From: a virus | Taxonomy: Duplodnaviria > Caudoviricetes | Direction: 5' to 3' (one strand) | DNA length: 43,986 nucleotides | Virus record (IMG/VR): IMGVR_UViG_3300036833_000061 | Coordinates: 1 to 43,986 of that record | Shown here: positions 1-43,986 of the stretch, piece by piece | How positions within the stretch are numbered: position 1 is the stretch's first letter | Layout: the number at the start of each line of letters is the position of its first letter | Translations under genes and position numbers: made by a program | The notes under the pieces: generated by a model | Databases searched by the model: none | What the model was told of the DNA's origin: nothing | The model's input: only the letters and a program-made list of their open reading frames with translations

Positions 1-127
1 CCCCATGCTGCTAGGTATGGCGTACCTGGGAAGACTCAAGTCGTGGTCTATCGACAACACCATGCTGCAATTAACTATGGAAAGGAGATAGACCATGGAT
101 CGCTGGTACCCTCCGACACGTCTGGAG
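1..127. repeat. Terminal direct repeat copy 1 (identical to 43860-43986); probable circular-assembly overlap
   Basis: Exact 127-bp match from ccccatgctg to cacgtctggag; it cuts through the protease ORF and the start of ORF 95-322. Confidence 0.95.
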
Positions 128-322
128 CAGTTGGAAGAGCAAATACCGGACGGCGGTTGTTTGCTGGTGTTCGCCCAAACTCAAAAGCAGATCCTCAATT
201 GGCGAAGCTCAGTTGGGAAGGTATTTCACGTCATGACGTGCAATCCACAGCGTGCCGGTGCTCAGAAGAGGGGTTTTGACCCCCAATCCTTGCGCGATAT
301 TTACATCACTAGGAAGACTTAG
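95..322 (+). CDS. Hypothetical protein, 75 aa
   Basis: AAGGAG SD upstream; ATG lies just after the protease stop in the circular sequence. Confidence 0.7.
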   Translation: MDRWYPPTRLEQLEEQIPDGGCLLVFAQTQKQILNWRSSVGKVFHVMTCNPQRAGAQKRGFDPQSLRDIYITRKT

Positions 323-331
323 GTAAGTCTT
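314..331. promoter_or_regulatory. Perfect inverted repeat AAGACTTA-gg-TAAGTCTT, operator-like
   Basis: 8-bp arms with 2-bp spacer upstream of the replication genes; TTTACA at 300-305 could be a -35. Confidence 0.45.
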
Positions 332-356
332 ACTGCCACAATCCCTAGCGGCTTGA

Positions 357-404
357 CTTCAACCCGGATCGGCGAGAGCATTATTCGCCCGCTCCGGGTT
401 GGAG
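357..404 (+). promoter_or_regulatory. Long RNA hairpin sequestering the SD of ORF 415
   Basis: CTTCAACCCGGA (357-368) pairs with TCCGGGTTGGAG (393-404); inner stem GGCGA/TCGCC. Confidence 0.55.
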
Positions 405-414
405 GATTACACAT

Positions 415-570
415 ATGGAAGAGTTTCTGCGAAATCTTGACCTTGAACAAGACTCGGTTATCAGAGAATTTCTCTCGCACGCCGAACGGTTGAATCCGCC
501 TGACCGCAATGTGATTGGTTGGTTGCGTGACTTACTAGGACCGGCACCGTTCACAACAGGTGCCCCATGA
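415..570 (+). CDS. Small hypothetical protein, 51 aa (MEEFLRNLDLEQ...), not in the ORF track
   Basis: GGAGG SD at 401-405; ATGA overlap with the next gene. Confidence 0.7.
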   Translation: MEEFLRNLDLEQDSVIREFLSHAERLNPPDRNVIGWLRDLLGPAPFTTGAP

Positions 571-968
571 TCAACATTCTACGCTTGCGCGCTATGATCG
601 CGGTCGGCGCTACCGCGACTATGATCGTTGACGCCATAGAGGCAGAGCAGAGGCGAGCGAAGCCACCAAAGACCAAGCAATTGATTCCCGAAGATTGGGA
701 ACCGCAAGTAAACGACACCACCTATGCCTTGATGTGGTCACCAGCGAAGACCAAGGAAGAAATAGCCAGATTCAGGGACTACCATCGGGCAAGGGGGAAT
801 CAATTCTCCGACATCAACGCCGCCTGGCGCAATTGGGTGACATCCCCCTATCAAAAGCACTGGAACAACAATGGAACACGTACCGTCGTCGATGCCTCCC
901 GCGACCTCCTCCGACAAACTCAGGACTGCTGCCGAGGGAGCGAACCGACTCTTCCGTTCCTACCGTAA
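567..968 (+). CDS. Putative replication initiator / DnaT-like ssDNA-binding domain protein
   Basis: IPEDWEP...FRDYH...DINAAWRNW resembles the C-terminal motif of phage replication proteins; adjacent to a loader-like gene. Confidence 0.6.
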   Translation: MINILRLRAMIAVGATATMIVDAIEAEQRRAKPPKTKQLIPEDWEPQVNDTTYALMWSPAKTKEEIARFRDYHRARGNQFSDINAAWRNWVTSPYQKHWNNNGTRTVVDASRDLLRQTQDCCRGSEPTLPFLP

Positions 969-1422
969 AGGTGACGCCAATGACCCGGACGGATACGTGG
1001 CGGCGGTCGCGGCTGTCTTATCCCTGTATCAAGATTGGGTTATCCGGGTCGCCACCGATCCTAGGACCGGCATCGGGACCGTGGAACCATACACACGCTA
1101 TATGCCAAACCCCGGGGAACTAAAGCTCTTTTGCGACAATCTGGCGGCACGGGCCGCCCGCCTAGACCGCTGGCGGAGCCTGCCGGGTGGAAACCGATAC
1201 CATGGGTTTACCCAGTTGCCCCCCGATCCTCACCCAGGCCCCGATGGGCGCCACCCACCAGGCACCATTTTGGCCAACTACAGCGAGGCTGTACGGCTGT
1301 ACGGTAAGCCAGTTGATAAGGAGGGTACACGGACAGCCCAAGAGGCAACCCCTAACCCAGCGCATTCCCAGCCCCGCCTCGATCCTACGGTAACCGGAGA
1401 CCCTTCAGAATGGGCATTATGA
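871..1422 (+). CDS. Putative helicase loader/inhibitor-like replication protein
   Basis: Helical domain LFRSY...DPDGYVAAVAAVLSLY...YMPNPGEL, in the position of lambda P downstream of the initiator. Confidence 0.5.
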   Translation: MEHVPSSMPPATSSDKLRTAAEGANRLFRSYRKGDANDPDGYVAAVAAVLSLYQDWVIRVATDPRTGIGTVEPYTRYMPNPGELKLFCDNLAARAARLDRWRSLPGGNRYHGFTQLPPDPHPGPDGRHPPGTILANYSEAVRLYGKPVDKEGTRTAQEATPNPAHSQPRLDPTVTGDPSEWAL

Positions 1423-1811
1423 GCTTATTGAGCACAATCTTCCAACCATCGTCGCCCCCGAGTGCGGGGCAGGTCACCGCTATCCTCAACAGGAGTTCCC
1501 CAGCAATGGCCACCGCCACGATTAACTTTGTCAACCCCACGACCCGCGTCGATGGATCGGCGCTCGATCCGTCCCAGATCGCCAGCGTCGATGTCTTCGA
1601 CAGCATGGCGACAATCAAAATCACCACTATCACAGCGCCTATTTTCTCTTACACCACCGGCCTCCTGACGCCTGGCGTCCACAACTTCACGGCCGTCTGG
1701 AATGATTATGGTGGTAATAGCTCGGCCCCGTCCGCGTCCGCGTCCGTGACGGTTCCGGCGCCGATCGCAAACCCGAGCCCCGGCACAATCACTGCCGTTC
1801 TGAACCCTTGA
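1419..1811 (+). CDS. Fibronectin-III/Ig-like beta-sandwich protein (start could be 1506)
   Basis: NPTTRVDGSAL...LTPGVHNFTAV...GGNSSAPSASASVTVP pattern; ATGA overlap at 1419. Confidence 0.55.
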   Translation: MSLLSTIFQPSSPPSAGQVTAILNRSSPAMATATINFVNPTTRVDGSALDPSQIASVDVFDSMATIKITTITAPIFSYTTGLLTPGVHNFTAVWNDYGGNSSAPSASASVTVPAPIANPSPGTITAVLNP

Positions 1812-1814
1812 GGC

Positions 1815-2255
1815 TTATGTCTCCCGGATCGTAATCCCGTACTGAGCCTTGACCATCTTCTTTTTCAGCCGGTACATCTGGGTTTGGTAGCCCTTCACGT
1901 CCTCGACCACCCGGATGGTTCGAGGGCCGCCATTCCCATTCGCCGTTTCGAAATAGGCAAAGTCGGCGAAGTAACTGCAAACTTTTTGCGCTTGTCCGGT
2001 TTCACATGACCTGATGTGGATTTCGTATTCGGGCTCCAGCTCCAGCCCCCGGATGAGTCCCTGCTTTTCCAGCAGTTTCAATTCAGCGTATCGCTTTGCC
2101 TGTTTCATGCTGGGAAATATGATTCCGTCCACCGTCCGCTCCCGCGTGTCGGGCGAGACGTTGTACTTGCTGGCGCCCGCGCGCCGCCTCTTGTTGAAAG
2201 CCTTATACTGCCCGACAGTCAACCTGACCGGATCGTCCGGATAAGGTATCCTCAT
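1815..2255 (-). CDS. DUF1064-family PD-(D/E)XK endonuclease
   Basis: SKYN...VDGIIF.S..QAKRY...YFADFAY...VEDVKG...YRLKKK; GGAGG SD and ATGA overlap fix the start at 2255. Confidence 0.85.
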   Translation of the reverse strand: MRIPYPDDPVRLTVGQYKAFNKRRRAGASKYNVSPDTRERTVDGIIFPSMKQAKRYAELKLLEKQGLIRGLELEPEYEIHIRSCETGQAQKVCSYFADFAYFETANGNGGPRTIRVVEDVKGYQTQMYRLKKKMVKAQYGITIRET

Positions 2256-2467
2256 GATGCCTCCTTCTTCTTCAACCGTGTACACACCAATCTGACCCAA
2301 TGCGCGGTTGGGCCGCTTTGCGGGGGGCCGTTGGCCTCCCAGCCGATTATGGTGGTGCGGCCTACCCCGAACCGTTTGGCGAACTGAGCCTGTGTTTCGC
2401 CTAGTTGTGTGCGCAGTTCAAGCAGATCATAGCCCGTAATCACGAAATCATCTATCATCAGCGGCAT
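2252..2467 (-). CDS. XRE/Cro-family helix-turn-helix regulator
   Basis: LRTQLGETQAQFAKRFGVGRTTIIGWE motif; divergent from the recombination operon. Confidence 0.85.
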   Translation of the reverse strand: MPLMIDDFVITGYDLLELRTQLGETQAQFAKRFGVGRTTIIGWEANGPPQSGPTAHWVRLVCTRLKKKEAS

Positions 2468-2473
2468 CCTATA

Positions 2474-2507
2474 TGTCAGGACTTGACACCTTAGTCAAGA
2501 TATGACA
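2474..2507. promoter_or_regulatory. Tandem operators (TGTCA-N5-TGACA) overlapping divergent -35 elements
   Basis: TGTCAggactTGACA (2474-2488) and AGTCAagataTGACA (2493-2507); CTTGAC present on both strands. Confidence 0.7.
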
Positions 2508-2537
2508 TTTGTGGAGGCCAGTCAAACGGAGGACAAC

Positions 2538-3491
2538 ATGACGCTTATTACCCGCGATATCGCCGCCAAGGTTCTGGCCGTTATCGACAAGGGATTGGTA
2601 AAAGGTGTCGGCAAGCCGGTGCCGGGCCAGATGTGTGTTGAGGCCGCCGTGTGCTACGCACTCGGCCTACCGCATGGTGACGAACCGGACTGCGTGGCGC
2701 GCTCGCTCCGAGCACTGAAAATCAGGCTCAACGATTCCAACTGGTCTTCGGACGAGGCCCGCGCCCGGGGATTGCGCCGTCTCGCAGTGGCCCAACTCGG
2801 TAGTGCCGGCTTTCTGGATGACCTCAAATTTTCCAAGAGATGCGCTGAATTGGCGATCCGAACTTGCGTGCCGCAGGCACTTTGTGCGGCAGCTTCAATC
2901 CAGAAAGACCCTAACCACAAAGCCGCTCTGATTGCGTCAGCCAATGAATGCGAGGCCAAAGGCACGCGAAAGGCGGCGCTTGAGGCGAAGATGGTAGCCT
3001 CCGCCGCCGCCGCCGCCGCCTACGCCGCCGCCGCCGCCTACGCCGACGCCGCCTCCGACGCCTCCGACGCCGCCGCCTACGCCGCCGACGCCTCCGACGC
3101 CGCCTCCGACGCCTACGCCGCCGCCGCCTCCGACGCCGCCGCCGCCGCCTCCGACGCCTACGCCGCCGCCGCCTCCGACGCCGCCGACGCCGCCTCCGAC
3201 GCCTACGCCGCCGCCTCCGACGCCGCCGACGCCGCCGACGCCGCCGCCTACGCCGCCGACGTCTCCGCCGCCGCCTCCGACGCCTACGCCGCCGCCGCCG
3301 CCGCCTCCGACGCCTACGCCGCCGCCGCCGCCTCCGACGCCGCCGCCTACGCCGCCGACGCCTCCGACGCCGCCAAAAAATCCGCTCGCGATAAAGTGCT
3401 CGCTGACTTTGCCGAAGGCGTCGTTCAAATTCTGATCAAGATGAAGGCGCCAGGCTGCCGGTGGCTAAAGCTTACGAAGGTCGCAGCATGA
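2538..3491 (+). CDS. Hypothetical protein with Cys/His-containing N-terminal domain and long Ala/Asp/Ser/Tyr repeat
   Basis: GGAGG SD before ATG 2538; MCVEAAV...HGDEPDCV...IRLND followed by a 126-codon low-complexity tract. Confidence 0.85.
   Translation: MTLITRDIAAKVLAVIDKGLVKGVGKPVPGQMCVEAAVCYALGLPHGDEPDCVARSLRALKIRLNDSNWSSDEARARGLRRLAVAQLGSAGFLDDLKFSKRCAELAIRTCVPQALCAAASIQKDPNHKAALIASANECEAKGTRKAALEAKMVASAAAAAAYAAAAAYADAASDASDAAAYAADASDAASDAYAAAASDAAAAASDAYAAAASDAADAASDAYAAASDAADAADAAAYAADVSAAASDAYAAAAAASDAYAAAAASDAAAYAADASDAAKKSARDKVLADFAEGVVQILIKMKAPGCRWLKLTKVAA
2997..3374 (+). repeat. GCC-rich coding minisatellite
   Basis: 378 nt built almost only from GCC, GAC, TCC and TAC codons. 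Confidence 0.95.
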
Positions 3492-3733
3492 CCACGGTAA
3501 AGATGCACGCGGAAGAGGCGGCGGTGCTCATAGCCAGCGAGTGGGATGGTGATCCCGCGATCGGCATTGACATTATGCTGGGCGCGGCATCGCTGATGTT
3601 CGCGCACGGCGTCAGAAAGGGAAGCCAGCGATCGCGTCAGCGGAATTTCAAGGAAATCGACGCCGCGATAGATTCCATGATGCTCGACCTCCGGGCCAGA
3701 TGCTACCGTGCATTGGGGGATATGCCGAAATGA
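3488..3733 (+). CDS. Hypothetical protein, 81 aa
   Basis: ATGA overlaps at both ends. Confidence 0.7.
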   Translation: MTTVKMHAEEAAVLIASEWDGDPAIGIDIMLGAASLMFAHGVRKGSQRSRQRNFKEIDAAIDSMMLDLRARCYRALGDMPK

Positions 3734-4524
3734 CTCTGACCGCCGAGCAACAGGCGAAGCGAGCCGGCAAGTTGACCGCCTCCCGTATAGCCGTATTGAT
3801 GACCGGGGACGAAGCCGGCATCATGCGGCTGTACCAGGAACTGATTGGGGAGATTCCACCGGAGAATTTGGATGACGTATGGGCGGTCCAGCTTGGGGCG
3901 GTTACCGAGAAGCTTAATCTAGATTGGTTCGAACGCAAGAATAATTGCATACTGAAGGCGCGCGGGGAAGTCATCCAGCACCGGACGCTCTCATGGGCGG
4001 CGGCAACACTTGATGGGTATTGGATTGAAGGTTGTTGTGTCGTCGAATGTAAACACGTCGGCGGGCGCGAGCCCATCGAAACTTTGATTGACCGCTACCA
4101 ACCGCAAATGCAATGGCAGATGGAGTGTACAGTCACAACCAGATGCGCCCTTTCCGTCATCATGGGCGCCAACGAGCCCATTGTAGAATTTGTGGACAGA
4201 GACACGGCATATACATTCGAATTGGTGGCACGCGCCAAGTCGTTCATGGCTTGCGTCCAGATGCGTATACCGCCGCTCGAAATGGCACCCCTGCCGCCGC
4301 CGGCCAACGCAACGAAGATCAGAGATATGGAGGGCAACAATGTCTGGGCCAATCACGCGGAAATCTGGATCGGCACGCGTCGGTCATCTGAAATCAACAA
4401 GGATTCAGAAAAAATCCTCAAAAGGCTCGTCCAGCCGGAAGACAAAAAGTGCTTCGGGCACGGAGTCCAAATCACCAGAGATCGTGCTGGCAGGCTCTCT
4501 CTCAGACCTATTCGACCTGATTAA
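3730..4524 (+). CDS. YqaJ/lambda-exonuclease-family protein
   Basis: RAGKLTASRIA...G...E...AATLDG...VECK...YQPQMQWQM motifs; immediately upstream of Bet. Confidence 0.9.
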   Translation: MTLTAEQQAKRAGKLTASRIAVLMTGDEAGIMRLYQELIGEIPPENLDDVWAVQLGAVTEKLNLDWFERKNNCILKARGEVIQHRTLSWAAATLDGYWIEGCCVVECKHVGGREPIETLIDRYQPQMQWQMECTVTTRCALSVIMGANEPIVEFVDRDTAYTFELVARAKSFMACVQMRIPPLEMAPLPPPANATKIRDMEGNNVWANHAEIWIGTRRSSEINKDSEKILKRLVQPEDKKCFGHGVQITRDRAGRLSLRPIRPD

Positions 4525-4560
4525 TTCCCGGGCAACGCGCCCTTTCAAAAGGTGGTTTCC

Positions 4561-5490
4561 ATGAACAAGCAAGAGATCGCTACCCAAGCCGTGCCGCCGC
4601 CTTCCCATAAGCTGACGTTTTCCAAGGAGAACGTGGAGCTGATCAAAAGGACGATCGCCAAGGGCGCGACCGACGACGAGCTTAAGCTGTTTCTGTACCA
4701 GTGTGGGCGGACGGGGCTCGACCCGCTGGCTCGGCAAATATACGCCATCAAGCGGTGGGACTCTGTACAGCGCCGGGAGGTGTTGGGGATACAGACATCC
4801 ATTGACGGGTTTAGACTGATCGCCGAGCGTACCGGGAAATACACCGGGCAACTTGGGCCGTTTTGGTGCGGAGAAGACGGCGCTTGGACTGACGTGTGGC
4901 TGAAGAAGACACCGCCGGCTGCTGCCAAGGTGGCGGTGTTGCGCGAAGACTTCACCGAACCTTGCTGGGCGGTAGCCCTCTGGGACTCGCATGTGCAAAC
5001 GAAGAAAGACGGCACGCTGAGCCGTATGTGGGCCACGATGGGGCCGATGATGTTGGGCAAGTGCGCGGAGTCGCTTGGGCTGCGCAAAGCGTTCCCGCAA
5101 GAACTGTCGGGCCTCTATACGTCAGACGAGATGCACCAAGCGCAGGAGCCGGTGCAAGTCGTTGTAGAGAACGAGAACGAGGGCAATAATAACAAGAAAC
5201 CGCCCGGCGTCGTGCAGCCCAAGAAGGCGCCTGTTATCACCGCTCCCATGGTAGAAGACGCCATGGAGGGGGAGGAGCCCATGGCCAAGCCTGTGACCTT
5301 GGAGGACGAGGCCCGGGAGGCCGCCAAACGCGGGCGCGCGGAGTTCCAAGTGCTATGGCGCCGCTGCGACAAGTCACAGCAGAGCGTACTACAGGGCATC
5401 AGCGATGAACTGCGCGGCCTGATGGACACTTTCGAGCGCGAGCAGATCGAGCGCGAGCGGATCGCAGAAGAAACAGGAGAGGTTCAATGA
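4561..5490 (+). CDS. bet: Phage recombination protein Bet (RecT/Redbeta single-strand annealing protein)
   Basis: [23 protein letters not shown]...[15 protein letters not shown]...[21 protein letters not shown]. Confidence 0.92.
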
Positions 5491-5825
5491 TCGAGAAGGC
5501 AGAGAAAGAGGCGTTGCAGGGGATTGCGGACGAGATTGAGCAGACTAGGAAAACACTTCCGTCCGCAGAAGTGTCAATCAGGCGGCTTTGTATCGAGTAC
5601 GCGATTAAGATTGGTGCGGGTCATGACTTCAAGCTGGAGGCCATGGAGGGGCTGATCTGCTTTCTGCATCGGTTTCTCGTGCTGCCGGCGGACCAGTGGA
5701 TGCCTAGCTACCTAGGACAGACACAGACGCTTGCGCAGGGATTTGGATTGTCGGAGGGGTCGGTGCTGCGGACGCCACAAACAAGGCAGACGCTCGCGCC
5801 TGAGTCAGAATGGCCGCCGCTGTAA
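5487..5825 (+). CDS. Hypothetical protein
   Basis: GGAGAGG SD and ATGA overlap with bet; 3' end overlaps the convergent gene. Confidence 0.6.
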
Positions 5826-6150
5826 GCCCCGAGATAAACGCAGCCACGCCCGGCGCTGCAAGGTCTACGTTGCGCTGGGCGAAGAAGAACCGATGAGTTA
5901 TCGGATCGGTGTTCGCCTTGGCGGCCAACAGCGCATATTCTGCCGGCGTCAGCCTTGAGAGCACAGTGGCGATGTCAACCATTTGGGGCGGCACATCCAC
6001 GAAAGCCGCCACTACAGCATTGGCAGCCGCCATCTGGGCCGGCGTTGCACTTGGTTGGAAAAACACCTTCCCATCACCGGCCACGCCATCAATGGGAGCT
6101 ACCGCTGCTAAGGCGGCATGGAGCGTCTGGAGATTTCTGATCACAGCCAT
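5704..6150 (-). CDS. Hypothetical protein downstream of the fibre (possible fibre chaperone)
   Basis: Coupled to the fibre gene; last gene of the late block; function inferred from position only. Confidence 0.6.
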   Translation of the reverse strand: MAVIRNLQTLHAALAAVAPIDGVAGDGKVFFQPSATPAQMAAANAVVAAFVDVPPQMVDIATVLSRLTPAEYALLAAKANTDPITHRFFFAQRNVDLAAPGVAAFISGLTAAAILTQARASALFVASAAPTPPTIQIPAQASVSVLGS

Positions 6151-7490
6151 ATTGAACCCGTCAGCGCGTTGGTGCTTGAAACGTCAAATGTATTTGCGTT
6201 GGTACCATCACCTGCCTCCATCGCAGTAACAAGGTGAGCGCCTAGGGTTTGAACCTCAAAAATAGACGGGACGTTTGAAAACAAAGCCGTTGCCACAGTT
6301 GGAGACAACTGAATATTAGTTGAGAACGATATTGACGTATCCAAACCCATGCCTACGACTCCACTAGATGATGCCGCTGAAGCCGTTTGAACTATCGTTC
6401 TGTAAGTAAAAAGAGATTGCTTCTCAGCAGCCCCGCTAACCCAAGCAATTTCGTTTCCGTTGGAGGCCCTAGCCTGCCTTGCGATTCCTGATGTGTAAGT
6501 ATATGACGCCCCGCTGTCTACTACACGAGTCAAGAACAGTGCTTGATTATAGTAATTATAAACACCAAAAAGCGACCCGGTGCCGCCGGATGCGCTCCCG
6601 CCGAAAACAAAATTTAAGGCGCCATTAGCCGGACCAGGTACAGTACCTATGCCGCCGCCAGTCCAAATAGTTCCCAAATACGATCCTTGATTTGCTGCTA
6701 ATGAGATTGTTATGCTAGGAGTGGTGCGGGCGGTAGCAAGACTTGCGTTAGTGAGAAACCCTCCAAAGATAGCGAGCAAAGTTGCTCTCACCGTATTGCT
6801 TGTCCATTGAACGGTACATAAAGTAGGAACTCCAGCAACAAGAGTCATAAATACATCGTGGACAGTGTTTGCCGGCCAATTGGCACTTCCGGCCAAAACA
6901 ATCGACAACCCAACTATATCACTTAATCCTGAAGTGAACTGCTGCATCACGATGATGCTGCCGTTGTAGACCGGACAGAATGAGTGAATATATGGAGCAT
7001 AGTACAGCGTAAGTTGTGATGTTTGGCTGGCGTTCATGACGGGAACGCCTGATTGAACGGTCAACCGGCCGCCTGGAGCAAACGATGTGGCTTGACTGGC
7101 GACCGGAACAGCAGGCGCCTCCAAGAAGAAACCGCCAGAGCCAGAGTTGAGCGATTGACTGAAGGTGGCGACATATTCGACGCCAGAAAGAATGCTTCCG
7201 ACATTGGCCTGCGTAACGCCATCAGCGAGGTACAAGGGCAGGAAGCCGAGACCAGCGAACTGAAGCGTAACGGTTGAGGTGGAATTCCCAGAGGCACGGA
7301 ACCGAAAGCCGCACAACTCTGTATAGGCCGCCAGCGTCGGGCAATTGACTACAGGAAGAAGCGAGATTGTGTTAACGCCGGTAGATGTAGACGGGATGCT
7401 GCTGATCGCCGCCACCTGTTGGAACATCGTATCGAAGTCCTGCAATTGCTGAGGACTAGGAAGCGTGGCAAAGGTGATCGGCCAAGTCAT
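6141..7490 (-). CDS. Putative tail fibre / receptor-binding protein
   Basis: Ser/Thr/Gly-rich beta protein with PGGRLT and YNYYNQ motifs seen in fibre proteins; more AT-rich C-terminal half. Confidence 0.65.
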   Translation of the reverse strand: MTWPITFATLPSPQQLQDFDTMFQQVAAISSIPSTSTGVNTISLLPVVNCPTLAAYTELCGFRFRASGNSTSTVTLQFAGLGFLPLYLADGVTQANVGSILSGVEYVATFSQSLNSGSGGFFLEAPAVPVASQATSFAPGGRLTVQSGVPVMNASQTSQLTLYYAPYIHSFCPVYNGSIIVMQQFTSGLSDIVGLSIVLAGSANWPANTVHDVFMTLVAGVPTLCTVQWTSNTVRATLLAIFGGFLTNASLATARTTPSITISLAANQGSYLGTIWTGGGIGTVPGPANGALNFVFGGSASGGTGSLFGVYNYYNQALFLTRVVDSGASYTYTSGIARQARASNGNEIAWVSGAAEKQSLFTYRTIVQTASAASSSGVVGMGLDTSISFSTNIQLSPTVATALFSNVPSIFEVQTLGAHLVTAMEAGDGTNANTFDVSSTNALTGSIWL

Positions 7491-7493
7491 AGG

Positions 7494-7907
7494 CTACATC
7501 GCAAATACAACAACACCGGCAGCGGTGTCGTTCACGTCCTGGTTGGCAAGGTCGAATATCTGGACGGAAGAGAACGTCGGCACTGGCATCTCTACCGGAA
7601 GCGCCATTGTTTGCATGAGGGGCAATGTGACGGAGGCCAACGGGGTTGCAGCGCCCGCAAAAAGGCGCGGTGCTTGGCTGGCCGTGATGAGGGCTTGGGC
7701 TGGGCATTGCCAAAGTATGCGGCTGGATGGATCAAGAATCTGAATTATGATCTGACGGTTCCCGACCGTCGAGGTGGCTGTGTAGAGGAAAGAGATTGCC
7801 GGGATGACGGCAAACGACGAATTGAGAAGCGGAATGTTTTTCCCGGTAGATACGCCTAGGATTCCAGAAAAGACCGCTTCCCCTACCGTGCCGGGGCGCA
7901 TAGACAT
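7494..7907 (-). CDS. Hypothetical (probable virion) protein
   Basis: AAGGAG SD; beta-rich; lies in the tail region. Confidence 0.7.
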   Translation of the reverse strand: MSMRPGTVGEAVFSGILGVSTGKNIPLLNSSFAVIPAISFLYTATSTVGNRQIIIQILDPSSRILWQCPAQALITASQAPRLFAGAATPLASVTLPLMQTMALPVEMPVPTFSSVQIFDLANQDVNDTAAGVVVFAM

Positions 7908-7920
7908 TTATGCTCTCCTT

Positions 7921-8358
7921 TTACGGCCACTCGTAGACAGTAACGGGCGTCGTGGTCGAGAACCCAGACCATCCTTGCCCGATGGAAGGAGCATTCAAGG
8001 GCGGCGAGTAGCACGGCACCGTGCCCGAGGCCGTCACTGGAACGCCTACTGTCCCAGCGCCGTTGGCAGAAGGCGTGATGGCGGTGACGATCGCGCCCGT
8101 ATTTCCGCCAATGCCGTTTCCGAGCGGTGCAATCCAGAGAACGTTGGTGCCGCCTGGATTGCAAATCTGGAGCGCGTGGCGGGTCGGGTTGGCGCCTATG
8201 ATCGTCTGCGCCGTAGTCACGGCCGTATAGGCGTAGATGTTGGGGCCTAGTGCCGTAGATTGCGCGTGTGTGCGGGGAACAGTGAGTAAGTCAAGTATGG
8301 CGGCCGTGATGAAGCAGACGGCAGTCAAAGTCAGCAAAATCCCAAGAACTTGTTTCAT
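7921..8358 (-). CDS. Beta-sandwich protein with N-terminal signal/TM segment; paralogue of 26517-26810
   Basis: MKQVLGILLTL...AHAQ-like leader; ANPTRHALQICNP and VTVYEW motifs. Confidence 0.75.
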   Translation of the reverse strand: MKQVLGILLTLTAVCFITAAILDLLTVPRTHAQSTALGPNIYAYTAVTTAQTIIGANPTRHALQICNPGGTNVLWIAPLGNGIGGNTGAIVTAITPSANGAGTVGVPVTASGTVPCYSPPLNAPSIGQGWSGFSTTTPVTVYEWP

Positions 8359-8362
8359 AGCA

Positions 8363-8722
8363 TTACCCTCTCTTGTAGTAGACGACCACCAGTGGCAGGA
8401 GCACCACCAGAGCATACGCAACAGCGGTCCCGGTGCGCCACGGGATGGGCTCCCAGACCGCGTATCCAAACATCACAATGGCGCCCATCGTGGCCAGAAG
8501 GCCGAGGAGCCTGGCCGAGATTACATCGAGCGCGGCCGTGAGGATCGCCGGGTAATTCTGTTGGACCTGTTTCGGCTCCGGTGCTTCCGGCATGGGCTGA
8601 AACTTGATTGGGCGGACGATAGAGGCGGCCGGAGGCGGGGGAGCGGCGCTGCGAGGTCCGTCATAAAGCTCCCCCGGGTCAACTCCCGCCGGTATCGGCT
8701 TATTTCCTGAAGAAGCTTCCAT
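8363..8722 (-). CDS. Two-TM membrane protein
   Basis: Two hydrophobic helices in the C-terminal half and a basic tail. Confidence 0.75.
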   Translation of the reverse strand: MEASSGNKPIPAGVDPGELYDGPRSAAPPPPAASIVRPIKFQPMPEAPEPKQVQQNYPAILTAALDVISARLLGLLATMGAIVMFGYAVWEPIPWRTGTAVAYALVVLLPLVVVYYKRG

Positions 8723-8882
8723 CTCCGCTTTCTCCCGTAACCTTGTGTCTCACAGCCAGCAGCTTGGCACCTGCCTCGATCGCCTTAAGTCGGTCGGAGG
8801 GCGAAATCTCCGGGTTTTTGAGCACCTTGCGAATCTCGCGCTCCAGCGTATCCAAAAACGTCGATTCCTTGGGCTTGGTCAT
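8700..8882 (-). CDS. Small helical hypothetical protein, 60 aa
   Basis: ATGA overlap with the upstream gene; packs into the operon. Confidence 0.65.
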   Translation of the reverse strand: MTKPKESTFLDTLEREIRKVLKNPEISPSDRLKAIEAGAKLLAVRHKVTGESGDGSFFRK

Positions 8883-10399
8883 TCTAGCCCATCTTGCCCC
8901 GGATTAGACAAAACGTCCATAGCGGATCGGGCGGCAGCCGACGGTATAATAGCTTGCCGATTTGGTATCTGCGGTGCAATGCGCGCTGCCACCGGAGCGC
9001 CCAAAGGGCTTTCTGCCTTAATCATATCCCCCAACTCGCGAATTTCTCGCTGCGTAAGATAGACGCCAGAACGCCGAGCTAATTCGGTAACGGCTGCAAA
9101 AACGGTCGCCGCTCCCAAACCACCTTGCAAGTCTGCCATGACAGTACCGGCCGCAGATACCGGGCCTGATGGGGCATATTTCCCGGCATAGCGAGCCGCA
9201 TTGCGCAGTTTTGTCCCAGAAACGATTTGCTGCATTTTAGCTCGAGTCTCTGGCGAGAATCCGCGCACCTTCTTTGGATTGTCGAGAATCCCCCGGATAT
9301 TCTGCCGCATTGCGTTTTCGGTATTGGAGCCTGAACCAGACACAGATGCCCGATTTTCCCCTACCTGCTGCGCCCTCTCGACAGCTTCCAGCTTCTTGTG
9401 CGCCCTCCAGCCCGAGCGTGCGCGCTGCCACTGTTGCGTGGTGAACGCAGGGTCGCCTTTAATGACTTGAGATGGATGGAGATTATCTATCCACCTTTCT
9501 ATGGATCCCCGAACGATACTGGCGGCTTGTCCATCCGCCGTCCAAGGAGGGACATCCCCCAACGCTTGATGGACATCAAGAATGTGGGCAATCTGGTTGG
9601 TGGAATTTGATCTATTTGCCTCTAGTTGTTTAAGGCCCTTAAAGGTTCGAGGAGCCCCCCCTTCTCCTACCTCTACATGAAGAGCGCGATCCAGATCGGT
9701 GCGAGCCCCGTTCACTAAGTTATCCATGGCGGCAGGCCGCACTTGCAGCCGCGCGTTAGAAATGGCTTCATATCCGGCCTGCGAATCGGCCTTGATGGCT
9801 TGATCGGTCGGAAGTTGTTTGGATAGGCGAGAAGCTTGACGCTCCGCCCCGGCTATTCCGGTGCCTGCTCCTCCCACGAGACCCCCGAGAAACCTACCGG
9901 CGCCAGGGTGATCAAGAGATTCGCCCAGTTCTCCTCCAGCTTCAGCCCCGAGGCCGCCTCCCAACGTAGTGGCAGCCTTGATGAGCTTGCCGCCGGGACC
10001 GATCACCGAGGACGGCAGGAACTCACCGACCGACTGTCCGTAACGCCCAGCGGTGGTTTTTGGCTCTTGGAACTTGCCAAAGACTTTCTCTACTGGTTTG
10101 GTAAGCTCTTCCGAAGTTGCTAGAGCGTAAGAATTATCTTTCGGCGGTTCTTGACCAGTCAGGTAATCAATCCCCTTGTTGAGGCCTGATGCGATGTCTC
10201 CCGGCAAGCCGGCGAGGCCGATAGTCCCCTTGGCAACGCCGCGCCCGAAAGACGTGGCTACATCGCCCAATGCAGAAGGCTCGTCCGGCTTATAGTTGGA
10301 TTTGGCATAGGCCATTATCTGATCGTCAGTCGCGCCTTCTGGAGCGTTAAAGCTCAAGGTGCTTCCGTCTGGTGCTTTGACGCTGACCTTGCCCATCAA
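8879..10399 (-). CDS. Putative DNA ejection / internal virion protein
   Basis: Gly/Ala-rich hydrophobic segments plus helical core; position matches podophage DNA-transfer proteins. Confidence 0.65.
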   Translation of the reverse strand: MMGKVSVKAPDGSTLSFNAPEGATDDQIMAYAKSNYKPDEPSALGDVATSFGRGVAKGTIGLAGLPGDIASGLNKGIDYLTGQEPPKDNSYALATSEELTKPVEKVFGKFQEPKTTAGRYGQSVGEFLPSSVIGPGGKLIKAATTLGGGLGAEAGGELGESLDHPGAGRFLGGLVGGAGTGIAGAERQASRLSKQLPTDQAIKADSQAGYEAISNARLQVRPAAMDNLVNGARTDLDRALHVEVGEGGAPRTFKGLKQLEANRSNSTNQIAHILDVHQALGDVPPWTADGQAASIVRGSIERWIDNLHPSQVIKGDPAFTTQQWQRARSGWRAHKKLEAVERAQQVGENRASVSGSGSNTENAMRQNIRGILDNPKKVRGFSPETRAKMQQIVSGTKLRNAARYAGKYAPSGPVSAAGTVMADLQGGLGAATVFAAVTELARRSGVYLTQREIRELGDMIKAESPLGAPVAARIAPQIPNRQAIIPSAAARSAMDVLSNPGQDGLE

Positions 10400-11763
10400 T
10401 GCCTCTCTATTGGTCCCCAGCCCTCATCGTCAGGAGGAACACGCGCTCCCCCCTGGCTTATAGGCATCGGGGCGCCTGCCGGTGATGCACCTTCGCGCGT
10501 TTCCTGAGTCGCGCTCTTGGACGCCTGCACCTCTTTCCAAAGCCGATTGATCTGGACCTGATATGCCTGCGGGCTTGTTGCCACACTCAAGATGCCGTTG
10601 GCTTTTTGCTCCAAACGATCATTGATACGTGGAACTCCCAACGGGTTCATAGCGCGCGTGTAGGCATTTATAAGCGCGAAGTTGGCCATGATAAAATCGT
10701 TGTAAGCAGGATCACTGCTGCCGGCCTCCCATTGCTGTTGCAGTTTATTCCATGGCACAAACTTCCCGCGCGGTAATGCTTTGGATGTTTCCATCGCCTG
10801 CGGTATCAATTGGGCGACTTCGTTAGAAGCATTTTCGACCCGGGCAGATTGAGTCCCAGACGATCTTCCATAGGATTGCTCCTGCGCTAACGCGCCAGCG
10901 AATTTCTTGACATCTTCTGATGTGGCATTGGGGTTTTCCTGAAGGTATTTCCTGATAGCCATTGTGCCGGCGGTGCCACGACTAGGGTTGGTCATAGAAT
11001 CATACTGTTCTTGAAGACGAGCCCAGCCTAGCTTTATTTTCTCCGCAGCTTGATCGTGCTTATCCTGAAATTCTCTCACTTTCTCGTTGGCTTGCGCCAG
11101 CATAGTGTAGTTGCGCTGGTTGGCTAAGTTATAGCTAATCTCGTCTTGGTGCTGAGATGCGACCAGTTTGTATTCCTCCATCTTCTGGTCGAGATTTAGC
11201 TTCTTGTTACGCCAAATGCGGTCGTATTGATCGAGCATGGATCTGTTGTTCGTGCTCACCTCATCGGAAGCGGCTTTCCACTCCTCCATCTTCTGTTGGA
11301 ATATCTGAAACTTGCCTTGCGTGAATCCTTGGATTGCACCAGAGAAGGCATTAAGGGAAGCGGTAGTACCGCGCCGGGACAAGCCTCCAGCGAGAGCCGC
11401 CATGACGGTGGCTATCTGCATGTACTCCATCATACCTTGCCCGATCTGGGAGGCCTGCGGGGCCTTGGGGGCGGCTTGGAGACCGGGAGGCTGCATGTTG
11501 CCTAGCTGCGCACCCTGCGCTTGGATGTCTTTCAGCATAGGGCGGAGCGCGGCTTGCTTTTGCTCTTGGAGTTGGCCGCCGGCATCTTGGAGGGCCTTCA
11601 ATCCGTCCATAGAGAGTTGCGGTGTGGCGCTTGCCGGCTGTTGTGGTGGCTGGGGAGGTCCACCCGCTATTGCGCCCTGTCCCCACGATGGCATTGGGGG
11701 CGGAGGCGGAGCGTCGAACATCGACCCCGCTCTTTGGTCAAAGGTCTGGCCGTCGTCTGCCAT
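10396..11763 (-). CDS. Putative DNA ejection / internal virion protein
   Basis: Gln-rich coiled coil with a hydrophobic segment; lies in the ejection cluster. Confidence 0.65.
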   Translation of the reverse strand: MADDGQTFDQRAGSMFDAPPPPPMPSWGQGAIAGGPPQPPQQPASATPQLSMDGLKALQDAGGQLQEQKQAALRPMLKDIQAQGAQLGNMQPPGLQAAPKAPQASQIGQGMMEYMQIATVMAALAGGLSRRGTTASLNAFSGAIQGFTQGKFQIFQQKMEEWKAASDEVSTNNRSMLDQYDRIWRNKKLNLDQKMEEYKLVASQHQDEISYNLANQRNYTMLAQANEKVREFQDKHDQAAEKIKLGWARLQEQYDSMTNPSRGTAGTMAIRKYLQENPNATSEDVKKFAGALAQEQSYGRSSGTQSARVENASNEVAQLIPQAMETSKALPRGKFVPWNKLQQQWEAGSSDPAYNDFIMANFALINAYTRAMNPLGVPRINDRLEQKANGILSVATSPQAYQVQINRLWKEVQASKSATQETREGASPAGAPMPISQGGARVPPDDEGWGPIERH

Positions 11764-11770
11764 GAATCAC

Positions 11771-13159
11771 CTATGCGACCTTTTGTCCCAAGTTGCTGAA
11801 CGCCGCGATCATGCCGAACGATTGCAGGGCGGAGGATATGCTCTGCTGGAAGGCGGTATCCTGCTGGACCTGTATCTGGGCCGCTTGCATAAGGGTGGCA
11901 TCGGTCGCGCTCGTGGCCGCATTGGCGGCACCTGCCGCGCTGAACGCCGTCTTGACGAGATTGTCGATCATGGCCTGCTGCTGGGCGAGCGCCTGCTCGT
12001 CAATCTGGGCTTTTCCCTGCACCCATTGGGACGTAGCGGTAGGATCGGCGTTCCCCTCGTTCGCAATCTGCTGATAAAGCTGGTTGTATGAGTCTTTCTT
12101 GAAGATGTCGATTTGTGCCGCCTGCGCCGGGCTTATCTGGTTGTTATTGGCCAGCGCCAAGTCGGTGGCCGCCGTCTTGTTGTATAGCGGCACGTTGGTA
12201 TTGCCGCCCGCCACGGCGTTGTTAGTCGCCGCTTGGGCCGCGCTCGGCAGTGGCGGCGTCCCCTTCATGGCATTGTACCCAATGAGGCCGAGCGGGAGCG
12301 CGAGTTCTGCCGCTTTTGTCCATGGGCTCGACAAGACGCTACCGACCTCGCTGGTAAGACTTGGAGAGGCGGCCGCAGGGGTAGCGGCTGCGGCCGGCGC
12401 GGCTGCCGCTGCGGCCCCGGCGGCCGTGGTATCGGCGCCAGCGGAAAATGGAGCGGTCGCATTCGGCACAGGGGCGGAGCCGGCCCCAAAGGCCGTCGCG
12501 GCCGTGCTCGCCTCTGTGGGCGGAGCGGCGGCAGTTGCGCCAAGATTGGCGGCGATATTAGTATCGCCTGTCGCAGCATAGTCGGCGGCCGAACTCAACC
12601 CGCCAGATATTCCTGCGGGCGAACTAGCGACCGCCGTAGGGGCGCCACCTCCGACCCCAAGGCCTGGCGCTGCGGCGGGCGTTGGCGCAAAGCTCAAGGC
12701 ATCGCTGGCGGCCCCACCGAGGCCGGTGCCGCCTTCTACGGAAGTCCCTAGGTCTCCCGCTGCCGCAAGATCGGCCGCACTGAGCCCGGCGCCGGCCGCT
12801 CCTACGTCTGCCGTTGGCGCGGCCCCGGCGAGCACATCCCCGGCACTGGCTGCACCTGCGGCTCCTAAATCTGCGGCTCCCGCTCCGGCCGCCCCTGCTG
12901 CGCCCCCCAAGTCGGCCGCCAAGCCACCCTCTGCTGCCACCTGCCCCGCAATGTCACCGGCCGCGATCGCGGGCGCTGCGCTGGCGGCCACCTCTGACCC
13001 CAAACCAGCCGCCAATCCTGTGTCTGCCGCCGCCGCCCCGAGACCCGCATCGGCCGCCGCCCCAAAGCCCAAATCTGCCCCAATTGTTGCCCCAATGTCC
13101 CCAAGGCCACCGAGACCGAAAAGATCAGCAATGCCTGCTGCTGCAAGATCAAAGCCCAT
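11771..13159 (-). CDS. Putative pilot/ejection protein, Ala/Gly-rich
   Basis: Long A/G/D-rich N-terminal part, a TM-like segment, then a Gln-rich helix. Confidence 0.65.
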   Translation of the reverse strand: MGFDLAAAGIADLFGLGGLGDIGATIGADLGFGAAADAGLGAAAADTGLAAGLGSEVAASAAPAIAAGDIAGQVAAEGGLAADLGGAAGAAGAGAADLGAAGAASAGDVLAGAAPTADVGAAGAGLSAADLAAAGDLGTSVEGGTGLGGAASDALSFAPTPAAAPGLGVGGGAPTAVASSPAGISGGLSSAADYAATGDTNIAANLGATAAAPPTEASTAATAFGAGSAPVPNATAPFSAGADTTAAGAAAAAAPAAAATPAAASPSLTSEVGSVLSSPWTKAAELALPLGLIGYNAMKGTPPLPSAAQAATNNAVAGGNTNVPLYNKTAATDLALANNNQISPAQAAQIDIFKKDSYNQLYQQIANEGNADPTATSQWVQGKAQIDEQALAQQQAMIDNLVKTAFSAAGAANAATSATDATLMQAAQIQVQQDTAFQQSISSALQSFGMIAAFSNLGQKVA

Positions 13160-13163
13160 GGGG

Positions 13164-15353
13164 TTACCCTAGTGCCGCCAAGGCATCCGGCGAGAGTCCT
13201 GGCTGCGGCGATCCTAACACGGTTCCACCGGGAACGTACGCGCCGCTGTTGGGGTCAAAGACTGGTCCCAATGTGGCCCCGGATGGGGAGGGTAGGCCTG
13301 GCGGCCCCGAGGGCGGCTCTTCCCCCCCGAGCACGGTAGTAGCCGGGTTGGGGTTGTAGCCCCCAGCGTTAACTGGCGGGAATACGAATGGGGGCGGTCC
13401 CGCTGGTCCTGGTCCTGATGGCCCGGCTGGTCCTGGTCCTTGCGGCCCTGATGGTGACGAAGGGATCGCTTGGGTGATCTGAGCGGCCAGCGTTTCCGGG
13501 GTCAGGGGAGGCACTGGCGTAGTGCTGCTGCCTGGTGCCGGCGCCCCGAGTCCCGATGTGTCGGAAGGCGGGTTGGAGAGCGTGTCGAGCGCGTTGGAAC
13601 TGATCGACGGCGTTGTGGTCGATGAGGGGGTGTTTCCCGGAGCCGTGGGCGCACTCGGACTGCTTATGGGAGAAATGCCGGTGTCCGATCCGGCCGGAGC
13701 TGGAGCCGGCCCCGGGGCACCGAGAGGCCCCACATCTACCGGAGTTGTCGGCGCACTGATGTCCTGCGGGCCGGTCAATTGTGGCGTGGTGTCCAGCGGA
13801 GCGGCCGGCAGCATGTCCGACTTGCCAGAATTGAGCGGTGGCGTCGTGGTCGTATTGGAAGGCGCCGCTACGGGAGTCCCGGTCGGATTGCCAAAAGCAT
13901 CCGTGAGGGCAGGGTTTTGCGGAGCGGACAGATTCCCGGATACCGCCGCCGGAAGCCCACTTAAGTCGGCCGCCGGAGCCGTTCCAAGTTGCGGTCCTAA
14001 TGTTGGCGCCGATCCTGCTATCTGCGCCGCCGGAGGGTTTGAATTGTTCAAAAAACCGCCGCTGAGTGCCTGCGGGTTGGTGTTTAGAGACCCTGGAGCC
14101 AAAAGCGAAGGATCGGTTGTGGTCCCTCCGGTCAGACCGAAAATCTGGGAATTGGGGCTGGATGAGAGGCTTGGGAGTATCGCCCCGGGCTCTAGTGCTC
14201 CCGGAATAGTCCCGCCAATCTGAGGCTGTTGCAGGGACGTGTCGGCGCCCGGCAGTGTGTTCATGATTTCTTGGAAAGTTAGGCCGCCCTGGGGGTCAGC
14301 GACGGGAGCCCCTGTGGGAACTCCCTGCGGATTCCCCGGAGTATACGAAGTAGTCGGTACTCCAATAGCCGGGCTCAAGTCGGCGCCGAGCGCCGCTCCT
14401 ATGGGGGAAATACCAGCGAGAATGTCAGAGATTGAGGTCAAGCCACCAGATAAGCCGGCAGCGCGCGCGGCGGCGGCCGGAGATTGTGGCGCAATCTGGC
14501 CGAAATCTCCCGGGATACCGCTTGGCGTGTTGGGGTCCGGGGCGGTCGGGTTTCCAGGCCCCTGCGCTGGCCCCTGCGAGCCCGGAAGCCCAAACCCGGG
14601 CTGACCTGGGTCGAACGTCCTGCCTGGATCGAATAGCGGCCCCTGAGTCGGGTCTACTGCGTTAGGGCCTTGGCCGACGCCGATCGCTTGATTGAGTTGG
14701 TCTTGGGTTAGGCTGCCATCGCCAACGAACCCAAATTGGCCTTGAGGGCCAGAAACCGTCCCGAATTGGCCAACTGGTGCAGCATCCAGCGCACTCACTG
14801 CATCCGGGGATATACCCTGCTCGTTGGCAGTTGCATCTGGGCTCTGATTACCACCAGTCGGGTCGGTAGGCTGGCTAGTGCCAGCAGGGCCTTGCTCGTC
14901 CTGCCCCGTCCTGGGGCCGCCGCCATCAAAGCCGCCCTCGCCTCCTCTGAATGCAGAGATGTTATCTTGCTGGTCCTGCCCCGTAGTACCGTCGCCGTCT
15001 CCGGCGCCTAAGTCGCCACCTCCACCATAGCCGCCCTGTGTCCCGTCTCCTGTATCCCCGGCGCTAGAAGTTCCGCCTTGGCCGGTATCATTACCGCCGC
15101 CCCCACCATCGCCCCCAACGCCACCGCCTCCACCTCCTTGGCTGGTGCCGTCGCCGCCGCCACCTCCCCCGTCACCCTTTCCGCCGCTGCTGGGGCCAGC
15201 GCCACCATCCCCGCTCCCGCCATCGCTCCCGCCATCGTCATCACCCCCGCCGTCATCTCCTCCCCCTCCATCGCCACCGCCCCCATCGCCGTCATCATCA
15301 GCGGACATCCATAGCCAAGACGGTTCCCAGCCCCATTCCAGAATATTACGCAT
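13164..15353 (-). CDS. Gly/Pro/Asp-rich, probably disordered protein, 729 aa (putative internal virion protein)
   Basis: Uninterrupted ORF with GGAACTGACCAATG start context, coupled to the GNAT gene; fills the operon exactly. Confidence 0.75.
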   Translation of the reverse strand: MRNILEWGWEPSWLWMSADDDGDGGGGDGGGGDDGGGDDDGGSDGGSGDGGAGPSSGGKGDGGGGGGDGTSQGGGGGGVGGDGGGGGNDTGQGGTSSAGDTGDGTQGGYGGGGDLGAGDGDGTTGQDQQDNISAFRGGEGGFDGGGPRTGQDEQGPAGTSQPTDPTGGNQSPDATANEQGISPDAVSALDAAPVGQFGTVSGPQGQFGFVGDGSLTQDQLNQAIGVGQGPNAVDPTQGPLFDPGRTFDPGQPGFGLPGSQGPAQGPGNPTAPDPNTPSGIPGDFGQIAPQSPAAAARAAGLSGGLTSISDILAGISPIGAALGADLSPAIGVPTTSYTPGNPQGVPTGAPVADPQGGLTFQEIMNTLPGADTSLQQPQIGGTIPGALEPGAILPSLSSSPNSQIFGLTGGTTTDPSLLAPGSLNTNPQALSGGFLNNSNPPAAQIAGSAPTLGPQLGTAPAADLSGLPAAVSGNLSAPQNPALTDAFGNPTGTPVAAPSNTTTTPPLNSGKSDMLPAAPLDTTPQLTGPQDISAPTTPVDVGPLGAPGPAPAPAGSDTGISPISSPSAPTAPGNTPSSTTTPSISSNALDTLSNPPSDTSGLGAPAPGSSTTPVPPLTPETLAAQITQAIPSSPSGPQGPGPAGPSGPGPAGPPPFVFPPVNAGGYNPNPATTVLGGEEPPSGPPGLPSPSGATLGPVFDPNSGAYVPGGTVLGSPQPGLSPDALAALG

Positions 15354-15870
15354 TGGTCAGTTCCTTCACGTAGAGCAAATCCGTGAGAACATATCCCATC
15401 CCCTCAAAAATGTACCCGTGATTATGCGCCGCCTTGGACCGGAGCGTCACAAACACAGCGCCGCGCTCGATCGCTATCTTCTCCGCAATCTGCAACATAG
15501 CTTTGCCGGCCCCAAGATTGCGGTAGGCGGGATGCAGATAGTGCAGATCGTCTGTGGCCACCTTTACTTGCTTGTAGTGTAGATGCGGCTTCACGACCAC
15601 GATCATGTAGCCGACTGTTTGGATGCCGTCCTTGGCTCGAATGAGCACCATCTCGTCCTTCTTGAGCATCCGATCGTATTCCCGCCAATCAGGGTCTAGC
15701 TTCAGGGTGCTCTTGAAGCTGGCCACCTCCTCGTAGTGGGCCTTGAGAAGCGGCTTGGGGAGTTCGCGGGCGGACCCGCCAATGTCGAAGATCAGATTAT
15801 GACGAGCACTGATCCCTGGAATCGGCTTCACCATGTAACGGGCTTCAACTTCTGCTGCTGTCGGCATCAT
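15346..15870 (-). CDS. GNAT-family N-acetyltransferase
   Basis: YLHPAYRNLGAGKAML acetyl-CoA motif A; C-terminal FEGMGY. Confidence 0.88.
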   Translation of the reverse strand: MMPTAAEVEARYMVKPIPGISARHNLIFDIGGSARELPKPLLKAHYEEVASFKSTLKLDPDWREYDRMLKKDEMVLIRAKDGIQTVGYMIVVVKPHLHYKQVKVATDDLHYLHPAYRNLGAGKAMLQIAEKIAIERGAVFVTLRSKAAHNHGYIFEGMGYVLTDLLYVKELTNA

Positions 15871-16220
15871 ACGATTCCTAGACTGGCCCTGATTTGGGCG
15901 TGTTCATCGGCATGTGTATCCATCCAGATAAACCACTGGTCTTCTTTGGTCAAATCTACGTCGGCTAGGTCTATACCGGAAACCCCCGTGTAGGTTCTTA
16001 GCTGCTGGTGCGTGGCCTGATGTGATTCTAGCCATACACTGATTCTCGCTTTTAGCAGGCGCTGGTCATTGTCTGGCTCTCCTAGGTCGAATTTCGCGAA
16101 GTTGTAGTCAGGGATGAATACGGGAGGCGTAAAGGCTTGGAATATCCGCACGAATTGAGCGTGCTCCAGATAGTGCTCCTGAAGCCAGACCGAGAAGCCG
16201 GCCGGGTCTTTGGGGAGCAC
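15867..16220 (-). CDS. Hypothetical His/Trp-rich protein
   Basis: Three W(x)3H(x)3H repeats; GTG start; ATGA overlap downstream. Confidence 0.7.
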   Translation of the reverse strand: MLPKDPAGFSVWLQEHYLEHAQFVRIFQAFTPPVFIPDYNFAKFDLGEPDNDQRLLKARISVWLESHQATHQQLRTYTGVSGIDLADVDLTKEDQWFIWMDTHADEHAQIRASLGIV

Positions 16221-16253
16221 GGTATCGTGGAAGAAAATTGGCAGTCCCGCCTC

Positions 16254-18038
16254 CTATGCGCTTGGCCTAGATGCAAGAACCTTTGCGTCTTGGTACTCCA
16301 TCACCACCTGATTGATGACAAATCCAGAACCTCCGGCTCCTGTACCAGCGAAGCTTCCAGTTATGGTCACCCCTAGGAAAACTCCCGTGGCCGCCGCTTG
16401 GCTACGCTGGTAGACAAATCCAGTGGTAAACCAATCCACCACTTGGCCTAGGTTATTCTTCCAAATCACAACCTGATTAGAGTTGTTTAGCCAGACCATC
16501 TTGTTACCTGACGGAAACGGGAAGCTGATGCTGCCGTTCTCTGAATCCGTCGTTAAAAGCACGGTGGAGAACGTATTAGTGAAATACGCTATGGCGCAGG
16601 CTGTGGCGCGCTTGCCCATGTGGGGCTTGCTGTGCGCCGTGAGCGAGGTCTGAAGTATGATCGGCACTGGGTTGGTGCTTTGGAAAATCTGGGTTACATC
16701 ATTGCCGGATGAAACGAATGTCTCTACGATGCCGTTGATCGTGAGCGAGCATATGGTTGCCACCATATTGCCCTGATTTGCTACGAACCATCGGTTCTTG
16801 TAAAAGCAGAGAATGAGAGAGCGGGTTCCCTTCACCGGGTCTTTGTATCTGAGCAACAAAAGGAAGGTGTGCAATGCCGTATGCAAGTCCTGAATCGCAG
16901 CTTGAAGAGGAGTGGAAAAATCGGCAAGCGCGAATATCCCATCCATCGGATCGGAAACCTTCTCCACCGAGGCTCCAAGTATGGCGTAGACCCCGACCTT
17001 ATTCGCAAACAGGATTAATCTATTATAGCTGGCTATCGCCCGAGGAAATGTCGTACCTTGATCGGATGATAAGGTGACGATGTTGAAGATCGTGCTGCTG
17101 CTTTGAACTGTGACGGTGCCGATCTGCTTGATTGAGGCGTCACCAAAGATGTAAAGGAAGTTATTCAAAGAGCGCAGAGCGGTGATTGAGTGGACCAGAT
17201 CGGCGTCAGCTATGGTGGTACTGCCTGAAGCGTTGGCTGGGTTCGAGTCGTCAAATCCCTTGGTGCCTGTCCACTGGAGAGTGCGCGCTGCCCCGAGCCA
17301 GACGCGGCCAACGAAGACGGCCAACGTCGTGGGGGTGACGGCAAAGAACGGCCATACAATCGCGGTGCCTGTAGCGCCGGTTCCGGCCCCTACAGCCGTT
17401 ATCGTCAGCGTCAGGGTATCTGCGGCCTTATAGCCGCTGCCGGGAGCCGTCAGGTTCAATTTTGTGACCACACCAGCCACAACGGTCGCAGTCGCCGTCG
17501 CGCCCGAACCACTCCCCCCCGTAATCGCCACCGTCGCTCCGGACGTATACCCCGAACCTCCAGCAGTAACGATAAGATTGGGCGACACTCCGCCCTGTTT
17601 CACGAATGCCGTTCCGTCCCATGTGGAGTATCCTGCTGTTGCATCAGCGATCAGTATGCGCTGAGATTGCCATACCGTCATATCTGGGGTGAGAGAGAAC
17701 GTGCTGGCCGGAGCGATAAGAACTTGGGCGCCGGTTACTGCGTTGACCTGATAGGCCGATCCCGATTGACAGAAATTGATGATGTAATCGACGCCCCCAT
17801 AGTTGGCGGTGAACTGAGAAGCAATAACCTCTCCGGTTATGGTAGTGAGAGGAGGCGTCACGGGACCGTTCATGGCGGCTAATTGATTGGGCGCCACGAT
17901 GATCAGGTTTTCGCACCACGCGAGCTTGTTAGGCTCTAGAGCCTGCCGGGCCGATTGGGTGTCCATGGTTTGGAACCCAGCAAAGCCGATGTAGTCTTTG
18001 GTCGCAAGCTGCTGGGCAGAGACTTCGCCGGGCATCAC
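16254..18038 (-). CDS. Tail stabilisation / nozzle protein (P22 gp10 or T7 gp12-like)
   Basis: 594 aa, beta-propeller-like (VFVGRVWL, NNFLYIFG); downstream of the adaptor. Confidence 0.7.
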   Translation of the reverse strand: MMPGEVSAQQLATKDYIGFAGFQTMDTQSARQALEPNKLAWCENLIIVAPNQLAAMNGPVTPPLTTITGEVIASQFTANYGGVDYIINFCQSGSAYQVNAVTGAQVLIAPASTFSLTPDMTVWQSQRILIADATAGYSTWDGTAFVKQGGVSPNLIVTAGGSGYTSGATVAITGGSGSGATATATVVAGVVTKLNLTAPGSGYKAADTLTLTITAVGAGTGATGTAIVWPFFAVTPTTLAVFVGRVWLGAARTLQWTGTKGFDDSNPANASGSTTIADADLVHSITALRSLNNFLYIFGDASIKQIGTVTVQSSSTIFNIVTLSSDQGTTFPRAIASYNRLILFANKVGVYAILGASVEKVSDPMDGIFALADFSTPLQAAIQDLHTALHTFLLLLRYKDPVKGTRSLILCFYKNRWFVANQGNMVATICSLTINGIVETFVSSGNDVTQIFQSTNPVPIILQTSLTAHSKPHMGKRATACAIAYFTNTFSTVLLTTDSENGSISFPFPSGNKMVWLNNSNQVVIWKNNLGQVVDWFTTGFVYQRSQAAATGVFLGVTITGSFAGTGAGGSGFVINQVVMEYQDAKVLASRPSA

Positions 18039-18787
18039 TTAGCACCATCAAAAGACAAACCGTAGTAGACAGCTCTTTCCCTACCGTCTGGGTGTCGGAT
18101 TACAACAGGCTTCCCTCCTACCTTGGAATATGTGGAGTTGGCTACGTTCATTCCCTCCAACTCACCGGAATTGTGGGCCGCAAATAACTCCTCTGGGGTA
18201 ACGCCGGAATTCTTCAAGATTAACGAGGCATCTATTGGAGGCCTGCGCCCAAACTTAACGTGTTCGGAATACTTGGGAGATTTATTAAGAATCTCATCGT
18301 AGGACGATTTGAGTCTTTGACCAACAGGCTGAGACATTTTTAGTGCAGCGTTGCGCTCTGCCGGTTTTGAATAACCGTAAGCCAGATTTCCGCTTTCCAA
18401 GCTTTCTTGAGGGCTTCTCATTTGTTCCGCCGCATCAGCAATCTTGGCAGCCTCCTCGCGGCTAACGTATCGTCCCGTAGAAGTAAGAAACCCGTCAACG
18501 TCGTTAGGGTTTGGTCCAAGTTTGAAGCCAGCATCATTTGCATTAGCCGCCGCGCTACTGTGAACTGTGCCAGAAAATATTTTTCCTTCCGGTGTACGAA
18601 CTGCTGCCCCGACAATTTTCTCAGCCGGCTGACTAATCCTAGGGCGTGAAGATCCAGCCATGCCTGGAGTTTCTGGAACAGCAGCTAGAAATGACGATGG
18701 CGGCACCTTCCCGACTTGCTCTAGCTCATGCACCCCCGGAGGTTGCCCAGCAACATTTAGAAGTTTCTCAGCTTCTGGTTCCATCAA
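18035..18787 (-). CDS. Hypothetical protein inserted between adaptor and nozzle
   Basis: Overlapping stop/start at both ends; GFLTSTGRYVSREEA motif; more AT-rich than its neighbours. Confidence 0.7.
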   Translation of the reverse strand: MMEPEAEKLLNVAGQPPGVHELEQVGKVPPSSFLAAVPETPGMAGSSRPRISQPAEKIVGAAVRTPEGKIFSGTVHSSAAANANDAGFKLGPNPNDVDGFLTSTGRYVSREEAAKIADAAEQMRSPQESLESGNLAYGYSKPAERNAALKMSQPVGQRLKSSYDEILNKSPKYSEHVKFGRRPPIDASLILKNSGVTPEELFAAHNSGELEGMNVANSTYSKVGGKPVVIRHPDGRERAVYYGLSFDGAK

Positions 18788-19671
18788 TATCCCCTCTGCA
18801 TCCGGCGAAGGACATTCTGGTAGATATTCGGAACTCTTCTCGTCTGCTTCGTCACTTGAAGTTGGGGAACTCTCTTAATGTATGTTTTCTCGTAATAGTC
18901 AGCTTGGCCAAAGTTTTGGAGCTTCAGCAGCGCCAAATAGGCGGCGTAATACTGCACGGCATCGGCCGGAGGATCGATGATTTGCGAATCAAAGTCTGTG
19001 GTGTTGATCAGAGGATTTGGCAGCATCACGGCATCGATGCCGATATTATATGTCTGATCGGGGATGGCGTAGAAATAGCACTGAAGTTGCTCTGTGTAGT
19101 TCGACCAACAGGCCGGTGGACCACTCAATGCTGTGTTGGATCGGAATATGGCGTTGAAGTAAGTCCAAGGTCGCCACTGGAGCGTTCCGCGCTGGGTGCC
19201 GAAAAGAAAATCAACGCTTTGCCAATCGAAGACATTTGCCATAGGGGTGGCGGTAGCGGTGGCGGCACCGGACGAGAAGGTAATAGTCGGGATCGCGGTA
19301 GTGACGTAGCCGGAGCCCCAATTGGTCAGGTTTATGTCGATGACTGTCATGCTGGGAGCGGTCCCGCTCATGACGGCGACTCCCGTAGCCGTCACGCCGC
19401 CGGCTGGGGGGGGGCCGAAGGTAACGGTAGGTGTTATCGAGTAAAGGCCTCCAGCGGTAACGACCGCACCACAGCCGCCCATGAGAGGGTAAGTCTCTTG
19501 GCCTGGGATCAAATTAAATCCAGTGAAATACTGGCGCACGCAATGGAAATCGAGCGCAACACGCTTGCGCGCGTTGTTGACGTAGTTCGTCATCTCCTGG
19601 GTGGAGAAGTCAATGCTGGAAACGTCGTGGACCAGCTCTTGGACCTGAAGGATGTAATCTGAGAGGAGCAC
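18784..19671 (-). CDS. Head-tail adaptor protein with an inserted beta-repeat domain
   Basis: DYILQVQEL...YVNNARKRV N-terminus and YAIPDQTY...AVQYYAAYLA C-terminus typical of podophage adaptors. Confidence 0.7.
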   Translation of the reverse strand: MLLSDYILQVQELVHDVSSIDFSTQEMTNYVNNARKRVALDFHCVRQYFTGFNLIPGQETYPLMGGCGAVVTAGGLYSITPTVTFGPPPAGGVTATGVAVMSGTAPSMTVIDINLTNWGSGYVTTAIPTITFSSGAATATATPMANVFDWQSVDFLFGTQRGTLQWRPWTYFNAIFRSNTALSGPPACWSNYTEQLQCYFYAIPDQTYNIGIDAVMLPNPLINTTDFDSQIIDPPADAVQYYAAYLALLKLQNFGQADYYEKTYIKRVPQLQVTKQTRRVPNIYQNVLRRMQRGY

Positions 19672-19685
19672 TGGCCATATCGCGA

Positions 19686-20180
19686 CTACAGCGGCGGCCG
19701 CGCCTCTTGGTTACGGGCATTGGCTTCATCGACCGCAGCCAGCATCTTGTTGTGCTTTGCGATCCGCTCCTTGGTCACTGAGCCGCGTGCATAGGAGTCT
19801 AGCCCGTGCTCGTCCTTGCCAACTTCCAAGCCGGTTTCTGGGTCTATCTCGACTGGCACCATACGATAGATGATCGGGGTGATTTCCAGATTGTTGAAAA
19901 ACTTCTCGTCTTTGCCATTCTTTTGCATGTCTGGAGTGTTCCACCCCATACGCTTCTGGACATGGCGCTTTAGATCAGCCTGCGGGATGCCCGGATACCA
20001 GCCAAAAATATGGTTGGCGGCGTCGATCGGAAGTGGCTCCGCCTTTTCCCCATGTGCCTTAAACGTATACGGCACTCCGTCGAACATATCGGTGATCGGA
20101 AAGTCGTTCCGGTTCACCACCTTCACGTTCATGACTTGCGGCTGCGGGAGGTCCGGGCCGCCTTCGAGTTCCATCGGCAT
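19686..20180 (-). CDS. Hypothetical protein
   Basis: TAATG overlap; operon packing. Confidence 0.75.
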   Translation of the reverse strand: MPMELEGGPDLPQPQVMNVKVVNRNDFPITDMFDGVPYTFKAHGEKAEPLPIDAANHIFGWYPGIPQADLKRHVQKRMGWNTPDMQKNGKDEKFFNNLEITPIIYRMVPVEIDPETGLEVGKDEHGLDSYARGSVTKERIAKHNKMLAAVDEANARNQEARPPL

Positions 20181-20512
20181 TACTCGTGCTCCGGTGTGAT
20201 ATTGGTCAGAGGGCCTTCAAAGTTCCCAGGCGTTCCCGTCCATTCCAAGGGCGGCAGCGGCGGCTCTTCTGGCGTCACCTCCACCGGGGTGCTGGGAGGC
20301 TCGGTTAGTGGCTGACTTTCCGGCGGAGGTGACCCAACGAGTGTACCAGCAAAAGCAGAAGAGGCTTGGCCGAGAGCATCCAACGACGCAAGGAAAATCT
20401 CGGCGTCGATAACCTCAGTGGACTCGCGTGAAGCCGTGTTCCAAGCATCCCGGCGAGCTTTCGCTACGGCCCGCACGATGTTCATGTAATTGGGGTGGTC
20501 TTTGTAACTCAT
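20180..20512 (-). CDS. Hypothetical protein with acidic Pro-rich tail
   Basis: Operon packing. Confidence 0.65.
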   Translation of the reverse strand: MSYKDHPNYMNIVRAVAKARRDAWNTASRESTEVIDAEIFLASLDALGQASSAFAGTLVGSPPPESQPLTEPPSTPVEVTPEEPPLPPLEWTGTPGNFEGPLTNITPEHE

Positions 20513-20515
20513 CTT

Positions 20516-21754
20516 CTAGCTCGGCATGAACATCTGGAGTTGGAAGGTGTCGTTGACCGGACCCATGACTCCGGCACCGCCGCCGGTCGGGTTTACGCTG
20601 ACGCCCGCGCCAATAACGCCGATGCTTCCTGTTGCCATCAAGGTCTGGATGGCAAAGCCTGGGTCGTTGACGGTGACCACGCCGCCGGTTGATACCGACC
20701 CACGGATCGGTCGCCCCAGCAGCAGGTTGTTGTTATTGAAAAGCGCCAGTTGGCCGAGACCTGAAATCGCGCTGGACACCGCCGCTATGGTGCCGCCCGT
20801 AAAGGTAGACACCGACTGTGCGGCCCACGCCATGATGGCGGTCGCCGCCACGCCGCCCGCGAGGGTGCCGCCAGCGAACGAAACTGCCGGGACGGAAGTC
20901 GTGTAGAGCGAGCCGAAATCGGTGACCACGATGCCGGTCAGGGTGCCGGTGCCAGTGATGGCAGGGCCGGTAATCAAGGCACCGCTCGTGAGCGGGGACG
21001 CCAGTGTAAGGGCCTGCATCCACATTTGGGGAGGAAGAATGCCGCCCGTGCCGGCGGGGCCGGTTCCGCCCGCAATCTGACCGGGCGGGAAATTGGGCGC
21101 CACCGGAGTGGGTGACGTTGGCAGCGTATACGGCAAAGCCGGCTGCCCGGGGTAATCGAGGAATTGCGGCACTGCGTAGAAGTTCGGGACCGTCAGGTAG
21201 CCGGCGCCCGGGTTGACCATGGTAACGCTGGTCAGAACGCCGGCTGTGGTGATCGCCGCAACGGCTGTCGCCTGAATGCCGCCAACTGGCGGCGGGTCAA
21301 TGATGATCGTTGGGGGAACCGCGAAGCCAGAGCCGCCTTGGGTTACGGTCGCGGTGCCGCCGGCAGTTCCGACCGCACCGCCGATGATCACGTAGCCTTT
21401 TGCCGTCTGGCCGTTGCCGCCCGGGGCTGCGAACGCCACCGTAGTTCCGGTCTGCGTCGGCCCAATGCCGTTCACGCCGCCCGATCCTACGTTGGTGATT
21501 GATGCGGCTTGCACTACCCCCGACATATTGATGATTCGCTGGTTGTAGCCGTCCATGTCCAGTTGGAACGTGACCGCCGGAGGGCAGCAGTAATTGCGCC
21601 ACTGCGAGGCAATCGGGTCCCACCATTGGACAACGGTCTGGTCGCCGCCGGTCAGGAAGTAATTGCCAGCCGGAGGATAAATGTAAGAGCCGCCCGCGAG
21701 CGATACCGGAAAGGCACCTGCCGGGTTGAGGGGAAATGCGCCGCTCATTCTCAT
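20516..21754 (-). CDS. Virion structural/decoration protein with GSG(Y/F) beta repeats
   Basis: AGGAG SD; directly after the major capsid gene; G/T/P-rich. Confidence 0.7.
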   Translation of the reverse strand: MRMSGAFPLNPAGAFPVSLAGGSYIYPPAGNYFLTGGDQTVVQWWDPIASQWRNYCCPPAVTFQLDMDGYNQRIINMSGVVQAASITNVGSGGVNGIGPTQTGTTVAFAAPGGNGQTAKGYVIIGGAVGTAGGTATVTQGGSGFAVPPTIIIDPPPVGGIQATAVAAITTAGVLTSVTMVNPGAGYLTVPNFYAVPQFLDYPGQPALPYTLPTSPTPVAPNFPPGQIAGGTGPAGTGGILPPQMWMQALTLASPLTSGALITGPAITGTGTLTGIVVTDFGSLYTTSVPAVSFAGGTLAGGVAATAIMAWAAQSVSTFTGGTIAAVSSAISGLGQLALFNNNNLLLGRPIRGSVSTGGVVTVNDPGFAIQTLMATGSIGVIGAGVSVNPTGGGAGVMGPVNDTFQLQMFMPS

Positions 21755-21764
21755 CGCGGTTCTC

Positions 21765-22778
21765 CTAGATGTTCAAGAAGTTCAAATTATCGAACTTCCC
21801 GTGTGCCTTGCACTTTACGTCCACCATCTCCAGCAGGGTCAGGAGCGCGCCGATGTACCCGAACTGACCGTTCGAAAGGGTGCTCTCAAATCCAGTGAAG
21901 TAGAAACTCGCCCGCTCATGGACGTAAAGGGCCAGATAGTCGGTGTTAAGTAGATAGAGCGTCCCCTCTGGGGCGTATCCGTCTGCGTAGAAGGGGACGC
22001 CTCCGACATCGAGCGCGGTGAAGAGGGCTTCGACCTTAGAGCCCTCCTTAGCGAAACTGTTGCCCGGCGTGACATTGTACCGTTCCTGTGAGGTAAAATC
22101 CTGCGCCAGATTGGTCCAAGTGCCGAAACCCATCAGGCCCATTTTCGGCCTTTCGCCCGTGACTTTCGTGACCTGTGCGATATACTGGAGCATCAGGTTG
22201 CGGGTCGGGGTAACAGGAGCTCCATTATGGACGTAGGTGGACTTCCAGAAAGTGTTGTTTGGTCGGCTAATGCCACCGTATGTGGCGGAGAATGTACCGT
22301 CGTCTACTGCCGCCGGCAGACCAATCATGGACTGCGTGTTGGCGATGTTGGTGTACATATCGGTAGAGAAGCGATCGAGAGTGACGTTCGTCGCGTCGTT
22401 CATACGGGCCTCGATCAGTGGCACGACGCTGTAATCCAGTTGAACGAGACCCTCCAAGCCAAGGAACGGAATAGCAGTGAGATAACCCTTGAGATTAAAT
22501 TCCGCGTTCTGGAGACCAGGAGTAACGCCGGGCTGGTTGAAGGCGCCGTCGTACCCGATGTTCTGGATGGTCACCATCGGGTTGCCCTGAAGGGGGACGG
22601 TGATCGGTGACAAGCCGCCGGAGGCGACTTGAGCGTGCGATAGCATGGCCGCCATCCACGGAGTGGACTTCCAAAGTTGAATGAAAACTTTGGGGAGGAA
22701 CGCTCTGCGGGTGACGGCAGCCAACTCTGCGGCTATCGCGCCCTGTGCCGGGATGATGCCTTGGCCGAATTGCGGCAT
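21765..22778 (-). CDS. Major capsid protein
   Basis: 337 aa, strong GAGGAG SD; GLPAAVDDG...YGGISR...FWK and GTLYLLNTDYL motifs; follows the scaffold-like gene. Confidence 0.85.
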   Translation of the reverse strand: MPQFGQGIIPAQGAIAAELAAVTRRAFLPKVFIQLWKSTPWMAAMLSHAQVASGGLSPITVPLQGNPMVTIQNIGYDGAFNQPGVTPGLQNAEFNLKGYLTAIPFLGLEGLVQLDYSVVPLIEARMNDATNVTLDRFSTDMYTNIANTQSMIGLPAAVDDGTFSATYGGISRPNNTFWKSTYVHNGAPVTPTRNLMLQYIAQVTKVTGERPKMGLMGFGTWTNLAQDFTSQERYNVTPGNSFAKEGSKVEALFTALDVGGVPFYADGYAPEGTLYLLNTDYLALYVHERASFYFTGFESTLSNGQFGYIGALLTLLEMVDVKCKAHGKFDNLNFLNI

Positions 22779-22793
22779 ATTATGCTCTCCTCA

Positions 22794-23291
22794 TCATCTC
22801 CCGGATCGCAACTCGTCGATCACGGAGTAAGCCATGTCGTTGGCGGCCTTCTCGGGGTTCTCGTAGAGGCCGGGAAGATCGGGGAATTCCCAAAGGCGGC
22901 CGGCGCGGGGCCTGTCATCGGGGCGCTTGGGAGCGAAATCTGCCGAATAGAGCTTCGCTCCGGCGTCGTAGTCGGAGAGTCCGTACTTCGGCATCACCTT
23001 GGTTTCGATTTCCTTGATCTGGTCCTCGGTGTACTTGCCCGAATCGACCAGTTTCTTGCGCTGCGCCTCTAGCTTTTCGTTGGTTTTGGCGACTTGCGCG
23101 TCTAGTTTTTCCTTCTCGCGCTCCATCTTCGTCTGCCGCTTGAATTCTTCAAGCTGCACGTCGGCCGGCTGGCGGTAATTGGGGTCAATCTTCTTGACCT
23201 GATTCAGAAATTGCATGCGGGTGTTGGGATTGGCGGCGAGCTTGACGGCCAACTGGCCCAACTCCATCAGCGTTTGCGGTGCAATCGGCAT
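22794..23291 (-). CDS. Putative scaffolding protein
   Basis: Charged coiled coil directly upstream of the capsid gene; AGGAGG SD and TAATG overlap place the start at 23291. Confidence 0.65.
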   Translation of the reverse strand: MPIAPQTLMELGQLAVKLAANPNTRMQFLNQVKKIDPNYRQPADVQLEEFKRQTKMEREKEKLDAQVAKTNEKLEAQRKKLVDSGKYTEDQIKEIETKVMPKYGLSDYDAGAKLYSADFAPKRPDDRPRAGRLWEFPDLPGLYENPEKAANDMAYSVIDELRSGR

Positions 23292-23542
23292 TATTCGCTT
23301 CCTCCTACACTTCCGAATCCCTTGCGCACGTAGGGACGGCTCTTGCTGGGGACGATGCTCCCCATGGTCCTGGGTGGATCGACATCCACCCCCTTGGAGT
23401 CCTTGATGAGTTGAATGCCCGCGAGGCCCACCCATCCGGCAGGATTGGAAAATTCGTCCTGATGGTGGTCCAGATTACCGGGCTTGAACTCGTCGGCGTT
23501 CTTGCCGATCCCGGAGCCATGTCCTGGCTTGGTGGTAGGCAT
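23291..23542 (-). CDS. Small hypothetical head-module protein
   Basis: TGATG and TAATG overlaps with its neighbours. Confidence 0.7.
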   Translation of the reverse strand: MPTTKPGHGSGIGKNADEFKPGNLDHHQDEFSNPAGWVGLAGIQLIKDSKGVDVDPPRTMGSIVPSKSRPYVRKGFGSVGGSE

Positions 23543-23739
23543 CAGATCGGCTTCCCCTTGCGGACCAGATCGCCCTTTTCAAGCGCGAGCGGCCGATCGG
23601 GCGCCGGAACCTTGGAGGCGGAACTGAAGCCGCCGAACTCTGGATACGGCGCCGTATTCTGGAACATGCCGTTCTTGCGTTTGCGGGTTTCCAGGTCGCC
23701 CGTGGAAACCTTCGGCTTGAGATAATTGTACTCGGCCAT
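23542..23739 (-). CDS. Small basic hypothetical head-module protein
   Basis: GAGGAG SD; coupled to the next gene. Confidence 0.75.
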   Translation of the reverse strand: MAEYNYLKPKVSTGDLETRKRKNGMFQNTAPYPEFGGFSSASKVPAPDRPLALEKGDLVRKGKPI

Positions 23740-23751
23740 TGTGATTCTCCT

Positions 23752-24207
23752 CTAAGCCGCCATGGCGCCCATGCCGGGCATCTGCTCGCTGCCGGGAGGC
23801 GGCATACCCATCTTCGGTGGAGCTGGTGACAGACCGGGCGGCGGAGCACCTGCCGACAGCGCCCCGCCGCCTTTCGCCGCTTGCGCCATTTGTTGGATAG
23901 CGGCGGGAACCATGCTGGCCTGGTCTTCCTTGCCGAAATTGGCCGTCAGCGCGCGCAGCGCATTGAGCACCGCGCCGTATTTCTTTGAGCCAACTGGATA
24001 TGTTTGGAGGGCCTTGTGCATCACCGGCATGATGCCTTTGAGCGTAGCATCGGCGGCAGCTTCGTTGCCGGCGCCATCACCCGGAGAGAGCGACGGCGAG
24101 GAGCCGGGACCAGTTGGGCCTCCGGCGGGATTTCCGGGCAGCGAAGGTCTGGGCGGCATCGGGCCGCCGGCAGTCATTGGGGGTCGCGGGCCAAAAGGCG
24201 GAGGCAT
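23752..24207 (-). CDS. Pro/Gly/Met-rich hypothetical head-module protein
   Basis: Central amphipathic helices flanked by low-complexity arms. Confidence 0.7.
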   Translation of the reverse strand: MPPPFGPRPPMTAGGPMPPRPSLPGNPAGGPTGPGSSPSLSPGDGAGNEAAADATLKGIMPVMHKALQTYPVGSKKYGAVLNALRALTANFGKEDQASMVPAAIQQMAQAAKGGGALSAGAPPPGLSPAPPKMGMPPPGSEQMPGMGAMAA

Positions 24208-24241
24208 GTATTGCGCCTGTGCAAGCTAGGTGGCGCAATAC
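24208..24241 (-). promoter_or_regulatory. 10-bp hairpin abutting the start codon of 23752-24207
   Basis: GTATTGCGCC (24208-24217) / GGCGCAATAC (24232-24241). Confidence 0.5.
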
Positions 24242-24296
24242 GTAGTACCATCACGTCTACCGTGTCCAACGGCAGGTCAACAACTAAACATGGGAG

Positions 24297-24333
24297 AAAA
24301 TAAAATGGCCCCGGGCGTGCGGTCCCAGGGCCA
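24297..24333 (-). terminator. Rho-independent terminator
   Basis: TGGCCCTGGG-8 nt-CCCGGGGCCA followed by TTTTATTTT on the minus strand. Confidence 0.8.
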
Positions 24334-24368
24334 CTGACAGGGCGAGTAAGCGTTCGACTTACTCTGGT

Positions 24369-24404
24369 CTACCGACGGCGACTACGCCGATGTCTACGAG
24401 CCAT
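24369..24404 (-). CDS. 11-aa Arg-rich micropeptide MARRHRRSRRR
   Basis: AGGAGG SD 6 nt upstream of the ATG; followed by a hairpin and a terminator. Confidence 0.6.
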   Translation of the reverse strand: MARRHRRSRRR

Positions 24405-24462
24405 CTTCAGCCTCCTGTTTGGGTTACCCGTCGTTGCGGGCGGAGTGCTTTATGCGAGAAGC

Positions 24463-24490
24463 AGCCTACCACTCTGGTAGGAGGCGTCAA
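24463..24490 (-). promoter_or_regulatory. Candidate sigma70 promoter for the micropeptide unit
   Basis: TTGACG-16 nt-TAGGCT with a TG dinucleotide just upstream of the -10. Confidence 0.45.
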
Positions 24491-26517
24491 GTCACTACCC
24501 AAGTCCCTGCTGGGGCTAATTTTGCCACGTAGGTGTTGGCGGCCACGGCAGTTAGCTCGACATAGCTGCCGATTGTCGCGTTGGTGATGTTCCCGGCAGC
24601 CGCCGAGACCGATCCGGCGATCCGAATCGTTGTGCTTGCCGGTGCGATCACCTTCAGGGTTTGCGCTGCGCCGACATAAAAGCCAAATTTCATCCCCGCC
24701 ATAGCCGCTGTGCAGGATGGAAGAGTAAAATCAACCTCGCCAGAGGCTCCAATGTTGTCGAATTGCTTGCCGCTGTCGCCGACAAGAACCGCATACGGGC
24801 TCGTCATGGTGGCGCGAGTGTCCATGCTGTTCTGAAATTGCAGCGCAAACGTCGATGAATTCTGGTATATGTCCGGTTTGTTGAACCCGGCAATGAAATA
24901 GGCAAGGGAATTTTGGTTGACGATGGTGCCGCTTTGAGCATTTACCCTGCTCCCGACCCCCGCCGATGTGGCGCCTGAAAAAAGACCGACAGTTGGGATG
25001 ATTTCACTAACGGCGCCGGTCAACACAGACGATATACTGAGATTATCTAGGTCGTAAGTATACGGAAATCCAAAGTTTACCTCGCAATATTGGCTGTTTC
25101 TAAGCGTGCAAGTTCGATACGAGTTCACTGTGTCAACGTAGAGTGCTTTTATCGCGGTTCCCTGGCCGTTTTGCAGCACCGCATGGGTGGATTGCCTGCC
25201 CTCAATGTCCAACTGAGTGGCGCTACAGCCCTCGATAATGGAAGAGCCGTAGCCGACCATCTCAAGAACCGAGAAGCCTTTGGTCTTTATGTTTTGAGGC
25301 CATGTGCTGATAGTCGGAGTGCCGTTGCCATCTGGCGTGATAGGGGGGTTAAGATAACTTCCTGCCGCTAGACGAATGACGTGTGAAGGATCAGTTAGCG
25401 TCACCCAATACTGAGTGCCGGCCGTAAACAGAGTACCGACATTTGCCGACAGGACAACGCTAGAACCAGTTGGAAATTTGGTCTCGTCTGGTACGGCTAT
25501 ATTGATTACGCCACTAGAAAATGTAGCAGTCGCAGAGGCGGTTGACACCGTTGCATTTATAGTCGCCCCACGTTGGGTATTGGACAACGTCAGAGTATTC
25601 GAGCCTGATGAAACCACAAAATAAATCTGATTGGCGGTAAATCCCTTTGCAGTCGAGTCAAACGTCACTGGCATGTCCACCAAAAACTTGGTGCTGTCGG
25701 TAACACCGATATTTGGAGAGCCACTGGTTGTGGTGATAGTTTGAGATATTTCGTCGAGGGCGGCGATATGCTGTTGCAGGGTATTGTAACCGTGGACGAC
25801 TACTGAGTTCAATCTAGTCGGGTTAGTATTAGACCCATCATCCCTCGCAAACAGATACATCCCGCGCGTGGTAAGAAGCGTCTTCAAGAAGATGACGTTG
25901 CTTACGGTGCAGTTCCCGGTGAAATCAATGGCGGCCCCGGACGTGCCGATGGTTATGGTACCAGTTCCAGGGCGTATAATGTTTATGTCGTCGATAACCT
26001 CACATTGACTGTTTTCAATGTAAAAAGAAGTCCCAGAGCAGGTGTCGAAGTTTAGCCTCCTGAATGTTGAAAACTGGCACCCTGGATTGTAGAGCGCACC
26101 CACCTTGATGCCGTCCGTGAAGTTGTAAAACGTCAGACTCTCAAAGCCTCCTCCCTTGGCCATGCCGTTGATCCAGTTGGCATAGCTGGCTGGAGCGGTT
26201 ATCTGATCGGCGGCGTTGTAGGCCACCGCGCGGAATGTCCCGTCGCCCTGCAAAATAGTACCGCTATATGTATAGGTACCGCCGTCATTTAGGTATTGCG
26301 TCGGAGCCCAGCCGGTCCCTTGGTAGAAAATGCCGGAGGACCACGGCAGAGGCGATGTCAGCGTGATGGTCCGGGGAGGAAGAATGATCGTACCTCCTCC
26401 GGCCGCAACGGCCGCAATATAGGCTCCACGAATGCCGGCGTCAGAGGCCGGAGCGTAGAATACAGCACCTGACCCCAGACCAGGGGGAGATGGGAAGAAT
26501 GGCAGTGAGCGGGGCAT
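24487..26517 (-). CDS. Beta-helix (pectate-lyase-like) spike / depolymerase
   Basis: AAGGGTIILPP...IFYQGTG beta-helix cap, repeated beta strands, two inserted ~60-aa repeats and a fibre-type C-terminal domain. Confidence 0.75.
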   Translation of the reverse strand: MPRSLPFFPSPPGLGSGAVFYAPASDAGIRGAYIAAVAAGGGTIILPPRTITLTSPLPWSSGIFYQGTGWAPTQYLNDGGTYTYSGTILQGDGTFRAVAYNAADQITAPASYANWINGMAKGGGFESLTFYNFTDGIKVGALYNPGCQFSTFRRLNFDTCSGTSFYIENSQCEVIDDINIIRPGTGTITIGTSGAAIDFTGNCTVSNVIFLKTLLTTRGMYLFARDDGSNTNPTRLNSVVVHGYNTLQQHIAALDEISQTITTTSGSPNIGVTDSTKFLVDMPVTFDSTAKGFTANQIYFVVSSGSNTLTLSNTQRGATINATVSTASATATFSSGVINIAVPDETKFPTGSSVVLSANVGTLFTAGTQYWVTLTDPSHVIRLAAGSYLNPPITPDGNGTPTISTWPQNIKTKGFSVLEMVGYGSSIIEGCSATQLDIEGRQSTHAVLQNGQGTAIKALYVDTVNSYRTCTLRNSQYCEVNFGFPYTYDLDNLSISSVLTGAVSEIIPTVGLFSGATSAGVGSRVNAQSGTIVNQNSLAYFIAGFNKPDIYQNSSTFALQFQNSMDTRATMTSPYAVLVGDSGKQFDNIGASGEVDFTLPSCTAAMAGMKFGFYVGAAQTLKVIAPASTTIRIAGSVSAAAGNITNATIGSYVELTAVAANTYVAKLAPAGTWVVT

Positions 26518-26810
26518 CAGAACTCCCAGACGGTAATTGCCTGGGCCGCGAGTGATGCAATGGCGTTCAGGCCTTGCGTAAACGGAAAGTCGGCCCCAAG
26601 CGTGATACCAGTGCCGGCCGCAAGCGTCACGGTTCCGGGCCCATTGATGACGGGAGTAGAATCTGCCGGGGAAATAGCTATGGTTGCGGCCAGGTTGGGA
26701 TTGTAGACAAAGAGCCCGTCCCTTGATGGATTTGGCGGGATCACAAGCACCGCAGAGGTTCCCACTGTCGGGGCCGACACGGTCCTTGGGATAATGTTTG
26801 TCGTAGGCAT
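26517..26810 (-). CDS. Small beta-sandwich virion-like protein
   Basis: GGAGG SD before ATG 26810; PPNPSRDGLFVYNP and ITVWEF motifs. Confidence 0.75.
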   Translation of the reverse strand: MPTTNIIPRTVSAPTVGTSAVLVIPPNPSRDGLFVYNPNLAATIAISPADSTPVINGPGTVTLAAGTGITLGADFPFTQGLNAIASLAAQAITVWEF

Positions 26811-26811
26811 T

Positions 26812-26895
26812 TCATCGCCTCCACCGCGACAGAACGAGTCCACCGGCAATCAGCAGCATAAGAACCACAAGCGTCCCGCCGAATGCGTCGGTCAT
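26812..26895 (-). CDS. 27-aa single-TM peptide MTDAFGGTLVVLMLLIAGGLVLSRWRR
   Basis: TGATG overlap with the portal stop; fills the gap exactly; hydrophobic core with basic tail. Confidence 0.55.
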   Translation of the reverse strand: MTDAFGGTLVVLMLLIAGGLVLSRWRR

Positions 26896-28604
26896 CACTT
26901 GCCTTTCGGTTCCTTGATGCCGGCCGCCTCTTTGCGCTTTGCCTCCTCCTGCTCCGCCTTCACACGCTTGCGTAGCGCATGGATCATATTATCGGCATTG
27001 GGCGGGTTGAGGACGCGAATCAGCATCTCTCGGTCTATGGCCTCGCTCTTGAACAGGAGCGCGGCCGATTCCTTGGTCTCGTCGGAGAACAACGGGGAGT
27101 GAGAATGCCCGGCTACCCTGATTCGCAGGTTTCGCTCCGCGACCAGCGCCGGTACCAGTTCTTGGCCGGTGTCGGTGGTCAACCGCTCCTTGGAGTTCTT
27201 CTGCATCAGCTTGATGCCGATGTCGCCACACTGAGAAAGCGGCTGTTCCAGCGATACCGCCACCTTCTTGATGCGCCCCGAACCCGTCATGGCGAGGTGC
27301 TTGGCATGGCCGCCGCCGCGCACCCCCTCCGCGCCCTGGCCCGTCACGGTCTCAGTAAGGCCAGACGCCTCCAGAAATATGTGGCCGATCTGCTGGAACT
27401 CTACGAAAAGATCTTCCGGCATTTTCGGGGCAAGTTCCTGGACGCTCGCCCCAGGTATTTGCTCCATGACCCAACTACCCGGCCCACCAAGGGCCTGCGC
27501 TTTCTCGTCACCGAGTCCCATGAAGCCGGAGAAAACCTTGGCGGGATCAACTTGTTTCTCCAGAATATCGGCAATCTGTTGCAGACGCTCGTTTGTCCAA
27601 TCCTGAAGTGGGATGAGCTGATCACTATGTGCGCGCCCCCAAAAGTAATTATATAAATAGTAGGGTCGAATGTGGATGAACGCGTGTTCCCCCGGAAGAA
27701 AGAGGTTGCCGTTTCCGGAGAACTCTTTTGCGTCCTTACCTGCTTTCCGCTCCAGAGCCTCTACGGTTTCACGGCTATCGGATAGAACACCGTCGATGCC
27801 ATCCACCTTGACGAATACCGCATAATCCTCTGCAACATCGTCCCATACCCATACTTCGTGGAAGCGAACGGTAGGATTTTCGGAATTGGGCTCGTAAGTC
27901 GCTCGCAGCATGTAGTTGATCGGCGTATTCCCGATCATGTTGCCGGCCAGATTGGCGCCTCCCGTGGAGGTGATGAGGATATTGGCCAGAACGGCCGGCA
28001 TATCCTCCTCGCTCTGGTTTCCGGGCTTGGCCTGTAGGTTCTTGATTTCGTCTTTCTTCCCGGCGCGAATCAGTCGCAGCACGGCGTTGTCCCAATTGAG
28101 CGAATAGGAGTGGGTGAAGGCTTCCTGGGAATCCAAATCCGGTTCTGATTCGTCGTAGACCCCAAAATCAGAGGGCGAAAACACCGTGCCGAACAGGTCC
28201 GATCGGGCTTCGTTCCACCCTACCTTTATGAACATGGAATCAAACAGCAGAGACCACAAAATGGCATCGGAAAACAAGTAAGCTAGGCCGCAGTCCCGGA
28301 AAACATCGTTCCATTCTTCTTGCAGGGCAAGAACTTGCTGGATGGCTTCTTCCTGGGAGTTGCGCGGAGCTGCAATATTGAACCTAACGTGGTCGGCTGA
28401 ATAGAGAAACGACGACACGAGGTCGGTGTGGGCCTGTAACCGATTGTATTTGACCTCTGTGTTGAAGTCGTAGGTACCGAATAGGAAATATCGCTTGCGT
28501 TGGGCGTAGAGTTGGTCGCGCTCGCGCTTCGATGCCGTGCAGATGCGAAGGATGTCCTCTATCTTCTCATCCCGGAGTTGCTTGTTCTTCCTGGGGATGA
28601 TCAT
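26895..28604 (-). CDS. Portal protein
   Basis: 569 aa downstream of TerL; VKYNRLQ, FWGRAH..QLIPLQ and ASGLTETVTGQ motifs of P22-like portals. Confidence 0.85.
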   Translation of the reverse strand: MIIPRKNKQLRDEKIEDILRICTASKRERDQLYAQRKRYFLFGTYDFNTEVKYNRLQAHTDLVSSFLYSADHVRFNIAAPRNSQEEAIQQVLALQEEWNDVFRDCGLAYLFSDAILWSLLFDSMFIKVGWNEARSDLFGTVFSPSDFGVYDESEPDLDSQEAFTHSYSLNWDNAVLRLIRAGKKDEIKNLQAKPGNQSEEDMPAVLANILITSTGGANLAGNMIGNTPINYMLRATYEPNSENPTVRFHEVWVWDDVAEDYAVFVKVDGIDGVLSDSRETVEALERKAGKDAKEFSGNGNLFLPGEHAFIHIRPYYLYNYFWGRAHSDQLIPLQDWTNERLQQIADILEKQVDPAKVFSGFMGLGDEKAQALGGPGSWVMEQIPGASVQELAPKMPEDLFVEFQQIGHIFLEASGLTETVTGQGAEGVRGGGHAKHLAMTGSGRIKKVAVSLEQPLSQCGDIGIKLMQKNSKERLTTDTGQELVPALVAERNLRIRVAGHSHSPLFSDETKESAALLFKSEAIDREMLIRVLNPPNADNMIHALRKRVKAEQEEAKRKEAAGIKEPKGK

Positions 28605-29095
28605 CTCGGCCCCTGGTGCCTTGCCTGATAGTTCGGAACGGCCCCTGTGCCTCCACTCTTTGAGTGCGTGCGGCTAGACACCCCAACCTTTTGCTCCAAC
28701 CCAGAGACCGGAAGCTTGGCGGTGACGCCCGTAGGCGCGCAGATGGCCACGGGCCGCCCCTGCTGGTCGATCGGCATGTCAATCCCGGCCCCGGCCACCG
28801 CGTTTCCGCCGGCCGGGTTGTAGCGCATGGTCTTGCCGGGAGTCACGGATGGGTTAACCTTTGGGGCCATCGATTCGTGCCGGCGCGGCGATCGGTAGTC
28901 CTTGTCGCCATAGACGGAGGTGAGCTGCGCCACCGATCGGTCTACCGCCTTGGTCTTCTCGGACTTGATGGCGAAAGGCCTGGGAATCCATTTAACCCGG
29001 ATGCCACGGCACTCTGGGCAAGGGGGGTGATCACCCTCCCCGTCCCAAGAGTGAAGGCAATGGCGATTTAGGCAGGCCCATGAGCGAATGATCAT
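28601..29095 (-). CDS. FmdB-like zinc-ribbon protein
   Basis: N-terminal CLNRHC...CPEC. Confidence 0.7.
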   Translation of the reverse strand: MIIRSWACLNRHCLHSWDGEGDHPPCPECRGIRVKWIPRPFAIKSEKTKAVDRSVAQLTSVYGDKDYRSPRRHESMAPKVNPSVTPGKTMRYNPAGGNAVAGAGIDMPIDQQGRPVAICAPTGVTAKLPVSGLEQKVGVSSRTHSKSGGTGAVPNYQARHQGPR

Positions 29096-29400
29096 GGTTG
29101 GGCAGGATAGTCTCTACCGGGTAGTTTTGCAAATAGGCCGCTCCCGGTGATATGCCACACCCGGCCTACGCGCCTGAAACGGAGCCCCTTCTGGACTTGC
29201 TCTATGGCGTAGGAAAGCCGGCGATGGTAGTTGGCGGTCAGGGGGGCGTCGCGGCGCAGGATGTGGTAGAAGTTATTCCGGTCGATGCCGGCGAAGTCTA
29301 GCAGGCACTTCACGGGGACAGTGTGCTTGCCGCGCTCGTCCCGGTACTCTGGAGAGTGCCGGAACAGCCTAAACCACCTTGTTATTTCCTCCAGGGTCAT
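29092..29400 (-). CDS. Hypothetical basic protein, possibly DNA-binding (HTH-like)
   Basis: ATGA overlaps at both ends; LLDFAGIDRNNFYHIL resembles an HTH. Confidence 0.6.
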   Translation of the reverse strand: MTLEEITRWFRLFRHSPEYRDERGKHTVPVKCLLDFAGIDRNNFYHILRRDAPLTANYHRRLSYAIEQVQKGLRFRRVGRVWHITGSGLFAKLPGRDYPAQP

Positions 29401-29645
29401 CCTAACCCCTTGCATGTTGGGCAATACGATTTGTACTTATCGAACCGCCATCCTATCTCGGCAAAGGCCGAAATCGCGTCATCGGTGATGTCGAGCATGT
29501 GCTCTCGTTTGTTGCGCGGATCGGAATCAAACATCAAGTCTCCAATCGCGGTGTGGACAATGGGACTGTCCAGCCCGCAGCGGAGGCATTGGGTGCGCAC
29601 TGGCACGAGTTGCTGAAACCACTTCTCGTCTTTGTATGTGTCCAT
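29397..29645 (-). CDS. Zinc-finger hypothetical protein
   Basis: CLRC...GW...YCPTC; TGATG overlap at the start. Confidence 0.7.
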   Translation of the reverse strand: MDTYKDEKWFQQLVPVRTQCLRCGLDSPIVHTAIGDLMFDSDPRNKREHMLDITDDAISAFAEIGWRFDKYKSYCPTCKGLG

Positions 29646-29737
29646 CAGTGCCCCAGCATAGCAAGAGAGAATGCCAGCGGCGCAAGAAGAGCGCAAAGCC
29701 CTAGCAGCAAGAAAAGGGCGATAACGGGAATCTTCAT
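29645..29737 (-). CDS. 30-aa hydrophobic peptide MKIPVIALFLLLGLCALLAPLAFSLAMLGH
   Basis: ATGA overlap with the TerL stop; GAGGGG SD. Confidence 0.55.
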   Translation of the reverse strand: MKIPVIALFLLLGLCALLAPLAFSLAMLGH

Positions 29738-31590
29738 TTCATCCCCTCGTCTACCGTGATGTTCTGCGTCCGCAGGTAATTGATGGCCATCTTCTGAGCC
29801 TGATTCGGCCCAGCTCCGATCGACTCCATGTAGGCGCGCTCGAATGTCAGCCCCATGTTGCGGAGCTTCTGCTGGACCCAGCGCCGCCATGCTTCATGCG
29901 CGAGCGCAGCCGCGATCACCCGGTCGTCCTTGTGGCCCGCAATGGCGCCGATTGATCCGCCGTCAATCACGATATGGCGCATCTCCTCCAGGCACGGGAG
30001 CGAGTTTATGACGTGTCTGTTTAGCTCGAACGAGTCCTTGAACCCGGACAGAAGCGGAGGCTTGTTGTTGCCAGACATGCGCCACTCACGGGCGTAGCCG
30101 GCGCCTCCAAGGGAGTCAGAACGCTTGTACAAGAAACTGCGCATGGCGGTGAACACGTTGCGAAGGTCTATGTCGCCGCTGGCGGAGGCTGCCATCTGGG
30201 CGGTCTGGGTGCGTAGGTCGTTGAGCTGGTTGAACACCGCCTCGCCGGGTCCGTTCAACTCTATGAGCGGCATTACGTTGCGGAAGTATCCGCATAGATG
30301 TGCCAGAACCCAGGCGCATTGATAGGTGGATATAACTGGGGATACAAATTCCGCCACCTGCACCATCTTGTCCGCGAAGCATCTGGCCACATGGATGACA
30401 GCACGGTCAGCAGATTCGCTTGAGCCATAAGCCGGGTCACATCCGGCGACATAGTGTCCATTGGGGTCTGCCTCCTCCCATACCTTGAGTTCCGCGCGCT
30501 TGTCCTTGGTCTGGAATACCTGGGTGTCCTGCCAGCGGTTGGTGAGCGCGTACTTGAACGGCATATAGGGTTGCTGCCGCGATCGGCGCATCCCATTGGT
30601 GAGTGAGTCGTTGTTGAAGAACTTGGCTCCGGTGGCCACGAAGGCGTCTTCTGCCAACCACGGAAACAGTTCGTCCATCTTGGCCTGGTCGCCGCCGTTC
30701 TTGGTCTCCAATTGCCAGCGGTACCATGCGATTTGATTGCGCGTTACCTCCACCCCGTATTGCTTCTTGACCGCATCTCGTCGCTTTCTCTCAAGTATGT
30801 GGAGAGGAGTCGCGTGGCCTTGTGGCATGTAGATGCTGAAGTACGGATGGTCATCAGCAAACACGTAATGGTCATGCCTCCACCAGCCCACAAAGATGCA
30901 GCAGATGGTGGTGTCATCCTGGCCGAGCCGAAACATCTCCTCCCAATGGTTGAAGCCGTTGGCCGTGCTTTCATAGACCTCCATCCGGTGCGGATAGTGC
31001 GTCGCCATGGTGGCGTTGAGTTCGTTCAGGTCGTCTGGCGCACCATAGAACGCCGTTTCGGTGGAGTGAAGGAAATTGTTTGCCGACGATCGGCCGATGC
31101 CGCCCTTCTCTTTTTGCTTTATGCCGGCCACGAGGTACTGAAAGAGACTTCCGTTCTCCAGGATGATCATATCCCGGTTCTCCTGCTGGACTTTCAGCCG
31201 GTGGCTACGCGGGAGGTTAGCGAGAAATACTTTAATGATGTTACGAAACTGTGCCTTTGATTGGTCGGTATGGGTAACGAACGCTCCAAGGAGCCCAGCG
31301 TGCTCCATGCCCCAGAATAAATCCAGGGCGATAAAGAATGTGGACATCCCAAGCTGACGGGCTTTAAGAATGTAGAACGTCGTAACGCCTCGCAAAAGCG
31401 CCTGTTCCATCTGGTCGAGTACATAAGTCTGCGTCCCCAGCATTTGCATTGGGATCATGCCGAACTCTTTGGTCATGATCTGGAGCTTGGAAAGGAAAGA
31501 TTCGAACCGAGCGCGCGGGAACGGCGCCACCTTCATCACGGGGAGCCGTGGCGGCAGGGGCGTCCGCACCTCCAGCCGGCCCGCGTCCAT
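29734..31590 (-). CDS. terL: Terminase large subunit (start 31590 or 31536)
   Basis: Walker A ILKARQLGMST, Walker B-like LHSTE, ESTANG motif III, nuclease motifs GCDPA and HKDDRVIA. Confidence 0.93.
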   Translation of the reverse strand: MDAGRLEVRTPLPPRLPVMKVAPFPRARFESFLSKLQIMTKEFGMIPMQMLGTQTYVLDQMEQALLRGVTTFYILKARQLGMSTFFIALDLFWGMEHAGLLGAFVTHTDQSKAQFRNIIKVFLANLPRSHRLKVQQENRDMIILENGSLFQYLVAGIKQKEKGGIGRSSANNFLHSTETAFYGAPDDLNELNATMATHYPHRMEVYESTANGFNHWEEMFRLGQDDTTICCIFVGWWRHDHYVFADDHPYFSIYMPQGHATPLHILERKRRDAVKKQYGVEVTRNQIAWYRWQLETKNGGDQAKMDELFPWLAEDAFVATGAKFFNNDSLTNGMRRSRQQPYMPFKYALTNRWQDTQVFQTKDKRAELKVWEEADPNGHYVAGCDPAYGSSESADRAVIHVARCFADKMVQVAEFVSPVISTYQCAWVLAHLCGYFRNVMPLIELNGPGEAVFNQLNDLRTQTAQMAASASGDIDLRNVFTAMRSFLYKRSDSLGGAGYAREWRMSGNNKPPLLSGFKDSFELNRHVINSLPCLEEMRHIVIDGGSIGAIAGHKDDRVIAAALAHEAWRRWVQQKLRNMGLTFERAYMESIGAGPNQAQKMAINYLRTQNITVDEGMK

Positions 31591-31606
31591 TATCCCCTGG
31601 TTGTTC

Positions 31607-31876
31607 TTAGTCAAGGTCAAGTTCCCTCTTGGCTGGCCACGGCTGCGGCTCCGGGTTTGCTTCTGGTTCTTTGGGCAAAGTGGGGCTAGCGCCAGCGTTG
31701 CTGTATGCGTCAATCTCCCGCTGCAACTCCATATCCCGCAGCAATTTAGCATAGGCCGGACCAGGCCATTCCAGCAATTTAGTATAGACTGGTTCCTCAG
31801 TGTCCTTTGAGGGGAATACGCCTGTACCAAAGATAGGCATGGCTAAACCTGCTCCTAGGTCAAACCCCATTGTCAT
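31607..31876 (-). CDS. Hypothetical protein
   Basis: ATGA overlap at 31876; operon packing. Confidence 0.55.
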   Translation of the reverse strand: MTMGFDLGAGLAMPIFGTGVFPSKDTEEPVYTKLLEWPGPAYAKLLRDMELQREIDAYSNAGASPTLPKEPEANPEPQPWPAKRELDLD

Positions 31877-32067
31877 CGTCCCGCAATAGGATACACACAT
31901 TTGTCACCTATGCGCCGCCACTCGGGCGGGCAGTAGCAATGCGACGAGTCACACTTTTGGGGATGAGCTACCGGCTTCCAGCCGGGAGGGTTGGCCGGAT
32001 ATGCGTGCCCATTTTGGGCGAAGGCGGAAGACGAGAACAGTAGAAGAACGATCAACAATCTAGCCAT
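31873..32067 (-). CDS. Small secreted Cys-rich protein
   Basis: Signal peptide ending AFA-Q; four Cys in the mature part. Confidence 0.7.
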   Translation of the reverse strand: MARLLIVLLLFSSSAFAQNGHAYPANPPGWKPVAHPQKCDSSHCYCPPEWRRIGDKCVYPIAGR

Positions 32068-32338
32068 TGTCGCAATCCCTCATTGCCATGTAGACCATGC
32101 AGAGTGTTAGCCGCAGGTGCTCCTCGTTCTTGTGGTCAAACGACTCCAGCTTGAAGTCGCCGTTGCGCTGTTTAGTGGGCCAATGCCGGTTGGCGTACTC
32201 GCGGAACCGAGCCACACCGGCCTTGATGATCGCATCGTTGGGGGCGAGTGCTTCCACAATGTCGTCCTGTACCGGCCGGCTGTCGTCGGGCGCGGGGTCG
32301 CTATCGGTGCGAATCTTAATTCGAATTGGGAGGCGCAT
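32060..32338 (-). CDS. Hypothetical protein
   Basis: Operon packing. Confidence 0.65.
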   Translation of the reverse strand: MRLPIRIKIRTDSDPAPDDSRPVQDDIVEALAPNDAIIKAGVARFREYANRHWPTKQRNGDFKLESFDHKNEEHLRLTLCMVYMAMRDCDNG

Positions 32339-32660
32339 GGTTCTCGGCTTTCTGATCTATCTTGGCATCCATCTCGCCCAACTTTGCCTGAATTGCCTCA
32401 CCCACAGCCAGCGTTACTATCGCGGTATTCGCCGCCACCTTCTGGGCGGTCAGCAACCGATTGGTGTTCGTATCAGCCTTGACGGATGCCTCCTCCTGCC
32501 GTGCCAGGAGTAATTTCCGCGCCTTCTCGGCCCGCTCTTCCATCTCGTCCTGCCGCTTGTAGTCCATGCGCTTCATGACTCTGGCGTTGTAATTGGTGAT
32601 GAACGCCATGATGGCTGGCGCAAAGACTGAAACTATCAGGGCCAGCCAGAACTGTTCCAT
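32316..32660 (-). CDS. N-terminal TM plus coiled-coil membrane protein (start uncertain; an in-frame hydrophobic stretch extends upstream)
   Basis: MEQFWLALIVSVFAPAIMAFIT followed by a charged helix. Confidence 0.65.
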   Translation of the reverse strand: MEQFWLALIVSVFAPAIMAFITNYNARVMKRMDYKRQDEMEERAEKARKLLLARQEEASVKADTNTNRLLTAQKVAANTAIVTLAVGEAIQAKLGEMDAKIDQKAENHAPPNSN

Positions 32661-32766
32661 CAATTCCACCAAGAATTCCAGTAGGATCAAAAGGATATAG
32701 CCGGCCCACACCAACCACAAGCCCAATACCGTGTAAAGGAAGACTCCGGCCAATAACCAAGAAACC

Positions 32767-33018
32767 CTATACGTCGGTCGGTCCTCCTGGAACTTCTGGA
32801 GGAAGCGCGCTTTGGAATGTGGCGGAATCGGCCTCCAGTTGTGCAAGTAGAACATTGATACTATCCATAGTGGCATTGCTACCAGTGATAAGACCAGCGA
32901 TAGCTTGCACGTAGGGGACCTCGCTGATCACGCCTTGCTCAATCGCGGGCGCGAGCTTGATCAACGCCATGACGATCTGCTCGGCAAGAGAAAGTGCGGT
33001 CGGGATGTCTATGCTCAT
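32767..33018 (-). CDS. Amphipathic helical protein coupled to the lipoprotein
   Basis: ATGA overlap and GGAG SD. Confidence 0.7.
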   Translation of the reverse strand: MSIDIPTALSLAEQIVMALIKLAPAIEQGVISEVPYVQAIAGLITGSNATMDSINVLLAQLEADSATFQSALPPEVPGGPTDV

Positions 33019-33392
33019 TGTGAGGCTCCGTTGAGGACAGTCTGGATGCCGGTTACCGCCGTGGTAACGGCTCCGATGACGTTGCTGGCGTCAACATTGG
33101 GGTATGCGGTCACGAAGGCTACAGCCGCCTTCATGGAGGCGATTGCCTTGCGGTCTGCACCTTGCAGGCGCACGAGGACGGATCGCTTGGCGCACGGAGG
33201 CGTAACACTGTTGTCCTTGTGGCAGAGCGGGAGTTGCTTGTAGACATTCTCGGCCGACAAGACGGTGCCGTAGATGCCTTCCGCAGCCCACAGCGAGTTC
33301 AACCCAACTCTGCCTTGGAGGTTGAGCGAAGGTAACTGGAACGAGGCGCACCCGGAAAGAGCGAGTGCGAGAGGGATGACTAAGATCTTCAT
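33015..33392 (-). CDS. Lipoprotein (possible spanin-like lysis component)
   Basis: Lipobox LALSGC after a hydrophobic leader; AGGAG SD; located in the lysis region. Confidence 0.75.
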   Translation of the reverse strand: MKILVIPLALALSGCASFQLPSLNLQGRVGLNSLWAAEGIYGTVLSAENVYKQLPLCHKDNSVTPPCAKRSVLVRLQGADRKAIASMKAAVAFVTAYPNVDASNVIGAVTTAVTGIQTVLNGASQ

Positions 33393-33402
33393 TTGCAGTC
33401 TC

Positions 33403-34248
33403 CTATGTGATGTTTACGTTTCCGGATTTGACGGCGCCCGGCGCGCTCATGGCAGGGTAGGCCTTGCAGGCCACGATAGAGCAAGTCCCAGAGGCTTGGC
33501 TGAAATTAGCACTCCCAAATGCGCAGGAGGAAAAGGTCGTGTGACCGGCTTGTCGGAGAAGAACCGGAGACGAAATAACACAACTGTTGAACACACTGTA
33601 TGCTGTACCGCTGCCGCCATCATAGATGCCGATACTGGCGGCATAATCACCAGAGAAGTCGCACTGTTCGAAGTGATTCTCCATGACGCCGCCCCCCGGC
33701 AGCGGAGTGCCCTGATAGAACCCGTATTGGCAATGCTGCCCGCTGGTGTCGAATTTGCAACGCTTGTACCAGTTGGCGCCGTTAGAAACCAAGGAGGCAA
33801 ACTTCCATCCTGAAATAAAACAATTCTCGATCTGCCCATCGACCCCATTATTGAATAGTGCCGAATTACCGCCCCAAATTCGGCAATTGGAGATATGCAC
33901 CGGAGCATTGACGGCAATTGAAACAGCGTTGCTGTTGGTGGCATTTGGGTTGGTATATCCGCACACGAAGGCATCGCGCAGAGCCGCATGGCTGCAAGTA
34001 GAATCAAAGACAATGACCCCGACATCCTCGTTCTGAGACTGTAAGAACGTCCCACCGTAACCTTGCCCGCTGCATTGCAGGATTACGCCGCCTTTCATCA
34101 CCAAGTTCTGGATGAAGAAATTACCAGGAGGGACGATCACGAAGCCGCCCCCATTGGCGTTGTACATGCCATCTATGGCGCCCTGGAACGCTTGCGTATC
34201 GGTGCGTCCAGTCCCGAGCCAGTCTGTGACGGAGGCGTATTGGCTCAT
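33403..34248 (-). CDS. Pectate-lyase-3-like beta-helix protein
   Basis: GTGRTDTQAFQGAID...GGFVIVPPGNF...GVILQ N-terminal cap and Cys-rich beta-helix rungs; ATGA overlap at 34248. Confidence 0.8.
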   Translation of the reverse strand: MSQYASVTDWLGTGRTDTQAFQGAIDGMYNANGGGFVIVPPGNFFIQNLVMKGGVILQCSGQGYGGTFLQSQNEDVGVIVFDSTCSHAALRDAFVCGYTNPNATNSNAVSIAVNAPVHISNCRIWGGNSALFNNGVDGQIENCFISGWKFASLVSNGANWYKRCKFDTSGQHCQYGFYQGTPLPGGGVMENHFEQCDFSGDYAASIGIYDGGSGTAYSVFNSCVISSPVLLRQAGHTTFSSCAFGSANFSQASGTCSIVACKAYPAMSAPGAVKSGNVNIT

Positions 34249-34661
34249 GGCTTTGTATGGTTGACGATGTTGAACTTGACTTGAAGACACCCCCCCGGCT
34301 CCCACCCAACATGCCATAGCACACGTTTCCCAGAGTAGGAAACGAAAGGCAGAGGTATAGGGAGACGGATAAGGCTCCATTTCCAGCGCCGTGAGTCTCC
34401 GATGTCGGCCCATTCGGTGACCATGACGGGGGCTGGGCCAGTGACGTTGAAGTTTCTATCGCTGACGCCGACTACATAATTCAGGAAATTCATGAAAGGG
34501 TTGCGCAGGTACCAGAAGACATAGCGCCACCACAGAGGGCGTGTGGGCAGGTACCAAGACGGCGGGTCGGGTTCGCTGTCATTGCCGAACCACCAGATCG
34601 GATTGATCTTGTCCCACCATGGCCTCAGTGTGCGGCCCGACACTGCGACGGTCTCGATCAT
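34245..34661 (-). CDS. Trp-rich hypothetical protein
   Basis: WWFGND...WYLRNP...VGW; coupled at both ends. Confidence 0.75.
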   Translation of the reverse strand: MIETVAVSGRTLRPWWDKINPIWWFGNDSEPDPPSWYLPTRPLWWRYVFWYLRNPFMNFLNYVVGVSDRNFNVTGPAPVMVTEWADIGDSRRWKWSLIRLPIPLPFVSYSGKRVLWHVGWEPGGCLQVKFNIVNHTKP

Positions 34662-34948
34662 GTTTCCGGCACGTTAGGCCACGGATTCGGCATCACCCAT
34701 GCCTGTGTCGGCAATGGCACCCTTTGAAGGACAGAGAGATATGCAGTCGTTCTTTCCGTAGTAGAGTATCGAGCCGCGACCGTCCCATCTGCGGATCTCT
34801 CTACGTTGAACCCTCTCATAGTCAGAAGATCGTTATCTACAAACCAACCGAGAGCTTCTTTAACTGCTGGAGCGGAATGGTCTCCGTTCCGGTAGTCACC
34901 CGGACAGCAGTGGTAGTGCATAAGAATTTCAATTTCCAAAAGAGTCAT
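34658..34948 (-). CDS. Hypothetical protein
   Basis: GAGGAG SD; ATGA overlaps. Confidence 0.75.
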   Translation of the reverse strand: MTLLEIEILMHYHCCPGDYRNGDHSAPAVKEALGWFVDNDLLTMRGFNVERSADGTVAARYSTTERTTAYLSVLQRVPLPTQAWVMPNPWPNVPET

Positions 34949-35289
34949 GGACTCCTCTTCGGCGGGTCTACAGCTGATGTCACATTGGGAGGCAGCGCGT
35001 CGGCCAGCGCCTTCTCGGCGGCCGGTAGAACGATCTGCGGAGGCGGTACCCCCGGCTCTACCGGCTTGGCGGCCGCCTTCATGATGCTGGCGCGACTATT
35101 CGCGTACAGCGACCACAGCGACCCGACAACAATCATGGCAGGCCCGGCGATGGTAAGGGCAGAGTTTACGAGGTTGTTGGTGGACGCTGCGTTGGCGCCC
35201 AGTCCTATGGCCAAGGTACCGAGCGCAGGCAGAAGGAGGCGAAGCTGTCCCATCCACTGGTCTTGAGAGGGGGTTAGGTCTAGGCTCAT
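34945..35289 (-). CDS. Putative holin (2 TM)
   Basis: Two hydrophobic helices ending LWSLYAN; near the endolysin. Confidence 0.6.
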   Translation of the reverse strand: MSLDLTPSQDQWMGQLRLLLPALGTLAIGLGANAASTNNLVNSALTIAGPAMIVVGSLWSLYANSRASIMKAAAKPVEPGVPPPQIVLPAAEKALADALPPNVTSAVDPPKRSP

Positions 35290-35459
35290 AGCAGGCTCCA
35301 GATTAGTTGCGCGATGTCAATCAACTCATGGATCACCAGCAACAAGACAGCAAGAAAGACTACAACCTGGACCGGGCCTATGTTGCTCCACCACCCAGCC
35401 GGCGTAACGTGCTTATCCAGCCAGTGCTCCAAGTTGTCCCTATCGTCCTCGTCGGGCAT
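35286..35459 (-). CDS. 57-aa membrane protein (MPDEDDRDNLEHW...), not in the ORF track
   Basis: Open frame fills the gap; ATGA overlap with the holin candidate; one TM segment. Confidence 0.55.
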   Translation of the reverse strand: MPDEDDRDNLEHWLDKHVTPAGWWSNIGPVQVVVFLAVLLLVIHELIDIAQLIWSLL

Positions 35460-35850
35460 AGAAGCTGGCTCGATCCTTGTCGTCTTTGGTCAGGAAATAT
35501 CCGTGGTGCTTCATACTCCTGATCCTGATACCGCGACGTATGAGTTTCTTGTTCATGCGGTAGATCGCCGCCGTTTCTGCGTTTTCGCTTACGGCATCGT
35601 TCTTGCCGCCAGACAAGAACAACTGCAAGGTCTGGCGCGATACGACCTCACGATTCATAAGGAGGCTAAATAGACCCGGCTCGTTGCCGACGAGACCAAG
35701 AACCGTCCACCATTCCTTATCCGGCTTTAGCAGCCGCTCCAGTTGGAGGATTCGTTCCCGCAACGACCGGATCTCGGCCTCCAACCCACCAAGAGGCGAG
35801 GGCGGTCTGGGTCTTGTCTCCCCAGAGGAACTTTGACAGGTCTGCGCCAT
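35440..35850 (-). CDS. Coiled coil plus OmpR/PhoB-type winged-helix DNA-binding protein (no receiver domain); start uncertain
   Basis: LFSLLMNREVVSRQTL...AIYRMNKKL...IRSMKHHGYFL matches the Trans_reg_C pattern. Confidence 0.7.
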   Translation of the reverse strand: MAQTCQSSSGETRPRPPSPLGGLEAEIRSLRERILQLERLLKPDKEWWTVLGLVGNEPGLFSLLMNREVVSRQTLQLFLSGGKNDAVSENAETAAIYRMNKKLIRRGIRIRSMKHHGYFLTKDDKDRASFYARRGR

Positions 35851-36430
35851 CTTCCAACCCATCCACCGTATGAGGTCCCGGTCCTTGGCCGTCGCCCGTG
35901 TACTGCCACAGGTCGGGGCCGTTTGTCCATGGCAGGTCGTCTCCGTTTACGTCGTAGTTCTTCCACCGAGGGCCATACTCGCAGCCCCACAGCGGTCTCT
36001 TGGCGAGGAAATCCCGTTGCTGGTCGTCAAGATCAGGGACGAATCTCTTGATACGATCGCCGCCGTAGATGACGCAGGGGCGGCCTATGCGCTGGTCTAC
36101 GCGGTCCAGAAACTCCAGCGCCATAGCCATTTTCATGTCGTGTCTAGGGTTGTTCTCAAAGTCGAGGCAGTAGAGCATGTCGATGTCCACTCCCGCCACC
36201 GTGAGGAACCTATCGACGTTCTCCTTCACGTCGTCGTCGGTGGCGAAGTCGTAGGCGCCCCATAGAAAACCGAACGTCAGAGCAAGGTCTTTACGGTTCT
36301 GATAGAGCGGGTCTGTAAAGCGTATCCCTTGCGAGGCCTTGTGAATGACACCTGATACGAGTCCGGTGTCCTTGAGCGCACCGAAGTCTATCGGGTTGGC
36401 GTGGTTCAAGTCGGCGACAAGAACTGTCAT
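35717..36430 (-). CDS. Endolysin, GH25 muramidase
   Basis: DLNH...IHKASQG...WGAYDF...LDFE...LWQYT...DLS. Confidence 0.9.
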   Translation of the reverse strand: MTVLVADLNHANPIDFGALKDTGLVSGVIHKASQGIRFTDPLYQNRKDLALTFGFLWGAYDFATDDDVKENVDRFLTVAGVDIDMLYCLDFENNPRHDMKMAMALEFLDRVDQRIGRPCVIYGGDRIKRFVPDLDDQQRDFLAKRPLWGCEYGPRWKNYDVNGDDLPWTNGPDLWQYTGDGQGPGPHTVDGLEDGADLSKFLWGDKTQTALASWWVGGRDPVVAGTNPPTGAAAKAG

Positions 36431-36651
36431 TTAATGCCTGTGATGTTGATGTTGATGCCAGCGACCGCATGAAGAAGCGGGATGACGACGTAGAACAGGA
36501 TGATGGCCACCACCACGATGATGATGATGACATCTATCGCCTGCGCAATGATCGGTTCCATCGGAATGATCGCCACGATCCTCCGAACGGCCCAGAAGAC
36601 AAAGCCTGCGATCAACAAGGCAATGATGACTTGGACCAATAGGTTTATCAT
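36427..36651 (-). CDS. Two-TM small membrane protein (holin candidate)
   Basis: Very hydrophobic 74 aa; GGAGG SD; ATGA overlaps; directly upstream of the endolysin. Confidence 0.75.
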   Translation of the reverse strand: MINLLVQVIIALLIAGFVFWAVRRIVAIIPMEPIIAQAIDVIIIIVVVAIILFYVVIPLLHAVAGININITGIK

Positions 36652-37667
36652 TTGGTCTCCTCCCAAAACTTCTTGAGGTATGTCCATTTGTCGAGCGAAC
36701 CCTGGTCGGCAAGGTTGGCGCACTCGATGAGTTGTAGTTGGCGGAAGAACTCCGGAGTTAGCTGCGTCTTCTGATCATATCTCAGATCGACCGTGATCAG
36801 ATCAGGGCCGTGCTGCCGATCCAGAGTCCGGGGGCGGTCCAGCACCGAGAATGTGTAGGCCAGCGCCTCTGCTTCCTTGCCGAACTCGGTGGCCACCATG
36901 GCCCGGTTATCCGGACTTGGACATAAAATCTGTTGGTGAAAAGCGTTTGTCCCATACACGGAGTGTAGCCCACCTGCCAGGGCCACCGAGGAGGAGTGTG
37001 ATGGTGCCATCTCCAGAAGGTGGTATGTCCTCATCAAGTGGTCGTGGAGGGTTCCCTTGCCGTGCTTGTGCTTCAATGCCCCATGCTCCACGAGGAAGCG
37101 GGACAGCTTCTCGAATGTCTCCGAACGGCGGGAGCGCGTCTTGAACATCAGGGTGGTTCTCAGGATCGTGCATTTTCGTGACACCGCTCTGGCTGCATGC
37201 AGCATGTTGGAAGGAATAATCAGCGCGCGGTTGGGGCGCGGCAGGGTTGCTTCAAGATCATTGCCATTGAGAATCACAGTCTCTCCGGCCCAATCAGGAG
37301 CCCATTCCTCGCACATATAGAGGATGATGGTGTGGGTATCAGGATCTTCGCTGTCGCGATGGAAATATCCATCGGTGCCGTAGGTGTAGCCGTTGGCGTA
37401 GCAACGAACGACCGGATTATTCCCCAAGGCGGCGGCGGGGCCGGCCATATTCCAAGCGCCGACTAACTCCAACGGCAACATCCATATCAGATCAGCAAGA
37501 TTGTCCCGGTTGTCGTGTACCGGCTTCCAACTCCAATGCCCGTGCGGGTCAGTCTTTGAATTGCTCTTGGAGCCGTACTCCATGGGTTGCTCCTGAATGT
37601 ATTTCAGGAGCTTCATATAAGAGTCTGCCGGCAGGAATTGGTCAATTTCTCGAATATCATTGTTCAT
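36648..37667 (-). CDS. 2OG-Fe(II) oxygenase fused to a DUF6817-like (HD-like) domain
   Basis: HRD...W.PDWAGET...LHAARAV...R.TLMFK, then H...TLHDHL..T...AGGLHSVYGT...FGKEAEAL. Confidence 0.8.
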   Translation of the reverse strand: MNNDIREIDQFLPADSYMKLLKYIQEQPMEYGSKSNSKTDPHGHWSWKPVHDNRDNLADLIWMLPLELVGAWNMAGPAAALGNNPVVRCYANGYTYGTDGYFHRDSEDPDTHTIILYMCEEWAPDWAGETVILNGNDLEATLPRPNRALIIPSNMLHAARAVSRKCTILRTTLMFKTRSRRSETFEKLSRFLVEHGALKHKHGKGTLHDHLMRTYHLLEMAPSHSSSVALAGGLHSVYGTNAFHQQILCPSPDNRAMVATEFGKEAEALAYTFSVLDRPRTLDRQHGPDLITVDLRYDQKTQLTPEFFRQLQLIECANLADQGSLDKWTYLKKFWEETK

Positions 37668-37938
37668 GGGGTGGCCATGTACCGCACCATCTGCAATAGG
37701 CGGCACTCGGAGGTTTTGGATCATCACCTTGCAGCAACGGGACCGACGTGCGTTGGTGAAGACCCCCGCTGTGATCCAGCACTGCCACATTGACCAGGCG
37801 AAGCCCCCATACATAGACCACGGTGGAGGTCATGGGGGCTTCAAGCCCAGAATCGTATGATTTGTAGACCATCATGTCCTGATGGTCGCGGCCTACCGGA
37901 TAGTACCAGACTTTGCTCCCGATCGTCGGCTTGATCAT
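37657..37938 (-). CDS. Conserved-looking phage hypothetical protein (frame open to 38109)
   Basis: MIKPTIG.KVWY...VNVAV.D..G....TSV.L.Q....YC.W; GGAG SD before 37938. Confidence 0.7.
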   Translation of the reverse strand: MIKPTIGSKVWYYPVGRDHQDMMVYKSYDSGLEAPMTSTVVYVWGLRLVNVAVLDHSGGLHQRTSVPLLQGDDPKPPSAAYCRWCGTWPPHEQ

Positions 37939-38119
37939 CTGGGGCTCCATGAAGAGGTATGGGCCGGATGTGCCCCACAAAACTAGGTGCATGTAGTTCT
38001 GTGCATCCGGCCCCACCCACACAAGCGAGGGGGTGGGGGGCCTGAGGTCGCCTGTGTGAACCAAACACGATACTAAATAAGTGCCGGCGTCAGCCACCTG
38101 CGGGTCCATGACGTTCTGA

Positions 38120-38213
38120 GATGCCTCCCGCCCGATGTGGCCTTCTCCCCGAGCCGCCGGCTACCCAGGAGGACAACATGGCATCGCAGTATTCTAGGCA
38201 CGTCTTCAGTCGC
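38120..38213 (-). ncRNA. Candidate structured leader / antisense RNA carrying CAUGUUGUCCUCC
   Basis: Downstream of a candidate promoter; closed by GATGCC/GGCATC; 38168-38180 is identical to 2528-2540; ends are approximate. Confidence 0.4.
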
Positions 38214-38220
38214 GCAACCT

Positions 38221-38256
38221 ACATAGCAGGTCTGTGGGGCGTGTCAAGTCCTGACG
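38221..38256 (-). promoter_or_regulatory. Leftward promoter with overlapping TGTCA-N5-TGAC operator
   Basis: CTTGAC-16 nt-CTATGT on the minus strand; 38241-38255 is the exact reverse complement of 2475-2489. Confidence 0.6.
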
Positions 38257-38266
38257 TGTTGGTATG

Positions 38267-38701
38267 TCATGCGCCGACCTTCGGGATCAAGCAAATCGGC
38301 TCGCCACTGGATGGAATGACGAACAGGATTACATTGTCGATCGGATTGCCTTGTGTGGTCTGTAGCTTCCTGCGCGGCACCGCAAAGACCGTGCCGTCAG
38401 GGAAAATGCCCTTCCCATTCAGGATGCGTACCTTGAAATCCCCCGTAACCGCGTCCTCCCCGGCCATCTCGGAGTCGAAGGCTTCACTCTCCCCGCAGCA
38501 GCTATACTCGGGGTAGTCTGGCCGCATGAGTTGCTGGAACCACTTGCGGACCTCCGGGGGCTGCCGTGACCACTGGCCATCGTCACGGGCCACCGCCGCG
38601 CGCGCCGCCAGAACCATCACAATGATCGTGCACAGCCACGATATGACCGCCAGCCCAATCAACTGCCAGATCGTCCACCGTGGATATTCCCTCCTGGCCA
38701 T
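38267..38701 (-). CDS. Exported Cys-containing hypothetical protein
   Basis: N-terminal TM/signal; WF..L...SCCG...GNP...ICLIP; AGGGGG SD. Confidence 0.8.
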   Translation of the reverse strand: MARREYPRWTIWQLIGLAVISWLCTIIVMVLAARAAVARDDGQWSRQPPEVRKWFQQLMRPDYPEYSCCGESEAFDSEMAGEDAVTGDFKVRILNGKGIFPDGTVFAVPRRKLQTTQGNPIDNVILFVIPSSGEPICLIPKVGA

Positions 38702-38715
38702 ATGGTTCCCCCTAC

Positions 38716-38781
38716 AAAAAGGAGCGCGAGCTTATCCACCTGCCTCGAACGGAGAAGAGACCGATGCACCCACTCGCGCCC
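38716..38781 (-). ncRNA. Candidate small RNA: 10-bp closing stem, anti-SD loop and U5 tail
   Basis: GGGCGCGAGU/GCUCGCGCUC stem; inner stem UGCAUCG/CGAGGCA; loop UCUCUUCUCC; ends in UUUUU. Confidence 0.45.
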
Positions 38782-39160
38782 AAGTTATACGGTGGCGGGC
38801 TTCTGAACCATCCCCCGGGTGGTCGTTAGGCCAATCCTTGTTAGCCTTTTAGCGGGGTGTGTTGTTCCTTGATCGTGGCTGGCCGTGTCACAGCCCTTTG
38901 GACTCAATCAAGGCACATCCCAACTCCCAGGTTTGCGAGGTATCCCGCAGCTCCGTCTTCTCCCCTCCTTAGGGGCACCGTATTGGCAGGCAATCCGCCG
39001 GGGCATCGAACCCCGCACACCGGCTCTCCGGTTCCCACCGTAGACCTTATCGGTAACCGTCGTTACCGACGACTTCATACCGTGGTCGTTGGCACGTCCA
39101 ACAAAATGTTCCCAGCATTGCGGATAACCCAGCCACACACCTCTCACCAAAACCCAACAA

Positions 39161-39175
39161 TGTCAAGTGCTGACA
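39161..39175. promoter_or_regulatory. Operator-like TGTCAagtgcTGACA
   Basis: Same TGTCA-N5-TGACA motif as at 2474, 2493 and 38242; intergenic. Confidence 0.55.
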
Positions 39176-39335
39176 GGAACACCAGGGACACCTTTTTCCT
39201 TTGGGGCGGGGGATGGTTGGGGCGGCCGCCTTCTCCTCTCTCGGCCCCATCGGCCCCGCGCACGCTCGCGCGCGCTGGGGTAGACGAGGGGTCGGGGCGG
39301 TTCACATGATGACCAGATACCAGGGACAGAGGGGC

Positions 39336-39348
39336 TAAGTGCTTGATA
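39336..39348 (-). promoter_or_regulatory. IHF consensus site TATCAAgcacTTA
   Basis: Matches WATCAANNNNTTR; lies in the large non-coding divergence region. Confidence 0.45.
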
Positions 39349-39927
39349 TATCGGTGTTCCGTGATACGGGTACGCGTGTCGGGAAGCACTTGGTGTCATC
39401 TCTGGCGTCATCTCCTAGGTGCCACAAGCGCTGCTGTAAGCAAGGAGTCTTCCGAGGGAGTACTTGCGGTTTCGTTCTGGCATCTCTCTCCACCCTACAC
39501 TTAAGCTTTGAGCCCGCGCGCCTTCTTTAGCGCGGGTAGTGAGTACCGTCGTTCTCTGTAGCCTCGTGCTCGGTGGCGCCGAGATATCGGTGCCGCCTGG
39601 CAGTGGCTTCCTGTAGGGCGCGTCGGGCTGTCAGTGGGGGGAGGTACCGCGCGCGAGGCTATCTGACTCGGTATAGGTCAGTCAAGATGACATATAATCC
39701 GGTAATTGGTTGATAGTACTGCAACAATAGAGATAGGACCGGATCGGACCCATTTGTAATGAAACATTAATGTAGTGTGCTCGTCTTGTACCGTATTTGT
39801 AATGTCCTGGTAATGACATTTTACGTGAGACGTGTATTCTATGGGACAAGAGAACGGACCTGGGAATTCCTCACGGTGGCACCTATGACAGGGTGCGGTA
39901 ACGGGCTGAAACATCTCTATCGTATAA

Positions 39928-39971
39928 GATTGCAGTGCTAGCCGATCTACGGGTCGGCTATAGCGGCAATC
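39928..39971 (+). promoter_or_regulatory. Long cUACGg hairpin 1
   Basis: TAGCCGATC-TACG-GGTCGGCTA within outer stem GATTGC/GCAATC. Confidence 0.65.
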
Positions 39972-39995
39972 CTGCCGAATACGGGAAAACATCAT

Positions 39996-40073
39996 ATGAC
40001 CTACGTTGACACTACCGATCCGATCGCCCGCATGAACGCCGCCAAGGATGCTCGGCGACAATCGGTAATATGA
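39996..40073 (+). CDS. 25-aa peptide MTYVDTTDPIARMNAAKDARRQSVI
   Basis: GGGAAAAC leader resembling that of ORF 40292; ATGA overlap with the next ORF. Confidence 0.45.
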   Translation: MTYVDTTDPIARMNAAKDARRQSVI

Positions 40074-40231
40074 AACGCGGTATCTTCATCGAACGAACGC
40101 GAGACGGCGCCGGGAACCTCTGCTTTTCGGCGGTTGTTTGGTGGCTTAGTCACGGCAATAAAGTACTGAATATGCGTTATCCATCGCTTACGTTTGTCGG
40201 CGGGTGGCGCCCGTATTTCAATTTCAACTGA
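40070..40231 (+). CDS. 53-aa hypothetical protein (MKRGIFIERTRDG...)
   Basis: ATGA-coupled; stop codon lies at the base of hairpin 2. Confidence 0.5.
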   Translation: MKRGIFIERTRDGAGNLCFSAVVWWLSHGNKVLNMRYPSLTFVGGWRPYFNFN

Positions 40232-40272
40232 TCCCGCGACGGGTGGCCTACGGGCCACCTATCGGGCGATCA
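40229..40272 (+). promoter_or_regulatory. Long cUACGg hairpin 2
   Basis: GGTGGCC-TACG-GGCCACC within outer stem TGATC/GATCA. Confidence 0.65.
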
Positions 40273-40291
40273 TGCCCCTAGGAAAACCACC

Positions 40292-40486
40292 ATGACCAAG
40301 AAAGACTATATCGCGGTCGCGGCCGTCTTTTCGGCTGCAATCCCCAAAGCAAAGACCATCAACGGGACCGATATGTGGCTTCATCTGCGGAGCGAGTTAA
40401 TAGTCCTCTTTCGGGAGGATAACCCGCGTTTTGAAGCAAGCCGGTTTGTTGCCGCGACCGAGCAGGAAGCGTGGAACGTATCATGA
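40292..40486 (+). CDS. Small early hypothetical protein
   Basis: MTKKDYIAVA...DNPRF...RFVAA is a familiar phage early-protein pattern; coupled to the AAA gene. Confidence 0.8.
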   Translation: MTKKDYIAVAAVFSAAIPKAKTINGTDMWLHLRSELIVLFREDNPRFEASRFVAATEQEAWNVS

Positions 40487-42054
40487 AAACAAAGTCACAG
40501 ACCGTCGCGGCCGACGTCGCCGCGTTGCTACGTGCCAGAAACCCGCTTTTGTGGATTGTCACCCGGGAAGAGGCCCGGGTGGAACGGTACCTGATCGAAG
40601 CCGCCGCCGCCGCCGGCTATATCCCGCGCACCTGGGACGTTGCGGCAGGCGTCTGCGACCTGGCAGGCAAGCGGCTTCCCGATATCGGCGGGACCGACCC
40701 GGGTGAAACGCTAGGCGCTATAGCCTCTAGGACCACCGAACGCGGCGTTTGGATTATGCGCGACATGCCGGCGTGGTTGACGGGTCCAGGCGGCATCGTG
40801 ACCCTGCGGCAGGTGCGCAATCTGGCCCGGTCTCTGCCGGGCCGCCCGCGCGAGCAGGCGCAGGCGATTATCGTCATCTCGCCATCGGGCGATGTCCCGG
40901 CCGAGCTTTCCAGCCACGCGACCGTCCTCGAGTGGCCGTTGCCAGACCGGGAAGAGATAGCCGCCATACTGGACTCGGCTATTGATTCCCTACCGGACGA
41001 GATGAAGGCCAGTGCGGCCCCGAACGGCTCGCGCGACGCCGCCATTGACGCCGCGGTAGGGTTGGCAGGAGATGAGGCCGCCGCGACCTATGCCAAGTCC
41101 CTTGTGCAATTACGGCGGATCGATCCTGCCGCCGTTGCCCAAGAGAAACGCCGCGTCATCTCGCGCGGCGGCATGCTGGAATGGTTCGACCCGCTGCCGG
41201 GCGGTCTGGCGGCGGTCGGTGGCTTGGAGAACCTCAAGACGTGGCTCACGGCTCGATCGGCCGCCTACTCTCCGGCGGCACGGGCCTACGGCCTGCCGGC
41301 CCCTCGTGGAGCTCTACTCGCCGGCATTCCGGGTTGCGGCAAGAGCCTTACGGCCAAGGCGATCGCCACGGCGTGGGGCGTGCCGCTCCTGCGGCTCGAC
41401 ATGAACGGGCTCAAGTCCAAGTTCGTGGGCGAGAGCGAAGGCAACCTACGGAAAGCCTTTCGCATCATCGAGGCGATCGGCCGTTGCGTCGTATGGGTGG
41501 ACGAGATCGAAAAGGCGCTATCTGGCGCAACGCAAGGCGCGGCCGATGGCGGGGTGTCGAGCGACGCTCTCGGTACGCTCCTATCATGGATGCAGGAACG
41601 CCAAGGTCAGGCGTTCGTGATCGCGACCGCTAACGATGTCGAATCACTCCCGCCTGAACTACTCCGCAAGGGCAGGTTTGACGAGATTTGGTGGATTGAT
41701 CTGCCGACCCGGTTTGAGAGAGTGGCCATCCTAAAGGCAACATTGAAGGCATACGGCCGGGAAGTCGGCGAAGACGAACTCAAGGCCATTGCCGAGGCAA
41801 CCTCTGACTTCACAGGATCGGAAATCGCGGCAATCGTCCCAGATGCACTGTTTACGGCGTTCGCCGACGGGGGGCGCGACATCTGTATGGCCGACCTACT
41901 CGCCGCCCGCGACACTGTTGTCCCACTCGCCAAGACCGCAGCCGAGAAAATCAATCGGCTCCGGGCATGGGCGCAAGGCCGAGCTCGGCCTGCCACCAAA
42001 ACAGAAACCGCCGCCACCGAGGCCCCTGCACGGCTTCGCGTACTGGATATGTGA
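40483..42054 (+). CDS. Ycf46-like AAA+ ATPase (degenerate N-terminal AAA domain plus active classical AAA domain)
   Basis: LRARNPLLWIVTREEAR N-terminus; GIPGCGKS, SKFVGESE, WVDEIEK, ATAN and LPPELLRKGRFDE. Confidence 0.9.
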   Translation: MKTKSQTVAADVAALLRARNPLLWIVTREEARVERYLIEAAAAAGYIPRTWDVAAGVCDLAGKRLPDIGGTDPGETLGAIASRTTERGVWIMRDMPAWLTGPGGIVTLRQVRNLARSLPGRPREQAQAIIVISPSGDVPAELSSHATVLEWPLPDREEIAAILDSAIDSLPDEMKASAAPNGSRDAAIDAAVGLAGDEAAATYAKSLVQLRRIDPAAVAQEKRRVISRGGMLEWFDPLPGGLAAVGGLENLKTWLTARSAAYSPAARAYGLPAPRGALLAGIPGCGKSLTAKAIATAWGVPLLRLDMNGLKSKFVGESEGNLRKAFRIIEAIGRCVVWVDEIEKALSGATQGAADGGVSSDALGTLLSWMQERQGQAFVIATANDVESLPPELLRKGRFDEIWWIDLPTRFERVAILKATLKAYGREVGEDELKAIAEATSDFTGSEIAAIVPDALFTAFADGGRDICMADLLAARDTVVPLAKTAAEKINRLRAWAQGRARPATKTETAATEAPARLRVLDM

Positions 42055-42094
42055 CGTTTCGACTCGGGCGCCTACGGGGCGCCCGCACGAAGCG
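42055..42094 (+). promoter_or_regulatory. Long cUACGg hairpin 3
   Basis: CGGGCGCC-TACG-G-GGCGCCCG within outer stem CGTTTCG/CGAAGCG, starting right after the AAA stop. Confidence 0.65.
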
Positions 42095-42101
42095 CCAACC
42101 A

Positions 42102-42123
42102 GGTTTAAATCCGGTTTAAATCC
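42102..42123. repeat. Tandem 11-bp repeat GGTTTAAATCC x2
   Basis: Exact duplication in the intergenic region. Confidence 0.85.
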
Positions 42124-42154
42124 GCTTCTAACCCGCCACCATAGGAGAGCACCC

Positions 42155-42967
42155 ATGATGACCCTAAAGCCTACCACCATCCGGCCTGGACTCCTTGTGT
42201 CCCTGAAAACATCCCTCGCCGGCAATGTGTCGTATCAGACGCGCGACATCGACCCGGACCATATCGACGGCGGCAAGCTGGTGGCTCGCTGGGAAACCGA
42301 GCGGACCATTCAAGACCCGGCCGAACACGAACGCGCCGTGAAGGAACGCGGCCGTGCCCGCGCCGTGATTACCGGAGTGTGCGCCAAGTCGGCATTCGGG
42401 TTGCTTTGCCCGGAAGAGCAACAGGACCGACTGGAATCCGCAATGGCCGAGGCCCGAGGAATCGTGGATGCTTTCAATAAGACCGCCACCCGGACCCGAA
42501 TCAACATTTATACGATCGTCGGGCGGGTTGCCCAGGACGACGTTGAGGCGGTTCGGGCGATCAACTCGGAAGTGAGCGACCTCTTGGCCGCCATGCAAGA
42601 AGGCGTGCGGAACATGGACGCCACTGCGATCCGTGACGCGGCGAACAAGGTCAAAGGCCTTGGCGCCATGCTAGAGCCTGGCGCCTCCGAGCGGGTCAAC
42701 GCCGCGATCGCGGTGGCGCGCGGCGTGGCGAGGACCATCGTCAAAGCCGGCGAGCAGGCGTCTACGGTCATAGACACGGCCGCACTCAATGCCATTGCGG
42801 CTGCCCGCACGGCGTTTCTGGACCTGGGCGAGCAACAGGAGATAGCCGAGGTAGTGACCACGGCGGCAGCAGTAGACTTCGACCCGGAACCGACCGAGGT
42901 AGCGGCACCGGTCCAACCGGCTTCGCTCTTTGAAATGTTCAACGAGGAGGAATCCAATGCCTTGTGA
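42155..42967 (+). CDS. Helical hypothetical protein, 270 aa (AAA-associated)
   Basis: AGGAG SD before ATG 42155; beta/alpha N-terminal part then long helices and an acidic tail. Confidence 0.85.
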   Translation: MMTLKPTTIRPGLLVSLKTSLAGNVSYQTRDIDPDHIDGGKLVARWETERTIQDPAEHERAVKERGRARAVITGVCAKSAFGLLCPEEQQDRLESAMAEARGIVDAFNKTATRTRINIYTIVGRVAQDDVEAVRAINSEVSDLLAAMQEGVRNMDATAIRDAANKVKGLGAMLEPGASERVNAAIAVARGVARTIVKAGEQASTVIDTAALNAIAAARTAFLDLGEQQEIAEVVTTAAAVDFDPEPTEVAAPVQPASLFEMFNEEESNAL

Positions 42968-43298
42968 CACCAAGCTAAAGCCCAAGCAAACCATGAGCGA
43001 GCGCGCGGCGGATATACGCACCATGGTCGCGCGTCTGGCCAAGGGCCTCGCCAGCGGCAGCATAAAAGCTGTCGTTGGCCCGCAAGGCGCGGTCGCGTTC
43101 ACTGGTCTTAGTGAATGGGAGCGCGACGGCGTGACGGACGCTTGTGCCTATCGCCGCGTCATGGCGACCGGCAGCGCACTAGCCCGGGCAGCAATCGCCC
43201 GGGCCGAGCAATTAAGCGGGCGCGCGGTTGACCAGAAAGCCGTAGCGCACGGTACACACAGCCACGATGGAGGGGTGACATGGCACGGCAAAGGATGA
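42957..43298 (+). CDS. Hypothetical protein with N-terminal MPC and C-terminal HSHDGG.TW motif
   Basis: GAGGAGG SD before ATG 42957. Confidence 0.85.
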   Translation: MPCDTKLKPKQTMSERAADIRTMVARLAKGLASGSIKAVVGPQGAVAFTGLSEWERDGVTDACAYRRVMATGSALARAAIARAEQLSGRAVDQKAVAHGTHSHDGGVTWHGKG

Positions 43299-43480
43299 GG
43301 AGTTTGCCCGGAATCAAATGCCTTGATTGCGGGCGGTTTATTTCGTTTCTAGACATAGCGAACGGCAAGGCAATCCACCGCTTGTTGACGCCTCAAACGT
43401 CAGAGACCAGCGAAGAATGGGAATCGGTTTGTGAGGATTGCTGGACTCGGGGAAGGTTGAAATCGGAGAAAGTGTCATGA
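43280..43480 (+). CDS. Small zinc-finger protein
   Basis: CLDC...CEDC; GGAGG SD; ATGA overlap with the protease. Confidence 0.7.
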   Translation: MARQRMRSLPGIKCLDCGRFISFLDIANGKAIHRLLTPQTSETSEEWESVCEDCWTRGRLKSEKVS

Positions 43481-43950
43481 GACGCATGATTATAGCAGCG
43501 CTGTTGGTCACCACATGCGCCGGCCTGCTGGAGCGGGGCGCAAGCTCCGCCCCAGCTCCACAGTGGACGGCGCAAGCCGTCCGCACCCATGTCCCGCTGC
43601 GATGGGAGAACGGCGCCTATCTGGTCCCGGTCACCATCAATAACATGACCAGAGAGTTCATGCTCGACTCTGGCTCCGCCGATGTCAGTATCTCGATAGA
43701 GATGTTTCATAACTTCGCTCAATTGCCCGCGATCGAAACCAGTGGGCAGTATCTCACGTCGAGCGGCGAGGTTTACAGCAAGGGCCGGTTTCATGCCAGC
43801 GTGACGGTCGGGGGGATCACTTTCGACCGAGTAGCTATGTCGGTAGCTCCTGCCGGTGCCCCCATGCTGCTAGGTATGGCGTACCTGGGAAGACTCAAGT
43901 CGTGGTCTATCGACAACACCATGCTGCAATTAACTATGGAAAGGAGATAG
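43477..43950 (+). CDS. Secreted retropepsin-like (clan AA) aspartic protease
   Basis: Signal peptide; FMLDSGS catalytic motif and LLGMAYL. Confidence 0.88.
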   Translation: MRRMIIAALLVTTCAGLLERGASSAPAPQWTAQAVRTHVPLRWENGAYLVPVTINNMTREFMLDSGSADVSISIEMFHNFAQLPAIETSGQYLTSSGEVYSKGRFHASVTVGGITFDRVAMSVAPAGAPMLLGMAYLGRLKSWSIDNTMLQLTMERR

Positions 43951-43986
43951 ACCATGGATCGCTGGTACCCTCCGACACGTCTGGAG
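43860..43986. repeat. Terminal direct repeat copy 2 (identical to 1-127)
   Basis: Exact match. Confidence 0.95.

Follow-up and report, generated by a model that had tools for sequence, protein, structure and literature searches.

The stretch of DNA analysed here (the window), a complete phage genome of 43,986 nt with a 127-nt terminal repeat, encodes a predicted RNA element that, judged from its sequence and from those of its homologs, is a covarying pseudoknot motif absent from Rfam and carried by a small clade of uncultured soil phages. That the structure is real is highly probable. For its function we tentatively favour, at somewhat less than an even chance, a multi-target anti-ribosome-binding-site (anti-RBS) RNA, whose promoter would carry the operator that also controls the early operon.

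The structural, terminase and lysis genes of this genome lie on the minus strand from ~38,700 to 6,100; the plus strand carries RecE-like and RecT genes, an AAA ATPase and small genes, and a 71-aa HTH gene and DUF1064 are transcribed leftward from 2467. Neither an integrase nor an antirepressor was found among the 82 ORFs scanned. The host would be alphaproteobacterial, to go only by weak relatives (Caulobacter phage Cr30, and a Bradyrhizobium phage capsid at 28%). Elsewhere in the genome were observed a 2OG-Fe(II) oxygenase-like domain fused to DUF6817 (36648-37667, minus; common to G018, G025 and G045), an aspartyl-protease-like gene among the early genes (43438-43950, plus), a GNAT acetyltransferase amid the structural genes (15346-15870, minus) and a second protein with major head protein annotation (8879-10399, minus).

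A predicted three-helix pseudoknot and its relatives

The element, its helices and its surroundings are as follows.

38083-38185, minus strand: conserved predicted pseudoknot RNA, with the order a5′-L1-c5′-b5′-a3′-b3′-c3′ and homologs in lineages A/A2, B/B2 and C
38185-38180 with 38125-38120, minus strand: helix a, which crosses helices b and c
38142-38135 with 38099-38092, minus strand: helix b, with both sides changed in four of eight pairs
38161-38155 with 38089-38083, minus strand: helix c, invariant in the window, A and B
38162-38179, minus strand: pyrimidine tract of loop L1, containing 12 of the 13 anti-RBS bases and folding alone at only −1.4 kcal/mol
37945-38060, minus strand: double hairpin downstream of the element (z −4.09, 0 of 200 shuffles), with none seen in the relatives' flanks
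37657-37938, minus strand: next gene downstream, of a small phage protein family whose homologs start at the same Met
38178-38516, plus strand: ORF of 112 codons, judged to be a shadow of the minus-strand gene at 38267-38701

The interval marked in the earlier note had truncated the element, which extends to 38083 and spans ~105-130 bases across its copies. In the relatives the order is a5′, loop L1, c5′, b5′, a3′, a variable hairpin, b3′ and c3′; the window copy is without the variable hairpin, and short insertions adjoin helix a.

Homologs were first seen by a DNA search of 24 related records, which had been found via the capsid protein: an 18-nt identity beside the 13-mer of loop L1 appeared in G025, and later a copy in G016. 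A pattern scan of IMG/VR returned nine copies among ten matches (the tenth, L259, was dropped as chance at 9.1 bits), and 10 of 83 viral loci contain the element, one of them as a new variant, which brought the variants to A, A2, B and B2. A covariance model trained on these four, with the window left out, recovered the window copy at E 5.2e-5 (next match, 15.6 bits); in 60 records it also picked out G018 (E 1.1e-6), which represents a fourth lineage, C. Trained on four variants, the model has limited reach to distant homologs; when 81 loci from the viral and bacterial sets were rescanned with it, the best value was E 0.34. No element was found in 120 bacterial-genome stretches (62 of 64 parts scanned), and none matched in two bacterial genomes. 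G050 (E 0.034) and L405 were inspected as candidates and discarded, and of the pattern scans one gave a single match judged to be chance and another gave none. Searches with the proteins encoded at 38267-38701 and 36648-37667 returned no close relatives, a metagenome scan returned only a distant cellular homolog without flank, and neither 15 loci with gene 2538 nor 80 with the downstream gene's family were syntenic with the window.

Compensatory change is found in all three helices. Helix a has three of six columns compensatory across the window, A, A2 and B, and is formed in C by 8 bp of different sequence; helix b, under the first segmentation, has three of eight columns compensatory, and its window copy includes a G-U pair and a mismatch; in C, four of the seven pairs of helix c are altered on both sides. 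The sequence of lineage C differs, yet helices a, b and c are fully paired there. Across six variants, 12 of 25 nested pairs are changed on both sides, a count equalled in 0 of 500 shuffles, with the alignment fitted to the model and the sequences related. A sequence-free descriptor (helix lengths, spacings and one AA), derived from the element copies themselves, matched 11 places (13 rows) in 1.30 Mb, each of them an element copy. When the topology was sought in shuffled sequences, 0 of 300 passed for the window and 9-18 of 300 for A, A2 and C, where the helix finder had missed the real helix a. Plain minimum-free-energy folding overlooks the pseudoknot, and the z values of the region (0.42 and −1.08) are unremarkable. 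A 14-nt direct repeat (5941/38082) overlaps the 3′ strand of helix c.

Neither the element nor its homologs matched Rfam at E up to 5, known ribozyme and riboswitch families included, nor did the window at gathering score. HDV-like and other self-cleaving ribozymes likewise gave no Rfam match, and the helix order of the element is unlike that of HDV. The motif was not found described in the literature, and three supplement tables of a catalogue of 10,006 candidate phage RNAs (PMC10690425) hold no match; the motif may be listed in its alignment and position files.

The element is presumably transcribed from the minus strand: its G-U pairs are consistent with a minus-strand (late-sense) reading, and the flanking genes are late-sense in all lineages. 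The next real start after the leader is 37938, where homologs begin, so 38215-37940 is non-coding; the earlier note's antisense RNA stretch stood in this respect, its anti-RBS bases lying in a non-coding, predicted-structured minus-strand RNA. In A and A2 the preceding gene's stop codon marks the start of the element, which in B begins eight bases past the stop; in C it lies inside the structural operon. The neighbours on both sides are unlike between A and A2, and likewise between B and B2, and the element thus behaves as a module. No intrinsic terminator was called immediately after it.

Operators, predicted promoters and the position of the element

The sites and genes concerned in transcriptional control are the following.

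2252-2467, minus strand: small Xre/Cro-like HTH gene (Pfam HTH_3, E 1.5e-5), encoding a putative operator-binding repressor
2474-2507: operators in tandem separating the HTH gene from the recombination operon, with the same layout in G016, G040 and G044
38242-38256: copy of the operator that overlaps the −35 box of a predicted leftward promoter
38220-38247, minus strand: predicted leftward promoter, with −35 TTGACA at 38247-38242, a 16-nt spacer and a −10-like TATGTA at 38225-38220
39161-39175: fourth operator copy, at the −35 of a second predicted leftward promoter; also in a relative contig

The pattern GTCA-N5-TGAC occurs at four sites in the window (2475, 2494, 38243 and 39162) against 0.43 expected, a count reached in 0 of 100 shuffles. 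Its consensus is the palindrome TGTCA-N5-TGACA, and each copy includes a TTGAC −35 box; with a matrix built from the four, their own scores are 18.5-23.7 and that of the next site is 10.9. The earlier note had proposed, from an exact 15-mer (2475-2489 is the reverse complement of 38241-38255, as it stated), that the leftward promoter shares its −35/operator with that of the recombination operon. This was supported in that one repressor family would cover both promoters and that operator and HTH gene are kept in relatives, but the site belongs to a four-copy family and is no private twin. The leftward promoter was identified by eye, the sigma-70 scanner making no call there, and transcription would start near 38213.

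In relatives the HTH homologs are 48-54% identical and flanked by matching palindromes, with one more palindrome ahead of DUF1064. The HTH protein would be the operator-binding repressor of all four promoters; a separate HTH search yielded no added function. Operator regulons of the Cro/CI type belong to lambdoid phages, which the window resembles in that its small HTH gene and its recombination operon diverge and palindromic operators overlie −35 boxes, and from which it differs in having a single 71-aa HTH and, among 82 ORFs, no integrase. With palindromic sites flanking the HTH gene and kept together with it in relatives, the operator part reads as an ordinary Cro-like phage regulon with presumed binding.

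In A, A2 and B, operators precede the operon that contains the element, the nearest being ahead of DUF1064, at 1,939 nt (G016), 1,442 nt (G044) and 1,916 nt (G045) from the element. In the window, an operator-linked promoter that resembles the lineage B copy ahead of DUF1064 (the one at 38242) is 61 nt from the 13-mer; as DUF1064 is located elsewhere in the window, this spacing is likely derived. The adjacency of promoter and antisense stretch, on which the earlier note had built, is thus not general, the relatives' element lying inside an operon 1.4-1.9 kb from the nearest operator.

Several further features of this region were observed. The stretch 38700-39135 (minus), behind the fourth operator, is a second strongly folded non-coding one (z −3.88) with no match in Rfam; its first 155 nt form a predicted multi-arm domain (z −3.9) that was negative with ARAGORN, and an arm beside its closing stem presumably resembles a tRNA T-arm. 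Relative contigs retain 38788-38819, 38931-38964 and 39137-39175, the intervening stretches of 172 and 121 nt being replaced by 9-24 nt; none of these contigs extends over 38120-38256. A motif containing TTTTGGTG and a GC-rich block (window 39137-39160 and 39200-39275) are conserved in G016, G018, G025, G027, G044 and G045 and, in several relatives, precede the late-leading operon; the leader after the motif folds well in G016 and G044 (z about −4), and the region is possibly a late promoter or packaging signal. Between leftward and rightward operons, the AT-rich intergenic stretch 39660-39850 has a degenerate operator-like site at ~39680 and short palindromes at ~39803.

Loop L1 and the ribosome-binding sites

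Two features define the proposed pairing in the window.

38168-38180, minus strand: 13-mer complementary to the SD and start codon of gene 2538, an exact match
2528-3491, plus strand: SD and gene 2538 (317 aa; conserved N-terminal domain plus Ala-rich repeats), the predicted target

The second match of the earlier note is likewise exact: 2528-2540 is identical to 38168-38180 on the plus strand, so the minus-strand RNA is complementary to it, the 13-mer being a direct repeat on the plus strand. The note's argument that the opposite orientations of the two matches speak against duplication has little weight with a palindromic site; a simple duplication of the switch region was ruled out all the same by the differing order and spacing of operator and RBS. 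Exact 13-mer repeats are abundant in the genome (26 direct and 18 inverted), and perfect 13-nt complements to 61 hand-picked start regions number two genome-wide against about 2.9 expected from a scaled rate: 38168 with gene 2538, and 16370-16382 (inside a coding sequence) with 40275-40287 at the start of gene 40292, which served as a chance control. For a 13-nt match within the 271-nt leader to gene 2538 specifically, the expectation calculated post hoc is ~1e-4, or 2.6e-4, likewise post hoc, when both operator-linked leaders are counted. Gene 2538 is the best of the 61 start regions against this leader, the next best matching 9 nt. On the non-coding strand of structural genes, a 14-nt direct repeat (21028 and 26373, plus) consists of an SD plus ATG, and RBS look-alikes thus recur by chance.

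The predicted duplex of loop and target has −22.1 kcal/mol, with opening costs of 4.8-9.4 for the RNA (6.3 with helices b and c enforced) and 3.3-3.9 for the target, so that pairing appears thermodynamically feasible. The loop was compared with the RBSs of its own genome in each lineage, with p-values that are post hoc. The 13-nt match of the window is reached in 0 of 41 background genomes or pseudo-genomes. In lineage A the best match is 10 nt, and starts matched at at least 9 nt number six in G016 and five in G044 against a background maximum of three; in B the best is an ordinary 8 nt, and in C 10 nt including one G-U. With one G-U allowed, the background equals or beats the own-genome match in 0 of 44 cases for the window, 4 of 44 for A, 44 of 44 for B and 10 of 44 for C. 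The window and A are thus exceptional, C marginal and B null.

The six matched starts in G016 comprise four on the early strand, including RecE, and two on the late strand; three of the early ones look paralogous and hence are not independent. The complement of the A loop, GGAAAGGAC, is present at five of eight AAAGGA-type starts in G016, at 0 of 171 starts in other viral loci and at 1 of 111 in GC-rich ones. GAAAGGAC is absent from the entire window genome. The tract stays anti-SD-like across the lineages, with CCUUUC in A, B and C but CCUCC in the window, both of which are parts of the 16S 3′ end; in every copy its CC could form a small hairpin with the GG that follows. Covariation of the 13-mer with the RBS of its target, a check that the earlier note had proposed, failed to appear: relatives retain only the pyrimidine core of the 13-mer, and gene 2538 is missing in them. 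Nor was covariation found with one orthologous target, the first gene after the switch in A and B pairing over 7 nt with two G-U and ranking 121-202 among candidate starts.

Gene 2538 is the first gene of its operon, preceding the RecE-like and RecT genes, with a long Ala-rich repeat at 2990-3400 (plus). Across 15 viral loci of unrelated contexts, identity in the N-terminal domain is 53-72%. It has neither a Pfam or PHROG family nor a toxin annotation, and in an Atlas search the nearest named cluster, Imm5-like at 0.77, is a lead only and adds no function. None of 23 related records has the gene, not even the two that are 94% complete and contain the element, and the element is absent from seven unrelated phages with gene-2538 homologs. 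Gene and element thus occur apart, and a dedicated pair is not conserved. In G001 (L118-L120), a 19-nt stretch upstream of a gene-2538 homolog has two further copies on the same strand.

Possible functions of the element

Under the favoured reading, the HTH protein would repress two promoters, that of the early recombination operon and that of the operon containing the element. The element, transcribed on the minus strand and folded into its three-helix pseudoknot, would be freed from, or act within, a long late-leading transcript; its exposed pyrimidine loop L1 would then pair in trans with early-gene RBSs, here that of gene 2538, blocking initiation and damping early-gene translation. In the window phage, genes between promoter and element would have been lost or moved, giving the 61-nt spacing, and the loop matches the first early gene over a longer stretch; the loop of lineage A matches a 9-nt RBS common to several early genes, including RecE. 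The role would be that of a general early-translation brake, not of a one-gene antitoxin. In this account the sequence itself shows the four operators with the HTH gene next to them, the conservation and covariation of the element in four lineages, and the complementarity; repression of all four promoters by the HTH protein, transcription on the minus strand, folding as drawn, release from or action within the long transcript, and blocking of initiation are what we infer. A stronger form, in which the element is a reprogrammable anti-Shine-Dalgarno device, a movable module in the late-leading transcript whose loop is retuned per lineage to the early RBS motif of its own phage and shuts early translation down, is rather doubtful.

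Against the anti-RBS reading stand lineage B, which is at background, and lineage C, which is unexceptional. Any anti-SD-like tract will match RBSs, the CC-GG hairpin in every copy offers a purely structural reason for conservation of the tract, and a 12-bp duplex within a closed pseudoknot loop would be topologically strained. Pseudoknots with conserved nucleotides, moreover, signal ligand-binding or catalytic tasks rather than antisense ones, according to passages of PMC5737381. The element may instead be a cis-acting module of the late-leading transcript (a stabiliser, processing site, self-cleaving ribozyme or put-like antiterminator), with a structural pyrimidine loop and the 13-nt match arising by chance over a conserved core of 5-7 nt, a close rival that we hold to be only slightly less likely than the favoured reading. 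The tight three-helix crossing topology, the sharp boundaries with differing neighbours, the constant sense orientation in the operon with a changed position in C, the background-level matches of the B loop, the near-expected number of 13-nt anti-start matches and the lack of a terminator after the element all suit it. It leaves unexplained the 13-nt match of the window and the six matched starts of A; no known ribozyme or riboswitch family in Rfam matches, and put RNA serves early genes by binding RNA polymerase, as set out in part of PMC9378689.

Three narrower readings fare worse. Loop L1 could sequester the SD of the next gene in cis as a translational switch, the SD lying 3-6 nt past its end in lineage A and in B and B2, where 6-7 pairs could form if G-U is counted; this is improbable, as the next SD is about 55 nt off in A2, 115 nt in C and 135 nt in the window, the downstream genes encode unrelated small proteins, and the A loop matches the adjacent RBS less well than distant ones. 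The earlier note had pictured a silencer or antitoxin co-released with gene 2538 and dedicated to it. The perfect match, best of 61 starts, the same-operator promoter 61 nt upstream, and the fact that the extra loop bases and gene 2538 are both specific to the window lineage speak for such a pair, yet the element predates the gene in the clade, the gene is found elsewhere without it and nothing annotates it as a toxin, so that we consider the pair quite improbable. In type I toxin-antitoxin systems the antisense RNA overlaps or adjoins a small hydrophobic toxin gene; the product of gene 2538 has 317 aa, the gene lies far from the element, and the plus-strand ORF is judged a shadow. That ORF bears on a caveat of the earlier note, by which 38168-38180 might be the working RBS and start of a small antisense plus-strand gene at 38178. 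An SD plus ATG is indeed present in the window, B and B2; A, A2 and C are without an ATG or GTG at usable spacing, and the ORFs, of 112, 15 and 11 codons, are mutually unlike. In the window, the ORF has a codon score of −0.05 against +0.08 for the minus-strand gene at 38267-38701, which has homologs, and tblastn returned no match to it in 50,697 phage records or the 23 related records, features of a shadow frame that make this gene highly improbable.

Among known phage RNAs, sar of P22 overlaps its target on the opposite strand, whereas the target in the window is about 8 kb off around the circle, with 13 nt in common. It pairs with mRNA and blocks translation initiation, and the loops of the c4 antisense RNA of phages P1 and P7 pair in trans with RBS regions in a fold-dependent manner (passages of PMC12197685). 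To c4 the element is akin as a phage RNA with proposed loop-RBS pairing in trans; it differs in having no Rfam match or antirepressor target and in being a pseudoknot inside an operon, against the 77-nt immunity RNA of c4, and the c4 model (RF01695) found no match in the window, the element or its homologs. The portion of PMC2864571 considered lists c4 and STAXI and nothing resembling the element. Cuckoo/alpha-r14 sRNAs and the C-rich loops of RNAIII present an anti-SD motif in loops whose stems covary freely (PMC4615179, in part), as the element too presents one; there, however, two to four adjacent plain hairpins each carry CCUCCUCCC, whereas the element has one tract, another motif and crossing helices, and with no Rfam match it does not belong to that family. 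HK022 put RNA, a structured cis element in a phage transcript that binds RNA polymerase (PMC9378689, in part), is the model for a cis-acting role, with the difference that put serves early genes and the element lies in a late-leading operon. In T4, RegB switches off early genes via their SD sequences (PMC3014915, in part); it is a protein nuclease, and the agent here would be an RNA.

Whichever function applies, the fold is small enough for in vitro synthesis and testing. Were it cis-acting, a sharp-ended three-helix pseudoknot would be a candidate for a new class of stabiliser or ribozyme. If it is an anti-RBS device, the phage would time its early-to-late switch by one structured RNA directed against a private RBS motif; and if the retunable form were true, the element would be an RNA counterpart of T4 RegB, governed by the repressor of its own targets.
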